Counted from the first letter of the stretch, positions 1 to 52,218 are shown. The stretch: DNA of 52,218 nt from Thermoplasmata archaeon (GCA_046759865.1 JBHIDB010000001.1:1-52218); one strand, 5' to 3'. Program-made: numbers and translations. The notes: generated by a model not told the origin, from the letters alone.

Positions 1-55
1 GTGGTCCGTCGGACGATCCTCAGACGTCTCGCTGCCATCTCCAAGGAATTCGGTC

Positions 56-1180
56 ATGCTCGGAGCCTCGGTCGTCCTCGCCTTGGCAATGATTCTCGCA
101 CTCACCTCCCATCAGCGTATGGTCCAGGCGACTCAGTACTACTCAGTGATGGGCGACGACGTCTTGGACGGATTGGCCTGGATCGAGGCGAACACGCCGC
201 GGGGAAGCGTGATTGCGACAACTGGGCCGAGTCAGTTCGGGGCCGACGCCTTGGTAGGGTGTGTCTGGGGGTGGTGGATCGAAGGGTTGGCACAACGCAA
301 GTCCTTCTGTAGCGGGGATCCCGTGGCCTTAGCTTGGCAGTCGCAGGTTCAACGCACCCACGATGCTAACCGCGCCTTTGCAGGGCCGATCTCGATGGAA
401 AATGGCTGGGTGAGGGTGGGGGAATATGCCCCCTTTGGAAGCCGAGGCAATCCCATCATAGCGACCGAATCTGGCAGAGGCTTTCAGGCCATGCTGTTTT
501 TCAATGACGCCGAGACCGAGGTCCGATGGAGCCCGTTGGGGGTTCCCGCATTCCGGACGGATGCCCCCCACTACCTGCCTCGCCATACCGTGTCTCAGTC
601 GTCAACGCCAGAACTCGGAACGATCGAGCATCTCGCGGAGTCGGCCGCGATGAGGGTCTCCCGGACGGTCCACCTGGCCCGAGACTCCTCGCTCGTCTGG
701 GTCAACTACTCGATAGCGGTTTCGGGAACCATCAATGATGTTTCGATCCCAGTGATGGGCACCTCGCTCTCCCGCTTGAACCACTTTGATCCGATACTAA
801 GAACCCTGGAGATCGGTCACGACTCCACCTTCCCGCAGGGGATTGGGGCGCAGGTGAAAATAATCACGGGCGGTGAGTCGTTGACGAGTGTTGCCTTCGA
901 AACCAACCCGGAGGCTGCTATGCCCCAGGTCAGATTCCTCTTCGTCCCGGACGGGGCCCTCTTCGAGACGTCGTTTGCGGTTCGCCTCATCTCCTCTCCC
1001 GACGCACAGTCCTCGGACGTCCGCCTGGCGGACGCACTGTCGGCGTTTGAAGTGGGCGAGGTTGACTACGTTTTCGTGGATAAGCTCAAAGTGCGGGAGA
1101 CGGAATGGTTCGCGAACGATCCCGCTCACTTCCGGATCGCCTATCAGAACTTCGCCGTGGCCCTGTACGAGGTGATATAG
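56..1180 (+). CDS. Hypothetical membrane-anchored protein with a large soluble domain. It may be the C-terminal part of a larger membrane (glycosyltransferase-like) protein, because the frame is open to the window edge.
   Basis: 374-aa ORF starting MLGASVVLALAMILALTS (hydrophobic). No stop in this frame between nt 2 and 56. Its stop lies 1 nt before the next gene start. It is the first gene of a co-directional cluster. Confidence 0.45.
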   Translation: MLGASVVLALAMILALTSHQRMVQATQYYSVMGDDVLDGLAWIEANTPRGSVIATTGPSQFGADALVGCVWGWWIEGLAQRKSFCSGDPVALAWQSQVQRTHDANRAFAGPISMENGWVRVGEYAPFGSRGNPIIATESGRGFQAMLFFNDAETEVRWSPLGVPAFRTDAPHYLPRHTVSQSSTPELGTIEHLAESAAMRVSRTVHLARDSSLVWVNYSIAVSGTINDVSIPVMGTSLSRLNHFDPILRTLEIGHDSTFPQGIGAQVKIITGGESLTSVAFETNPEAAMPQVRFLFVPDGALFETSFAVRLISSPDAQSSDVRLADALSAFEVGEVDYVFVDKLKVRETEWFANDPAHFRIAYQNFAVALYEVI

Positions 1181-1181
1181 G

Positions 1182-2594
1182 TTGGCGGGCGAAGAGCGAA
1201 GTGAGTTTCTCCTTGCAAACTCCTACTTTATGGCATACGACCGTAAGGAGCAACGCATCGAGGGGCCCTACGCCCCTCTCGGTCCGTTATACATCGCGTC
1301 CTGCCTGCGAGAGGCCAATGTCCAGCCCAGCTTCTTCGACGGGACCCATGCAAGCAGTCTGCGCGACTTTGCCGCAGCCTTGGACTCGGAACGCCCGCAG
1401 ATTCTAGGCATCTACGCAACCGTGATATCCCGCCACGTAGCCCTTCAGATGGCCAAGCTCGCGCATCACAGGGGCATTCCCGTCATCGCCGGGGGCCCGG
1501 ATCCCTCTTCGGACCCTAACGTGTATCTCAGAAGCGGCCTCGTGAACGTCGTGGCCCGTGGGGAAGGGGAGGTCTCCGCGGTCAACCTGGGGCGTTACTA
1601 CTTGGAATCCAGCCCCTCTGACTTGCAGGACATCCCGGGCCTTTCCGTGCGTGAGAATAGTGGGATCCTCCATACCGACGACCAGCCTTACATTGAGGAC
1701 CTGGACCTCGTTCCCTATCCCGCCCGGGACTTGATGGACTGGCCGGCCTACGAGGCGACCACGCGGCGATTTCATGGAGTCAGTCAGCTCACCATCATGA
1801 CTGCCCGGGGCTGCCCCTTCCAATGCACCTGGTGCTGTAAACCGATTTTCGGGGCCCGGTATCGTCACAGGAGTCCCGGGAACGTTGTCGGTGAGATTCT
1901 GGAGGTCAAGACCCGCTACGGACCTGGGATGGTTCGTTTCGCCGACGACATCCTAACAATCAATCGGCGGAAATTCATGGAGTTGGCGGACGAGATCGAG
2001 CGGGCAGGGGCCCAGATTCCCTTCGAGTGCCTCACACGCGTAGACCTGGTGGACAAGGAGGTCCTGCAGAGACTTGTCGACATCGGATGTCGAAAGATTT
2101 TGTACGGCGTCGAATCCGGGAGCCAGCGGGTCTTGGATTCCATGAAGAAGGGGATCAAGGTCCAGGAGGTGCACGAAATCAGCCGACTCACCCGTGCGCT
2201 CGGTATGGAACAGTACTGGTTCCTGATCTACGGGTACCCACCTGAAGACATCCACGATCTGCGGCTGACGATCGACATGGTTCGGCGACTTCAGCCAGAT
2301 GATTACGGCATCACGGTGGCCTACCCACTTCCACAGACGGAGTTCTATGACCTGGTGCGCCACTCTATGCAGGAGGGGACCCATTGGAAACGGACGCGGG
2401 ACAACCTCGTGCTGTACAGGCACCTCTACAGCTCGCTCTTCTACAAAGCCGCCATTTACGGCACGCATCTTGTCTACCGGACCCGCAGGATGGCGAGGGC
2501 AAATTCAGGAATCCTCGCCCGGGCGGTTGATCGGATGGCCTATGGTGTGACGGACGCAGTATTGGGAGGCTGGGCTGGTCGTGCAGGGGGATGA
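1182..2594 (+). CDS. B12-binding radical SAM protein
   Basis: CPFQCTWC (CX3CX2C) radical SAM cluster motif preceded by an N-terminal Rossmann-like cobalamin-binding region (ILGIYATV...IPVIAGGPDPS). TTG start at 1182; an alternative ATG lies at 1230. Confidence 0.85.
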   Translation: MAGEERSEFLLANSYFMAYDRKEQRIEGPYAPLGPLYIASCLREANVQPSFFDGTHASSLRDFAAALDSERPQILGIYATVISRHVALQMAKLAHHRGIPVIAGGPDPSSDPNVYLRSGLVNVVARGEGEVSAVNLGRYYLESSPSDLQDIPGLSVRENSGILHTDDQPYIEDLDLVPYPARDLMDWPAYEATTRRFHGVSQLTIMTARGCPFQCTWCCKPIFGARYRHRSPGNVVGEILEVKTRYGPGMVRFADDILTINRRKFMELADEIERAGAQIPFECLTRVDLVDKEVLQRLVDIGCRKILYGVESGSQRVLDSMKKGIKVQEVHEISRLTRALGMEQYWFLIYGYPPEDIHDLRLTIDMVRRLQPDDYGITVAYPLPQTEFYDLVRHSMQEGTHWKRTRDNLVLYRHLYSSLFYKAAIYGTHLVYRTRRMARANSGILARAVDRMAYGVTDAVLGGWAGRAGG

Positions 2595-3405
2595 TCCCAG
2601 TCCTTACGAGGGCGTAGCAAGGGGCTTTGATGCCATTGCGGAGCGTTACGACGACCTCGTGGAGGCCAATCCTCTGCATCACTCCATGCGGGAGCAATCC
2701 CTTCAGTGGCTCGAGGAGGCCTTCGCGCCGGGAGAGCGCGTTCTTGAGGTGGGCTGCGGGCTTGGGACGGAGGCGATTCACCTGGGCGAAAGGGGGGTGG
2801 AGGTTGTCGCCACCGATGTCTCTTCTGCAATGGTTGCTGGCGCGCGCGAGAGGGTTCAGGCAGCGGGCCAGGAAGGCCGGGTCACCGTCCTGCGCGCCGC
2901 CGCAGGGGAACTCGAGGCCGCTGTCCACAACGAGACCTTCGACGGTGCCTTTGCTTCATTTGGACCGCTGAACTGCGAACCGGACCTTCGGGCTGCACTA
3001 GAGAGTATCGCATTTCATCTCAGGCCCACGGCCCCCTTACTCGCTTCGGTGGTCAGTCGGCCCTGTATCTCCGAGCTGGCGTACGGTGCGTCCGTGTTCC
3101 GCTTCCGCAAGGCCTTCCGTCGCCTGTCTAACGTCGTCGAGATTGACCTCTATGGAGCGGGACCTGTATCCGTCCGGGCGTACTCGGAAGCCGAAGCGCG
3201 GACCGCCCTGGCGCCTTGGTTCACCCTCCGGAGGTTGGAGGGTCTCCTCGTGGCCCTTCCCCCACCGTACACGGTCAAAGCTTGGGAACAGCTGACCGCC
3301 GTTCATCGCCCCGTCGAGTGGTTGGACCGACACCTGAGGCACACGTGGCCCTTCCGCGGCATGGGGGACCACCTGCACATCTGGGCGACGAGGCACGCGG
3401 AATGA
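2581..3405 (+). CDS. Class I SAM-dependent methyltransferase
   Basis: Motif I VLEVGCGLGTEAIHLGERGVEVVATDVS. Overlaps the upstream gene by 14 nt. Confidence 0.85.
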   Translation: MQGDDPSPYEGVARGFDAIAERYDDLVEANPLHHSMREQSLQWLEEAFAPGERVLEVGCGLGTEAIHLGERGVEVVATDVSSAMVAGARERVQAAGQEGRVTVLRAAAGELEAAVHNETFDGAFASFGPLNCEPDLRAALESIAFHLRPTAPLLASVVSRPCISELAYGASVFRFRKAFRRLSNVVEIDLYGAGPVSVRAYSEAEARTALAPWFTLRRLEGLLVALPPPYTVKAWEQLTAVHRPVEWLDRHLRHTWPFRGMGDHLHIWATRHAE

Positions 3406-4997
3406 GCGAGCTCGTAACGCCCGAGTTCCTCGTCCGAACCGGCGGCCCGATCTCCTCCTCCCCGCTCCTGGTTGACGCCAATGATGATGGTTGGCCGGAA
3501 GTGTTCGTGGGGGGAATCCGGTTTCACGGCCTCACGTGGCGGGGAGAAGCGCTGCCTCGATGGCCAAAGAAGGCGAGACGCCCCTTTGCGTCCTCTGCTG
3601 CCTTCGGGGACATCAATGGCGATGCCCGAGGCGAATTGGTCATCGGCTGTGATGACGGGAGGGTCTATGCCTACCACCTCGACGGTGATCCCGTTATAGG
3701 CTGGCCGTTTCCCACGGGAGGGGATGTCTTTTCGACCCCCGCGCTGGCGGACATAAATTCAGATGGAGCCCTGGAGACAATCGTCGCCTCCGACGACGGA
3801 TCCCTTTACGTCCTGGATGGTGACGCGGTGGTTGAATGGAGGTCGGCGCTTGCCGGGAACCCCTTTATCAGCGCGTCGCCGACCGTGGTGGACTTAGATG
3901 GAGATGGGACGGAAGAGATCGTCGTGGGGGCGTGGGACGGGAAGATTCACGCATGGACGTCGGAGGGGCAGCCTTGTCCTATCTCGTGGCCGGATGGAGG
4001 AGGCTACATCTGGTCCTCGGGAACCGCATTTCACGCGAACGATGGAGGCGCTCGGCTCACATGGGCCTCAGATCGGGTAAACCTCGTTTCGGGGAGCGGC
4101 GTCTCGGCGCCAGGCTGGCCGCGGTCCACACACTCATGGATGGTTTCCTCTCCTGCCGTGGTCCAGTTCGCAAAGGGCCAGGTGGGGATCGTGGTCGGGT
4201 CCGATCGTCTCTATGGGTGGGATTTGCATGGTCAGTGTCTCCCAGGGTGGCCAATCGACCTAGGAGAGTACGTCTGGTCAAGCCCTCTCGCCTTCGATTT
4301 GGACGGGGATGGGGCGCGCGAGGTGGTCATCGGTAGTTGGGATGGCGGGGTCCACGCGGTTCGCCTTGACGGGACACCCGTCCCTGGCTTTCCACTTCGG
4401 ACCGACGGCCCAATCTTCTCCACCCCCGCCGCAGCCCCCCTTCCTGGCGGAGGAGGACTGTTGGTAGTCGCCTCGTGGGACGGAACCATCCGGGGGTGGA
4501 GGCTGCCTCATGCCCGATTTGAAGACTCCGATTGGCTTCAGTTTCGCGGCTCTTCTGTCCGTACAGGCGTCGTCCCGGTCATGGTGAAGGAACAACCAGG
4601 GACACCGCCGCCCGCGACCCCCCGCCTCGGACGCCCCAACCTTCGCGGAGCACAAGCCGAACCGTGGTACGGTGGCGTCAAGCGTGTGGTCCTCCATGGC
4701 ACGGATCTTCATCGTGCGCGGAGGCTCGTAGTCCACTATCAGATTCGGGGAGAGGGAGCAGCCCACATTAGCCCGGCCGTAAGAAGCGGGGGCAAATTCG
4801 TCGCACTCATCCAACCACTCCGTATCCCGCGCAGATTGCGATTCTGGGTGGAGCTGGAGCGACCAGACCGCACGAAACAGCGTTGGCCCACCAGAGGCTT
4901 TGCGTCGATGCTTCAGCTGCCATCCCCGATTGCCCGACTTCTCGATAGGCTCGGGAAGCGCGTGCGGCGAGAACGAGATCGAGCCGCGGTCCAATGA
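3402..4997 (+). CDS. FG-GAP/VCBS-repeat beta-propeller protein
   Basis: Seven to eight repeats of the type DxDGDGxxEhhhGxxDGxhhAW (VDLDGDGTEEIVVGAWDGKIHAW, FDLDGDGAREVVIGSWDGGVHAV, ADINSDGALETIVASDDGSLYVL). Start set at the ATG in the ATGA overlap with the methyltransferase stop; the track ORF start at 3216 lies inside the upstream gene. Confidence 0.8.
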   Translation: MSELVTPEFLVRTGGPISSSPLLVDANDDGWPEVFVGGIRFHGLTWRGEALPRWPKKARRPFASSAAFGDINGDARGELVIGCDDGRVYAYHLDGDPVIGWPFPTGGDVFSTPALADINSDGALETIVASDDGSLYVLDGDAVVEWRSALAGNPFISASPTVVDLDGDGTEEIVVGAWDGKIHAWTSEGQPCPISWPDGGGYIWSSGTAFHANDGGARLTWASDRVNLVSGSGVSAPGWPRSTHSWMVSSPAVVQFAKGQVGIVVGSDRLYGWDLHGQCLPGWPIDLGEYVWSSPLAFDLDGDGAREVVIGSWDGGVHAVRLDGTPVPGFPLRTDGPIFSTPAAAPLPGGGGLLVVASWDGTIRGWRLPHARFEDSDWLQFRGSSVRTGVVPVMVKEQPGTPPPATPRLGRPNLRGAQAEPWYGGVKRVVLHGTDLHRARRLVVHYQIRGEGAAHISPAVRSGGKFVALIQPLRIPRRLRFWVELERPDRTKQRWPTRGFASMLQLPSPIARLLDRLGKRVRRERDRAAVQ

Positions 4998-5956
4998 GGG
5001 ACGCTCAGGGGGGAACCGGCGACCCGGTCGTGGCAGTCGTGACCCACAGGAATCTCGTGGGTCTTCGCAGGCTTGTTCCAGTATTGCTTCAGCAGACTGC
5101 CTCTCTCGGCATCGAGTTGGTCATCGTGGATAACGCATCGCAAGACGGGACGAGGGAGTGGCTGTCTCGCGAGGGGGGCCCAATGACCGTCCTCCGACTT
5201 CCGGACAACGACGGTCCTGGAGCCGCCCTCAATGCCGTGTTCGAGACGCGGCCTGAGGCTGAGGCCTACGTCTTATTCGGGGACGACGCCCTTCCGAGAG
5301 GCGACGAAGTGGCGAAGCTTCTAAGGTCGCTACGTTCACACGAACGCCTGGGAATCGTCGCTGGAGAACCGTTCACGGCGAAGGGTGACCATCTTGCCCC
5401 CTCCTACACCCGTCGGCCATTCGAGAGGGCCTTCCCACTCCTCTGGGGCCGCTGGTGGGGTGCGAATCCTGCATCGTCTGGGGGTACGCTGGAGTACGTC
5501 GATGTCGTGGGCGGTTCGGGGATGGCTGTTCGAGGCGAATTGGCGCGGGAAATCGGGCCCTTTGAAACAATTCTCTGGCCAGCCGCATTTGAAGATCTGG
5601 ATTACTGTGCCCGAGCGAGGTTTCGAGGATGGGCAATCGCAGTCGATCATGGAGTTCCGATTCATCATGAAGTGTCCGTGACCATGACTCGGGTATTCGG
5701 CGAACAATACCCCGTGGTCAGACGATCGAGCGGGCTCATGTACGCTGCCCTGAACTATCCCTTAGTCATCGCCATCGGCCGGCTCCTCGAGGCAGCGATC
5801 AACGTCATGACCTCCTCGGACGAGGTCGTCCGACGGGGAGATGCGTGGGGCCTCCTTCGATGCACACGAGCGTTGCGACCGCTTCTGGAGGGAAGGCAGG
5901 TTCGTCGGAGACTGCGTCAGATGAGAAGAACGACGAACCTGCCGCCCTGGTCCTAG
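4994..5956 (+). CDS. Family 2 glycosyltransferase
   Basis: VAVVTHRN...ELVIVDNASQDGTREWL N-terminal GT2 signature and a DxD-like FGDDA. ATGA overlap with the upstream stop. Confidence 0.8.
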   Translation: MRDAQGGTGDPVVAVVTHRNLVGLRRLVPVLLQQTASLGIELVIVDNASQDGTREWLSREGGPMTVLRLPDNDGPGAALNAVFETRPEAEAYVLFGDDALPRGDEVAKLLRSLRSHERLGIVAGEPFTAKGDHLAPSYTRRPFERAFPLLWGRWWGANPASSGGTLEYVDVVGGSGMAVRGELAREIGPFETILWPAAFEDLDYCARARFRGWAIAVDHGVPIHHEVSVTMTRVFGEQYPVVRRSSGLMYAALNYPLVIAIGRLLEAAINVMTSSDEVVRRGDAWGLLRCTRALRPLLEGRQVRRRLRQMRRTTNLPPWS

Positions 5957-6007
5957 CTTCCGCTTTAATCTTTAAGCGAATCCCGTTATGGCCTTGGGGG
6001 TGTCGCC

Positions 6008-7534
6008 ATGATCGTCCTGGACGGGGAGAGCCTAACAATCGAGAACGTCGCACGAATTGCCAGAGAGTCGCATGAGGTTCGTCTCGCGAGCTCCGCAGCG
6101 ACGAAAATGAAAGCCTCTCGCCAGTTGGTGGAGAAGATAGGCAAAGAGGGCCACATCGCATACGGGATCACGACAGGAATTGGCGAACTAGCCAATGTGA
6201 GCATCCCCGAGGATGATCTACGCCAACTGCAACAGAACATCACACGCAGTCATGCAGCGGGTTCAGGAGACCCCCTGCCTGAGGACGTGCTCCGCGCCAT
6301 GATGGTCCTTCGGGCCAATGGGCTCGCAAAGGGCCACTCGGGCGTTCGACCCCTTGTCGTCGAACTCCTCTGTCAAATGCTCAACCAAGGCGTTCACCCC
6401 TTCGTCCCCCAAAAGGGATCCGTGGGAGCAAGCGGGGACCTCGCCCCCCTTGCGCACATGACGCTTGTGTTGATCGGGGAGGGGGAGGCATCCTATCAGG
6501 GGCAGCGGCTCGCGGGACAGAGGGCCTTGGGGGAGGCAGGCCTTGAGCCTCTGGAGTTGCAGCCGAAGGAGGGCCTTGCCCTGATCAACGGAACATCTCT
6601 CATGGCCGCCTACGGTTGCCTGGCGGTCCATGACGCTCTCGCCCTGCTCAAGGATGCTTTGATCGCCGGTTCCATCAGCTTCGAAGCCCTGAAGGGTTCC
6701 CCTCGTCCCTTCGATCCCCGTATCCACGCGCTTCGACCCCATCCCGGGCAAGTGGCCACGGCCCGGGATCTCCTCCAATCCCTCGAGGATAGCGAGATCA
6801 TACCCTCCCATCTGGGTCCCCACAAGGTGCAGGACCCCTACACCCTTCGTTGTATGCCCCAGGTCTTTGGCGCCGTCTTAGACGTGATTCGGCAGGCCGA
6901 GCACGTGCTGGACGTGGAGGCGAACTCGGCCACCGACAACCCCCTCCTCTTTCCGGAGGACGGAGAGTCCCTCTCAGGCGGGAACTTCCATGGCCAGCCC
7001 CTCGCCTTCGCCATGGACTTCCTGGCCATCGCCCTGTGCTCCCTCGGAGCCTTCTCCGAGCGTCGGATTGCGCGGCTGGTCGACGGCAACCTGAGCGGGC
7101 TCCCGCCCTTCCTGACTAGGAAATCCGGCCTCCATTCCGGATTGATGCTCACCCAGTATACCGCGGCTGCCCTGGCCGCCGAGAACAAAATCCTCGCACA
7201 CCCCGCGTCCGTGGACTCCATCCCGACCTCCGCGAATCAGGAAGACTTCGTCCCCATGGGCCCGACCGCGGGGGAAAAGCTCTTCCGCATCATCGAGAAC
7301 ATGCGTACCCTCCTGGGAATCGAATACCTCTGCGCAACGCAAGGGCTGGAATTCGAGAAGGCGCTTGAGCCAGGACGCGGACCTCTGACGGCGTACCGGA
7401 TTCTCCGCCAACACGTCCCAGCCATCGAGGATGATCGGTCTCCCTCGCCGGACATCGAGGTGATCACATCCCTCCTCGTCGAGGGAAGGGTGGTGGACGC
7501 CGTTGAGAGCGAGATCGGCCCACTGCTCACCTAA
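6008..7534 (+). CDS. hutH: Histidine ammonia-lyase (MIO-dependent aromatic amino acid lyase family)
   Basis: GSVGASGDLAPLAHM contains the Ala-Ser-Gly MIO-forming triad. ITRSHAAGSG carries the Ser-His selectivity pair typical of HAL rather than PAL/TAL. Confidence 0.85.
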   Translation: MIVLDGESLTIENVARIARESHEVRLASSAATKMKASRQLVEKIGKEGHIAYGITTGIGELANVSIPEDDLRQLQQNITRSHAAGSGDPLPEDVLRAMMVLRANGLAKGHSGVRPLVVELLCQMLNQGVHPFVPQKGSVGASGDLAPLAHMTLVLIGEGEASYQGQRLAGQRALGEAGLEPLELQPKEGLALINGTSLMAAYGCLAVHDALALLKDALIAGSISFEALKGSPRPFDPRIHALRPHPGQVATARDLLQSLEDSEIIPSHLGPHKVQDPYTLRCMPQVFGAVLDVIRQAEHVLDVEANSATDNPLLFPEDGESLSGGNFHGQPLAFAMDFLAIALCSLGAFSERRIARLVDGNLSGLPPFLTRKSGLHSGLMLTQYTAAALAAENKILAHPASVDSIPTSANQEDFVPMGPTAGEKLFRIIENMRTLLGIEYLCATQGLEFEKALEPGRGPLTAYRILRQHVPAIEDDRSPSPDIEVITSLLVEGRVVDAVESEIGPLLT

Positions 7535-7572
7535 TATTGACCAATGCGGAGGAGGGCAGGTCGGGCGGTCCC

Positions 7573-10500
7573 TCAGGACGCCTTTACGTTGATCTGAAAG
7601 ACGTGCTCCCAATCGTATTCCTGCTCGTCGATGAGGCGCTTGGCCTTCACCTTGACCATGACGGGAACCTCCCCCGGGGAGGGGAAGATGAGGGTGAAGG
7701 ACATGGACACCTCATCGTTGGCCCGCACGGACGCGGGCACCTCCAGGGCCTTGACCTCAAGCTCCCCGAGCACCTCGACTTCGAGGTCCTTGGCCAGCGC
7801 CTTGCTCGTGTTCCGAACCGTAAGGGTCGCCTCCACGTCTTTGCCCGAGGTGGCACCCGGTGCGCTGAGGCCCAACTCGAGGGTCGGTGAGAAGGCGTCG
7901 AGAGCGTCTCGAACCTGTTCGAGGCTCCGCTCCGCGCTCTGGAGCGCCGATGGTGGGTCGTCCTCCCGCATGACCATGGCCTGTTCCAGCGACTCCTCTG
8001 CGGCGCCTACGTCAATGCCGAACTTCTTTGCCGTGCTAATGAGCTTGCGGGACTCGGAGGTCGCGTCGAGGAAACGCTGTGCGGACTCTTCGAAGGATTG
8101 CAGGGATTCCCTGGCCTCCTGGGCCGCCCGGATGGCCGACTCGAAGCCTCTCTCCTTCAGGGCCGCTCGTGCCTCCTCGATTCGGCTACTCGCCTCTCGA
8201 ACGTCGACCCCCAGCTCGGTGGCGTGGTTTTGGGCTTCCTCAGCCTCGGTAATGATCCCTTCCACCTCCTTCTGGAGGGCGTTCTGGACCTCGACGAGGG
8301 ACCCAGAGAGCACCTGATGGGCGCTCACAAACTGGTCCTCCTCGAGGTAAGCCAGGCCCTCGGACAGGCGGTCCTCGATGCCTTCAACCTCGCAATCGAG
8401 GAGGCTGCTGAGCACGCGGGCGCTGCGGACCCGGCCGTGGAGGTCCGTGAGGTAGGTGGACACCATCCCCGACGCGTCCGTGGCCAACCGGTCGTAAGAT
8501 TCCTTCGCCCCGTCCATGTCGGCCTTCTTGGAGGCGGCCTTCGCCTCCTCGAGGATGAGGACCAGCTGGGAACAATCCAGGCCGAGGGTGTCGGCCACGT
8601 TGAAGTTTCGGAGGGCCACCTCCTCCGAGATGTGCATGATTTCGAGCTCTTCCTTGATCCGGCCGAGCTCGTCGCTTGTGTTGATGGCGACCTCGAGGGA
8701 CTTCACGTACTCGCCCGCCTCGAAGGCCTCTTCCGCCTCCTTTAGGAACTTCTGCAGGAGGTCCACCTTCGCGGGTAGGGCGTGGATGCGCTCTCGGGCC
8801 GTCTCGAGAGAGTTCTGGGCAATCTCCCGCTGTAGTCCCATCTTCTCCAGGAGCACCTCGCTCTTCATGGCGCTGGAGAGGGAATGCTGGTATTGACCCT
8901 CCGCCAACTCCTTCCAGGCCTGCTTCAAGAGGGCTTCCGCCTCCGCAGTCGCCACGCCCTCCTTCTGGGCCTTTGCGGCGGAGGCCTCGAAGCCTTTGAT
9001 CATCCGCTCGATGCTCTCCTTGCGATCCTTGGCGAGCTGGCCCATGGCCTCGCCGGTGAACTGCTTGGCCACGGAGAGGCGGCCCTCATTCAGGGCCTTC
9101 CCGGCCTTGTTCATGAGTTTCTGGGGACCGCTCACCTTGATACTCAGGGCCTGCAGGTCCGCGATAAGGGTCTCTGCCTCCTTCCGATCGAGTAGGATTT
9201 CTTCGTACGCCTCGGCCGTGACTTGCGACTGGGACAGCACCTCCACCGACTGCTCGGAGGCCTCCTTCAGGTCGCCCCCCTCGAGGCGCGCTTTGACTTC
9301 CTTGAGGGCCGCTTGGAGGTCCGCAATCTCGGGGGCAGGGACCTGCACCTTCTCGAGCATGCTCTCCGATCGGGCCACCCGGCCGTTCACGCTGTTCAAG
9401 ACACCGGCCCGGGCCTGCGCCTCCACCTCCATGGCGAGCTCCACGGCCTCCCGGAAGTCGCCGTGGTCCAGCGCGCGTTTGGACCGAGCAAGGAGACTGA
9501 TCCAGGGCTCCACATCCACTTCCTGGGCCTCGGCGAGGGCGAGGCTCTCCGCGGCGGCCTGGAGCCGGTCGTTTACATTGAGAACGCTAATTGCCTTCTC
9601 CGCCTCCGCCCGGGCGTCCCCGGCAATGTCAAGCGCCCGCTCGATTTCCCCCGCCTCGAAAGCGGTCTTGCCCTTGAGGAGGAGCTCGACCGCCCGCGTC
9701 ATGTCGACGTCCTTCTTCTTGCCTTCCGCCACGAGGACGGCCGCAGCCCCCATGGTATCCCGGACTTTCTGGAAGGCGTCCAGATGAGCCTTGGCGGAAA
9801 CGTCGCAGTTGCGAAGCTCGATCAGGCCTTGCGAGATGTCGCCACCGGTGATGGCCTGCTTGGCTGCCTTGAGAAACTCCTTCTCCTTGGTGATATCGAT
9901 GCCTGCATTACGGGCCTCGATGACCCGGGCCTTCACCTCGTCGAAGGCTCTCTGGGTCAGGTGGGCGAGCACGTCTCGGACGGACTCGACCTGTTGGAAG
10001 AGGGCAGACAGCTCCCCTTTCTCCAGGGCCTCCTTGGCGGCTAGGTGCGTTTCTCGAAGCCCGTCGATTTTCAGGTCGTGTTCCGTGGCGAGTGCTTGGG
10101 CCGCTTGAAGTCCTTCCACCGCGAGTTCCCCGAACGCCTCGGACAGGCCTCCCGCCTTCTCCTCTGCCTCCTCCATGAGCCTGGCGGCCGTTCCATAATC
10201 CCGCACGTCCAGGGTCGTCTCCACCTTGAGGAGCAGTTCGGAGACTTCCCGCGCCGCGGCCGTAGGCGGGAGGGTGTCCCTCAGCGTCTCCGCCTTCGCC
10301 CGGAAGTGGGACGTGATGCGCGCCTCCGCTGTCTGTTGCAGCCTCGTGGCTTCGGTGAGGGCCTTGCTGACCTCCTTGGACTTCAGGAGTTGGGCACACT
10401 CCTGAATCCCCGCGGTGGCCTCATCGAGGTCGAGGCCGATCTTTTCCGCGAGCGTGACGATGAATTGGACCTCGTCGAGCATCTCGGCGCACCGGTCCGA

Positions 10501-11880
10501 CCTCGCCTTCTCGAGGCCCTTTTCAACCCTTGTGACATGCGTCGCCCAGGCCTTGGTGTCGCCAGCGGCCAGCCTGCTCTTTGCCTCAGTGAGGAGGCCC
10601 TGAACGTCCGAGAGCTCCAGTCCCTGTTCGGCAAAGGAGGCGATTTCCGCCTCCAGCTGCTGGGTTCGCTCCGTGGCCTCGTCCAACTCTCCTACGAGCT
10701 TGTCCAGCTCCTCGTTCCCCTTCTCCGCGTAGTAGAGGGCGTCCGTGTGCTTGCCCTCCTGGAGTTTCGCCCGGGCCTTGTTGAAGATCTCCATGGTCGC
10801 GTCGATGTCGACGTTCATCTCTTTAGCCCGGAGGAACTTCGGCCTGGAGGCCGAGATCGTCTCGAGGACCATCTTGAATTTGGCGTTCTCCAGACCTTGG
10901 AGACCCTCCCGGAGTAGGTCGGAGGCCCGGTGGTAGTCCTCCGCCTTCGCGGCCTCCAGGGCCTCCTCCCCCAGCGCCTCGGCCTGGGTTACATCCACCC
11001 CCAGTTTTCTGGCTTCCTCGATGGGTTCCTGGAGGTTCGCCTTGCCGGACTCGAACCCCTTTTGCAGCTGCCGCTCCGCCTCGACACGGGCTTGTTTGAG
11101 GTAGTTGAAGGACTTCTGGTAGTCGCCGCCCTCCAATTCCGTCTTGGACTTCTTCAGGTACCCCTCCGCTTTGGCGATGTCCGCCTTCAGGGCCCGACCG
11201 GCCTGGAGGAGCTCCTGCACGACCTTCTCTTCGTTCTCCAGCTCGTAGCCCAGCTCTCGACCGAGGATGTCCAGGGCCTCTTCCGTGTGGCCGAGGGCGT
11301 CCTCGTGCTCCGATTCCTCCAGGGCGGAACGGGCGCGAGAGAGGAGATCCTCCACCATGGCCGTGTCTTTCTCCATGGCTTTCGCGGCGAGGATCCGCGT
11401 CTGGACGGAGGAGAAGGAGTCGGAGAGGTGCTCGTTCAAGGTCTTTTCGAGCTTCGTCCACCCGCGACGGGCGGTCTCAACGCCTTCGCGGAAGCTCCCC
11501 TTCTCCAAGGCCTCCCGGGCGCTCCCGAGGAGGGCCTCAAATTCGCTGCTGTCCACCTCCGCCCGCTGCAAGAGGGCGATGAACGACTCCGACGCCTCGA
11601 GGACGGAGTTGGCCTCTTGGAGGAAGGCCGCCTTCGCCTTGTCCTCCCCCTCTTGGGTCTTGCCGAGGGCGAGCTTGTAATCCTTCGACGCCATGGCGCT
11701 GTTGGCCTGAGACAGGAGCTCCTCCGCGTCCGTGACCCGGCAATCCACCTTCTTGGCGTCCGCGATCAGGCCGCCTAGCTGCTTGATCCGCTCGTCGGCG
11801 TGCTTTCGGTTCTCAGAGGCCTCTTTGGCCTTTTCCTCGAGCTGTCGCGACAGCTCGATGTGTTTGAGGTAGCCGCTCAA
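7573..11880 (-). CDS. Giant (1435 aa) cytoplasmic repeat protein: about 21 tandem ~62-aa alpha-helical repeats plus a C-terminal ~100-aa beta-sandwich (CARDB-like pattern). Function unknown.
   Basis: Single uninterrupted ORF with a TTG start. Recurrent motif G-[IV]-D-[IV]-x2-A-E-x-L-L-x2-A-x2-A-L-x2-G-D-[YF]-x2-A at about 62-residue spacing. No signal peptide or TM segment. The tail LTVRNTSKALAKDLEVEVLGELEV...VSMSFTLIFPSPGEVPVMVKVKA is beta-rich. Confidence 0.85.
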   Translation of the reverse strand: MSGYLKHIELSRQLEEKAKEASENRKHADERIKQLGGLIADAKKVDCRVTDAEELLSQANSAMASKDYKLALGKTQEGEDKAKAAFLQEANSVLEASESFIALLQRAEVDSSEFEALLGSAREALEKGSFREGVETARRGWTKLEKTLNEHLSDSFSSVQTRILAAKAMEKDTAMVEDLLSRARSALEESEHEDALGHTEEALDILGRELGYELENEEKVVQELLQAGRALKADIAKAEGYLKKSKTELEGGDYQKSFNYLKQARVEAERQLQKGFESGKANLQEPIEEARKLGVDVTQAEALGEEALEAAKAEDYHRASDLLREGLQGLENAKFKMVLETISASRPKFLRAKEMNVDIDATMEIFNKARAKLQEGKHTDALYYAEKGNEELDKLVGELDEATERTQQLEAEIASFAEQGLELSDVQGLLTEAKSRLAAGDTKAWATHVTRVEKGLEKARSDRCAEMLDEVQFIVTLAEKIGLDLDEATAGIQECAQLLKSKEVSKALTEATRLQQTAEARITSHFRAKAETLRDTLPPTAAAREVSELLLKVETTLDVRDYGTAARLMEEAEEKAGGLSEAFGELAVEGLQAAQALATEHDLKIDGLRETHLAAKEALEKGELSALFQQVESVRDVLAHLTQRAFDEVKARVIEARNAGIDITKEKEFLKAAKQAITGGDISQGLIELRNCDVSAKAHLDAFQKVRDTMGAAAVLVAEGKKKDVDMTRAVELLLKGKTAFEAGEIERALDIAGDARAEAEKAISVLNVNDRLQAAAESLALAEAQEVDVEPWISLLARSKRALDHGDFREAVELAMEVEAQARAGVLNSVNGRVARSESMLEKVQVPAPEIADLQAALKEVKARLEGGDLKEASEQSVEVLSQSQVTAEAYEEILLDRKEAETLIADLQALSIKVSGPQKLMNKAGKALNEGRLSVAKQFTGEAMGQLAKDRKESIERMIKGFEASAAKAQKEGVATAEAEALLKQAWKELAEGQYQHSLSSAMKSEVLLEKMGLQREIAQNSLETARERIHALPAKVDLLQKFLKEAEEAFEAGEYVKSLEVAINTSDELGRIKEELEIMHISEEVALRNFNVADTLGLDCSQLVLILEEAKAASKKADMDGAKESYDRLATDASGMVSTYLTDLHGRVRSARVLSSLLDCEVEGIEDRLSEGLAYLEEDQFVSAHQVLSGSLVEVQNALQKEVEGIITEAEEAQNHATELGVDVREASSRIEEARAALKERGFESAIRAAQEARESLQSFEESAQRFLDATSESRKLISTAKKFGIDVGAAEESLEQAMVMREDDPPSALQSAERSLEQVRDALDAFSPTLELGLSAPGATSGKDVEATLTVRNTSKALAKDLEVEVLGELEVKALEVPASVRANDEVSMSFTLIFPSPGEVPVMVKVKAKRLIDEQEYDWEHVFQINVKAS

Positions 11881-11943
11881 AGCGTGTCCGCCCCGATGGA
11901 GTTTGCCAAGTCCTCCTGGCTTCCCCTCCCTCGTGGAGGACGC

Positions 11944-11951
11944 TATAAATA
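11944..11951 (-). promoter_or_regulatory. TATA-like element (TATTTATA on the minus strand) in the 87-nt gap between scpB and the giant repeat gene
   Basis: It is the only AT-rich octamer in the gap, about 65 nt upstream of the TTG start at 11880. Confidence 0.35.
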
Positions 11952-11967
11952 CGTTCGGCCGTCGTTA

Positions 11968-12492
11968 TCAGCTGGCCAGGTCGCCGGCGAGGTCCTGTTC
12001 TCCCACCCGCGACGCCATCAGGTGGCGGAGATCCTCACGCCCCCGGACGGCGAGTCCAAAGAACTCGGGGAACTTGCTCGTGGTGGATAGCAGGAGGGTT
12101 CGTCCGTGTGGGCGCGCGGCGATGAGTCCCCGATCGCGGAGTCGCCGGACGTGGTCGTAGGCCCGGTACCCGACCAGGGAGGCCAGATGGCTCTGCTTCA
12201 CGGGTTGGTGATAGGCAATGAGGGCCGCCGTCTTCAGGACTCCCTGGGGCAGCGTGGCCGGCGCCATGTCGGCGGTCTCCCGCTGGTACTCCCCACGAAC
12301 CTGCAGGATCCAGCGGCGCCCGCGGCGGGCCACTTCGATGGCGCTCTCTCGCTCCTCGTACTCCCTGGCAAGGAGCGTGAGCACGCGTCTCACGGTGGAA
12401 ACCGTCATTCCCGTGGCCTCCGCCAACTGCCGCTCGGTGAGGGCTCGCGCGGTGAGAAACAGGATAGCCTCCAGGAGGCCTTGCTTCCGCAT
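11968..12492 (-). CDS. scpB: Segregation and condensation protein B (SMC-ScpAB kleisin partner)
   Basis: GLLEAILFLTARALTERQLAEATG... winged-helix ScpB signature. Its start abuts the scpA stop with no gap. Confidence 0.85.
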   Translation of the reverse strand: MRKQGLLEAILFLTARALTERQLAEATGMTVSTVRRVLTLLAREYEERESAIEVARRGRRWILQVRGEYQRETADMAPATLPQGVLKTAALIAYHQPVKQSHLASLVGYRAYDHVRRLRDRGLIAARPHGRTLLLSTTSKFPEFFGLAVRGREDLRHLMASRVGEQDLAGDLAS

Positions 12493-13371
12493 CTATATGA
12501 CCTCGGAGGTGGGAATGGCCGTCGCGGCGACCTCATCGGCCTCGCGGAGGGGCCGCAGGTAAATCTCTCCATGGGGGAGGCTCTTCTGCCAGACCTCGAG
12601 CCACCCCATCTCCGCGAGGAAGAGAACGGAGAGGAACAACGTGGCACGGTCCCAGGGATTGCCGTGATTCAGATCACTCATGCTCAGGACCTCCACGTCG
12701 CTGGCCCGGATGAGGTCCCACGCCCACTGCAGGTCCTCCGCCAGGTCCTCTCGATGGAGCTTGTCGCGCAGGCCCTCCAACAGCGCCGGTGGGTCTGTGC
12801 GAGTCACGGCGACCGCCCTGGAGGTCTCGCGAAAGGCTTGATCCAGGGCATCCAGGAGATCCACGAGGCTCACGGGTCGTTGGATTTCGCGGTGGAAGCC
12901 CTCCTTCAGCGGGGGCTCCCCCCCATGGAGGATTTGATGGGTGAGGTCGACTTCTGCGGGTTCCTGATAAAACCCTGGCATGACGTCCCACCCGTCGTCG
13001 ATCTCCTCCGCGGGCGGGTTGACCGTCTCCGCCGTCGACAGGATCATCTCGGATTGGAGCTTGAGAACCGACCACGAGAGGAGGACCAGCCGTCCCGCGG
13101 CCACGAAGTTGACGGCTCCGAGTTGACGAAGTCGCCTCAGGTATTCCCGAGAGAATCGGGCGAGGTCGATGTCCCAGGGGTCAAAGGAGTCCTCAAGGAC
13201 GAGTTCGAAGGCCGTCACGACGCTATCCTCATAGCGATTTCGGGTGGGAACGACTCGTCCCTCTCGGGCCTTCTCGAGGAGTTGCATGTACCGCGCCATC
13301 TTTTCCGGCTCCTCCTCCTCCAAGGCCTGGTGGAAGAGCAGGTGACCCAGCACCGCTTCGAACCCCGACAT
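12493..13371 (-). CDS. scpA: Segregation and condensation protein A (kleisin)
   Basis: FDPWDIDLARFSREYLRRLRQL kleisin N-terminal motif. Its start overlaps the smc stop (TGATG). Confidence 0.85.
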   Translation of the reverse strand: MSGFEAVLGHLLFHQALEEEEPEKMARYMQLLEKAREGRVVPTRNRYEDSVVTAFELVLEDSFDPWDIDLARFSREYLRRLRQLGAVNFVAAGRLVLLSWSVLKLQSEMILSTAETVNPPAEEIDDGWDVMPGFYQEPAEVDLTHQILHGGEPPLKEGFHREIQRPVSLVDLLDALDQAFRETSRAVAVTRTDPPALLEGLRDKLHREDLAEDLQWAWDLIRASDVEVLSMSDLNHGNPWDRATLFLSVLFLAEMGWLEVWQKSLPHGEIYLRPLREADEVAATAIPTSEVI

Positions 13372-16300
13372 CAGGCCGCCGCCTCCACCGCCTCCGTTGA
13401 AGGGACCTCCTCCTCCAAGACCTCCTCCAGATTGACTTGCATGATTACCTTCGAGATGCCCTTGGATCCCATGGTGACCCCCACGATGTGGTCCGCCTCC
13501 TTCAGGCTCACCTTGCGAAGGGAGATCTGGACGAATTGTGCCGACCCGGCGTTTTTGTGGATCATCCGGGCCACCTTCTCAGCGTTGACCGCATCGAGGT
13601 TCTGATCGACCTCGTCGAGGAGGTAGAAGGGCGAGGGATCGTGCCGCTGCAGGGCAAAGATGAAGGCCATGGAGACGAGGCTCTTCTCGCCTCCCGACAG
13701 TGCCTCGAGGCGGTGGAATCGCTTCCCTGGGGGCCGAGCCCGGATAAGGAGACCGCCCTCGAAGGGATCCTCCTCGTTCTCCAATTCCAAACTCGCCTCC
13801 CCGCCCTCGGAGATCTCGGCATAGACGGTGGCGAAATTGGACTGAAGGGCGCGGAAGACCACCAGGAGACCCTGTTTCTTCTTCGTCTCCAGCTCCCGTA
13901 CGACGCGGAGCAGGTCCCGCCTCTCCTTCCGCATCCGTCCAAGCTCTCCTTTGAGCTCCTCGTGGCGGGTTTCCTGCGTATCGTAATCCTCCAGGGCCCG
14001 CAGGTTTACCGCGCCGATGCGGTTCAGGGCCTTCTCGCGATCGGCCACCGCGAGGTCGATTTCCTTCATGGACGGGAGGGGTTCCGCCGGCTCGCCGAAC
14101 TCCTTCGCGCGGCCCGTGGCGTCCTGGATCTGCTCTTGGAGTCCGGCAATCTGTGTTTCGAGGCCCACAAGGAAGTCTTCGGTGGTCTCATGCTTGCTCT
14201 CTGCCTTGGCGATTTCAGCCTCAAGTTGGGTCTTCTCTCGGAAGGCACGATCCCGCTCCCCCTGAACCTCCTCCGCCTGGGAGAGGGTGCTTGTCTGGAG
14301 CTTCTCGAGGGCGAGAATGTCCTTCTGGAGTTTCGCGAGGGTTTTCGTATCACCTTGGACGCGTTTTCCCGCTTCGGTCGTCTCCCTCTCGTCTCGGGCC
14401 AGCTGTGTCACCAGCTCGGCTCGTCGCTCCTCTTGGAACGCAATCTGATTCTTCAGGACCTCTCTCTCGGACTCCCGTCGGTGGCGTCCCTCTAGTAGGT
14501 TGAGCCGCTCGCCCTGGAGCTTCCGAAGCTCTTGGGTGATTCGGTCCGGCGTAATCTTCCCCATGGCGACACGGAGTTCCTTCCTGCGGCCCTTGGCGGC
14601 GGCGAGCCCTTTCTTCTCCTCCTCGAGCCGCCCCAACAGGACCTCCCGCTCCTGAGCGACCTGGTCCAGCTCCTCGGTCTTCTGCACCAGCATGGCCACC
14701 GTAGCCTCGAGGCGTGTTAGCAGCTGCCTCTTCTGACCCTTGAGGAGGGCTCGCTGGGACTTCTGGCGGTCCTCGGCCTCGCGGGACTTCTGCCGTTGCC
14801 GCTTCACCGCTTCAAGCTCCGCCTCGACCTCCTGGAGGCGGTCCTGGACCTTCTCGAGCTCCCTGGTTGCCCGTCCCACTTCACCGGCCACCCGGTCGAG
14901 GTCGCTGGCCGATCCTTTCCCGAAGCGGAGGAGGGGATCCTCCATGTGCCCGCCCACCATGGCCCCGCTGGCCTCGACGAGTTGTCCATCGAGGGTCACG
15001 AGCCGAACGCCCCCCATCAGTTTGCGGGCCTGGCCCAGGTCCTCCACGACCACCGTGTCTCCGAAGACGTACCAGAAGGCATTGCGATACGGTTCGTCGA
15101 AGGTGACGAGATCCAAGGCGAATCCCAAGGCGTCCTTCACCGCCATGAGTGCCTTGCCCCGAGGTCGACCCGGCAGCATCTTAGAGAGGGGGAGGAAGAT
15201 GGCCCGGCCGTGCTTCTTGCGCTTCAGGTGTCCGATGGCCTTCGCCGCTACCCCATCGTCCTCCACCACGATGGCCTGCAGACGGGCGCCGGCGGCCACC
15301 TGGAGTGCCCGCTCAAACTTCGCGTCCACCTGGCCGAGGTCGGCGATCGTTCCATGAATCCCGTCGAGTTTTCCGCCGTCTCGCGCCTCGAGGACGGAGG
15401 ACACGGCGCGGTTGTACCCCTTTCGAATGGTTTCGGCGGCCTCCGCCTCCGCTTTGAGGAGGCTCAGCTCGCGGGAGAGGTTCTGGACGGCGCTTTCCAA
15501 CTCGGTGGATTGGTGGAGGAGCTCCCCTCGTTCCTTCTTGAGCGCCGCTACGCGCTCCTGCAGGTGGCCGCGCTGCTTCCTTTGGCTCCGCGAACCCGAT
15601 GCCGTTTCCTTCGCTTGCCACTCCGCATCCTTGACATCGAGATCCTGGGCCTTTCGTTCCTCTAGGAGCTGCGCGAGCCACTCGTCGAGTTGGTCCCGGC
15701 GCTGGGTGAGCTTCTCCGTTTCGAGAACCAACCCTCGGCAGACCGCATCCTGCTCGTCGATCTCCTGATCGAGGGCGACGGTGGCCTTCTGGAGTTTCAG
15801 GACCCGGGCATCAGCCTCAGAAGCGCCCTTTTCCACCTTGGCAATCTGCGACTCCTTGTACGCGATCGATTCCGTGAGTCGCTGAGCCTCCTCCTCCCCC
15901 TCCCCTGCCCGTTCTCGGAGGGTCACAAGTTCGCCCTCTGCCTTCTTCTGGTCGCGTCTGATACCCGCCATCCTGGCTCGGAGTTCCTTCCCCCTCTCCT
16001 TGCCCCGCTCTATCCCGTCCTGGGCCCGAGCCTGCTCGATCCGAAGGTCATCCAGCCTCGCGCGCACCGACTGAAACTCTTCCCCGCCCTCCTCGGCGAG
16101 CCGGGCTTCGAGGGCCTGGAGTCGATCCTCTCCCGTCTTCAGGGCCTCCCGCAGTCGAACCCGCTCCTCTTCCCAACCCGCACGCTCCGCTTCGTAGCGC
16201 TGAACTTGCTCGTGGGCGGAGGCGAGCTGTCCTTCGAGGAGTTGAATCTCCTTGTGCGCCCTCTGGGCGCGGGCCGTCTCCAGCGCTCCCTGCAATTCCC

Positions 16301-16964
16301 GGTAGCGGAGCGCCCCCTCACGGTCCCGTTCGAGCTGGCGGAGCTGGCGGCGTATCTCTTTGAGGATGATCTCGATCCGGCCCAGGTCGTCCTCTACCCC
16401 CTGACGCTTGCGATCGGCCCGTTGGATATCCTCCTCGAAACGGGAGATGCCGGCGATGTCCTCGAGGACCCGACGCCGTTCCAGGGGGGTCATCTCGACG
16501 ATGCCCTGCACGTCTCCCTGCTGAACGATGTTGTAGCCCTCGGCCGAGATCCTGGAGTTCGCCAGGAGTGCGTCGAACTCCGTGAGAGTCGCCTTCCGAC
16601 CGTTCACGTAGAAATAGGAGTTGTACCCCTCCGTTACGCTCGGCGAGCGCCCCACGTAACGGGTGAGCCGGACCTCCGGGGCCTCTAGGGGAATGGCTTG
16701 GTCTTGGTTGTCGAAAACCAGGGAGACGCGGCAATGGCCCGCCGCCTTCCCTCCCTTTCCCCCGTCGTAGATGAGATCCGTGAGTCGCCCTGCCCGGATG
16801 ACCCGAGAGCTCTTGGGACCGAGGACGAAGATTACCGCGTCGCTAATGTTGCTCTTCCCGCTTCCGTTGGGTCCCGTAATGGCCGTGTAGCCCGACAGGA
16901 TGGGCAGCCGAAGGCGGCGGCCGAAGGACTTGAAGTTCTCCAGTTCGATTTCCTTCAAGAACAC
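13371..16964 (-). CDS. smc: Chromosome segregation protein SMC
   Basis: MFLKEIELENFKSFG...ITGPNGSGKSNISDAV Walker A. Long coiled coils with a central hinge (GIHGTIADLGQVDAKFERALQVAAG). C-terminal LSGGEKSLVSMAFIFAL signature and LLDEVD Walker B. Confidence 0.97.
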   Translation of the reverse strand: MFLKEIELENFKSFGRRLRLPILSGYTAITGPNGSGKSNISDAVIFVLGPKSSRVIRAGRLTDLIYDGGKGGKAAGHCRVSLVFDNQDQAIPLEAPEVRLTRYVGRSPSVTEGYNSYFYVNGRKATLTEFDALLANSRISAEGYNIVQQGDVQGIVEMTPLERRRVLEDIAGISRFEEDIQRADRKRQGVEDDLGRIEIILKEIRRQLRQLERDREGALRYRELQGALETARAQRAHKEIQLLEGQLASAHEQVQRYEAERAGWEEERVRLREALKTGEDRLQALEARLAEEGGEEFQSVRARLDDLRIEQARAQDGIERGKERGKELRARMAGIRRDQKKAEGELVTLRERAGEGEEEAQRLTESIAYKESQIAKVEKGASEADARVLKLQKATVALDQEIDEQDAVCRGLVLETEKLTQRRDQLDEWLAQLLEERKAQDLDVKDAEWQAKETASGSRSQRKQRGHLQERVAALKKERGELLHQSTELESAVQNLSRELSLLKAEAEAAETIRKGYNRAVSSVLEARDGGKLDGIHGTIADLGQVDAKFERALQVAAGARLQAIVVEDDGVAAKAIGHLKRKKHGRAIFLPLSKMLPGRPRGKALMAVKDALGFALDLVTFDEPYRNAFWYVFGDTVVVEDLGQARKLMGGVRLVTLDGQLVEASGAMVGGHMEDPLLRFGKGSASDLDRVAGEVGRATRELEKVQDRLQEVEAELEAVKRQRQKSREAEDRQKSQRALLKGQKRQLLTRLEATVAMLVQKTEELDQVAQEREVLLGRLEEEKKGLAAAKGRRKELRVAMGKITPDRITQELRKLQGERLNLLEGRHRRESEREVLKNQIAFQEERRAELVTQLARDERETTEAGKRVQGDTKTLAKLQKDILALEKLQTSTLSQAEEVQGERDRAFREKTQLEAEIAKAESKHETTEDFLVGLETQIAGLQEQIQDATGRAKEFGEPAEPLPSMKEIDLAVADREKALNRIGAVNLRALEDYDTQETRHEELKGELGRMRKERRDLLRVVRELETKKKQGLLVVFRALQSNFATVYAEISEGGEASLELENEEDPFEGGLLIRARPPGKRFHRLEALSGGEKSLVSMAFIFALQRHDPSPFYLLDEVDQNLDAVNAEKVARMIHKNAGSAQFVQISLRKVSLKEADHIVGVTMGSKGISKVIMQVNLEEVLEEEVPSTEAVEAAA

Positions 16965-17090
16965 GAAGCGGCCCCCTAACGATAGCTGCGGCTCCGTCGC
17001 GTCGAACGCATCCCATCCGTCCCATCTGACAAGGGCCCCTTGCGGAGCGGCCCGTAGATTACTGGTCCCTATAAAAGCGTTTCCGAGACA

Positions 17091-18209
17091 TCAGGACGTC
17101 CTCTGTCCGAGGGGGCCGGGTCCCTTCGCGAGGGTTTTCCGGACCAAGGACGCAATCTGGGCGCCGCCCGTTCCGTCCCCATACGGGCTGGGCGCGGTGG
17201 GTGCGGCAGGGTCGTTCAGGAACTCCTTCATGGCAACAATCGCCTTCTGGGCGGTCGTCCCAACAACCCGTGTATACCCAGCGGCCACGGCCTCCGGCCG
17301 CTCCGTGCCCCGGCGAAAGACGAAGACCTTCTTCCGGAGGGCAGGCGACGTCGCCTCCTCTTGAATGCCTCCCGAGTCCGTGAGGATGCAGGTCGAGCGC
17401 TTCATCAAGACCAGGAAGTCGAAGTAACCCTGGGGGGGCAGGAGCTGGACGTTCTGTGACGCCTGCAGCTTCTCGTAGAGCCCTGCGTCCTCCAACCGGC
17501 CCTCCGCTCGGGGGTGTACGGGGTAGACCACGGGAAGCGGAGCCCGCCGAAGCAGATCGACGAGTTCCCCGAGGGTCTCCAGGTCATCGACGTTCTCGGC
17601 CCGGTGCGCGGTCACGAGGCAGAACCGGTCGAAGGGGACGAGGTCCATCACGTTCGACCGCGCCTCCGCCAGCGGAAGATAGCGGATCGTGGCGTCGATG
17701 ACGGTGTTGCCCGTGATCCAGATGGTGCCCCAGACGGCTTCCTGGCGCAGATTCTTGGCCGCGACGTCCGTGGGGGCGTAGAGGAAGGAAGAGAGGTGGT
17801 CGGTCAACCGTCGATTGTGCTCCTCCGGCATTCGAAGGTCATGGCTCCGGAGGCCCGCCTCCACGTGCCCCACGTCCACCCCGAGCTTCGCGCCGGCCAG
17901 TGCGGCCGCCAGGACCGTGTTCGTGTCCCCTTCGACCAGGATGAGTCGGGGAGGGTCCTGGGCGAAATGCGCCTCCAGGTGGATGAGGGCCTCGGCCGTC
18001 TGTTTCGCCTGCGTTCCCGAGCCCACGTCGAGCACGGCATCCGGGGAGCCAAGCCCGAGCTCTTCGAGGAAGACCCTGGACAACTCCTGGTCGTAATGTT
18101 GGCCGGTGTGAACCAGGGAGAATGGGATGCCCTCCTCCCGCAGCGCGAGGACGATCGGCGCCATTTTCACGATCTCAGGCCGGGTCCCCACGACGACGGA
18201 GAGGTCCAC
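17091..18209 (-). CDS. wecB: UDP-N-acetylglucosamine 2-epimerase (non-hydrolysing)
   Basis: VVVGTRPEIVKMAPIV...HTGQHYD...GDTNTVLAAALAA...HVEAGLRS motifs. Start set at the GTG at 18209; the track ORF extends to 18971 but that part is antisense to the GT2 gene at 18324-19112. Confidence 0.85.
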   Translation of the reverse strand: MDLSVVVGTRPEIVKMAPIVLALREEGIPFSLVHTGQHYDQELSRVFLEELGLGSPDAVLDVGSGTQAKQTAEALIHLEAHFAQDPPRLILVEGDTNTVLAAALAGAKLGVDVGHVEAGLRSHDLRMPEEHNRRLTDHLSSFLYAPTDVAAKNLRQEAVWGTIWITGNTVIDATIRYLPLAEARSNVMDLVPFDRFCLVTAHRAENVDDLETLGELVDLLRRAPLPVVYPVHPRAEGRLEDAGLYEKLQASQNVQLLPPQGYFDFLVLMKRSTCILTDSGGIQEEATSPALRKKVFVFRRGTERPEAVAAGYTRVVGTTAQKAIVAMKEFLNDPAAPTAPSPYGDGTGGAQIASLVRKTLAKGPGPLGQRTS

Positions 18210-18323
18210 GGGGGCCGGACCAGGGTCCCATCGGATAAAGCCTCCCTCACGGGTCCGGGCCCGATTCTCAGGCGCGGGAAAGGCAGAGGAAAGGTCATAT
18301 CGCGCCTCGGGCTCTGAGAGGCC

Positions 18324-19112
18324 GTGCTCGTCAGCGTCTTGGTGACCGCACGGAACGAGGAGCACAACATCGCGGACCTCCTCGACAGCCTCGTGACCCA
18401 GGAGGCACCCCTGGAAGTCATCGTGGTGGACTCGAACAGCGAGGACGGGACGCGAGACATCGTGGGCGAGTACGCGGCGCGTTACGGCTTCATCCGGCTG
18501 GCGCACCACGGCGGGACCCGCGGGGAGAGCCGCAACCACGGCATCCGCATGGCCGGCGGCGATGCGGTGGCTTTCATCGACGCCGACTGCATCGCGAACC
18601 CTTTCTGGCTGAAGTACATCCGGGAAGGGCTGGAACGGTCCGCCGTGGTGGCCGGGCGGACCATCCAGATCGGATACCGGCCCTTCGAGGAGCTGGAGCG
18701 GGTCGAGCTTATCTACCGGGGATCCGACATCACCTACCCGAGTGCCAACCTCGCCTATCGCGTCGATGCCCTCCGAGGGATCCAAGGCTTCGACGCCTGG
18801 TTCATCACGGCGGAGGACATCGACATGAACCTCCGGGCGGTGAAGGGGGGGCATTCGATCTACCACGAACCCCGGGCCATCGTGTATCACCGCACTCGGG
18901 GCTCGGTCTACGACTTCTTCCGCCAGGCCTTCTGGAACGGCGCAGGACGTAAGCAGCTGACGCTGAAGCACGGCAGCCTCTGGAGCCGCTACAGTCCCCT
19001 GGAGATGGCCCGTCGCCGCATGACCTTCTGGGCCCTCGGCCGCCTCGTCCTGGCGGTGTTGGGGTACGTGGGCTACAAGTTCTTTGGGGAGCCCCCCTCC
19101 CCGCCTGGATAA
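18324..19112 (+). CDS. Family 2 glycosyltransferase
   Basis: VLVTARNEEHNIADLLDSLVTQ...VIVVDSNSEDGT and FIDADC (DxD). GTG start, divergent from wecB. Confidence 0.8.
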   Translation: MLVSVLVTARNEEHNIADLLDSLVTQEAPLEVIVVDSNSEDGTRDIVGEYAARYGFIRLAHHGGTRGESRNHGIRMAGGDAVAFIDADCIANPFWLKYIREGLERSAVVAGRTIQIGYRPFEELERVELIYRGSDITYPSANLAYRVDALRGIQGFDAWFITAEDIDMNLRAVKGGHSIYHEPRAIVYHRTRGSVYDFFRQAFWNGAGRKQLTLKHGSLWSRYSPLEMARRRMTFWALGRLVLAVLGYVGYKFFGEPPSPPG

Positions 19113-19162
19113 CGAGAGGGGAAGCTCTTTATCACGCCTGGGGGGTAGGCTCGAACGCCGCC

Positions 19163-19849
19163 ATGGTCCACATCTCCGTCGTCATTCCGACCCGGAACGA
19201 GGAGGCCTCCATCGGGCGCGTCCTGGATGAGGTGCACGAGGCCTTTGCGGGACCCGCCCTCCCGTACGAGATTCTCATCGTGGACACCCTGTCTGAGGAC
19301 GAGACCGTGGCCATCGCGGAGGGGAAGGGGGCCCGGGTCGTCCCGGAGGATCGCCGCGGATATGGCCGGGCCTACAAGACGGGCTTTGCGGCGGCCTCCG
19401 GAGTCCTGATTGCGACACTGGACGCGGACTGCACATACCCGGCCCACGAGATCCCACGGATCGCCGCCCTCCTGGAGCAAGAACAATGGGATTTCGTCTC
19501 TTGCGACCGTTTGACGGAATTGCAACCGGAAGCCATGGAGGTCCACCACCGACTGGGAAACGCGATGCTGAACAAGACGGCGGCTCTCCTGTATGGGATC
19601 CGTCTCCGGGACTCCCAGTCGGGAATGTGGGTGTTCCGTCGCGCGATCTTGGACCGTCTTGCCTTGGGGAGCGACGGCATGCCGTTCTCCGAGGAGCTGA
19701 AGCTCGAGGTCCTGGCGAAGGGTCTGCGATTTGGCGAGGTCCCGATTCGCTACCGGCCCCGGATTGGGGAGGCCAAAATCCGGTCTCTCGCCGATGGGTG
19801 GGGGAACCTGCGATTCCTAATCAAACGCAGGCTCACGAGTCCGGCGTAG
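19163..19849 (+). CDS. Family 2 glycosyltransferase, dolichyl-phosphate glycosyltransferase-like
   Basis: ISVVIPTRNEEASIGRVLDEV...ILIVDTLSEDET...RGYGRAYKTG...LDADCTYP, a Dpm1/AglJ-like pattern. Confidence 0.75.
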   Translation: MVHISVVIPTRNEEASIGRVLDEVHEAFAGPALPYEILIVDTLSEDETVAIAEGKGARVVPEDRRGYGRAYKTGFAAASGVLIATLDADCTYPAHEIPRIAALLEQEQWDFVSCDRLTELQPEAMEVHHRLGNAMLNKTAALLYGIRLRDSQSGMWVFRRAILDRLALGSDGMPFSEELKLEVLAKGLRFGEVPIRYRPRIGEAKIRSLADGWGNLRFLIKRRLTSPA

Positions 19850-20774
19850 CGGCCAGAAGCCGATCGACCATCCAGTTTGGGTCGAAGGGGACGAGGTCCC
19901 CGTACTCCTGTCCGTTCCCCAGATAGAGGACCGGCCGGCCGACCGCTCTTGCGATGCTGAGGGCCGCACCTCCCTTGGCGTCGGCGTCCACCTTGGTGAG
20001 GATCACCCCGTCGATTCCCACCGCCTCCTCGAACCCTTTCGCCTGCTCCACGGCGTCGTTCCCGGTCAGGGCGTCGCCGACGAAGAGCACCAGATCGGGT
20101 TTGGAGACCCGCCTAATCTTCTTCATCTGCTCCATCAGATTCGCCTTCGTCTGCATCCGTCCGGCCGTGTCAATCAGGACGAGATCCCGGCGGCGGGCGC
20201 GGGCGTGCTCCACAGCGTCGAAGGCCACGGCGGCGGGGTCGCTCCCGGCCTCGTGTGCGATGAGCTTCACTCCCAGATGGGCGGCATGGACCGCTAGCTG
20301 CTCGATGGCCCCCGCCCGGAAGGTGTCCCCCGCGGCAAGAACGCAGGTGAGCCCCTGGGTCTGGAACACGTGGGTAAGCTTGGCGATGACGGTGGTCTTC
20401 CCGGTGCCGTTGACGCCGACGAACATGAGGACGACGGGCTTCTCTTGCTCCTTCACGAAGGCGACGAGGTCGAGGGAGGGCACCGACAACGCGCGTTGGA
20501 GGGACCGGCGGAGCGCCTCCCAGAGCCCGGCCTTGAAACTCGTCTCCCGGGAGATGCGTTTCCCCAGGAGCTCCCCCTCCATGGATTCGGTGATTCCGGA
20601 GACGACATCCAAGGCGACGTCGGACTCCAAGAGGGCGATCTCCAGGTCGGCGAGGTAGCGGTCCAAGGCCACGCGTTTGACCTTCCGGCCGGAGGTCTCC
20701 GAAACGAGCTCTTCTAGCTCCTCCGGGGCCTTCTCCTTCCACCCCAGAAGCTTCCTGCGAAGGGTCTCAAACAC
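19833..20774 (-). CDS. ftsY: Signal recognition particle receptor FtsY
   Basis: VGVNGTGKTT, DTFRAGAIEQL, DTAGR, TKVDADAKGG SRP-GTPase motifs. Start set at the GTG at 20774 (VFETLRRKL), overlapping the pfdA stop by 8 nt. The upstream part of the track ORF is out of frame with pfdA and Pro/Arg/Ser-rich. Confidence 0.9.
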   Translation of the reverse strand: MFETLRRKLLGWKEKAPEELEELVSETSGRKVKRVALDRYLADLEIALLESDVALDVVSGITESMEGELLGKRISRETSFKAGLWEALRRSLQRALSVPSLDLVAFVKEQEKPVVLMFVGVNGTGKTTVIAKLTHVFQTQGLTCVLAAGDTFRAGAIEQLAVHAAHLGVKLIAHEAGSDPAAVAFDAVEHARARRRDLVLIDTAGRMQTKANLMEQMKKIRRVSKPDLVLFVGDALTGNDAVEQAKGFEEAVGIDGVILTKVDADAKGGAALSIARAVGRPVLYLGNGQEYGDLVPFDPNWMVDRLLAATPDS

Positions 20775-21210
20775 CCTCTCCCTCCCCCGACTCGCCCTGG
20801 GCCTTGTCGTAGGCCTCCTGGACCAAGGCCGCCTGATCGTTGGCCTGGCCTTCCATGGCGGCGATGCGCCGGAGGAGGTCCTCCTGGACCGTCGTGAGCT
20901 GGCGGATGCGGTTGTCGAGCCGCTCGATGGCCGATGCGATGCTGTCGTCCAGGGCCACCTCCGCCCCGAGTCCGACGATGCACCGCTCGACGTCTGCGAT
21001 GTGGGCGAAAAGGAAGGAGTTCGCGCCGATGGGGACGAGGATCTCGGTTCCGACGGGGGCGTCCTTGTACTCCGCCATGGTGTCTCGGGCGCGTGTGTAT
21101 TCCTGCAGGGAGTAGCGGAGAGCCTCTTCCTGCCGTGTGAGGGCGTCCATCTGGGCCCGGGTGGTCTCCAGGGCGGCCACCGCCTGCTGGAGCCCCACTT
21201 CCTCGGCCAC
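20767..21210 (-). CDS. pfdA: Prefoldin alpha subunit
   Basis: 147 aa. Two coiled-coil arms flank two beta hairpins (ILVPIGANSFLFAHI, CIVGLGAEVALD). Sits in the classic archaeal position upstream of ftsY. Confidence 0.85.
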   Translation of the reverse strand: MAEEVGLQQAVAALETTRAQMDALTRQEEALRYSLQEYTRARDTMAEYKDAPVGTEILVPIGANSFLFAHIADVERCIVGLGAEVALDDSIASAIERLDNRIRQLTTVQEDLLRRIAAMEGQANDQAALVQEAYDKAQGESGEGEGV

Positions 21211-21211
21211 C

Positions 21212-21451
21212 TCATCCCTCCCCGAGCCGGTAAGCCACCACGGGATCCTCCACCTCTTCGCGTGGCAGCTCGACGACCTCCTGAATCGTGATGTCCCGTC
21301 GCTTTGCGCGGTGCTTGCTTCCCAGATCCGAGAGGACCCGCGAAACGGCTTCCCCCTGGGTCTCGGCGGCCACCTCTTGGGCGAAGGACTGCCGGACGCG
21401 GCCCATGAGAAACGCTCCGCGGATGCGGTAGGCCTTCACGGTCCGAACCAA
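21212..21451 (-). CDS. rpl18a: 50S ribosomal protein L18Ae/LX
   Basis: 79 aa. YRIRGAFLMG...LGSKHRAKRRDITIQEV matches the LX family pattern (F.V.G.F.MG...GSKH..KR..I.I). Confidence 0.85.
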   Translation of the reverse strand: MVRTVKAYRIRGAFLMGRVRQSFAQEVAAETQGEAVSRVLSDLGSKHRAKRRDITIQEVVELPREEVEDPVVAYRLGEG

Positions 21452-21470
21452 ACGCGGTTCCGGTAAAAAC

Positions 21471-23579
21471 CTATCTTCCGCTGCGAATCCGGCGAAGGAT
21501 GGCCTTGGCGTCCGCCTCGGTGACGCCCTCCAGGGATGCCAGGTTCTTCAGCTTCACCCGCTTCAGCTTGCGAAGACTCCGAAACTCCTCCGCAATGGCG
21601 CCCACGACCGACGGGGCCAGCCCTTCGATCTCCCGGAGTGTCTTCTCGAGGTCGATCTGGTCCTGGGCCTTCCGCTGAAGGCCTTCCAGTCGCCTCGCGG
21701 ACTCCTGATCGTCCGGGTCCAATTCCGCGGCCCGTCGGAGGCTGGCGATGGCCGGTCCCTGCAGACCCAGATCCCGCTCCAGCACGCCCTTGAGGGCCCA
21801 CACCTCCGGGTCCTCGGCGGCTTCGGCCGCCGCCTCACAGAGCCGCAAGGCCTCCTCGAGCCTTCCCGCCCGAGCCGAGGCCCGAGCCTTCTTGAGTTGA
21901 AACGCAGGACTCTCGGGATCGATCGTGGAACCCTGGCCCTCCTCGAGGGCCTGGATCTTCTCCGTGAGCTCCCGGTCGTCGGGGGCCAGACGCTGTGCCT
22001 CGGAGTACGCCTCCCATGCCAGCTCGGGCTCCCCCATTCGGGCCATCAGGTCTCCCTTCCGAACCAGGGCTGTGAGTACAGCCGGGCTGCCTTGGAGGAT
22101 GGCGCTGTAGCTCTCCAGCGCCTCGTCGTGCCGCCCCTCCCCCTCAAGAAGGGTGGCCTTTTCCAAGAGCGCCCCCTGATGCCACCGGTCGAGGGCGAGG
22201 ACGCGGTCCAGGGCCCCCAGGGCATCACCTGGACGATGGACGCGTCGGAGGAGTTCTGCCATCTTCAGGAGCGCGGGTACGTTTCGCGGGTCGATAGAGA
22301 GGATAGTCTCGTAGTCCGTCAGCGCCTCCTGGAACTCACCCATGGCCAGGCGGTCCTCCGCCTTGTCGAGCAGCCCGCCAATGTCGGTCCCGGCAGCCTT
22401 CAGGGCGACTCGATCGGGGTCCTCAATGACCCGTTCGAGAGGAGGAGGGCTTCCCTCGACCGCGTGGGGTTCCACCTCGTCGGGGGGCGGAGGGAGGTCC
22501 TCTTCCAGCCTCGCCACTCCCTCGGGCTTGGCGGGGGTTTCGGGCTTCGTCGGCGGGGGGCCTTGAGGCGGGAAGGACTTGGGAGTGGGCCAGGAAGGGG
22601 GCTGGGGTCGCGTGTGGCTGGGGTAGGACCCGTAGGCGGGGTTCCATCCGCGTGGGATGGGATACCGGGCGGCTTGAACAGGCTGCCACGGCCATCGCCA
22701 GGCGACAGGGCGTCGCGGGTAGGGAGGCTGCCGGGGCAGCCACCCCTGGACCGGACGGGGCCGACGAGCCGGTCGGCGGCGACGCATGGCCGAGGGCATC
22801 GCCTTGAGACCTGCCTCCCGAAGAGGCCGCAGGTAGACCAGCCAGGCCAGGTTCGAGACCGCTACGATCCCCATGAGCAGCGCTGCGAGGTTGATGAAAC
22901 CGTTGGGAAGGCCGAGGTTCACCTTGTAGGTGAAGGCGGTGGTGGTCGCGCCCCGGTTCTCGAACGTGACGGTGTACAAGACGAGGGAGGCAGACGCGAG
23001 GGCGAAGGTGCGCTGCTGCCCTGCGGTGAGGTCCACGGTCAGGCTGGGGGGCGCGGTCCCCTGCTGAATGTGTACGCGGAGGGAGCCGCTCTCCACGACC
23101 ACCTGTAAGCTCTCGACGTGACTGATGCCCAGGGCACCTTGGCTGGTGAAGGTCACGGGGAGCGTCCCTCCGGCTTCAAGGCCCCGTTGCGAGGTCGGAG
23201 AGAGGAGGTTCAGGGTCAGGGCCTTCACGGGGGGAACGAGCAGGAGCACGGCGAGGACCAGGGCGATGGCGAAGGCCTTCTTCGCGTTCCGCCAGCTGAT
23301 GTCGACGAGGATGTACTTCTGGCCCTCTCGCGGGGCGTGGCGGATCTCCAGAAATCGGACCAGAATGAGCTCCAGAGAGATGACCGCGAATGCGATCACT
23401 AGGATGGGGAGTGCCGCCAGCAGGGGGACGTACGGTGGGTTCGCGCGAATCCCCGCGTTGGCCACCAGGAATGCCGCAACGGCCAGGATGGCGATGATCT
23501 GCAGCGGAACGAGAAGCTCCCTGAAGAGTCGAATCTGGGCGAGCTTGCGGGCGTCCTTAGGTGGGCCCTTGGATTCCAT
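21471..23579 (-). CDS. Multi-domain membrane protein: 4 predicted TM helices with an external beta domain, a Pro/Arg/Trp-rich linker, a TPR domain and a C-terminal tandem helix-hairpin-helix
   Basis: Hydrophobic segments near aa 25-45, 50-75, 100-120 and 238-258. Low-complexity segment RRRRPARRPRPVQGWLPRQPPYPRRPVAWRWPWQP. TPR-like repeats (FQEALTDYETILSIDPRNVPALLKMAELL and others). C-terminal IEGLAPSVVGAIAEEF...LASLEGVTEADAKAIL. Its start overlaps the priS 3' end by 23 nt. Confidence 0.75.
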   Translation of the reverse strand: MESKGPPKDARKLAQIRLFRELLVPLQIIAILAVAAFLVANAGIRANPPYVPLLAALPILVIAFAVISLELILVRFLEIRHAPREGQKYILVDISWRNAKKAFAIALVLAVLLLVPPVKALTLNLLSPTSQRGLEAGGTLPVTFTSQGALGISHVESLQVVVESGSLRVHIQQGTAPPSLTVDLTAGQQRTFALASASLVLYTVTFENRGATTTAFTYKVNLGLPNGFINLAALLMGIVAVSNLAWLVYLRPLREAGLKAMPSAMRRRRPARRPRPVQGWLPRQPPYPRRPVAWRWPWQPVQAARYPIPRGWNPAYGSYPSHTRPQPPSWPTPKSFPPQGPPPTKPETPAKPEGVARLEEDLPPPPDEVEPHAVEGSPPPLERVIEDPDRVALKAAGTDIGGLLDKAEDRLAMGEFQEALTDYETILSIDPRNVPALLKMAELLRRVHRPGDALGALDRVLALDRWHQGALLEKATLLEGEGRHDEALESYSAILQGSPAVLTALVRKGDLMARMGEPELAWEAYSEAQRLAPDDRELTEKIQALEEGQGSTIDPESPAFQLKKARASARAGRLEEALRLCEAAAEAAEDPEVWALKGVLERDLGLQGPAIASLRRAAELDPDDQESARRLEGLQRKAQDQIDLEKTLREIEGLAPSVVGAIAEEFRSLRKLKRVKLKNLASLEGVTEADAKAILRRIRSGR

Positions 23580-24795
23580 CGCCAGCGGTCCCCGAAGCCA
23601 AGGTGGCCATCCCTCGACACATCAGGAAGATGGCCAGATACTCGGGGACGCTGTTCTGCCCCGGTTCCACGTTAAAGGTTTCGCCCATCATATCAGTAAC
23701 AATAGCCTGGGAGGACTCGACGCGGATTTTCTCGTGGGAATACGTGCTGGGAACGGCGGCGGTCAGTGGGTCAAAGGCGTCCAGCGCACTCCGGGTCAGC
23801 GGGACCACGGTGAAACCGGTCTTGCCGTGGAGGCTGCCCATGAGGCGAATGAGGCGCTTGGTGTCAGAAGTCACAGGCTCATCCGTTGCCCCCTGGGCGT
23901 GCGCCACTCCTTGGGAGACGAGGGGGGGCCCGCTCCCGGCGGGAAGGAACTCCAGGTGGCCGGCCTCGACTCGCCTCCGCACGCCTTCCCTCCCTAGACG
24001 AAGGACGGTTTCGTAGATCCCCCGTGCCCGTTTCGGACCGACTCCCTCGAGCTGCTGCAGCGTCTTGAGGGCCTCCTCCTCTCGCAGGTCCGCCAGCTCC
24101 TCCAACCACTGTACGATGCCTCGGGTCGTTCGGCCCCGCCAACCGGCGTCCGAGGCCGGGGGGATGCGGTACCGTTTCAGGGTTCGGGTTTTCCCGCCGA
24201 ACGTGCGCTCCTCGAAGGGCTCCTGACGTCCGACGACTTGTAGGTCCAGCCCGGTCCCGGTGATGTAGTCCACGATTTCACGTCGCTCATGGCTCTGCAG
24301 GGTGAAGACACGCGGGTCGCGGACGTGGATGTGGTACCCACGGGCCCCCGAGAAGGCGATGCGGAGGTCGTCCTCCCGGAAACCCAGGTCCGTCACGAGA
24401 AAGTCATCGATCAGGCGGATGACCTGCGACTTCACCGCCTCGAGCATCCCCGCGTATCCCAGCTTCTGCCACCCGGGGATGTGGTCCGCATCCAGGTCGA
24501 AGATGAGGTCCGCACCCATCCACCCCTTCTCCCCCATCGTGGGGGCCCCCGGGGTCTCGTAGTAGGCGGCGGAGTGGTAGATGTGGGCTGGAGACTTGGA
24601 CTGGATGTAGCGGTAGAGTTCCGTCTCCTTGGGGAACCCCAGGTGACGGAGCACAAAGCCCCCCTCGAAGAGGATGAAGCCAAACTCGCGGCGGCCGAAC
24701 CGAGGCGGGAGTCGCAGGGGGTGGTCCCGGTAATACTGCGTGAACTTGGCTCGCAGATACCGCAGGGTGGACTGTCGCCTCTCGTCCTCATCCAC
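23557..24795 (-). CDS. priS: DNA primase small (catalytic) subunit PriS
   Basis: GADLIFDLDADH catalytic DxD motif and FSGARGYHIHV motif of archaeo-eukaryotic primases. Confidence 0.9.
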   Translation of the reverse strand: MDEDERRQSTLRYLRAKFTQYYRDHPLRLPPRFGRREFGFILFEGGFVLRHLGFPKETELYRYIQSKSPAHIYHSAAYYETPGAPTMGEKGWMGADLIFDLDADHIPGWQKLGYAGMLEAVKSQVIRLIDDFLVTDLGFREDDLRIAFSGARGYHIHVRDPRVFTLQSHERREIVDYITGTGLDLQVVGRQEPFEERTFGGKTRTLKRYRIPPASDAGWRGRTTRGIVQWLEELADLREEEALKTLQQLEGVGPKRARGIYETVLRLGREGVRRRVEAGHLEFLPAGSGPPLVSQGVAHAQGATDEPVTSDTKRLIRLMGSLHGKTGFTVVPLTRSALDAFDPLTAAVPSTYSHEKIRVESSQAIVTDMMGETFNVEPGQNSVPEYLAIFLMCRGMATLASGTAGDGIQGPT

Positions 24796-24868
24796 GGTTG
24801 TTCATTGGAAAGCGCCTCTTAAGCGTTGACGGGGGAGCGCCGAACGTTGGGCCCTTGAGGAAACGCGC

Positions 24869-25540
24869 CTAGGTGTCATGGGGGGCCGACTCCTCCCCCG
24901 TTGACCGGAGGTCCCAGAGGCGGACCACCTCCACCTCTGCTCCTTCGAGGAGGCTCGAGAGCCCCTGGACGTGACCGTCCCCCACGACCGCGACGATGTG
25001 ACCATACGCCTCTCGCAGCCGCCTCAACTCGCCGGCCATGTGGGCGTTCCGCCGGTCGACGAGGACCTCCTTCACGGCTGGATAGTCGCGACCCAGGTCC
25101 TCCATGAACCTCGTGGTGTCCTCCCGATATCGGTGGAGTTCCCGCTCGATCTGCTCACGTCCAACGAACATGGAGCCGAGGGCCGAGAAGAGAAGTTTGA
25201 GCAGTTCCAGCGGTCCCAGGGAGGCCCAGAGCGCCTTCCAGGCCACCCGGGCATCTAGGTCAATGAGGGCGACCGGGATGCCCAGACGCTGTCCCGCGTC
25301 CCGGGCGGCCAGCATCTCCTCCCCCACGTCCGCCCCGTACTCCTCCGCGATGCGGCGCTGAAAGCCCGCTAGGAGGCTGTAGACGCCGGGTGCCCAGCGG
25401 ATGCGATCGGGTTCCTCCAGCGCACGCATGCGGGCGGGGTCGAGCTCCAGGGCGACGAGGTCGGGTCGGCGGCTCTCAATCTCCTGATGGATGCGCGGGC
25501 CTAGCCGGAAGACGTGGCTGACGCCCAGGAGCGTGATCAT
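24869..25540 (-). CDS. TraB/GumN family protein
   Basis: MITLLGVSHVF...PDLVALELD...GVDVGEEM-type TraB pattern. Start set at the ATG at 25540, which leaves a gap to the pcm stop; the track start at 25642 would overlap pcm. Confidence 0.7.
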   Translation of the reverse strand: MITLLGVSHVFRLGPRIHQEIESRRPDLVALELDPARMRALEEPDRIRWAPGVYSLLAGFQRRIAEEYGADVGEEMLAARDAGQRLGIPVALIDLDARVAWKALWASLGPLELLKLLFSALGSMFVGREQIERELHRYREDTTRFMEDLGRDYPAVKEVLVDRRNAHMAGELRRLREAYGHIVAVVGDGHVQGLSSLLEGAEVEVVRLWDLRSTGEESAPHDT

Positions 25541-25595
25541 CCCATGGATTGGACCACGGGGGGGAGCTAAAAGGTTAGGGACCCGCTTCCACACC

Positions 25596-26252
25596 TCAAT
25601 CGAAGCCGTGCTCGCCAACCAAGGGGACGAACACCACGCCACCCAGGCTTCGTGTACTCATCTCGCCCCCCGCCTTTTCCCCGAGGATGAGGTCTTGGAA
25701 GTACCGGGTCCCTACGGGAACCAGGAGTTTGCCCCCCTCCGCTAGGTCCTCGATGAGAGGCGGGGGGATCTCCGGCGCGCCGCAGGTCACAAAAATCCGG
25801 TCGAAGGGGGCCCGCTCGGGGAATCCTTGGGATCCGTCCCGGACCAGCACCTCGACGCGGTCCCCCAGACCGAGTGCGTCGATACGAGCCTGTGCCTTCT
25901 TCGCCAGGGACCCAATTCGCTCGACCGCGGTGACGTGTCCCGTCGGCCCCACGACGTGGGCCACGAGGGCGGCATGGTACCCGGATCCCCCACCGATTTC
26001 AAGCACGGAGTGACCCTCGTGCAAGTCCAGGTACTCCAACATCATCCCAACCATGTGGGGGGCCGAGATGGTCTGGCCCGAGCCAATGCTCAGAGGCGTG
26101 TCGTAGTAGGCGCTCTCCCGCAGGCGACGTGGCACGAACCGGTGACGGGGCACGAGCCGCATGGCCTCGGTTACGCGAGGGGTCCGCAGTACGCCGTCAC
26201 GGACGAGCTGGTCCACCAACCGTTCGCGCCTCTCCGTGTACTCGTCGGCCAT
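25596..26252 (-). CDS. pcm: Protein-L-isoaspartate O-methyltransferase
   Basis: GQTISAPHMVGMMLEYL...VLEIGGGSGYHAALVA signature. Confidence 0.92.
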   Translation of the reverse strand: MADEYTERRERLVDQLVRDGVLRTPRVTEAMRLVPRHRFVPRRLRESAYYDTPLSIGSGQTISAPHMVGMMLEYLDLHEGHSVLEIGGGSGYHAALVAHVVGPTGHVTAVERIGSLAKKAQARIDALGLGDRVEVLVRDGSQGFPERAPFDRIFVTCGAPEIPPPLIEDLAEGGKLLVPVGTRYFQDLILGEKAGGEMSTRSLGGVVFVPLVGEHGFD

Positions 26253-26873
26253 CTATCCTCGCCTAGGACGTCGGTGGGAACGGGGGCGACGGACGGTCTG
26301 GCAGTACACGCGCACGATGTCTCCCGCCGGGACGACACCTTCCCGTATCGTCCCAAGCGGCGTCTTGATGCGGTGGATAACTGCCCGATCCCGGCCGAGA
26401 CGCACAAGATCGCCGACCTCGAACTCCTCCTCCGGGAGGGCGGGAACCTCGAAGGGTACGGTCCGGCGGCCCTTGTTCAAGGAGAACTTGACCTTCAGCC
26501 GATCGACCCGCTGGCTCCAAAGCGTTGTGATGATCTCGGTGGAGGCCTCCCGGACACGCTTGGCCCCGGCCTCGATGGCGGTGATTCGGACCTGTCCCCC
26601 CTCTGCCTCCATCGTGTCGCCAACCCGGACCTCCTCCCCCGGGAAGAGCTCCACTTCCTCCCGCCGAGACGTGCTTCCGTCGCTGACCACGAGGGGCACC
26701 CGGACGGGGGCCCATTCCCGGTATGTCTCGCGCCGCGTGTCCCCACAGCGAAGACACCGGAACACGCCCTCCAGGACGAGCTCCCGGCCAGGGGACAGAC
26801 GACCCCGGAGGACTCGATGGGGCGTCCGTCCGCATTTGGGACACTCCAGGTGGAGGGCGCTTGGCGGCTCCAT
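26253..26873 (-). CDS. Archaeal Zn-ribbon protein (two CxxC pairs) with a beta-rich C-terminal domain; function unknown
   Basis: LECPKCG...RCLRCGD zinc ribbon. Its stop abuts the pcm start. The start is uncertain: ATG 26873 (MEPPSAL) was chosen, while ATG 26939 is possible but overlaps the rhomboid 3' end. Confidence 0.65.
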   Translation of the reverse strand: MEPPSALHLECPKCGRTPHRVLRGRLSPGRELVLEGVFRCLRCGDTRRETYREWAPVRVPLVVSDGSTSRREEVELFPGEEVRVGDTMEAEGGQVRITAIEAGAKRVREASTEIITTLWSQRVDRLKVKFSLNKGRRTVPFEVPALPEEEFEVGDLVRLGRDRAVIHRIKTPLGTIREGVVPAGDIVRVYCQTVRRPRSHRRPRRG

Positions 26874-26914
26874 CCCATACCCATCATCGAGGTGAGGGTA
26901 TAAGGCGTCGAAGG

Positions 26915-27796
26915 TCAGAGTCGCCGTTCCCAGCCGCATTCGCTCGCTACCGCCTTCCCCCTCCGTGTCAGGGGTCCCTGGCATTGGGGACACCCGGCCT
27001 TCTCGAGAAAGTGATCCACCCATGCGTCCCGGACCTCCGCCACGCTTTCGGCCTGAATCCGAGCCAGAATCTCACGGAGCTCCTTCGTCGTGGCCAGATC
27101 GTCAAGCGTGACGAGGGGAGGCAGGGCCTCCAGCTTTCGGCGTACGATGAGAGGCGCCAGTAGGATTCCGAAGCCGATTCCTCCCATGTGGGCCGCGTGG
27201 GCGACGCCGTCCTGGACCTGGAGGAAGAGAAGCAACGCTTCCCCAAGAAGGACGACACCGACGGCCAGGTAGACTCGAACCCGGGGAAGGATCAGGAAAA
27301 CCAGGATGAAGAAGATTCGGTCGCGCGGATAGAGCGCGAGGAAGGCACCTGCGATGCCCATGATGGCGCCCGAAGCCCCCAGAGCGGCAACCGGGTTCCC
27401 CCACTCCACCAGCGCGAACACCAGGGAGGCCGCGAAGCCCGTGGAGAGGTAGACGATCGCAAAGGCTCGACCGCCGATTCGGTCTTCAAGCGGAAGGCCG
27501 AGGAGGTAGAGGAATAGGATGTTGAAGATCACATGGAGCACGCTGGCGTGGAGGAACATGCTCGTGATGAGGGTCCAGAGGCGCAACTCCACGAGGTCCT
27601 GGGGTTTGAACAGTAGGTTCTCCTCGATGAAGGCCCTCAAACCGGGGTCGGTGCTGAAGACAGCTATCAGGATGAGAAACAGGAAGAGGGCGAGGTTCGC
27701 CAGGACGAGGGTGGGCGTGAAATAGGTCTTCCGGAGGAGGGGGTAGAGGAAGCTGGCCGCGGCGACCCCGAGGACCAGAATGAGGACCCAGAGCAC
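26915..27796 (-). CDS. Rhomboid family intramembrane serine protease with a C-terminal Zn-ribbon tail
   Basis: FLHASVLHVIFNILFL, GASGAIMGIAGAF (GxSG) and AHAAHMGGIGFG (catalytic His) motifs. C-terminal CPQCQGPL...ASECGW. GTG start. Confidence 0.85.
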   Translation of the reverse strand: MLWVLILVLGVAAASFLYPLLRKTYFTPTLVLANLALFLFLILIAVFSTDPGLRAFIEENLLFKPQDLVELRLWTLITSMFLHASVLHVIFNILFLYLLGLPLEDRIGGRAFAIVYLSTGFAASLVFALVEWGNPVAALGASGAIMGIAGAFLALYPRDRIFFILVFLILPRVRVYLAVGVVLLGEALLLFLQVQDGVAHAAHMGGIGFGILLAPLIVRRKLEALPPLVTLDDLATTKELREILARIQAESVAEVRDAWVDHFLEKAGCPQCQGPLTRRGKAVASECGWERRL

Positions 27797-27841
27797 TGCG
27801 GAACCAGGGCGAGGAACTGTTATGAACCTTGGCCGGGCTGC

Positions 27842-28417
27842 ATGGCCGTGCGGCTGGATCCTAGCCTACGGGTCGAAGAGGACGACCAAGTTTACCGGCC
27901 CGCGGAGGACAGTTATCTTCTCCTCCGCGCCCTGGACCTGGCGGGCGCGTCCTCCTTTTTGGAGATTGGGACAGGCACCGGCCTCATCGCCTTGCATGCG
28001 GCCCGTCGGATCCGGACCGTGGCCACGGACATCAACCCGTTCGCCGTCTCCCTCGCCCGCGCGAACGCCCTGAGGAACGATCTCGCCCTCGATGTGGTGC
28101 GAGCGGATCTCCTTAACGGCCTCAACGGGACCTTCGACGCCATCGCCTTCAATCCGCCCTACCTCCCCCTAAAGCCCCGGGGCGAGTGGCTCGACCGGGC
28201 CTGGAGTGGAGGCCGCGGCGGGGACGAGGTCGTGCTGCGATTCCTGAAGGACGTTCCCCCGTTTCTGGCGGAAGGCGGGGCCATCTACCTCCTCCTCTCC
28301 TCCCAAAACCGCGAAGGGCTGCGCGCGGTCCAAGGATCCTTCCATTCGGAAGAGGTGGCGAGGGAGGCTCTCTCCTTTGACGAAATCCAGGTCTCACGCC
28401 TTCGCCACCGCGGCTGA
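27842..28417 (+). CDS. HemK/Mtq2-like N5-glutamine methyltransferase
   Basis: FLEIGTGTGLIALHAA (motif I) and FNPPYLP (NPPY) motifs. The 191-aa size is typical of archaeal Mtq2. Confidence 0.8.
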   Translation: MAVRLDPSLRVEEDDQVYRPAEDSYLLLRALDLAGASSFLEIGTGTGLIALHAARRIRTVATDINPFAVSLARANALRNDLALDVVRADLLNGLNGTFDAIAFNPPYLPLKPRGEWLDRAWSGGRGGDEVVLRFLKDVPPFLAEGGAIYLLLSSQNREGLRAVQGSFHSEEVAREALSFDEIQVSRLRHRG

Positions 28418-28482
28418 CGCGGCCCCGTCCGCCCGCCCAAGGAATCTATAACTACGGGCTCGTTCTTCCGACGGGTCGTCCC

Positions 28483-29337
28483 GTGAAGGTCGTTAGCGGC
28501 TCCGCTTCCGTCTCCTTGGCGAAAGCACTGGCCGAGGCCCTGGGCGCCGATCTCCTGGTCGCCGAGGTGCGCACCTTCGCAGATGGGGAACTCCAGGTAC
28601 GGGTACCCGGACACGGAGCGGGCGAAGACCTCGTCGTGGTCCAGACGACCTATCCCAACGACAAGCTCCTCGAGCTCTTCCTGCTCCAGGACGCCCTCGA
28701 GGGGACCGCACCCGGTCGGGTGACTCTCGTCGTCCCGTACTTCGGGTACGGCCGGCAGGATAAGAGGTTTCGGCCAGGGGAGGCCATCAGTTCTCGCGCC
28801 GTGGCAAAGCGGCTGGAGATTGGGGCGGACGCCCTCCTGACCGTGGACGTCCACAACGAGCGGGTCATGGATTACTTCGACATCCCGGCCCTCGACATCA
28901 CGGGGATGCCCGCCCTCGCCCGGCGTTTTGCCAAGCTAGGGGTGGAGATGGTCCTGGCACCCGACGAGAACGCGGCCCGACACGCAGAGGCGGTGGGGGG
29001 TCTGATGAAGATCCCCTGGGACTCGCTGAAGAAGGAACGCCTGGACAGTTGGACGGTGGAGACGGAGGCGAAGGCACTCGCCGTGGAGGGCCGTCGGGTC
29101 GCCATCGTGGATGACGTAGTCTCGACCGGGGGCACCATGGTCAGTGCCGCGCGAATCGTTCAGGAACAAGGTTCCCGAGGCGTCGTCGCCGGGTGCGTCC
29201 ACGGCCTGTTCGTGGGCGGGGCGAAGGAGCGACTAAAGGTCTTCGATGAAGTCGTGGCTTCAGACACGGTATCGAGCGACTACAGCGCCGTTTCCGTGGC
29301 CCCGGAGGTCGCGCAGGGTCTCAAGCAGCTTGGGTAG
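28483..29337 (+). CDS. prs: Ribose-phosphate pyrophosphokinase
   Basis: FADGELQVRV, YFGYGRQDKRF and VAIVDDVVSTGGTM PRPP-binding loop. GTG start. Confidence 0.9.
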   Translation: MKVVSGSASVSLAKALAEALGADLLVAEVRTFADGELQVRVPGHGAGEDLVVVQTTYPNDKLLELFLLQDALEGTAPGRVTLVVPYFGYGRQDKRFRPGEAISSRAVAKRLEIGADALLTVDVHNERVMDYFDIPALDITGMPALARRFAKLGVEMVLAPDENAARHAEAVGGLMKIPWDSLKKERLDSWTVETEAKALAVEGRRVAIVDDVVSTGGTMVSAARIVQEQGSRGVVAGCVHGLFVGGAKERLKVFDEVVASDTVSSDYSAVSVAPEVAQGLKQLG

Positions 29338-29340
29338 GAT

Positions 29341-29616
29341 CTAGAGCATCACGGCGACCAAGAGGAGGCCGGCAGCGACGACGAGGAGACCTAAGTTCTG
29401 GTAGTCCGTCGTCCGCTTGCTGCCCAGGGCGCCGAAGAGGGCGACGACGAAGGCGAAGAGGGAACCGGTGACGCCGAGGATCGTCCCCACGTCGCGCAGG
29501 CCGCCCTCACCGACCGTCTTAAGGAGGAGCCCTAGCCAGAGCAAGAAGACGCCGATGGCCATGAAGAGGGCAATGGCCCCCTTCCGAATCTCGGGTCGAA
29601 GCTGTTCCTCGGCCAT
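29341..29616 (-). CDS. Small membrane protein (3 predicted TM helices), unknown function
   Basis: MAEEQLRPEIRKGAIALFMAIGVFLLWLGLLL... is strongly hydrophobic. Start set at the ATG downstream of the PhoU-like stop. Confidence 0.5.
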   Translation of the reverse strand: MAEEQLRPEIRKGAIALFMAIGVFLLWLGLLLKTVGEGGLRDVGTILGVTGSLFAFVVALFGALGSKRTTDYQNLGLLVVAAGLLLVAVML

Positions 29617-29663
29617 GCCGAGCCACCACCAAGCTGGGCCATTTAAGCTTTGCCGGAGCCCGG

Positions 29664-30728
29664 CTACACGCCCTCGGCCACGACAGCCTGACACAGAGGA
29701 GTGGATCGTTCCAGGTAGCGATTGAAGGCCACGTTGGAGATGGAATGGGCGTACTCGGCGATGCGCGAGAGGTTGTCCACGATGGTCTTCAAGCCAACGA
29801 GGGTCTCGGGGTCCCGGACCTCGCCAAATACGCGAGTCATGAAGTCCCCCAGGCGCCCCTCCAGTTCGCGACCGCCGTCCACCGTTCGGTTGGCCAGCTT
29901 CAGGTCTCGCGTGACGAGGGCGGCGAGCCCGTCCCCGTAGAGCCCCGCCGCCTCCTTCGCACCGTCCGTTAACGTGCCGAGGATGCGGGGAGGTATTTCG
30001 GCCTCGCCGTCCAAGAGGCGCAGCACGGCCTCCGCCACGGCGGCCGCGCAGTCGGCGACCGTCTCCAGCTCTTTGGCGATGAGGCGGTATCCTGCGTTGT
30101 TCAGCCGGTTCTCCATGCCCAATTGGGTGATGAGGACATCGTCCTGCTGGGCAGACAGGATCAGCCGAACGAGGAGCCAGTAGATCATGTCCGCGTCGTC
30201 CTCCCGGCGGAGGGCATCCTCGGACAGGGTACGGTCCTTGGTCACGAGGGCCTCCATGGCGTCGTTAAGTATCGTCTTCCCGAGGTTGTAGAGCCGCTTG
30301 ATCAGGGAATCGAGCGGGAACTTGGAGGGCTCGATGGAGCATCGCAGAACCGCCCTCCGCCCCGTCTCCTCGAGGATGCCGAGGCCCATGAGGCGACGGA
30401 CCACGTCGCGTAACTCCTCCAGATGCGCACTGCTCAGCCGCGTGGAGGAACGGAGGACGAGACGCTCCCGGCCCAGGACGTAGTTGCCGACGATGACCCG
30501 TGCGAGCATCCCCGGCTCGGAAAGCACGTCGGCGTCGATGACGTAGTCGGGTGCGGGCCGCTCGAGCCTCCGTCGAGCGCCCTCGGGCGCCAAGAGTCGG
30601 AGGGAGTCCCCCTCGCGCTCGAGGAAGACCTGATCCCCCTTCTGCAATTCCTGCGCCTCGGTCCACTCCTTGGGGAGGGAGACAGTCAAAGTGGAAACGC
30701 CAACCTTCTGGATCTTTCGGCTCTCCAT
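29664..30728 (-). CDS. AbrB/SpoVT-domain plus PhoU-repeat regulator (archaeal phosphate-uptake-regulator-like)
   Basis: N-terminal RKIQKVGVSTLTVSLPKEWTEAQELQKGDQV swapped-hairpin motif, followed by two helical PhoU-like repeats. ATG 30728 preferred (probably leaderless); alternative ATG at 30752. Confidence 0.75.
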   Translation of the reverse strand: MESRKIQKVGVSTLTVSLPKEWTEAQELQKGDQVFLEREGDSLRLLAPEGARRRLERPAPDYVIDADVLSEPGMLARVIVGNYVLGRERLVLRSSTRLSSAHLEELRDVVRRLMGLGILEETGRRAVLRCSIEPSKFPLDSLIKRLYNLGKTILNDAMEALVTKDRTLSEDALRREDDADMIYWLLVRLILSAQQDDVLITQLGMENRLNNAGYRLIAKELETVADCAAAVAEAVLRLLDGEAEIPPRILGTLTDGAKEAAGLYGDGLAALVTRDLKLANRTVDGGRELEGRLGDFMTRVFGEVRDPETLVGLKTIVDNLSRIAEYAHSISNVAFNRYLERSTPLCQAVVAEGV

Positions 30729-30752
30729 GGTGACCCCGATGGTATATACCAT

Positions 30753-30766
30753 ATTATTACATAAAT
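30753..30766 (-). promoter_or_regulatory. TATA box/BRE region inside a ~45-nt AT-rich island upstream of the PhoU-like gene
   Basis: Minus strand ATTTATGTAATAAT lies about 25-38 nt upstream of the ATG at 30728. The surrounding 30743-30788 is strongly AT-rich in an otherwise GC-rich window. Confidence 0.55.
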
Positions 30767-30785
30767 TCTATGAATATATTACAAT

Positions 30786-30998
30786 TCACTCGTGGGGCTC
30801 GAGGGGTCCGCCCGGGCGGATCACCCAAACCCTGGCCCTGTCGTGGACCAGGATGGAACCGCAGGCCCGACAGCGGGAGTACCGATTTCTGCTCGTGTCC
30901 TCTCCCAAGAACTCGACCTTCTCGTGGGGACAAGAAGAACCTGCGTCCGCGAATTCGTCTATGAAGCCGCCCCCGAGGCGAATGAGGGAGGGCGACAC
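30786..30998 (-). CDS. Small (70 aa) putative zinc-ribbon protein
   Basis: SCPHEKV...RCRACGS Cys/His pairs. GTG start at 30998. The rest of the 321-aa track ORF is antisense to the gene at 31101-31790. Confidence 0.4.
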   Translation of the reverse strand: MSPSLIRLGGGFIDEFADAGSSCPHEKVEFLGEDTSRNRYSRCRACGSILVHDRARVWVIRPGGPLEPHE

Positions 30999-31100
30999 GG
31001 GGTAAAAACCCCTCAACTTTCCGGCTCTGGGAGGAGCGCCACATCGCCCTTGGCCAGGCCCCGGAAAAGAGTTTAAGTCCCACCCACCTTCCAAAGGTGT

Positions 31101-31790
31101 TTGGCCCGGAAGAAGCGCAAGAAGAAGGAACCGTTCACCTTTAAAGCTCCCGAGTTCGACGAAGTCGGATTCATGAAGCGGGAGGTGGAGGGGGCGAAGG
31201 CCGCCATGCTCACCATCGCCTACGCCTTTGCTGTGGGCCTCGCGTCGTGGGCCCTCACCCTCATCCAGCTCGCCGCCGTCGGCGGCCTTGTTGGTTTCGT
31301 GGCCCTTTACGGGCTCCGATACCTCTACCCACTCGCCGGCATCGACCTCTCCAAGTTCGACTGGAAGCTTTGGGCGGGCAACGGTGCCATCCACCTCTTC
31401 GCCTGGTTCGGGTTCTGGGTCCTCCTCCTCAACCCCCCCTTTATCGACCTTTCGCCCCCGGCCATCCATAACGGCGTGGTCCCAGGGGGGATTCCGATGA
31501 ACGTGGGGCCCGACGGTTCGAGTTCCCTTTCTCTCGGAAACGCCACGAGCTTCCTGGTCCGCGTCAACGTCACGGACAACCAACGACTCGATAGTGTTCG
31601 GATGCGGGTCGTCGTAGGCGAGACCGAGCAGCAGAACGGTCAGATGACCCCGCCGGAGCCGGAGAGCGGAGCGGAGTGGAGCTTCGTCGTGACCCCCGCT
31701 TCCGTGGGGAACACCTACACGCTCATCATCGACGCTAGGGATGGCGCACAACTCACACGGAGCTTCACGTTCATCGTCGTGACTTCGTGA
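31101..31790 (+). CDS. Membrane protein with a C-terminal Ig-like/beta-sandwich domain; unknown function
   Basis: Basic N-terminus MARKKRKKKE, then 3 hydrophobic helices, then a beta-rich tail (SFLVRVNVTDNQRLDSVRMRVVVG...YTLIIDARDG). TTG start preceded by AGGTG. Confidence 0.6.
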   Translation: MARKKRKKKEPFTFKAPEFDEVGFMKREVEGAKAAMLTIAYAFAVGLASWALTLIQLAAVGGLVGFVALYGLRYLYPLAGIDLSKFDWKLWAGNGAIHLFAWFGFWVLLLNPPFIDLSPPAIHNGVVPGGIPMNVGPDGSSSLSLGNATSFLVRVNVTDNQRLDSVRMRVVVGETEQQNGQMTPPEPESGAEWSFVVTPASVGNTYTLIIDARDGAQLTRSFTFIVVTS

Positions 31791-33126
31791 CCCGCCACGG
31801 TAGGCCAGGTCCCAAGAATTCCGTTAGGGGCGTCCGATACCCGGCGCGGGCGATTGCGTCGCCAGCCAGCACCCGGAAGCCGCCCTTGACCGCCCGGTCG
31901 AGGTTCTTCCCGAGGCTCAACGCCCCCATCTGTTTCTCCAAGGCCCTCGATGCCTTCGGTTCCTCCCTCCGCACGTCGACCACGAGTCGGTCCCCTTCGA
32001 TGTAGGGACCCGCCACCCGTTGTGGGGATCCCTCCCACTTTGCCAGGAAAGCTTCGGCGTGGTCGAGCGATGTAGGCGGTCCGAAGTGCTTGCGAACCAA
32101 GGGAAGTTCTCCGGTAACAAGCTCAAGGAGGAGGACCCACTCCTTCTCGAGGAGGAAGGGCTGCGACCGCAAGACGCGGAATTCCTTCTCCCTGAGGAAC
32201 GCACGAACGGCCTGTTCCGTCTTCCGGAGTTGCGGATAGATGACGTCCTCAGGCAGCTCCGGCGCCGCAGCGGTGATTCCGATGAGGGATGTGCCTCGGC
32301 CCCGGAGTTCCTTTCGGAGGGCCGTCTGAGAGAGGGGTCGAACCGGCTCCGGGAAGAAGAAACGTCGGTCGGGCTGCTCCCCGTAACCCTTCGCCGCCAG
32401 GATGAATGTGGCGAGGGCGTGGGCGGAGACGGCAGAGGCGGCGTTCCGATCGGCGTCCACCGGGTCCACGAAAACCAGAGGCTCATCGAGGGGTTTCTGG
32501 CTCTCCCCCTCGAGTTCGAGGCGGATCGGCGGACGCCATCGGGCTGTCTCCTCCAAGACCGGCCGAAACGCGCCGTATCGGAGGACGAGGAGCTCGCACA
32601 GGTAGCCTGAGAATCCCTGCACGCGGGCTTCCGCCCCGTAGGTCCCGATTCCCTTCATGAAACGCTTGAGGAGCCGCACCTGGTCTTTCTGCGGGCCGCT
32701 CATCCGGTCGCGCACGTACACGTAGTGGAAGGGCGTCCGATCGACGGCCGTCATGCGCGCAGAGGGCCGGTCCAGCTCGTAGCAGGGAACCACGTCGGCC
32801 TCGAGGCCCTGAAAGACCCCCCGGGTGTAGGGGTGCTCCGCATAGCGGAGGGTGGGGTTATCGAGGACGCGTCCCAGCCTGAGCCCCCACCGCTCGAGGT
32901 CCTCCCGAGAGGTCTCTGGGGGAAAGGCAAAGAAGGCGTCGATTTCGGGGTGCTTGAGGTAGGTCCCCTTGGCGACCGACCCCACGAGCAACGGCTTCCC
33001 CGGGATTCCCTCCCGCCGAGCCTCGTCGGCCAGGCGGCCCAGTAGAGCTTCCGCGATCCGGAGGGTCTTCTCGACTTCCTCACGGGTGGGTTTGATTTCG
33101 GCCAGGATCTCTTCTTCCAGGCTCAT
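31771..33126 (-). CDS. cca: CCA-adding tRNA nucleotidyltransferase (archaeal class I)
   Basis: LVGSVAKGTYLKHPEIDAFFAFP nucleotidyltransferase motif; 451 aa, typical archaeal CCA enzyme length. Confidence 0.88.
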   Translation of the reverse strand: MSLEEEILAEIKPTREEVEKTLRIAEALLGRLADEARREGIPGKPLLVGSVAKGTYLKHPEIDAFFAFPPETSREDLERWGLRLGRVLDNPTLRYAEHPYTRGVFQGLEADVVPCYELDRPSARMTAVDRTPFHYVYVRDRMSGPQKDQVRLLKRFMKGIGTYGAEARVQGFSGYLCELLVLRYGAFRPVLEETARWRPPIRLELEGESQKPLDEPLVFVDPVDADRNAASAVSAHALATFILAAKGYGEQPDRRFFFPEPVRPLSQTALRKELRGRGTSLIGITAAAPELPEDVIYPQLRKTEQAVRAFLREKEFRVLRSQPFLLEKEWVLLLELVTGELPLVRKHFGPPTSLDHAEAFLAKWEGSPQRVAGPYIEGDRLVVDVRREEPKASRALEKQMGALSLGKNLDRAVKGGFRVLAGDAIARAGYRTPLTEFLGPGLPWRVTKSRR

Positions 33127-33239
33127 CTGGGTTCCCTTCGCGCGCCCTCCTTGGATGAAATTCGAGTTGTGCGGTTCGTGAGAATTGTGTCGCGGAGTAT
33201 ATATGGGGACCTCCCCACCGCGCTGATCGGAGGCGCCAT

Positions 33240-33500
33240 TTGGACGAACAGGCGGCGCAGTATCTCGCGTGTCTCGCCAAGCTACGCGAGGACCCCCTAT
33301 CCCCCGAGGCCCTCATGTCCCTGGCTGCTCTGTACGCGGAGGAAGGCCACAGGAAGCACGCCCTCTGGTATCTGAGAAAGGTCGAGTTCCTCGACCGACA
33401 CCACCCAGGGCTGACGCACCTGAAGGATCGTCTTCACCGCTGGAACGGGCTGAACGGGACGCGTCTCGACCCTTCGAAGACTGGTCGAAAAGACCAGTGA
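33240..33500 (+). CDS. Small TPR-like hypothetical protein
   Basis: 86-aa ORF with a TTG start about 38 nt downstream of a TATATA element. It has a helical TPR-like segment (ALMSLAALYAEEGHRKHALWYLRKVEFLD). Confidence 0.4.
   Translation: MDEQAAQYLACLAKLREDPLSPEALMSLAALYAEEGHRKHALWYLRKVEFLDRHHPGLTHLKDRLHRWNGLNGTRLDPSKTGRKDQ
33480..33498. terminator. Perfect 7-bp hairpin (ACTGGTC GAAAA GACCAGT) between the convergent small ORF and tRNA-Trp
   Basis: Palindrome read directly from the sequence. On the minus strand the loop reads TTTTC, an oligo-T tract downstream of the tRNA-Trp 3' end. Confidence 0.3.
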
Positions 33501-33513
33501 AACCTGAGGGGAG

Positions 33514-33678
33514 TGGGGGCAGAGGGATTTGAACCCCCGTCAGCGGGTTTCGCCTACAGAGACGGACTTTCGTCCATCGGGTCATCGCTCCAGTTATTCA
33601 TCACCGATCAGCAAACCCGTTGCGACTCATTCCCCTTTAACTGGAGCCCGCCAGGATCCCGGGCTACCCCATGCCCCC
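33514..33678 (-). tRNA. tRNA-Trp (anticodon CCA) with a 92-nt intron after position 37; 3' CCA not encoded
   Basis: Hand-folded. Acceptor GGGGGCA/TGCCCCC, D-arm GGGT/TCCT with G18G19, anticodon stem GCGGG/CCCGC, loop CTCCAG|intron|A, T-arm GGGGG-TTCAAAT-CCCTC, discriminator A. Exon 1 is 33678-33641, the intron 33640-33549 and exon 2 33548-33514. Confidence 0.9.
33549..33640 (-). ncRNA. Box C/D guide RNA embedded in the tRNA-Trp intron
   Basis: Perfect box C GUGAUGA (33604-33598) and box D-type CUGA (33611-33608), plus degenerate partners (AAUGAGU; AUGA). One guide is complementary to the anticodon loop (AACUGGAGC vs GCUCCAGUU). The other is complementary to exon 2 (GCAACGGGUUUG vs AAACCCG.UG). 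Confidence 0.75.
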
Positions 33679-33683
33679 ACGGG

Positions 33684-33752
33684 TCAACGTTGCCGCATCC
33701 GCTGCTGGCGCTTGCGGCGGCGCATGCGCTTCTTGCGCCATTTCCAACGCAT
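33684..33752 (-). CDS. rpl41e: 50S ribosomal protein L41e (22 aa)
   Basis: [22 protein letters not shown] closely resembles eukaryotic/archaeal L41 ([23 protein letters not shown]). It lies at the 3' end of a spurious 141-aa track ORF, and its stop is 5 nt upstream of the tRNA-Trp 5' end. Confidence 0.8.
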   Translation of the reverse strand: [22 protein letters not shown]

Positions 33753-33822
33753 CTTCCCGCGCTTCTTCCACGCGCGGGAGCCCCGCTTTATGGCATCACC
33801 AGGCGTCCCTAAGGAGGCAAGT

Positions 33823-33829
33823 ATATAAG
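33823..33829 (-). promoter_or_regulatory. TATA box (TTATATA on the minus strand) upstream of rpl41e/tRNA-Trp
   Basis: It is the only AT-rich heptamer in the region, about 71-77 nt upstream of the rpl41e ATG. Confidence 0.4.
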
Positions 33830-34019
33830 TAGCGAGCCGCCTAGGCCGCGGCATGGCTTGACAGGCCGTCCTCAGCTGCGGGGAAGCCCGCGGTATCCTC
33901 CGGGGACGGTCCCCGGGAGACGAGGCGGTCGCGCCTTTTCGAGACCTCCCAGGAATTCCGAGGACCCGGAGGTTCCGCAGGTTCTTCCCCGTTGAGGCCG
34001 GCAGGGAGGCCTGAACAGA

Positions 34020-35141
34020 ATGGCTCACCTCAAAGTCGTGTCGTTCGACCCCAAACGGGCAACGCGAGAAGAGTGGGCTCGGTTCCACGCATACCGGCGG
34101 AAGCGGCACGCGGAGACCGACCCCGACGACCCCCTCCTAGCGGACGCTACGGTGGAGGCGCACCAGCGAAATCCGGGGACCGCCTGGAAGGAACTGGCCT
34201 TCGCCGTCATCGACGTCGACGGGTCGGACGAATGGGTAGGCTGGCAGACCCTCGAGTTCGCCCGTCCCGACGGCCCCAGCTACGAGGAGAACAAGCACAT
34301 CCTCTGGGTCTGGATTTCCCTCGCGCCCGCTTACCGCAGGCAGGGCATCGGCCGGCGGCTCCTCCGAGAGGCCGCCAACTATGCGCGCGAGCACGGCAAG
34401 TCCCTGGTTGTGTCCTATGCCGAGGAGGCGTCCGGTCGGGCCTTCTGGAAGGCGGTGGGGGCCAAGGATGCCCAGCGAGACCGTCAGAGTCGGTTGGACT
34501 TGGACGAGGTGGATTGGACGATGGTGGAGCAGTGGGCGGCCGAAGGTCCTGTGCGGTCCCCGAGCTCGAGACTCGCCTGGTTCACGAATCGCATCGACGA
34601 AGAAGACATTGAGGAATGGTGCGAGGCGTTCACGGAGGTCTGGAACATGATGCCCCGGGATGACCTGGACATCGGTGACGAGGTATTCAACCCGGAACGG
34701 CGGCGGAAGGCCGAGACGGGTATCGCCGAAGGGGGTGGGACCATCCTCACCGCCGTGACGAAGGAGAAAGATGGCACCATCTCAGGACTCACGGAGCTGG
34801 GCTACTATCCTGAGGAGGATTGGATGATCCATCAATGGATGACCGGGGTGCGGCGTCCTTACAGGGGGCGGGGACTCGGCAAGTGGATCAAGGCCGCCAT
34901 GCTGCTGCGGGTTCGAAAGGAGTTCCCTCAGGTGCGTGTGGTTCGAACGGGCAACGCGTTCTCGAACGCCCCGATGCTCTCAATCAACGAACGCCTCGGC
35001 TTCAAGCTGTATCGGGAGGGAATGGAGGTCCAGATCAGTCTGGAAGATCTCGAGGCGTATCTCACCAAAGATCCCGCGAGGGAGGTGCCTCTCATTGAGA
35101 CGGAGGATGAACTCGCCGAGGTGCATACCGGGATGAGTTAG
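34020..35141 (+). CDS. Tandem-GNAT N-acetyltransferase
   Basis: Two acetyl-CoA-binding motifs: YRRQGIGRRLLREAANYA and YRGRGLGKWIKAAML...NAPMLSINERLGFK. Confidence 0.8.
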   Translation: MAHLKVVSFDPKRATREEWARFHAYRRKRHAETDPDDPLLADATVEAHQRNPGTAWKELAFAVIDVDGSDEWVGWQTLEFARPDGPSYEENKHILWVWISLAPAYRRQGIGRRLLREAANYAREHGKSLVVSYAEEASGRAFWKAVGAKDAQRDRQSRLDLDEVDWTMVEQWAAEGPVRSPSSRLAWFTNRIDEEDIEEWCEAFTEVWNMMPRDDLDIGDEVFNPERRRKAETGIAEGGGTILTAVTKEKDGTISGLTELGYYPEEDWMIHQWMTGVRRPYRGRGLGKWIKAAMLLRVRKEFPQVRVVRTGNAFSNAPMLSINERLGFKLYREGMEVQISLEDLEAYLTKDPAREVPLIETEDELAEVHTGMS

Positions 35142-35411
35142 GATCCATGAGACGGATTGGTTCCGGTGCTATCCGACGAGATGGTGTTCTGGCGGACGAT
35201 AGGACTCATCGCCATGTGCTCCCTAGGCGAAAGGTGCGGCGGATCGGGGGGGCGTTTGTGGTGGCGGTCCAGAAGACCTCGTCGACCTCTACGTGGTCCA
35301 GGAGAGCGACAGGCGGAGGGCCATGCGAGGAGGAACACTAGGGGTCAGTCAGCTATCAGGAGCGATAAAGTCATCGGCAGGCTTTTGCTCGGGGTAGCTG
35401 AAGCCGCGTAG

Positions 35412-36146
35412 ATGCCAGCCGCCATCCCCACGTATGTGAGGGGCCTGGACGATCTGCTGGGCGGAGGGATACCCGAGGGCAATCTCGTTCTGGTGACGGG
35501 AACTCCAGGGGCCATGAAGACCTCCCTGGTCTTCAGCATCCTGTTCAACAACGCACTCCACGACAGGAAGAGCCTCTTCATCTCCCTGGAGCAAGGAGAA
35601 CAGGAGCTCGTCGCCGCCCTGTCCACACTTGGGATGAGCGGGTGGAGCGAAGACCTGCTCTACGTGCTTGACGCCGCTATGCTGAGGGCAGAGCTGGGAG
35701 AGCTTGAGGCCGAGAAGAACTGGTTACGGGCCATCGAAGGAATGATCAAGGAATCGGTCGAGGTTAACCAACGGGAGCTTCTCGCCATAGACTCCCTGGA
35801 TGTCCTTTATGCGGTTGGAGCACTGGCAAATCCCCGTCGGGACCTCTTCCACTTCTTCAGTTTCCTGCGAAAGTTGAAGCTCACCACGTTCCTCGTGTCA
35901 GAACTCACCGTGGGCAGCCGAGGCCTCGCGAAATATGGGGAAGACTTCCTGGCCGACGGAGTGTTGCTCCTGAAGCACCACGACGTCGGGGAGACGGAGG
36001 TTCAGCTCCGCCTTCGGTGCGTGAAGATGAGGAAGACGGCCCATGAAGGGGGATACTACGGCCTGGGCTTCCAGGATGGCAGTTTCTACGTGACCCGGAT
36101 AATCTCGAGAAGACAGCGGCAGCAGACAGAAAACCCGTTAGTCTAA
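35412..36146 (+). CDS. KaiC/RadA-like (RecA-superfamily) ATPase-domain protein with a non-canonical P-loop
   Basis: IPTYVRGLDDLLGGGIPEGNLVLVTGTPGAMKTSLV. Walker B-like LLAIDSLD. The P-loop reads GTPGAMKT instead of GxxGxGK[ST]. Confidence 0.75.
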   Translation: MPAAIPTYVRGLDDLLGGGIPEGNLVLVTGTPGAMKTSLVFSILFNNALHDRKSLFISLEQGEQELVAALSTLGMSGWSEDLLYVLDAAMLRAELGELEAEKNWLRAIEGMIKESVEVNQRELLAIDSLDVLYAVGALANPRRDLFHFFSFLRKLKLTTFLVSELTVGSRGLAKYGEDFLADGVLLLKHHDVGETEVQLRLRCVKMRKTAHEGGYYGLGFQDGSFYVTRIISRRQRQQTENPLV

Positions 36147-36625
36147 GAAGCCCTCCATCCGAGCTCCGGGGAGTGTCCCACCCCTTCGGAAGGTTAGAGC
36201 ATCGGTGGCCCCCCGTGGAAAGTTGTTCGCGCAGATTCTGGGCAAGGTTTCAGGTCTCCCCTTTAAGACGCTGGGCTTTTCAGCTGCTTCCCACTGGTGC
36301 CTCATCGCATCCAGGCACCCATTCTGCCAAGCACATGTCTTCCTCCTTCTCCCTAGCCCAACGTAAGAATCTTCTTGCCGTCGAATGGCTAGATCTGACC
36401 GCTCAAGCGAAGCTTCGCCAAAGCGCACTAAGGGTCAGGTATTCCTTTCGCCTCGGAAAGGAGGGAGCTCGTCCAGGCGATTCGACCGTTGGTGAAGTAC
36501 GCTCACCGAGTCGTTCATACCAGCTGAAGACGAACCACTGCATCCTCTCCCTTTCCGTTCCCAGACCCGGGACCCCCCTTTTCGCCTTACACCGGGGAAT
36601 ACAACGGCTGAGATCGGTGTTGGGA

Positions 36626-36700
36626 TGGACTCGCCGGGATTTGAACCCGGGATCGCCGGCTTAGAAGGCCGGTGCCCTCTCCAGGCTAGGCTACGAGTCC
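36626..36700 (-). tRNA. tRNA-Arg (anticodon TCT), 75 nt, no intron; CCA not encoded
   Basis: Hand-folded. Acceptor GGACTCG/CGAGTCC, D-arm GCCT/GGGC, anticodon stem CCGGC/GCCGG with loop CTTCTAA, T-arm CCGGG-TTCAAAT-CCCGG. Confidence 0.92.
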
Positions 36701-36721
36701 CCGATTGCGAGTCGAAGGCCG

Positions 36722-36728
36722 TTATAAA
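36722..36728 (-). promoter_or_regulatory. TATA box (TTTATAA) for tRNA-Arg
   Basis: Centred about 25 nt upstream of the mature tRNA 5' end, which is canonical archaeal promoter spacing. Confidence 0.6.
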
Positions 36729-36764
36729 GCTTTGATGCGGCTGCTGCAGTCCTCGACCGGGCGG

Positions 36765-37136
36765 TTACGCGCTCGCCCGCAGGAGACCCTCGAGAGCCTC
36801 GATGAAATCGCCGGCCACGCGTTCTGCGGCCAGCTCACCCGCTGATTCCACATAGCTCAAGATGAGGTGGTCCGAGACTTTGGTTACGCCTACGAGGTTG
36901 AACCGGCTCCGATCGGCATTGCATAGGATGGTCCGTCCGGTCCCTCGATACCAAGGCGTGAGCTTGCGCGCCCACCGGACAGGGAATCGGATCTCGAGCG
37001 AAGGACCCACCAGGCTGGCGATATCCCCCTCCAACCGGACGAGAGAGACGCGTTGCTGGGGATGCCGCAGCTCCTCCGCCAGTTGAACCTCCGCCATCGT
37101 TGGTGCTCCGACGCCGATGAATCGATGGTCCGCCAA
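36765..37136 (-). CDS. Hypothetical protein
   Basis: 123-aa ORF with a TTG start (alternative ATG at 37097). No recognised motif. The codon pattern is consistent with its neighbours. Confidence 0.45.
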   Translation of the reverse strand: MADHRFIGVGAPTMAEVQLAEELRHPQQRVSLVRLEGDIASLVGPSLEIRFPVRWARKLTPWYRGTGRTILCNADRSRFNLVGVTKVSDHLILSYVESAGELAAERVAGDFIEALEGLLRASA

Positions 37137-37190
37137 CGTATTTAAAACAGGAAACCGTGCGAACTCACCGGGTCTGGAGACGGCGTCACG

Positions 37191-38021
37191 ATGACCGGTG
37201 AGGCGCCCATGGCGGTCGAGGACGCCCTAGCCAAACGTCTTTTGGTAGGGACCAGCGGCTGGTCCTACGACTTCTGGGCGGGGAGCTTCTATCCGACGGG
37301 CACTGCTCCGCGGGACTACCTGCGGCTCTACAGTTCCGTCTTTGACGTCGTGGAGGTCGACTCCAGCTTCTACCGGATTCCATCTCGGGGTATGGTAGCG
37401 GGTTGGCGCCGCGCTACCCCGGAGGACTTCGCATTCACCGCCAAGTTCCCCCGCCGCATCACCCACGAACTCAAACTGCGAGGGATCGAGCGGCCCCTGG
37501 AGCAGTTCTACTCTGCCTTCGATGAGTTGGGATCGAAGCTTCACGCCTTCGTCGTCCAGTTTCCACCTTCCTTCAAGGTGGAGAAGGACCTGCCGGCCCT
37601 GGAGGAGTTCCTTGGTCTGATTCGGGCAGATGTTCCCCATGCCTTGGAGTTCCGGCACACGTCGTGGTTCCACCAAGACGTCTACGACCTTCTCGCGAGC
37701 CATTCCGTGGCGCAGGCCTGGTCCGCCACCCAGTACCTGGATTCCCCGCCAACCGTCACGTCAGACCTCATTTACCTCCGGATGATCGGGGATCGCTCCC
37801 TCAAGCGGCTGGGCGAACTCCAGAAGGATCGGAGCGAGGACATGGGAGTCTGGGAAACGCGGATCCGAGACTCCATTCAGGACGTCCGCCAGGCCTACGT
37901 CTTCTTCAACAACCACTTCGCCGGCTTCGGCCCTGGGTCGGTGAACGAGTTTCACCGCCTCGCCGGCCTCATCGAGAGGGAGTTCCCCCAGTCGGGCCAG
38001 AAGACCCTGGCGGAATTCTGA
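37191..38021 (+). CDS. DUF72 (UPF0759) family protein
   Basis: LLVGTSGWSYDFWAGSFYP...YSSVFDVVEVDSSFYRIP...FVVQFPPSF, the typical DUF72 pattern. Confidence 0.8.
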   Translation: MTGEAPMAVEDALAKRLLVGTSGWSYDFWAGSFYPTGTAPRDYLRLYSSVFDVVEVDSSFYRIPSRGMVAGWRRATPEDFAFTAKFPRRITHELKLRGIERPLEQFYSAFDELGSKLHAFVVQFPPSFKVEKDLPALEEFLGLIRADVPHALEFRHTSWFHQDVYDLLASHSVAQAWSATQYLDSPPTVTSDLIYLRMIGDRSLKRLGELQKDRSEDMGVWETRIRDSIQDVRQAYVFFNNHFAGFGPGSVNEFHRLAGLIEREFPQSGQKTLAEF

Positions 38022-38061
38022 CTCAGGGGAGTCTTCATATTCGCGTGCTCGCATTCTTTGG

Positions 38062-39141
38062 GTGTTGGCCCGGGTCATCATGCACGTCGACATGGACGCC
38101 TTCTATGTGGCGGCCGAGCGGCTGCGGGACCCCTCGTTGGTCGGGAAAGCCGTCATCATCGGCGCCAATCCGAAGGAAGGGAAAGGGCGGGGCGTCGTGG
38201 CAGCCGCCTCGTACGAGGCGAGGGAGAAGGGAGTCCACTCGGCTCTTCCCATCACGACCGCCTACAGGAAGTGTCCCGAAGGCGTATACCTGCGTCCCGA
38301 CTTCTCCTACTACGGCCGCGTCTCCGACGAGGTCATGCGGGTGCTCGAGGAGTTCGCCGACGCCTTCGAGCAGGTAAGCATCGACGAGGCGTTCCTGGAC
38401 GTGACGAGCCGGGCGAATGACTTCCGAAAGGCCCGGGCCCTGGCGCGAGAGATCAAGCGGGCCATCAAGGACCGAACCGGCCTGACGGCCTCGGTGGGTG
38501 TCGCGCCCAACAAGTCCATCGCGAAGATTGCCTCGGACAAGGAGAAGCCGGATGGCCTGACCGTGGTCAGCCCCCAACGCGTGGAGTCTTTCCTCCGTCC
38601 CCTACCCGTGTCCGACATCCCGGGTGTCGGCACGAAGACGAAGGCCGCGTTGAAGCGAATGGGGATCGAAAGGGTTGGAGAGCTGGCGGACACGCCCCCC
38701 AGCGACTTGACGACGGCCTTCGGGAAGGGAGGCGTTTGGCTCTGGGCCATCGCTCGCGGAGAGGAGGAGGCGCCCGTGGAGGGTCGGGGGGAGCCCAAGT
38801 CCTTTAGCACGGAGCACACCTTCTCCGAGAACCTGGACGATTGGGACCGAATTCTCGCCAAGCTGCCGGCCCTGGTGGACGACGTCTTCTGGCGGGTTCG
38901 GGATGATGGCTACCTCTTTCGTACGGTAAGCATCAAGATCCGGTTCGAGGACTTTGAAACCATGACGCGAGACAAGACGCTGACGGCTCACTCCAACGAC
39001 AGGCGGACCATTGAGACGGTGGCGAGGGAACACTTCCAGGAGTTCCGAAGCTATCCGAAGAAGGTCCGTCTCATCGGGGTTCGTGTGGCCGGTCTGAAGA
39101 AGGTCGACACGGGCCAAGAGACCCTCCAGCGTTGGACCTAG
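38062..39141 (+). CDS. dinB: Y-family DNA polymerase IV (Dpo4/DinB)
   Basis: HVDMDAFYVAAE, SIDEAFLDVT, ASVGVAPNKSIAKIASD and PVSDIPGVG motifs. GTG start at 38062 or ATG at 38080. Confidence 0.9.
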   Translation: MLARVIMHVDMDAFYVAAERLRDPSLVGKAVIIGANPKEGKGRGVVAAASYEAREKGVHSALPITTAYRKCPEGVYLRPDFSYYGRVSDEVMRVLEEFADAFEQVSIDEAFLDVTSRANDFRKARALAREIKRAIKDRTGLTASVGVAPNKSIAKIASDKEKPDGLTVVSPQRVESFLRPLPVSDIPGVGTKTKAALKRMGIERVGELADTPPSDLTTAFGKGGVWLWAIARGEEEAPVEGRGEPKSFSTEHTFSENLDDWDRILAKLPALVDDVFWRVRDDGYLFRTVSIKIRFEDFETMTRDKTLTAHSNDRRTIETVAREHFQEFRSYPKKVRLIGVRVAGLKKVDTGQETLQRWT

Positions 39142-39355
39142 ACTTCCTTGGACCGCCTCATACCGGGTTGCGGCCCCATTATCTGGGAGGCGGAGCCTCT
39201 ACTCCTTCCCACTCCAACGGCCTACGGTGACAATAAGCCCGACCATCGCAACTGAAAGGTCTCTGGCAAGGCGATTGGTTGTCGTTCCTTTAGCCGTTCC
39301 GTGACAAGGCTAGGACAGGCACGTCCGTGTCCCCGCGTCAGGGGTCTCAGCCGGG

Positions 39356-40078
39356 CTAAGGCGCAATGACGTCGCGGGTCTTCATTCGCTTCTCGAAGAT
39401 CAGGAAGGTGACGGGCATCCACGCTTTGGCGAGTTCCAACATTTGCCCCACCAGATCGCGTATCTCCCATTGGGCGTCCCCAAAGCTACGGATGGCGATG
39501 ATGTGCATGAGGCTCCGCGCGTTCACCGTCATGGTCCCGTTCACCGGCGTCGCGAGAGGGAAGATGTACCGGGCGTCCTCCCGCGGTACCCCGGCGTCCA
39601 CGAGCTGGTCGTACGCTTCGATCATCCGAGAGAACAGGCCGCTGATGAGCTCCTCTCGCTCCGCCCGAGGCAGAGCAATCTCTCGTCTCCCTCCGTCACG
39701 AGAGATCACCGCATCCTGGCGAAAGCTTGGGGGCCAGACGAAGTCGTCAGGGCGGAGGGACCGCAGATTGACGAAACGGCCGCTTTGAATGTCGAAGCTG
39801 GCGAGCCGATGCCGGGTCAATTGGGCGAGGGTGACTCGGCTCATGCCTTCCACCCCGAAGGTGATGGTGGGGTGTTCGAAGGGGCCCCAGTGGCCAGCGC
39901 TGATGAGTTGGATGAGAAAGTTCTCGATTTTTTCGTCGAGGTCCGCACCCTTGATGGGTCGCATGACCTCCTCGAAGGATTCGTTCCAGGGAGCCTGCCT
40001 CATGTAATCGCCGCGTGCCGCTCGACAAACGAGGCGCTCCGGGTCGGCTGTGGCAGCGATCTGGCGAACTCTTACCAT
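39356..40078 (-). CDS. thyX: Flavin-dependent thymidylate synthase
   Basis: ThyX motif RHRLASFDIQSGRF (RHRxxSxxxxSxR). Start set at the ATG at 40078 (MVRVRQIAAT), giving 240 aa; the upstream track extension is Pro/Gly-rich. Confidence 0.88.
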   Translation of the reverse strand: MVRVRQIAATADPERLVCRAARGDYMRQAPWNESFEEVMRPIKGADLDEKIENFLIQLISAGHWGPFEHPTITFGVEGMSRVTLAQLTRHRLASFDIQSGRFVNLRSLRPDDFVWPPSFRQDAVISRDGGRREIALPRAEREELISGLFSRMIEAYDQLVDAGVPREDARYIFPLATPVNGTMTVNARSLMHIIAIRSFGDAQWEIRDLVGQMLELAKAWMPVTFLIFEKRMKTRDVIAP

Positions 40079-40216
40079 CCGGTTCCTCCCACGCGAGGTG
40101 GCCCTCGCCGGGGCCAGAAGAACTTCATCGCTAGTTAAAGGACGCGGGGGGAGGGGGCCGAAAGGGCGACATGCTCCCGCATGCTTGATAACGGGGAACT
40201 GGGTGGCCCTCTGGGC

Positions 40217-40900
40217 GTGGACAGAACCGGGGGGGAAGGCGCATGGGCCATCGTAACCATGGATCGCTTCGGGTCCTCGTTGGAGCGAACCCACCAGCTC
40301 TTATCGAAACGCAGGCGGGGTCGACTGGCGAAGGCCATCCTACAGGATGTCCTTGAGGCCATTCAGGGTTCGCGGCTGCTGGATAGGATTGTCGTGGTAA
40401 CGCACGATTCGGATGTCGCAGCGTTCGTTCGGGGGGAGGGCTTCCCGGTCGTTGACCCCGGTCGAAAAGCCGAAGCGCCCATTCGAGGGGTCATCGAAAG
40501 TGCAGAGGACGAAGGGGCCGAGACCGTGGCACTCCTTCGAGGCGACCTGGCATTGTTGGAGGCGCAGGATCTCGCCTTCTTGGTCGGACGCATGGCCCAC
40601 GGCGCCGGACTGGTCCTCGTCCCCACCCCCGGTCAGTCAGGTCTGAGCATTGTCATCGCGACACCAGAGAATGGGGCGCCCGGAGACTTTGAGGTCGGTG
40701 GTCTGGAATCCTGGCGGGAGCAGGCGGAGACACGCGGAATCGCAACCGAGGGTTATGGAATTCGGGCTGGGTTGCGGCCATCGGGGCCGCACGATCTCCT
40801 GGTGATGTACACAGCGGCCCGGCCGTCCCGCGGGAAGGCGCTCTTGAAGGACTGGGGCCTCGGGCCCAAATTACGGAGAATCGAGGAGACAGAACCGTGA
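40217..40900 (+). CDS. cofC: 2-phospho-L-lactate (or related) guanylyltransferase, CofC family
   Basis: AIVTMDRFGSSLER...RRGRLAKAILQDVLEAI...IVVVTHDSDV, a nucleotidyltransferase-fold pattern. GTG start chosen upstream of the first beta strand. The gene is directly followed by cofE and overlaps it. Confidence 0.65.
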   Translation: MDRTGGEGAWAIVTMDRFGSSLERTHQLLSKRRRGRLAKAILQDVLEAIQGSRLLDRIVVVTHDSDVAAFVRGEGFPVVDPGRKAEAPIRGVIESAEDEGAETVALLRGDLALLEAQDLAFLVGRMAHGAGLVLVPTPGQSGLSIVIATPENGAPGDFEVGGLESWREQAETRGIATEGYGIRAGLRPSGPHDLLVMYTAARPSRGKALLKDWGLGPKLRRIEETEP

Positions 40901-41655
40901 GACGTGTGGAGGTGCTGGGGATTGAGAGCATCCCGGAGGTCAGGGAGGGGGATAGCCTCTCGGCCTTGATTCAGGATGGGATCCGCGAGTCCCGCCTGGA
41001 TCTTCGCGACGGGGATATCGTCGTGGTTAGCCAGAAAATCGTTTCGAAGGCGGAGGGGAGGGCTTTCGATGCTGCCGACCTCTCTGCGAGGCCCCTTGCA
41101 CGCCTCCTTGCCGCGGGGAAACCGAAGGCTCCGGAACAGGTGGAACTCGTCCTCAGAGAGGCGGCTCGGGTGGTCCGCATAGACGCGGAACGCGGCACCC
41201 TCATCGCAGAGACGCGCCACGGCTTTGTGTGTGCCAACGCGGGGATCGACCGATCGAACGTGGGCGAAGGAGAGGTTTACACGGCCTTGCCCGCCGACCC
41301 AGATGCCTTTGCCAGGAGGTTGCGCGAGGCGCTACAGAGGTCCTTCTCCGTCCGGATCGGCGTGGTCGTGAGCGACAGCTTCGGTCGCCCTTGGCGGCAG
41401 GGCTCCACGGACGTGGCGATCGGCGTGGCGGGCCTCTCTCCCTTGAAGGACTACCGCGGACTTCGGGATCCCTACGGGTACGAACTTCGGAGCACCGTCG
41501 TCGCTCTAGCCGATGAGGTAGCCGCGGCCGCAGACCTCGTGAAGGGGAAGCTCGACGAAGTTCCCGTCGCCATCGTGCGTGGGGTGGACTTCCGTGAGGC
41601 GGATGGCTCCATCCGGGAGGCGATTCGGCCGCGGGAGGAAGACCTCTTTCGCTAG
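40897..41655 (+). CDS. cofE: Coenzyme F420-0:L-glutamate ligase
   Basis: GDIVVVSQKIVSKAEGR, HGFVCANAGIDRSNV and VVSDSFGRPWRQG motifs. GTGA overlap with cofC. Confidence 0.88.
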   Translation: MRRVEVLGIESIPEVREGDSLSALIQDGIRESRLDLRDGDIVVVSQKIVSKAEGRAFDAADLSARPLARLLAAGKPKAPEQVELVLREAARVVRIDAERGTLIAETRHGFVCANAGIDRSNVGEGEVYTALPADPDAFARRLREALQRSFSVRIGVVVSDSFGRPWRQGSTDVAIGVAGLSPLKDYRGLRDPYGYELRSTVVALADEVAAAADLVKGKLDEVPVAIVRGVDFREADGSIREAIRPREEDLFR

Positions 41656-42101
41656 GGTCCCTCGGGTTTCTCCTCCGAAGCCTGCCAACGATAAACTTCC
41701 GTGGGAGCGATGCGAATGAGCGGCCAATCCGCCTCCGGGAGACGGACGCCCCGATACTGTTCGTACTTCTGTTCCAGCAGCCGAAAGGCGTTCCTCCGCT
41801 CTCCTGGGTCGGTGACGAGGACGCCCTTCCCGCGAACGAGAAGGTATCGCAACTGGGACCAGTCCTCGCTGTACTCGTCGAGGATCAGCGCGACGCTCGA
41901 GTCTTCCTGGAGATTCTGAACGCGTCGTAACCGGTCGGGAGAAACGCGTTTGGGCTTCTGGTCCACCGCCGTGAAGAAGGACTCGCCATCGAAAGCGAAG
42001 CAGACAGGCACAACGTGAGGGCCGTCTTGTCGATGGACCGTCGCCATCCGGGCCACCCGTTGCCCGCGAATGAAGGCTATGTCCGACTCCGCCCATTCCA
42101 A
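41652..42101 (-). CDS. PPOX-class (pyridoxamine 5'-phosphate oxidase-like) F420-dependent enzyme family protein
   Basis: RVARMATVHRQDGPHVVPVCFAFDGESFFTAVD...SSVALILDEY...LRYLLVRGKG split-barrel pattern. TTG start at 42101. The upstream part of the track ORF is out of frame with a real membrane-protein gene. Confidence 0.7.
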   Translation of the reverse strand: MEWAESDIAFIRGQRVARMATVHRQDGPHVVPVCFAFDGESFFTAVDQKPKRVSPDRLRRVQNLQEDSSVALILDEYSEDWSQLRYLLVRGKGVLVTDPGERRNAFRLLEQKYEQYRGVRLPEADWPLIRIAPTEVYRWQASEEKPEGP

Positions 42102-42106
42102 GTTGC

Positions 42107-42508
42107 CTACGCTCCAGCCATCGGTTTCCGGCGCACCATGACAACTCCGGATACCACCATGAGCCCTCCGAGGACGAACATCGCGAGGGCCGAACTGTCG
42201 GCCATCTGCATGGCGAAGAGGCCCGTCCCTGCCATGAGCGCCCCGACGAGGATCATAAGGCCTCCATAGAGGAGCATCAAACCTCCCTGGTGGCTGGCCC
42301 GAATCCCCACGCCGACGATGAGGAGGATTCCGTTCACGAGGACGATCCCGCTGAAGATGAGGAGGAGAACGGCGGGCAGGGAGGCGGCCGGCATCATGGA
42401 CATACCCATGTCGCCCGATGGGGCAAGGGAGAGGAGGGCCGCGGCAATTCCCACGGCCCCGCTGGTCACGGCCAGTGCCCCGCCCAGGGGCATCCTCGCA
42501 GCCTGCAC
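42107..42508 (-). CDS. Small integral membrane protein (4 predicted TM helices)
   Basis: GALAVTSGAVGIAAALLSLA, LPAVLLLIFSGIVLVNGILLIVGVGI, LMLLYGGLMILVGALMAGTGLF, FVLGGLMVVSGVVMV. Confidence 0.6.
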   Translation of the reverse strand: MQAARMPLGGALAVTSGAVGIAAALLSLAPSGDMGMSMMPAASLPAVLLLIFSGIVLVNGILLIVGVGIRASHQGGLMLLYGGLMILVGALMAGTGLFAMQMADSSALAMFVLGGLMVVSGVVMVRRKPMAGA

Positions 42509-42646
42509 GGAGCCGGTTCTCCGGGAACGTATTTATCGCTTCTGCCCATGCACCGCCCGCGGAGGAGGCACCGCCTGGTACACGACCTTGTCGCACGATG
42601 GAGCCAGAGAGGTCTCTGGTCTCTCAGCTCGAAGGACATTGCCGGA

Positions 42647-43192
42647 ATGGCCGCCCTCGCCGGCGTCGCGTCCGTCCTGGAGATCCTCCCCTTCGACCTG
42701 AGGGTTCCCTTCCCCCTCCTCACCTTCCTCACCTTCGACCCGACAGGGATTCCGATCGCCGTTGCGGCCATCCTGTACGGTCCCATGGGCGCCCTCGTGA
42801 CCGCGAGCATCGCGGGAATCACCATTGCCACTCGCAACCCTGTCTCGGCCGCCTTCAAGACTGCGGCAGAAATGTCCACGGCCGTCCCGCTAGCCCTCGC
42901 TCTGTGGAGCTTCCGCGGAAGACGGGGCGAGGGGGCATCCGGGAGCTGGGTTCTTCTGGGGGTCGCGGGGACCATCGCCATCGCCTCCCGGGTCGCCGTC
43001 ATGACCGGGTTCAACCTCGTCTTCTTGCCTTTGCTGCTGGGCGTTCCAGAGGCCGTCGTTCTGGGCCTCTTGGTGCCCATCGCAATCTTCAATGCAGCCC
43101 AAGGGGCCATCAACGTGGTCCCGGCCTTCATGATCGTTCGCGGCCTGCCTCCCGATTTGAAACCGTCTTGGCTCGCGTGGGGTACAGGGTGA
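42647..43192 (+). CDS. ECF transporter substrate-specific (S) component, specificity unknown
   Basis: 181-aa polytopic membrane protein immediately upstream of two EcfA ATPases and EcfT. This is the first in-frame ATG; the longer track ORF has no plausible N-terminus. Confidence 0.6.
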   Translation: MAALAGVASVLEILPFDLRVPFPLLTFLTFDPTGIPIAVAAILYGPMGALVTASIAGITIATRNPVSAAFKTAAEMSTAVPLALALWSFRGRRGEGASGSWVLLGVAGTIAIASRVAVMTGFNLVFLPLLLGVPEAVVLGLLVPIAIFNAAQGAINVVPAFMIVRGLPPDLKPSWLAWGTG

Positions 43193-43199
43193 GCCTAAC

Positions 43200-44072
43200 A
43201 TGAGCACGCTCATCAACATGCAGGGGTTCAGCTTCCGCTACCGTGGGTCCCCGCAATGGGCCGTGCAGGAGGCCGACCTTCTCGTCGAAGCGGGGGAGGT
43301 GGTCCTCGTGACCGGCCCGACAGGGTCCGGCAAGTCCACCCTCCTCCGGGCCCTCAACGGCCTCATTCCGGACTTCTACGAGGGAGAGGTCCGAGGTTCC
43401 GTGCAGGTGGACGGCCAGGAAGTGCTCACTCTACGCCCGAATCATGTGGCTACGTTCGTGGGGACGGTGTTTCAATCTCCCGAGGACCAGATCATCACAG
43501 CCAAGGTACGCCGGGAGGTTGCCTTCGGGCTGGAGAACCTCGGATTGGAGAGAAAGGACATCGAGGAAAGGGTCGCCCAGACCCTCCTTGCGGTCGGATT
43601 GAGGGGCCTGGAAGATCGGGATCCGGCTAGTCTGAGTGGGGGCCAGAAGCAGCGTCTTGCCCTGGCCGGCATCTTGGCATTGGGTTCGCGGGTGCTCCTC
43701 CTCGACGAACCAGCCTCCGAGCTCGACCCGCGAGGTCGTAGCCAGATTCTCCGCACGATCGAGGGACTCGTAAGGCGGAGATCCCGGACCGTGATCATCA
43801 CGGACCATCGGCTTGAAGATCTCTCTGGCGTAGTTGACCGGATCGTCGTCATGCACGAGGGCCGTATCGCTTTCGATGGAGCGGCTCGGGAAGTCCTAGC
43901 CCAACCCGAGCTCGACCAGTGGGGGGTGGAGGTTCCGACGCCTGTTCGGGTCTGGCGCCGCTTGATGGAGCGGGGCCTCGATGTTCCATGTCCCCTGACC
44001 TCCGACGAGTTGGTCGAGACGATTATCTCGAATGGGAGGATTCTCTCCGATGCGCTCGAAGCCGTTGCTTAG
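43200..44072 (+). CDS. ecfA: ECF transporter ATPase component
   Basis: GPTGSGKSTLL Walker A, LSGGQKQRLALAG signature, LLLDEPASELD Walker B. Confidence 0.9.
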   Translation: MSTLINMQGFSFRYRGSPQWAVQEADLLVEAGEVVLVTGPTGSGKSTLLRALNGLIPDFYEGEVRGSVQVDGQEVLTLRPNHVATFVGTVFQSPEDQIITAKVRREVAFGLENLGLERKDIEERVAQTLLAVGLRGLEDRDPASLSGGQKQRLALAGILALGSRVLLLDEPASELDPRGRSQILRTIEGLVRRRSRTVIITDHRLEDLSGVVDRIVVMHEGRIAFDGAAREVLAQPELDQWGVEVPTPVRVWRRLMERGLDVPCPLTSDELVETIISNGRILSDALEAVA

Positions 44073-44871
44073 TCTCCGCGACGTGCATTACGTCTACCCC
44101 GGCGGGACCTCAGCGATCCGCGGGATCAGCCTTGATGTCGTGCCCGGGGAGCGGGTCGCCCTTCTGGGAGAGAACGGTTCAGGGAAGACGACCCTCGCTC
44201 GCTTGCTTGTCGGCCTCCTGCGGCCCACAGCCGGGTCGATCCACCTTGACGGGACAGAAACCACCGGCCTGACTACCCACGAGATCGCCGAACAGGTGGG
44301 TCTTGTGTTCCAGAATCCCGACCATCAGATCTTCCTGGAACGCGTCTGGGACGAAGTGGCCTTTGGCCCGAAGAACTACGGCCTGGCGGAGGCTGAGATC
44401 GAGGAACGGGTGGGCGCCCAGCTACGTCGGTTTGGCCTCTGGAGGGACCGGTATCGCCTCCCGGCGGCGCTCAGCGGGGGAGAGCGAAAGAGCGTCGCCT
44501 TCGCGTCGAGTTTTGCCCTCCGACCCCGGGTTCTCCTCCTCGATGAGCCCACGAAGGGGATGGACTTCGGGCGGAAACGCCGTTTGGCAGAGGTCGCGAA
44601 GCGCCTCACCGCCACAGGCCGGACCTTCTTCTTCATCACACACGACGTGGAGTTCGCCTTCGCTTCGACCGAACGGGCGGTCGTTCTGCGAAACGGCCGG
44701 GTGTTCATGGAGGGCCGGACCTCGGACGTGCTGAGTCGTCCCGCGGTGGCCGATGCGGGTCTGCAGCTGCCGGCGATTCCGCGACTCCTCGCCATGTTGA
44801 GGGAGCGTGGGATCCCCCCTGAGTCCGCCCTCTATCAGGCGGTTCAGCAGGACACGGGGGGACCGGGGTGA
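44050..44871 (+). CDS. ecfA: ECF transporter ATPase component (second)
   Basis: GENGSGKTTLA, LSGGERKSVAFAS, LLLDEPTKGMD. Start at ATG 44050 (MRSKPLLSLRDV) or 44032. Confidence 0.88.
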   Translation: MRSKPLLSLRDVHYVYPGGTSAIRGISLDVVPGERVALLGENGSGKTTLARLLVGLLRPTAGSIHLDGTETTGLTTHEIAEQVGLVFQNPDHQIFLERVWDEVAFGPKNYGLAEAEIEERVGAQLRRFGLWRDRYRLPAALSGGERKSVAFASSFALRPRVLLLDEPTKGMDFGRKRRLAEVAKRLTATGRTFFFITHDVEFAFASTERAVVLRNGRVFMEGRTSDVLSRPAVADAGLQLPAIPRLLAMLRERGIPPESALYQAVQQDTGGPG

Positions 44872-45701
44872 GCAGTGCATTGACCGCCTTCCGGTTTCAA
44901 GGGGGCGACACCCCGCTTCATCGTCTTGATCCGCGGGCGAAATTGCTCATCGTCGCGGCCCTCATCCTTTTCCTTTGGCTCTGGAGAGACCTTGGCGTGG
45001 TCCTCCTGGCCCTCCTCCCGTTGGCGGCCCTCATCGTCATCGGCCGATTGGGTCGCGCCCTGATGGGCTCCCTTCGAGTCTACGCCCTCCTCGGCCTCCT
45101 CCTTGTCCCCCTGAACGCCCTGCTCCACTCCGCGTTCACGTTCCCACCGGGACAGGCAGAGGTCTTGTTGCCGCTCACGGCGCCCGGCACGCCTATCTTG
45201 GGTGAGTTGGCCATCACCCAAGAGGCCCTGGCCTTCAGCCTCCTGATCTACGCCCGACTCGTTCTCATGCTGGTAGCAGCGAGCGTGTTCTTCCTGACCA
45301 CGAGCCTGGACGACCTCGAGGCGCTCCTCCTTTCCCTTCGCGTCCCGTACTTCTTCGTCTTGACCCTGAGCCTCGCTTTCCGGTTCATCCCCACCCTTGC
45401 GGACGAGGCCCGGAGGATCCGCGAGGCCCAGATGGCGCGGGGACTGAATCTCGAGACAGGAGGGCGTCTGCGGAGGCTCTGGCGGGCCACGATTCCCCTC
45501 CTCCTCCCCCTCTTCGTCAGCGTGCTCCGTCGCTCCGTACGACTCGGAGAGGCCCTTGAGGCCCGGGCGACCTTCGCCTACCCCACCCGAACCAGCTCCA
45601 TGGACCTGGCCGTCCACCGCGCAGACGTCCTGGTGTCCGTCGCCGCAGTTGCCCTCCTATCCGCCGCTCTTGTGTTTCGTTTCGTGGGCGCCTCCGTGTG
45701 A
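44868..45701 (+). CDS. ecfT: ECF transporter transmembrane (T) component
   Basis: Polytopic protein with the coupling-helix motif ADEARRIREAQMARG. GTGA overlap with the upstream ATPase. Confidence 0.85.
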   Translation: MSSALTAFRFQGGDTPLHRLDPRAKLLIVAALILFLWLWRDLGVVLLALLPLAALIVIGRLGRALMGSLRVYALLGLLLVPLNALLHSAFTFPPGQAEVLLPLTAPGTPILGELAITQEALAFSLLIYARLVLMLVAASVFFLTTSLDDLEALLLSLRVPYFFVLTLSLAFRFIPTLADEARRIREAQMARGLNLETGGRLRRLWRATIPLLLPLFVSVLRRSVRLGEALEARATFAYPTRTSSMDLAVHRADVLVSVAAVALLSAALVFRFVGASV

Positions 45702-45736
45702 TTCCCTCCCTGGAAGGGTACATTACTCGGCCCCCG

Positions 45737-46549
45737 CTAGACCAAGGCCACGGCGAGGAGACCAACGACGAACGCAACCACGGCGAGGACATCCACCCTC
45801 CGGAAACGCTCGTGAAGAAGCGTGGCGGCAGCGAGGACCGTGACGACCGGGTAGGCCCCGGTGATGGACGCCACCAGGGTCGCTGGACCGTCGATGAAGG
45901 CCAGGGTCAGGAGGATGACCCCGCTCCCTCCCATTAGGATGGTGAGAGCCGGCCACACCAAGATGCGCCGCCCTTCCAAGAATGGTCCCTCATCCCGTGC
46001 TCGGGTGAGAAGTAGCAGCGGGACGCCCACGAGGACGTTGGACAGGGCGAAGTAGAAGAAGGTCGAACCTTCGCCGAGTTCCGTGACCGCCACCTTGACG
46101 AGGAACCCCCAGACCCCCCAGAGGAGGAAGGAGAGAATCACCAGGACTGTCAGAATCCGTCCTCCGGAACCCGAATCCTGCTGTTCCGTCCGGCCCAGAA
46201 GGATCGCCGAGCTCAACAGCAGCAGGACGCCCAATCCCTGCGTTAGGGAGATGGTCTCGCCCAGGAACGCGAGGGCCAGGATGACCGTGATCGCCGGGTA
46301 GGCGGCGATGATAGTGCCGACGCGGGAAATGGTGCCCCGGGCAATGGTCTCGTAGTAGGCGACGAAGCCCAGCATCCCCGTAACCCCGGCAGCCAGGCCG
46401 AGGAGCGCGCCTCGCATGCCTCCCAGGGTCGGGGCGCCGTAGAAAAGATAGGCCGCCAGGAAGACGCCGGCCTCGCCCAGGGCCACCAACGAGGCCATCT
46501 TGCGGGGGCCCAGGGCGCCCACGCCTCGCTTCGCGGCGATCTGAGCCAA
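45737..46549 (-). CDS. EamA/DMT-family transporter; the annotated TTG start probably truncates TM1 (see findings)
   Basis: Ten-helix-type hydrophobic profile. A TM1-like sequence EVWLYLSLGATLAWGLAQIAAKRG continues in frame upstream of 46549 with no ATG, GTG or TTG. Confidence 0.75.
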   Translation of the reverse strand: MAQIAAKRGVGALGPRKMASLVALGEAGVFLAAYLFYGAPTLGGMRGALLGLAAGVTGMLGFVAYYETIARGTISRVGTIIAAYPAITVILALAFLGETISLTQGLGVLLLLSSAILLGRTEQQDSGSGGRILTVLVILSFLLWGVWGFLVKVAVTELGEGSTFFYFALSNVLVGVPLLLLTRARDEGPFLEGRRILVWPALTILMGGSGVILLTLAFIDGPATLVASITGAYPVVTVLAAATLLHERFRRVDVLAVVAFVVGLLAVALV

Positions 46550-46702
46550 ACCCCACGCGAGGGTCGCTCCTAGAGAGAGATATAGCCAGACTTCGACCGT
46601 GTTGGCGCCTCCGTTTCGTGCGCGGTCGTCAGAGCGTGTAGTATGCCATACGCCAGCGACGAGTCAACGGACAGGCTGCTCTCGTTGCGTGGTCGCGCGA
46701 GG

Positions 46703-46984
46703 TCAGAGCCGCGTCACCTGCAGATTCCCCTCCGGCGACACGATGACTTCGTACAGCTCCTCATCTGTCCCGTGGTAGTCAGCCTTGTACAACTCCTCAA
46801 AATTCCACCAAACGGGTTTGAGGTCCACTGGGCGGATGGTCCACTCCTTGAAGTTCGGCAGGTATTTCCGAAGCTCATCTTCAAGCTCCGTGAATTGTCC
46901 GTGAAGCTCTCGAAGCGTCCTCTTCAGCCTTTTGAGACCCTTCGCGTGATCCGCGCCAAGGGGACCGTCCACCACCGTCTTCAT
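46703..46984 (-). CDS. Hypothetical small protein (93 aa)
   Basis: ATG start with mixed charged/aromatic composition (KEWTIRPVDLKPVWWNFEELYKADYHGTDEELYEVIV). No recognised motif. Confidence 0.5.
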   Translation of the reverse strand: MKTVVDGPLGADHAKGLKRLKRTLRELHGQFTELEDELRKYLPNFKEWTIRPVDLKPVWWNFEELYKADYHGTDEELYEVIVSPEGNLQVTRL

Positions 46985-47112
46985 ACGACCACCGACCGAG
47001 ACTCTTATGATCTCCGGAGACGACGCCGCCTCCGCGCGGTAACCAGCAGGGGAGGGCCTAAAGCCTTTCCTCTATTCCTGCGGGGTCCTCGGGCAGACCA
47101 CGGTCGCGGGAC

Positions 47113-47817
47113 CTAGGGAGCGTCTGGTCCTTCGCCCCTATCCGCGGCCTCGAGGAGGTCCACGATCGCCCCATGATCCGCATCGATGGCGATGTCCATC
47201 GGTGTCTTGCCACCCTCCGCCCGCGCGTCAACCACGGCCCCCGCCTTGAGCAGAGCGCGCGCGAGCGCTTCGTCGCCGTTGGCCGCCGCGATGTGGATGG
47301 CTGTGAATCCGCCCTCGCTTCGCGCGTTCACGTCTGCCCCGACCTTCAGGAGCATCTCCACGGCTTCCACCTGCCGGCCCGCGGCGGCGGCCTGGAGGGG
47401 CTGGTTCCCGTTGCTGTTCCGGGACACCGCCCGATGGCTGGCCCCACTTGCGATGAGCGTTCGCATCACATTCACGCTTCCGAAGTGGCCTGCGAGATGG
47501 AGAGGGGTCCACCCATCGTAGCTGTACCGCTCGACCCAGGCCCGGTCCGCACGGAGGAGTTCCTTGACGCGGTCGTTTAGGTCGAGGGCAGATGCCTCAA
47601 AGACGTCCGCCTCTGCACCGTGGTCCAGGAGAAGCTTGCAGATCTCCGGCTGGCGATAGTAGGCCGCCCAGAGCAGGGGGCTGGCGCCCTCCGCGCTCGG
47701 CTGCGTAGCAAGGCGGGAATCGAGCTCGAGAAGGTCCCTGACCTCCCCGACCTCCCCGGCCTCGATGGCCTTGAAGAGACGGGATCGCACCTCCTCTCTA
47801 TTCTCGCCTGCCGTCAT
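47113..47817 (-). CDS. Ankyrin-repeat protein (about 5-6 repeats)
   Basis: GWTPLHLAGHFGSVNVMRTLIASGA, NQPLQAAAAGRQVEAVEMLLKVGADVNA, GFTAIHIAAANGDEALARALLKAGAVVDA, GKTPMDIAIDADHGAIVDLL. Confidence 0.88.
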   Translation of the reverse strand: MTAGENREEVRSRLFKAIEAGEVGEVRDLLELDSRLATQPSAEGASPLLWAAYYRQPEICKLLLDHGAEADVFEASALDLNDRVKELLRADRAWVERYSYDGWTPLHLAGHFGSVNVMRTLIASGASHRAVSRNSNGNQPLQAAAAGRQVEAVEMLLKVGADVNARSEGGFTAIHIAAANGDEALARALLKAGAVVDARAEGGKTPMDIAIDADHGAIVDLLEAADRGEGPDAP

Positions 47818-47866
47818 AAGACTGCCGAGGGAGTGGAGGGGTATATGAGGATTGCTTGCCTGTGCA

Positions 47867-48259
47867 TTAGTTAATCAACTTCACGTTTAGAGATCTGAGG
47901 ACACGTCCGACGTGGCTCGGGTGGAATGCGACGCCGTACCGACGGCGTATGAGGTCGCTTACAAGGGCGAGGCTCCAGCGGCGAGCCGGGAAGCCTAGGG
48001 TGGAGGGCGGGGTCTCCAGAAGGCGGGGCAGTTCCTTCAGCGCAGCTGGTGAGAGCTTAGGGGGCCGCCCTGTGACCGGGCGGCGGGCGAGCGCGTTAAG
48101 CCCACCCGTGCGAGCAAGGCGACACCACCTTGAGACGGTGGATGGATGCACTTCGAAGGCCTCGGCCACGGCCTTCTGGGGAACTCCCGCGCGGACCAGC
48201 CGGACAGCGGCAATGCGTACTTCCGTGGGCCGCGTCTGCGATCCCGCCCGTCGCCCCAT
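47867..48259 (-). mobile_element. IS630/Tc1-mariner-type transposase N-terminal HTH domains only (no DDE domain); likely an IS remnant or a domesticated HTH protein
   Basis: VPQKAVAEAFEVHPSTVSRWCRL...GRPPKLSPAALKELPRLLE...RWSLALVSDLIRRRYGVAFHPSHVGRVLRSL is the paired-HTH pattern of IS630 transposases. The ORF stops after 130 aa and no catalytic domain follows. Confidence 0.55.
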
Positions 48260-48420
48260 GTCCCGGAACACTCCCCAAGAATTGATATACTTATGCAGGA
48301 ACAGGGCCAAATTAGGATTCTCCGTCAGGTCCGGAGGGTCAATGACGGCTCAGGAGATTTCCCCAACGTATGGACCAAAGGGCTCAGCCTTGCCGCACCC
48401 TTCGTGGTCTGCCACTGGCT

Positions 48421-48702
48421 CTAATTCGCGTCTGTCGACCTATCGGGACTCACGAGATGTCGCTCGCAGACCCAGCCGCCCTGACTGGGATTCCAGATGA
48501 CGCCGTCGAGCTTCTCCGTGACGATTCCCTCCTCCCTTTCTCTTCGGCATTGCCCCACCCAATACAGGGCTCCGGCGAGGCCGGGATCGCCTTGGGGTTG
48601 GTCCACGTTCTCGCCGCGACTTTCCAAGTAGTCCCAGAGCGTCTGTAGTACCTGATTGGCAATCCGGATTCGGTCCCACGTCTCCACGTCGAGGAAGCTC
48701 AT
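48421..48702 (-). CDS. Hypothetical protein (93 aa); its 5' end is the source of a nearby duplicated fragment
   Basis: ATG-initiated ORF MSFLDVETWDRIRIANQVLQTLWDYLE.... Its first ~23 codons are repeated as a degenerate copy at 49753-49824. Confidence 0.45.
   Translation of the reverse strand: MSFLDVETWDRIRIANQVLQTLWDYLESRGENVDQPQGDPGLAGALYWVGQCRREREEGIVTEKLDGVIWNPSQGGWVCERHLVSPDRSTDAN
48631..48699. repeat. Direct repeat, copy A (69 nt; 41-nt identical core at 48659-48699)
   Basis: Hand alignment with 49753-49821 gives 63/69 identical, with all 6 mismatches in the first 28 nt. Confidence 0.9.
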
Positions 48703-48819
48703 TACGGAGTCAGAATCGCAGTCGGCCTTGTGGGTTTCGGTTCAGGAAGAGGCTCCTGGGCATCATCCCCCCGTGTAGGTATAAGCCCCTATGCGGTACC
48801 GGGCCCGAGGTAGAACGTC

Positions 48820-49770
48820 GTGGGCTTCGACTCCGCGCTGGAGTGGTTGCTGGAGGAGGACGAACCCTCCATCCAATACCTCGCGCTTACCCAGATCCTT
48901 GGGCGTCCGGAAGACGATGGCGAGATCCAGTCCGCGAAGGAGAGGATCGGCATCGAGGGATGGGCCGCCGCCATCCTGGACCGGCAGGAGAAGGGCGGGT
49001 GGTGGGTCGGGGAGGAGAGCCTGTACCTGCCCAAGTACACCTCCACCAACTGGATGCTCCTAATCTTATCGGACCTGGGGCTGACGAAGTCGGATCCTCG
49101 CATCGACAGGGCCTGTCAGCTGTGGATGGACCGCTTCGCGACGAATGACGGCGGCTTCGGTGCTGACAACATGAGGGTCGGTCACCTGTGCATCGTGGGG
49201 AACACCGCTCGGGCCCTCGTTCGCTTCGGATACGAGAATGAACCCCGAGTTCGGAGTGCCTTCGAGTGGCTCGTCGAGCGCGCGGACCCGAAGGGCGGGT
49301 GGAACTGCTTCGGGAGGGGCCGGAACCTCGATTCCTGGGAAGGGCTCAGTGCCTTCGCCGCCTACCCGCGGCCGAAGTGGACGGCGGGCATGAGGCGGGT
49401 GGTCGAAAGGGGCGCCGAATTCTTCTTGGAGAGGGAGCTCCACCGGCAGGGGGCTCGGTATGAGCCATGGTATCGCTTCCACTACCCGGTTCACTACTAC
49501 TACGACCTGTTGGTGGGACTCGACTTCATGACCGCTTTGGGATATGAGGACGATCCTCGGCTCGAATTTGCTCTGGGGTGGCTCCAAGAGAACCGACGAC
49601 CGGACGGCAGGTGGAACTTGGATACGGTCCATCCGGACGTCGAAGGAAGCTATGCGAACTGGCTTCTGAAGAACCCGAACAAGAGACCCACCCCCTTCGC
49701 CCTCGAGAGCCCGGGCGAGCCGAGCAAGATGATCACGCTGAAGGCTCTCCAAGTCCTAGAGCGTCATTAG
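48820..49770 (+). CDS. Prenyltransferase/squalene-cyclase-repeat (alpha/alpha-toroid) family protein
   Basis: Repeated aromatic/Gly motifs of terpenoid-cyclase-type repeats: QEKGGWWVGE, TNDGGFGADN, ADPKGGWNCF, RRPDGRWNLD. GTG start. Confidence 0.65.
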   Translation: MGFDSALEWLLEEDEPSIQYLALTQILGRPEDDGEIQSAKERIGIEGWAAAILDRQEKGGWWVGEESLYLPKYTSTNWMLLILSDLGLTKSDPRIDRACQLWMDRFATNDGGFGADNMRVGHLCIVGNTARALVRFGYENEPRVRSAFEWLVERADPKGGWNCFGRGRNLDSWEGLSAFAAYPRPKWTAGMRRVVERGAEFFLERELHRQGARYEPWYRFHYPVHYYYDLLVGLDFMTALGYEDDPRLEFALGWLQENRRPDGRWNLDTVHPDVEGSYANWLLKNPNKRPTPFALESPGEPSKMITLKALQVLERH

Positions 49771-49821
49771 CACCTGGTTTGCAATCCGGATTCGGTCCCA
49801 CGTCTCCACGTCGAGGAAGCT
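49753..49821. repeat. Direct repeat, copy B (degenerate duplicate of the 5' end of ORF 48421-48702)
   Basis: The minus-strand reading gives ISFLDVETWDRIRIANQVLMTL-stop. The start codon is ATA instead of ATG. It overlaps the last codons of the plus-strand gene. Confidence 0.9.
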
Positions 49822-49933
49822 TATCGTGTAACGAGGACCACGGCCAGCCATCTGACTTCGATACACGAGGAAAGTCCCATTGTTTCGACGCCTTGCCAAT
49901 CAAGCCTGTTGAGTTTCCCTGGTCGGGGAATGA

Positions 49934-50055
49934 TGGACCGGGTGGGATTTGAACCCACGGCCTCCACCATGTTGGGGGAAGGGCCAGAAGTGGTCTTTCT
50001 AACTCCCGGCCTTCCTCATGCCAAGGTGGCGATCTTCCAACTGATCTACCGGCCC
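49934..50055 (-). tRNA. tRNA-Ala (anticodon GGC) with a 49-nt intron after position 37; CCA not encoded
   Basis: Hand-folded. Acceptor GGGCCGG/CCGGTCC (G3:U70 present), D-arm GATC/GATC, anticodon stem CCACC/GGTGG with loop TTGGCA|intron|T, T-arm GTGGG-TTCAAAT-CCCAC. The intron is about 50018-49970; the boundary is ambiguous by the shared CATG. Confidence 0.88.
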
Positions 50056-50079
50056 GGGTTGGTCCGATGAAGGGCCACG

Positions 50080-50086
50080 AATAAAA
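50080..50086 (-). promoter_or_regulatory. TATA box (TTTTATT) for tRNA-Ala
   Basis: Centred about 28 nt upstream of the tRNA 5' end. Confidence 0.55.
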
Positions 50087-50119
50087 CCCTTTCATCATGC
50101 TGGCAGTCGTGGTCGAGCC

Positions 50120-50518
50120 TTAGGGAGACGCGAGTTCCCGCACGTCCCGTACGCGCCGCCGCAGGCGACTGTCGAGCTGCCGGAGAGAGAGGACGGAGAC
50201 CTCCTCCTTGGCCTTCTTCTTCCCGACTTGGAACCTAAAGACGACGGAGCCAATACCCACATCCACCGACGTGACCGTGGTCCCCGGAACCCCCTCGAAC
50301 TCTAAGGTCTCCGTCTGCTTGTGGTAGTTCACGGTCATGATCAGGAGGAAGTCTCTCCGGAGAAGCGCCGCGCCCTCGACGCCACCGGGCTCCTTCTCCA
50401 GGGGATGTGAGTGTAGTGCGACGAGGTCCTCCCGGATGTGCGCGTGGTTCACCCGCTGATTGGGCGGGGTATCCGTGAGGTCAAAGACCACGACCCGCTC
50501 TTCCATCCCGCTCGCCAT
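50120..50518 (-). CDS. Hypothetical protein (132 aa)
   Basis: ATG start, beta-rich with a basic C-terminal tail. No recognised motif. Confidence 0.45.
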   Translation of the reverse strand: MASGMEERVVVFDLTDTPPNQRVNHAHIREDLVALHSHPLEKEPGGVEGAALLRRDFLLIMTVNYHKQTETLEFEGVPGTTVTSVDVGIGSVVFRFQVGKKKAKEEVSVLSLRQLDSRLRRRVRDVRELASP

Positions 50519-50575
50519 GCTCCCACCCGCTTTAACCTTCCGCCGGAGGGGGGAGGGGGGAGGTGGCCGCGAGAG

Positions 50576-51004
50576 TCAAAGCCTGTCCTGAATCCGCGCC
50601 GCGAAGGCCCGTGCGTTACCGGTTGAGTCTTCCAACGAAGAGCTCGCAGGCACAAGCCACGCCTGTTCTCCGGCCTCGCCAACGAGTCGGAGCCGGTCGC
50701 CGCCACGGACCCCTTCTTCCACGTCTACGTCCCGGATGTCTCCCATTCCCACCTCGGAGGTCACTTCGTATCCCTCGAAGCGAAGGACATTCCACATCCC
50801 CCCCACGTCCAGGTGCGGCTTCAGCTCCAGGACCCGTTTCGATGTCAAGAGGAGGTTGCTGCTCTTCAGCGAGAGGAAGGCCCGCACCCGTTCGCCTTCC
50901 TCCAGGTGTTCGGCGATCTTCCAGAGCCGATCCTCGTCCCGCTTCAGCCCGCGCGTGGTGCCTAGGAAAAGGGTGTCGCCGAAGACCTCCTCGATTGACC
51001 CCAT
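50576..51004 (-). CDS. Hypothetical protein, possibly with a bacterial-PH-like fold
   Basis: EGERVRAFLSLKSSNLLLTSKRVLELK resembles bacterial PH-domain strands. ATG at 51004; the track TTG start at 51064 is also possible. Confidence 0.4.
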   Translation of the reverse strand: MGSIEEVFGDTLFLGTTRGLKRDEDRLWKIAEHLEEGERVRAFLSLKSSNLLLTSKRVLELKPHLDVGGMWNVLRFEGYEVTSEVGMGDIRDVDVEEGVRGGDRLRLVGEAGEQAWLVPASSSLEDSTGNARAFAARIQDRL

Positions 51005-51076
51005 CCCGCTGCCCACGGTCGAGGAGCCAATAAGGTTACCGCACGCTAGCAGCGATGGCGACAAAGCCCGGCCAGA

Positions 51077-52216
51077 TCAGGTTCGTTGGGACGGAAGGAA
51101 CAGATCCAGCCTCCGCTGCAGCCGCATCTGCTCTCCGGGGACCTGCACCGGGTACTCCCCGGTCAAGCAGCCCGTGCAGATGTCGGCTTCGGCCATCCCG
51201 ATGGCGCGGACGAGCCCAGGGATGGAGAGGTACCCAAGGGAGTCGGCCCCGAGTCGTTCGCGAATCTCCTCCACCTTCCGACCGTTCGCGGCGAACTGCT
51301 GGCGGCTTTTCATATCGATGCCGAGGTAACAGGGCGCCCGGATGGGCGGGCACCCGATGCGGACGTGGACCTCGCGGGCCCCGGCCTCCCGTACAAGCCC
51401 AACGATCTTCTTCATGGTGGTTCCGCGGACGATGCTGTCGTCCACCAGGATGACCCGCTTCCCCTGGAGCAGGGAGCGCACGGCGTTGAGTTTCAGGTGG
51501 ACCCCCACGTCCCGGTCCGTCTGATTGGGCAGGATGAAGGTGCGCTCGATGTAACGGTTCTTGATGAGGCCCTCCACAAGCGGGAGGCCCGCGGCCTCCG
51601 CGTAGCCGAAGGCGTGGGCGCGCCCGGAGTCGGGGATCGGGACGACCATGTCCGCTTCTACCGGGTGGTCCGATTCCAGCTCCCGGCCAATCTTCACCCG
51701 CACGTCGTACACCAGCCTCCCGTCGACGACGCTGTCGGGCCGGGAAAAGTAGACCCACTCGAACATGCAGTGGGCCGTGTTCGTGGGATGAGGCAGCCGC
51801 GTGGTGTGGACACCATCAGTGGTCAGCTCCAAGATCTCCCCCGGCCGCAAGTCGCGGATAAACTTGGCCCCCAGGGTGTCGAAGACGACGCTCTCGCTGG
51901 ACACGATGTGCTCGCCGTCCTTCCGCCCGTAGCAGAGGGGACGGACGGCCATAGGATCCCGGATGGCGAACAGGCGTTCGCCCACGAGGAGGACCAGGGA
52001 GTAGGACCCGACGAGCTTGCTCGTGAAGTCCCGGAGGGCCTGGTTCACGTCGCGGGTCTGGATGATCTCGTTGGCCAGGAGGCGCACGATGACCTCCGAG
52101 TCTGTGCTGGTGATGAAGGCCCAGCCCTTCCGCTGCAGCTCTCGCCGCAGCTCGGGGGCGTTTACGACCTCCCCGTTGTGGGCCAGGGCGATGTCCCCGG
52201 CGATGGAGCTTGCCAC
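51077..52216 (-). CDS. purF: Amidophosphoribosyltransferase (5'-partial; the N-terminus lies beyond the window end)
   Basis: ALAHNGEVVNAPELR...TDSEVI (Ntn glutaminase domain), VILVDDSIVRGTT PRPP loop and C-terminal Cys ligands (CYLGIDM, CTGCLTGEYP). The ORF is open to the window edge. Confidence 0.92.
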   Translation of the reverse strand: MASSIAGDIALAHNGEVVNAPELRRELQRKGWAFITSTDSEVIVRLLANEIIQTRDVNQALRDFTSKLVGSYSLVLLVGERLFAIRDPMAVRPLCYGRKDGEHIVSSESVVFDTLGAKFIRDLRPGEILELTTDGVHTTRLPHPTNTAHCMFEWVYFSRPDSVVDGRLVYDVRVKIGRELESDHPVEADMVVPIPDSGRAHAFGYAEAAGLPLVEGLIKNRYIERTFILPNQTDRDVGVHLKLNAVRSLLQGKRVILVDDSIVRGTTMKKIVGLVREAGAREVHVRIGCPPIRAPCYLGIDMKSRQQFAANGRKVEEIRERLGADSLGYLSIPGLVRAIGMAEADICTGCLTGEYPVQVPGEQMRLQRRLDLFLPSQRT

Positions 52217-52218
52217 GA

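Follow-up and report, generated by a model that had tools for sequence, protein, structure and literature searches.

The window analysed, a stretch of 52,218 nt from a Thermoplasmata archaeon, carries on its minus strand the genes smc (13371-16964; TIGR02169, 882 bits), scpA (12493-13371; profile match to the PDB ScpA 6ivh, 6.7e-10), and scpB (11968-12492; Pfam SMC_ScpB, 1.8e-31). They are followed on the same strand, 87 nt downstream of scpB, by an uninterrupted ORF of 1435 amino acids plus stop codon (7573..11880, minus strand), which encodes a hypothetical protein whose cap helix is followed by 21 helical units and, at the C-terminus, by a beta-sandwich. On the plus strand, the gene hutH (6008..7534), encoding histidine ammonia-lyase, is convergent with this ORF, and the two stop codons are 38 nt apart. 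Both the ORF and its position next to smc-scpA-scpB are as described in an earlier note on this DNA. A protein of 100% identity, P0001, comes from a Thermoplasmata MAG, in which it bears the annotation "hypothetical protein". The start codon is TTG, an assignment backed by the N-terminal motif [M/V/L]SGYL, which is kept, with GTG or TTG starts, in about 30 orthologous loci. The encoded protein is strongly acidic, with a pI of 4.84 and a net charge of -88, and is devoid of transmembrane or signal-like segments in a 19-aa Kyte-Doolittle hydropathy scan (maximum, 1.19), in agreement with the earlier reading.

The gene possesses its own promoter, the TATA-like element of which had already been noticed. 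The BRE/TATA-like promoter element (cgaacgtaTTTATA; 11944..11957, minus strand), identified by sequence and positional conservation, precedes the TTG start by 64-69 nt and follows the scpB stop codon at a distance of 11 nt; the motif TTTATA at 11944-11949 on the minus strand keeps its position in all 23 of the 23 aligned loci. The leader between promoter and start codon (11881..11943, minus strand) is GC-rich and partly self-complementary. In other clades, a Shine-Dalgarno-like GGAG motif is found 8-12 nt before the start.

The largest part of the protein, amino acids 32-1335 (7876..11787, minus strand), is taken up by 21 consecutive units, each about 62 amino acids long, an array that is evident from autocorrelation, HMM register, AF2 modelling, and covariation. 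In the BLOSUM autocorrelation, evaluated against 100 shuffles, the periodicity at lag 62 reaches z = 9.2 and its harmonic at lag 124 reaches z = 3.5. According to an iterated HMM, the first units start at residues 32, 94, and 156 and the last one at residue 1274, with a spacing of 58-64 residues; this register agrees with the anchors of about 21 units placed by hand in the earlier note, whose repeat motif also fits the family consensus ..LGaDVxEAExLLxxAxxALExGDfExA... In each unit, a G-x-D loop (5 residues) leads into a short helix (15 residues), which is connected by a G-D-[YF] turn (3 residues) to a helix of about 39 residues that runs on into the next unit. Identity between units of the protein is just 16.8%, and the residues that are invariant across orthologues differ from unit to unit, from which it follows that the array is ancient and position-specific and has not been homogenised. 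In every full-length family member the array extends from residue ~35 to residue ~1325, and despite a family identity of 26-30% the unit count of 21 is invariant.

The AF2 model of amino acids 1-405 (pLDDT 89.1) displays alternating helices of 15 and 39 residues, with interruptions of the long helices at residues 277-284 and 343-346 according to DSSP. Covariation, calculated independently of that model on 651 two-unit windows, indicates antiparallel packing of helices A and B (15-25, 11-21, 8-32, 5-32) and of helices B and C (30-46, 23-53, 28-49), and parallel packing of A and C (14-54, 7-51, 3-44), with loop residue 19 being coupled to residue 57; the strongest couplings are mostly replicated in both unit copies. 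AF2 model and covariation concur on the bundle topology, in which the units are modelled as TPR-like hairpins with an extended second helix, arranged in short three-helix bundles that are joined by continuous helices. Each bundle would unite the short helix with the final stretch of one long helix and the initial stretch of the following one, and every long helix would pass on into the next bundle, which is how spectrin repeats are connected. As judged from covariation, the overlap between successive long helices is no more than ~16-18 residues, and from the unequal helix lengths (39 versus 15 residues) an axial rise of ~22 residues, or ~3.3 nm, per unit is predicted. The array should thus form a rod of ~65-70 nm, for whose length and straightness helix lengths and covariation are the sole basis; fixed kinks may be present near units 5-6. 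The Foldseek search with the repeat model yielded no significant structural neighbour (best E = 0.02; TM 0.10-0.17), so that the shape is without confirmation from any known rod. The earlier, sequence-based reading of the protein as an elongated helical rod of the cytoplasm that ends in a globular beta domain is upheld.

The repeat superfamily comprises more than 1000 representative proteins, among them giants of 3000-7700 amino acids resembling structural proteins, and has no Pfam model; the view that the repeat lies outside any named family is thus retained. Its likeness to the TPR at the sequence level had gone unnoticed in the earlier note, and two family members carry the JGI label "TPR repeat proteins". 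When the rod unit is compared with designed TPR proteins (CTPR; PDB 9qhb, 8bu0), a single 34-residue motif is matched by its positions 13-49, which comprise the loop, the short helix, the G-D-Y turn, and the beginning of the long helix. By this profile comparison, the TPR signature residues, a pattern of small and hydrophobic positions about the G-D-Y turn, can be recognised. The matches to CTPR proteins reach E = 1e-13 for the family profile and 9e-13 for the unit profile, the latter value being a sum over repeats; taken singly, the repeat matches are insignificant (i-Evalue ≥ 24 with the unit profile). While the TPR has a period of 34 residues and a second helix of ~14 residues, the rod unit has a period of 62 and a second helix of ~39, about 25 residues longer, so that the units would be stacked end-on and not side by side. 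As regards the Pfam TPR clan with its curated 34-residue models, no TPR model matches the window protein at E ≤ 0.01, and the period is 62 residues; the orthologues give only sub-threshold matches to TPR_16 or ANAPC3. Nor is a TPR-type right-handed superhelix of equal helices packed side by side borne out by the 15/39 helix lengths, the small overlap of successive long helices, or the poor superposition found by Foldseek (TM 0.10-0.14).

The N-terminal cap (aa 1-31; 11788..11880, minus strand), with the conserved motif SGYLxxxxLxxQLEEKAKE, is supported by AF2 and conservation. Here the first long helix begins, which spans residues 2-44 in the AF2 model, and has the highest conservation of all segments (mean column value 0.69). 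Within the array, the conservation map of the alignment peaks at a station located in units R2-R3 (aa 148-191; 11308..11439, minus strand; LNEHLSDSFSSVQ...EDLLSRARSALE), to which many invariant residues belong and which, on the pattern of conservation, represents a candidate surface for partner binding. Where units R5 and R6 join, residues 335-352 (10825..10878, minus strand; FKMVLETISASRPKFLRA) form a further conserved station, which coincides with the predicted breaks in the long helices. The rod would offer several unit-specific conserved docking stations, namely at the N-cap, R2-R3, R6, R12, R16-17, and R21.

The last ~100 residues (aa ~1336-1435; 7576..7875, minus strand) constitute an Ig-like, CARDB-like beta-sandwich, which is seven-stranded in the structure predicted by AF2 for the orthologue P0010 (47% identity; pLDDT 91). 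Its Foldseek matches are Ig-like sandwiches (E, 2e-5 to 1e-3; target TM, 0.5-0.6). The window beta-domain alone scores 21.4 bits against Pfam CARDB (PF07705; E = 2.9e-4; cutoff, 22.7), with a CARDB coverage of 83 of 101 positions; CARDB is matched in 7 of 12 orthologues at E ≤ 0.1 (best, 2.2e-5), and the distant relative P0089, at 33.6 bits, passes the cutoff. Of the CARDB/Ig-like sandwich recognised earlier, the Ig-like fold is thus borne out, the CARDB score being borderline. A sandwich of about 100 amino acids with seven strands is shared with CARDB and Ig-like adaptors, such as the adaptin/GGA ear, TRAP-beta, and PapD/ASH-like domains; while typical CARDB proteins are situated at the cell surface, the domain would here be cytoplasmic, at the tip of a helical rod.

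In most orthologues, the C-terminus carries in addition a C4HC3 RING-like zinc finger, a module that had escaped notice before. Its pattern is C-x2-C-x12-C-x-C-x4-H-x2-C-x6-C-x2-C, in which seven cysteines and one histidine are invariant. As seen in the alignment, the window protein ends directly after the beta-domain, and the module is also missing from the whole 1435-aa subclade to which it belongs as well as from P0076 and P0083; from sequence comparison, the clade of the window protein has lost it. The module raises the question of whether the rod could be a RING-type E3-like ligase or an adaptor of a ubiquitin-like (SAMP) pathway, with the repeats recruiting substrates. In the profile alignment all eight metal ligands match those of the RING-H2 of RNF165/ARK2C (E = 1.9e-7) and Arkadia, the Pfam family Prok-RING_1 (PF14446) is matched by all 20 members, and a conserved hydrophobic residue is placed between the first two cysteines (C-P-[ILV]-C), as in E2-binding RINGs. 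However, the module is C4HC3 and not C3H2C3, individual Pfam RING scores are mostly under the curated cutoff, and the region of loop 2 and of the helix which bears the E2-contact Trp in RING-H2 is shorter, by 4 residues in the helix, and lacks the conserved Trp. No RING copy was detected elsewhere in the window, and the absence of the module from the 1435-aa subclade, P0076, and P0083 implies that it is dispensable for the core function, which makes a ligase role improbable.

These proteins represent a real, new, and unnamed archaeal family of fixed-length, putative scaffold rods. The best explanation for the window protein, with a probability of roughly 0.6, is that it acts as a cytoplasmic, strongly acidic structural scaffold in the form of a rod of fixed length. 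It would most likely work as a tether or a spacer with a defined length, a role that is generically proposed for repeat proteins, and the Ig-like domain at its tip would be the terminal adaptor, complemented in most orthologues by the RING-like zinc finger.

As to possible partners of such a scaffold, the same-strand gene order smc-scpA-scpB-rod gene is found at every core-family locus with enough upstream sequence, covering all sampled core clades and about 30 species-level genomes with SMC identities of only 44-48%. The synteny check proposed in the earlier note thus revealed conservation and not absence of the adjacency; the more distant flanks differ among core clades. The order is maintained although the junction with scpB is under no physical constraint, and it survives the loss of hutH in P0021. 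Additionally, an oligo-T run is absent from most of the scpB-rod gene intergenic regions compared, and ScpB is basic (pI 10.6), as opposed to the very acidic rod. The rod could accordingly be devoted to the archaeal Smc-ScpAB condensin, as an accessory subunit, a loader, or a tether; its conserved stations would bind the complex, and its Ig-like/RING end would link the complex to a further partner such as chromatin, the membrane, or the division machinery. This proposal is modelled on the role of helical-repeat and RING subunits in eukaryotic SMC complexes, known examples being the HEAT "hawks" and Nse1 and Nse2 of Smc5/6. Here, too, the neighbour of the SMC, kleisin, and kite genes codes for a large helical-repeat protein, which in most orthologues bears a RING-type finger; yet the repeat type differs, homology was not detected, and the association with SMC is deduced from gene order only, so that the likeness is one of analogy and not of membership. 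Also in favour is that ParB does not load SMC in archaea, where the factors in charge of this step are therefore not known (PMC11840125).

Several observations speak against such a partnership. The rod gene has a separate, conserved promoter; the divergent full-length members P0076, P0079, and P0083 and the more distant repeat relatives are not found beside smc; and the wider gene order is partly conserved, too. The smc-scpA-scpB operon is general in Methanomassiliicoccales (PMC7055376), meaning that it is independent of the rod gene, and the rod, estimated at ~65-70 nm, differs in length from the SMC arm of ~47-50 nm (PMC5344682). A functional link of the rod to Smc-ScpAB is plausible, albeit unproven, and a dedicated condensin subunit is regarded as a tentative proposal, somewhat short of even odds.

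The neighbour hutH, an unrelated, convergent gene, is kept about as widely as the smc cluster. It adjoins the rod gene in most core clades and also in P0076 and P0083, which are located away from smc, and the distant relative P0085 lies beside FTCD genes of histidine catabolism; a tie of the rod to this pathway would account for hutH being its most persistent neighbour. However, in 22 of 28 loci the stop codons of the two convergent genes either abut or share a 4-nt overlap, and this physical lock probably explains the persistence with no need for a shared function. Moreover, the P0021 clade has lost hutH by replacement, in L003, L004, and L006 the gene is separated by 0.5-4 kb, and a biochemical rationale is not apparent, rendering involvement in histidine catabolism very improbable.

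Alternatively, the rod gene would owe its place beside smc solely to inherited gene order, and the rod would be an independent, cytoskeleton-like element of cell architecture, e.g., spectrin- or EzrA-like, underneath the membrane or at the division site. Three-helix bundles linked by a continuous helix into an elongated modular rod would be common to these proteins, the likeness being one of modelled topology only; the spectrin repeat has ~106 amino acids versus 62 in the rod unit, whose bundles are only ~15 residues tall, and no match to spectrin, alpha-actinin, or EzrA was obtained by Pfam, PDB sequence, or Foldseek searches. The bacterial protein EzrA, which regulates division and is built as a rod from three-helix-bundle repeats, provides a precedent (PMC4243239). 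The fixed length, the gene's own promoter, the members away from smc, and the structural-looking giants of the superfamily are in line with such a function, against which it has to be considered that membrane-binding, polymerisation, or cytoskeleton-binding domains were not detected in the window protein and that the smc adjacency is kept across deep divergence. This alternative is therefore considered rather unlikely. The role as a condensin partner or cytoskeletal element suggested in the earlier note is thus not established, being weakened by the separate promoter, the unlinked members, and the equally persistent hutH; a structural scaffold of fixed length is the preferred interpretation.

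Affiliation of the locus with anti-phage SMC-type defence (Wadjet, Lamassu) was also considered and rejected, as PADLOC returned nothing for the rod protein, ScpA, or ScpB. The 882 bits of the window SMC are to the housekeeping model TIGR02169, compared with at most 158 bits to defence ATPases.

The open reading frame at 7573..11880 (minus strand; 1435 codons, TTG start) encodes a member of a new, unnamed family, in which cytoplasmic, acidic proteins of fixed length are built from 21 TPR-derived units with spectrin-like connectivity. It is further established that members end in an Ig-like domain, joined ancestrally or commonly by a RING-like finger, and that the family's usual position is directly downstream of smc-scpA-scpB. 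A protein identical to the ORF product is already on record, labelled "hypothetical", and the start codon is backed by about 30 orthologous loci, where GTG or TTG is followed by SGYL(R/K)xxxL. Full-protein scans against Pfam, NCBIfam and PADLOC returned no usable family, the sole match being a sub-threshold one to NCBIfam SAXB; a marginal YfdX match was seen in one orthologue. The protein has a pI of 4.84 and a net charge of -88, and no transmembrane-like segment was detected in it (maximum hydropathy, 1.19). Upstream on the same strand lie scpB (Pfam SMC_ScpB, 1.8e-31), separated by a gap of 87 nt, a 292-amino acid ORF, and smc, which scores 882 bits against TIGR02169; a defence-type SMC system was excluded by PADLOC. 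The 292-amino acid ORF gave no match in a Pfam scan; with a profile of its orthologues it can be identified as ScpA (PDB 6ivh, 6.7e-10; C-terminal winged-helix domains 5xns and 4i99 at 2e-3). The spacing, the identity of the three neighbours and the lack of a membrane helix are as described in the earlier note, and the reading frame, the repeat array and the C-terminal beta domain it proposed are confirmed.

The 62-residue period of the protein is far above chance, with BLOSUM62 autocorrelation reaching z = 9.2 against 100 shuffles at lag 62 and z = 3.5 at lag 124. Twenty-one units were placed by an iterated HMM between residue 32 and residue ~1335 at a spacing of 58-64 residues, and the computed unit consensus coincides with the motif of the earlier note. 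The AF2 model of residues 1-405, for which an alignment of 23 orthologues served as input, is all-helical and strictly alternating (mean pLDDT 89.1); each unit consists of a 5-residue G-x-D loop, a 15-residue helix, a 3-residue G-D-Y/F turn, and a helix of ~39 residues. Packing was checked independently by mean-field DCA on 651 ungapped two-unit windows (124 residues) from 76 orthologues, with an effective number of 476. The strongest couplings fall into three sets, most of them present in both unit copies. Helix A, the last 16 residues of the preceding long helix, is antiparallel to the short helix B (15-25, 11-21, 8-32, 5-32); B is antiparallel to C, the ~18 residues that open the following long helix (30-46, 23-53, 28-49); and A is parallel to C at an offset of ~40 (14-54, 7-51, 3-44), with loop residue 19 coupled to position 57. 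Each unit is therefore a short three-helix bundle whose third helix continues as the first helix of the bundle that follows, a connectivity like that of spectrin repeats, where a helix is likewise continuous between three-helix bundles. Since successive long helices overlap by only ~16-18 residues, the array advances by ~22 residues (~3.3 nm) per unit, and the helix lengths and covariation suggest a rod of ~65-70 nm for the 21 units. Helices are predicted to be interrupted at 277-284 and 343-346, where a conserved segment (FKMVLETISASRPKF) is also found, so that fixed kinks in the rod are possible at these places.

No Pfam model matches the repeat unit, and the single-unit profile retrieved two fragments only from the indexed protein database. 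Consensus TPR proteins are matched by both the family profile (E = 1e-13) and the single-unit profile (9e-13); in the alignment, a single TPR motif covers positions 13-49 of the unit, each per-repeat match being weak alone. The six-unit model does not superpose on TPR superhelices in Foldseek, and the comparison of this model with the PDB gave nothing significant (best E = 0.02; TM 0.10-0.17). We read the unit as a TPR-like hairpin with a B helix ~25 residues longer, a lengthening by which a motif that forms solenoids would come to form rods; the repeat would illustrate how a single longer helix has this effect.

The indexed search yielded 99 clusters, nearly all from Thermoplasmata MAGs; none of the members found belongs to a cultured organism. 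Complete members measure nearly always 1435 or 1490-1517 amino acids at identities of just 26-32%. In every full-length member the array extends from residue ~35 to residue ~1325, which equals 20.8 x 62 residues, and therefore the count of 21 units is invariant. Within the window protein the units share only 16.8% mutual identity, but every unit carries particular residues that do not vary among orthologues, and these are grouped into stations: the N-cap, R2-R3, R6, R12, R16-17, R21 (units numbered from the N-terminus) and the beta domain. Between orthologues the protein is 26-30% identical, compared with 44-48% for SMC, 37-46% for ScpA and ScpB, and 56-58% for HutH, which means a faster rate of evolution than in the neighbouring genes. 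In this clean natural case the unit number is frozen at 21 while the sequence drifts to 26% identity, which speaks for selection on length itself, as in a molecular ruler or spacer. A scaffold rod is the reading we prefer, at a probability of roughly 0.6. It would most likely act as a rigid spacer or tether, with several candidate docking stations along its length. A cytoskeleton-like role independent of condensin, as the earlier note had also considered for such a rod, appears unlikely. The family would be a helical-repeat scaffold in kind, and a literature search found no earlier description of the gene, nor of a fourth gene in archaeal smc operons.

An exhaustive profile search extended the repeat to 1189 representative proteins at E <= 1e-3 (242 at E <= 1e-30), among them giants of up to 7686 amino acids made of the same unit. 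A repeat that has no Pfam model hence defines a superfamily of >1000 representative proteins, including giants of ~7000 amino acids. The more distant relatives contain ~18, 28 or 31 units and differ in what is added at the C-terminus, for example CARDB + DUF5915. The same unit, at ~62-66 amino acids, also builds proteins of 2300-2400 amino acids with a mid-protein CARDB, a C-terminal DUF5915 and an adjoining FEN1-like gene, and proteins of 1500 amino acids located after an IF5A gene (relative loci L040, 10001-17158, and L042, 10001-14500; database proteins P0114 and P0122). The giants measure 7274 and 7686 amino acids, and the C-terminus of P0114 is a CxxC...CxxC zinc ribbon.

The C-terminal region was modelled on P0010, the nearest orthologue keeping the extra tail (47% identical over this region). 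The AF2 model of its last 288 residues (pLDDT 91.2) begins with two units, followed by a beta-sandwich of seven strands and, after a short flexible linker, by a small beta-beta-alpha zinc module. Foldseek matches for the sandwich are to Ig-like interaction domains of a generic sort (adaptin/GGA ear, TRAP-beta, PapD/ASH-like, NBR1 FW; E 2e-5 to 1e-3, target TM 0.5-0.6); the window protein's own sandwich scores 21.4 bits against CARDB, just under the cutoff of 22.7. The zinc module follows the pattern C-x2-C-x12-C-x-C-x4-H-x2-C-x6-C-x2-C with every ligand invariant, and Pfam Prok-RING_1 matched in all 20 members tested. In a profile comparison all eight ligands align with those of the RING-H2 of RNF165/ARK2C (E = 1.9e-7) and Arkadia. 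The helix which in RING-H2 bears the E2-contacting Trp is 4 residues shorter, and an E3-like role of the family is considered improbable. The module is absent from the window protein and the rest of the 1435-amino acid subclade (including P0003 and P0007) as well as from the members P0076 and P0083; a relocated RING gene was sought elsewhere in the window and none was found. Given this distribution, the RING is an accessory, either ancestral or widespread, that the core function can do without. A profile search with sandwich plus RING returned only fragments of the same family and no alternative architectures. Outside the Asgard and Aigarchaeota lineages, few RING-like fingers are known from archaea, and the present ones add to these. 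In one clade of ~1505-1507 amino acids (loci L008, L011, L029, L031, L036), the finger is extended by a basic tail, ...DKK(R/K)KLxFxVG.

The order smc-scpA-scpB-gene on one strand was found in every locus with enough upstream sequence among 39 species-representative loci, and recurs in extra clades reached via P0021, P0022 and P0029; the neighbourhood seen in the window is thus kept in relatives. Beyond the five-gene block, window genes have few or no counterparts in more distant loci; several flanking families recur between other clades, so that the wider gene order is partly conserved. A role in the service of condensin (Smc-ScpAB), which this order favours, is possible but held only tentatively. 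Against it stands a separate promoter: 23/23 aligned loci have a BRE/TATA element at a distance of 68-87 nt ahead of the start codon, which confirms the TATA-like element of the earlier note (TTTATA, 11944-11949, minus strand). It is followed by a leader (11881-11943, minus strand; alignment A8) and, in most clades, a GGAG motif. The leader is GC-rich and can form a hairpin ahead of GGAG in most clades (soil clade: CCTCGGAGGAGGAGCC...CCCCGAGG); the hairpin sequence varies between clades yet remains self-complementary, and the region may be a structured regulatory 5' leader. Furthermore, smc was not found in the 5.5-7.6 kb upstream of the full-length, divergent members P0076 and P0079, the gene before P0083 is that of KEOPS CGI-121, and the more distant repeat proteins likewise do not adjoin smc; P0076, P0079 and P0083 form the longest branches of the family tree. 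Together with the conservation of the convergent hutH (6008..7534, plus strand), which is about as wide as that of the smc linkage and persists beside P0076 and P0083, these points count against a simple operon.

The persistence of hutH has a mechanical explanation, and a link of the repeat protein to histidine catabolism is accordingly very improbable. In 22/28 loci (L008-L037) one stop codon directly adjoins the other (gap 0) or shares 4 nt with it, so that the 3' ends of the transcripts must overlap and the two genes are physically locked together; the window (7532-7575) has a gap of 38 nt and L002 one of 37 nt. No lock of this kind exists at the scpB junction, and the smc adjacency thereby regains a modest part of its weight. 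A rod matched in length to the SMC arm was rejected, the arm measuring ~47-50 nm (PMC5344682) versus the estimated ~65-70 nm. Of the interpretation put forward in the earlier note, the rod with a beta tip, the absence of a named repeat family and the smc synteny stand, while the condensin or cytoskeletal role is weakened.

For archaeal Smc-ScpAB, loading, positioning, regulation and partners have yet to be explained, and archaea are not known to possess a counterpart of the ParB loader of bacteria (PMC11840125, PMC7055376). With its conserved place directly 3' of smc-scpA-scpB across many uncultured Thermoplasmata, the gene is a concrete candidate for this question, and a well-defined, widespread, uncharacterised family with a frozen repeat number offers a testable link to it. 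That the protein is a fourth component of archaeal Smc-ScpAB, namely a rod-shaped, fixed-length helical-repeat tether with a RING in most lineages, positioning or regulating condensin, is a speculation of low probability; if true, it would correspond in function, on the prokaryotic side, to those accessory subunits of eukaryotic SMC complexes that consist of helical repeats or carry a RING.

Some minor observations concern individual loci. In L046 (11424-13541), convergent genes for FTCD (formiminotransferase-cyclodeaminase), an enzyme of histidine catabolism like HutH, follow the distant relative P0085, which may be an ancestral gene-order remnant or coincidence. The contig L025 (VAYX01000188.1), on which the repeat-protein gene and hutH lie, is recorded as part of an 'Actinobacteria bacterium' MAG and is probably mis-binned. 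In L027 (8018-10000), ~1.9 kb is inserted between scpB and the repeat-protein gene, whose frame is broken; early frame breaks occur also in L021 and L033, and an N run in L005, and these defects could be pseudogenes or assembly errors. Elsewhere in the window, a WecB-like ORF (17091-18971, minus strand; 626 amino acids) has its UDP-GlcNAc 2-epimerase domain only at residues ~256-611; either the ~255 residues before it match nothing in Pfam or NCBIfam, or the listed start is too far upstream. An Rfam tRNA match of 122 nt at 49934-50055 (minus strand; 55.6 bits), not called by ARAGORN, is consistent with an intron-containing archaeal tRNA.
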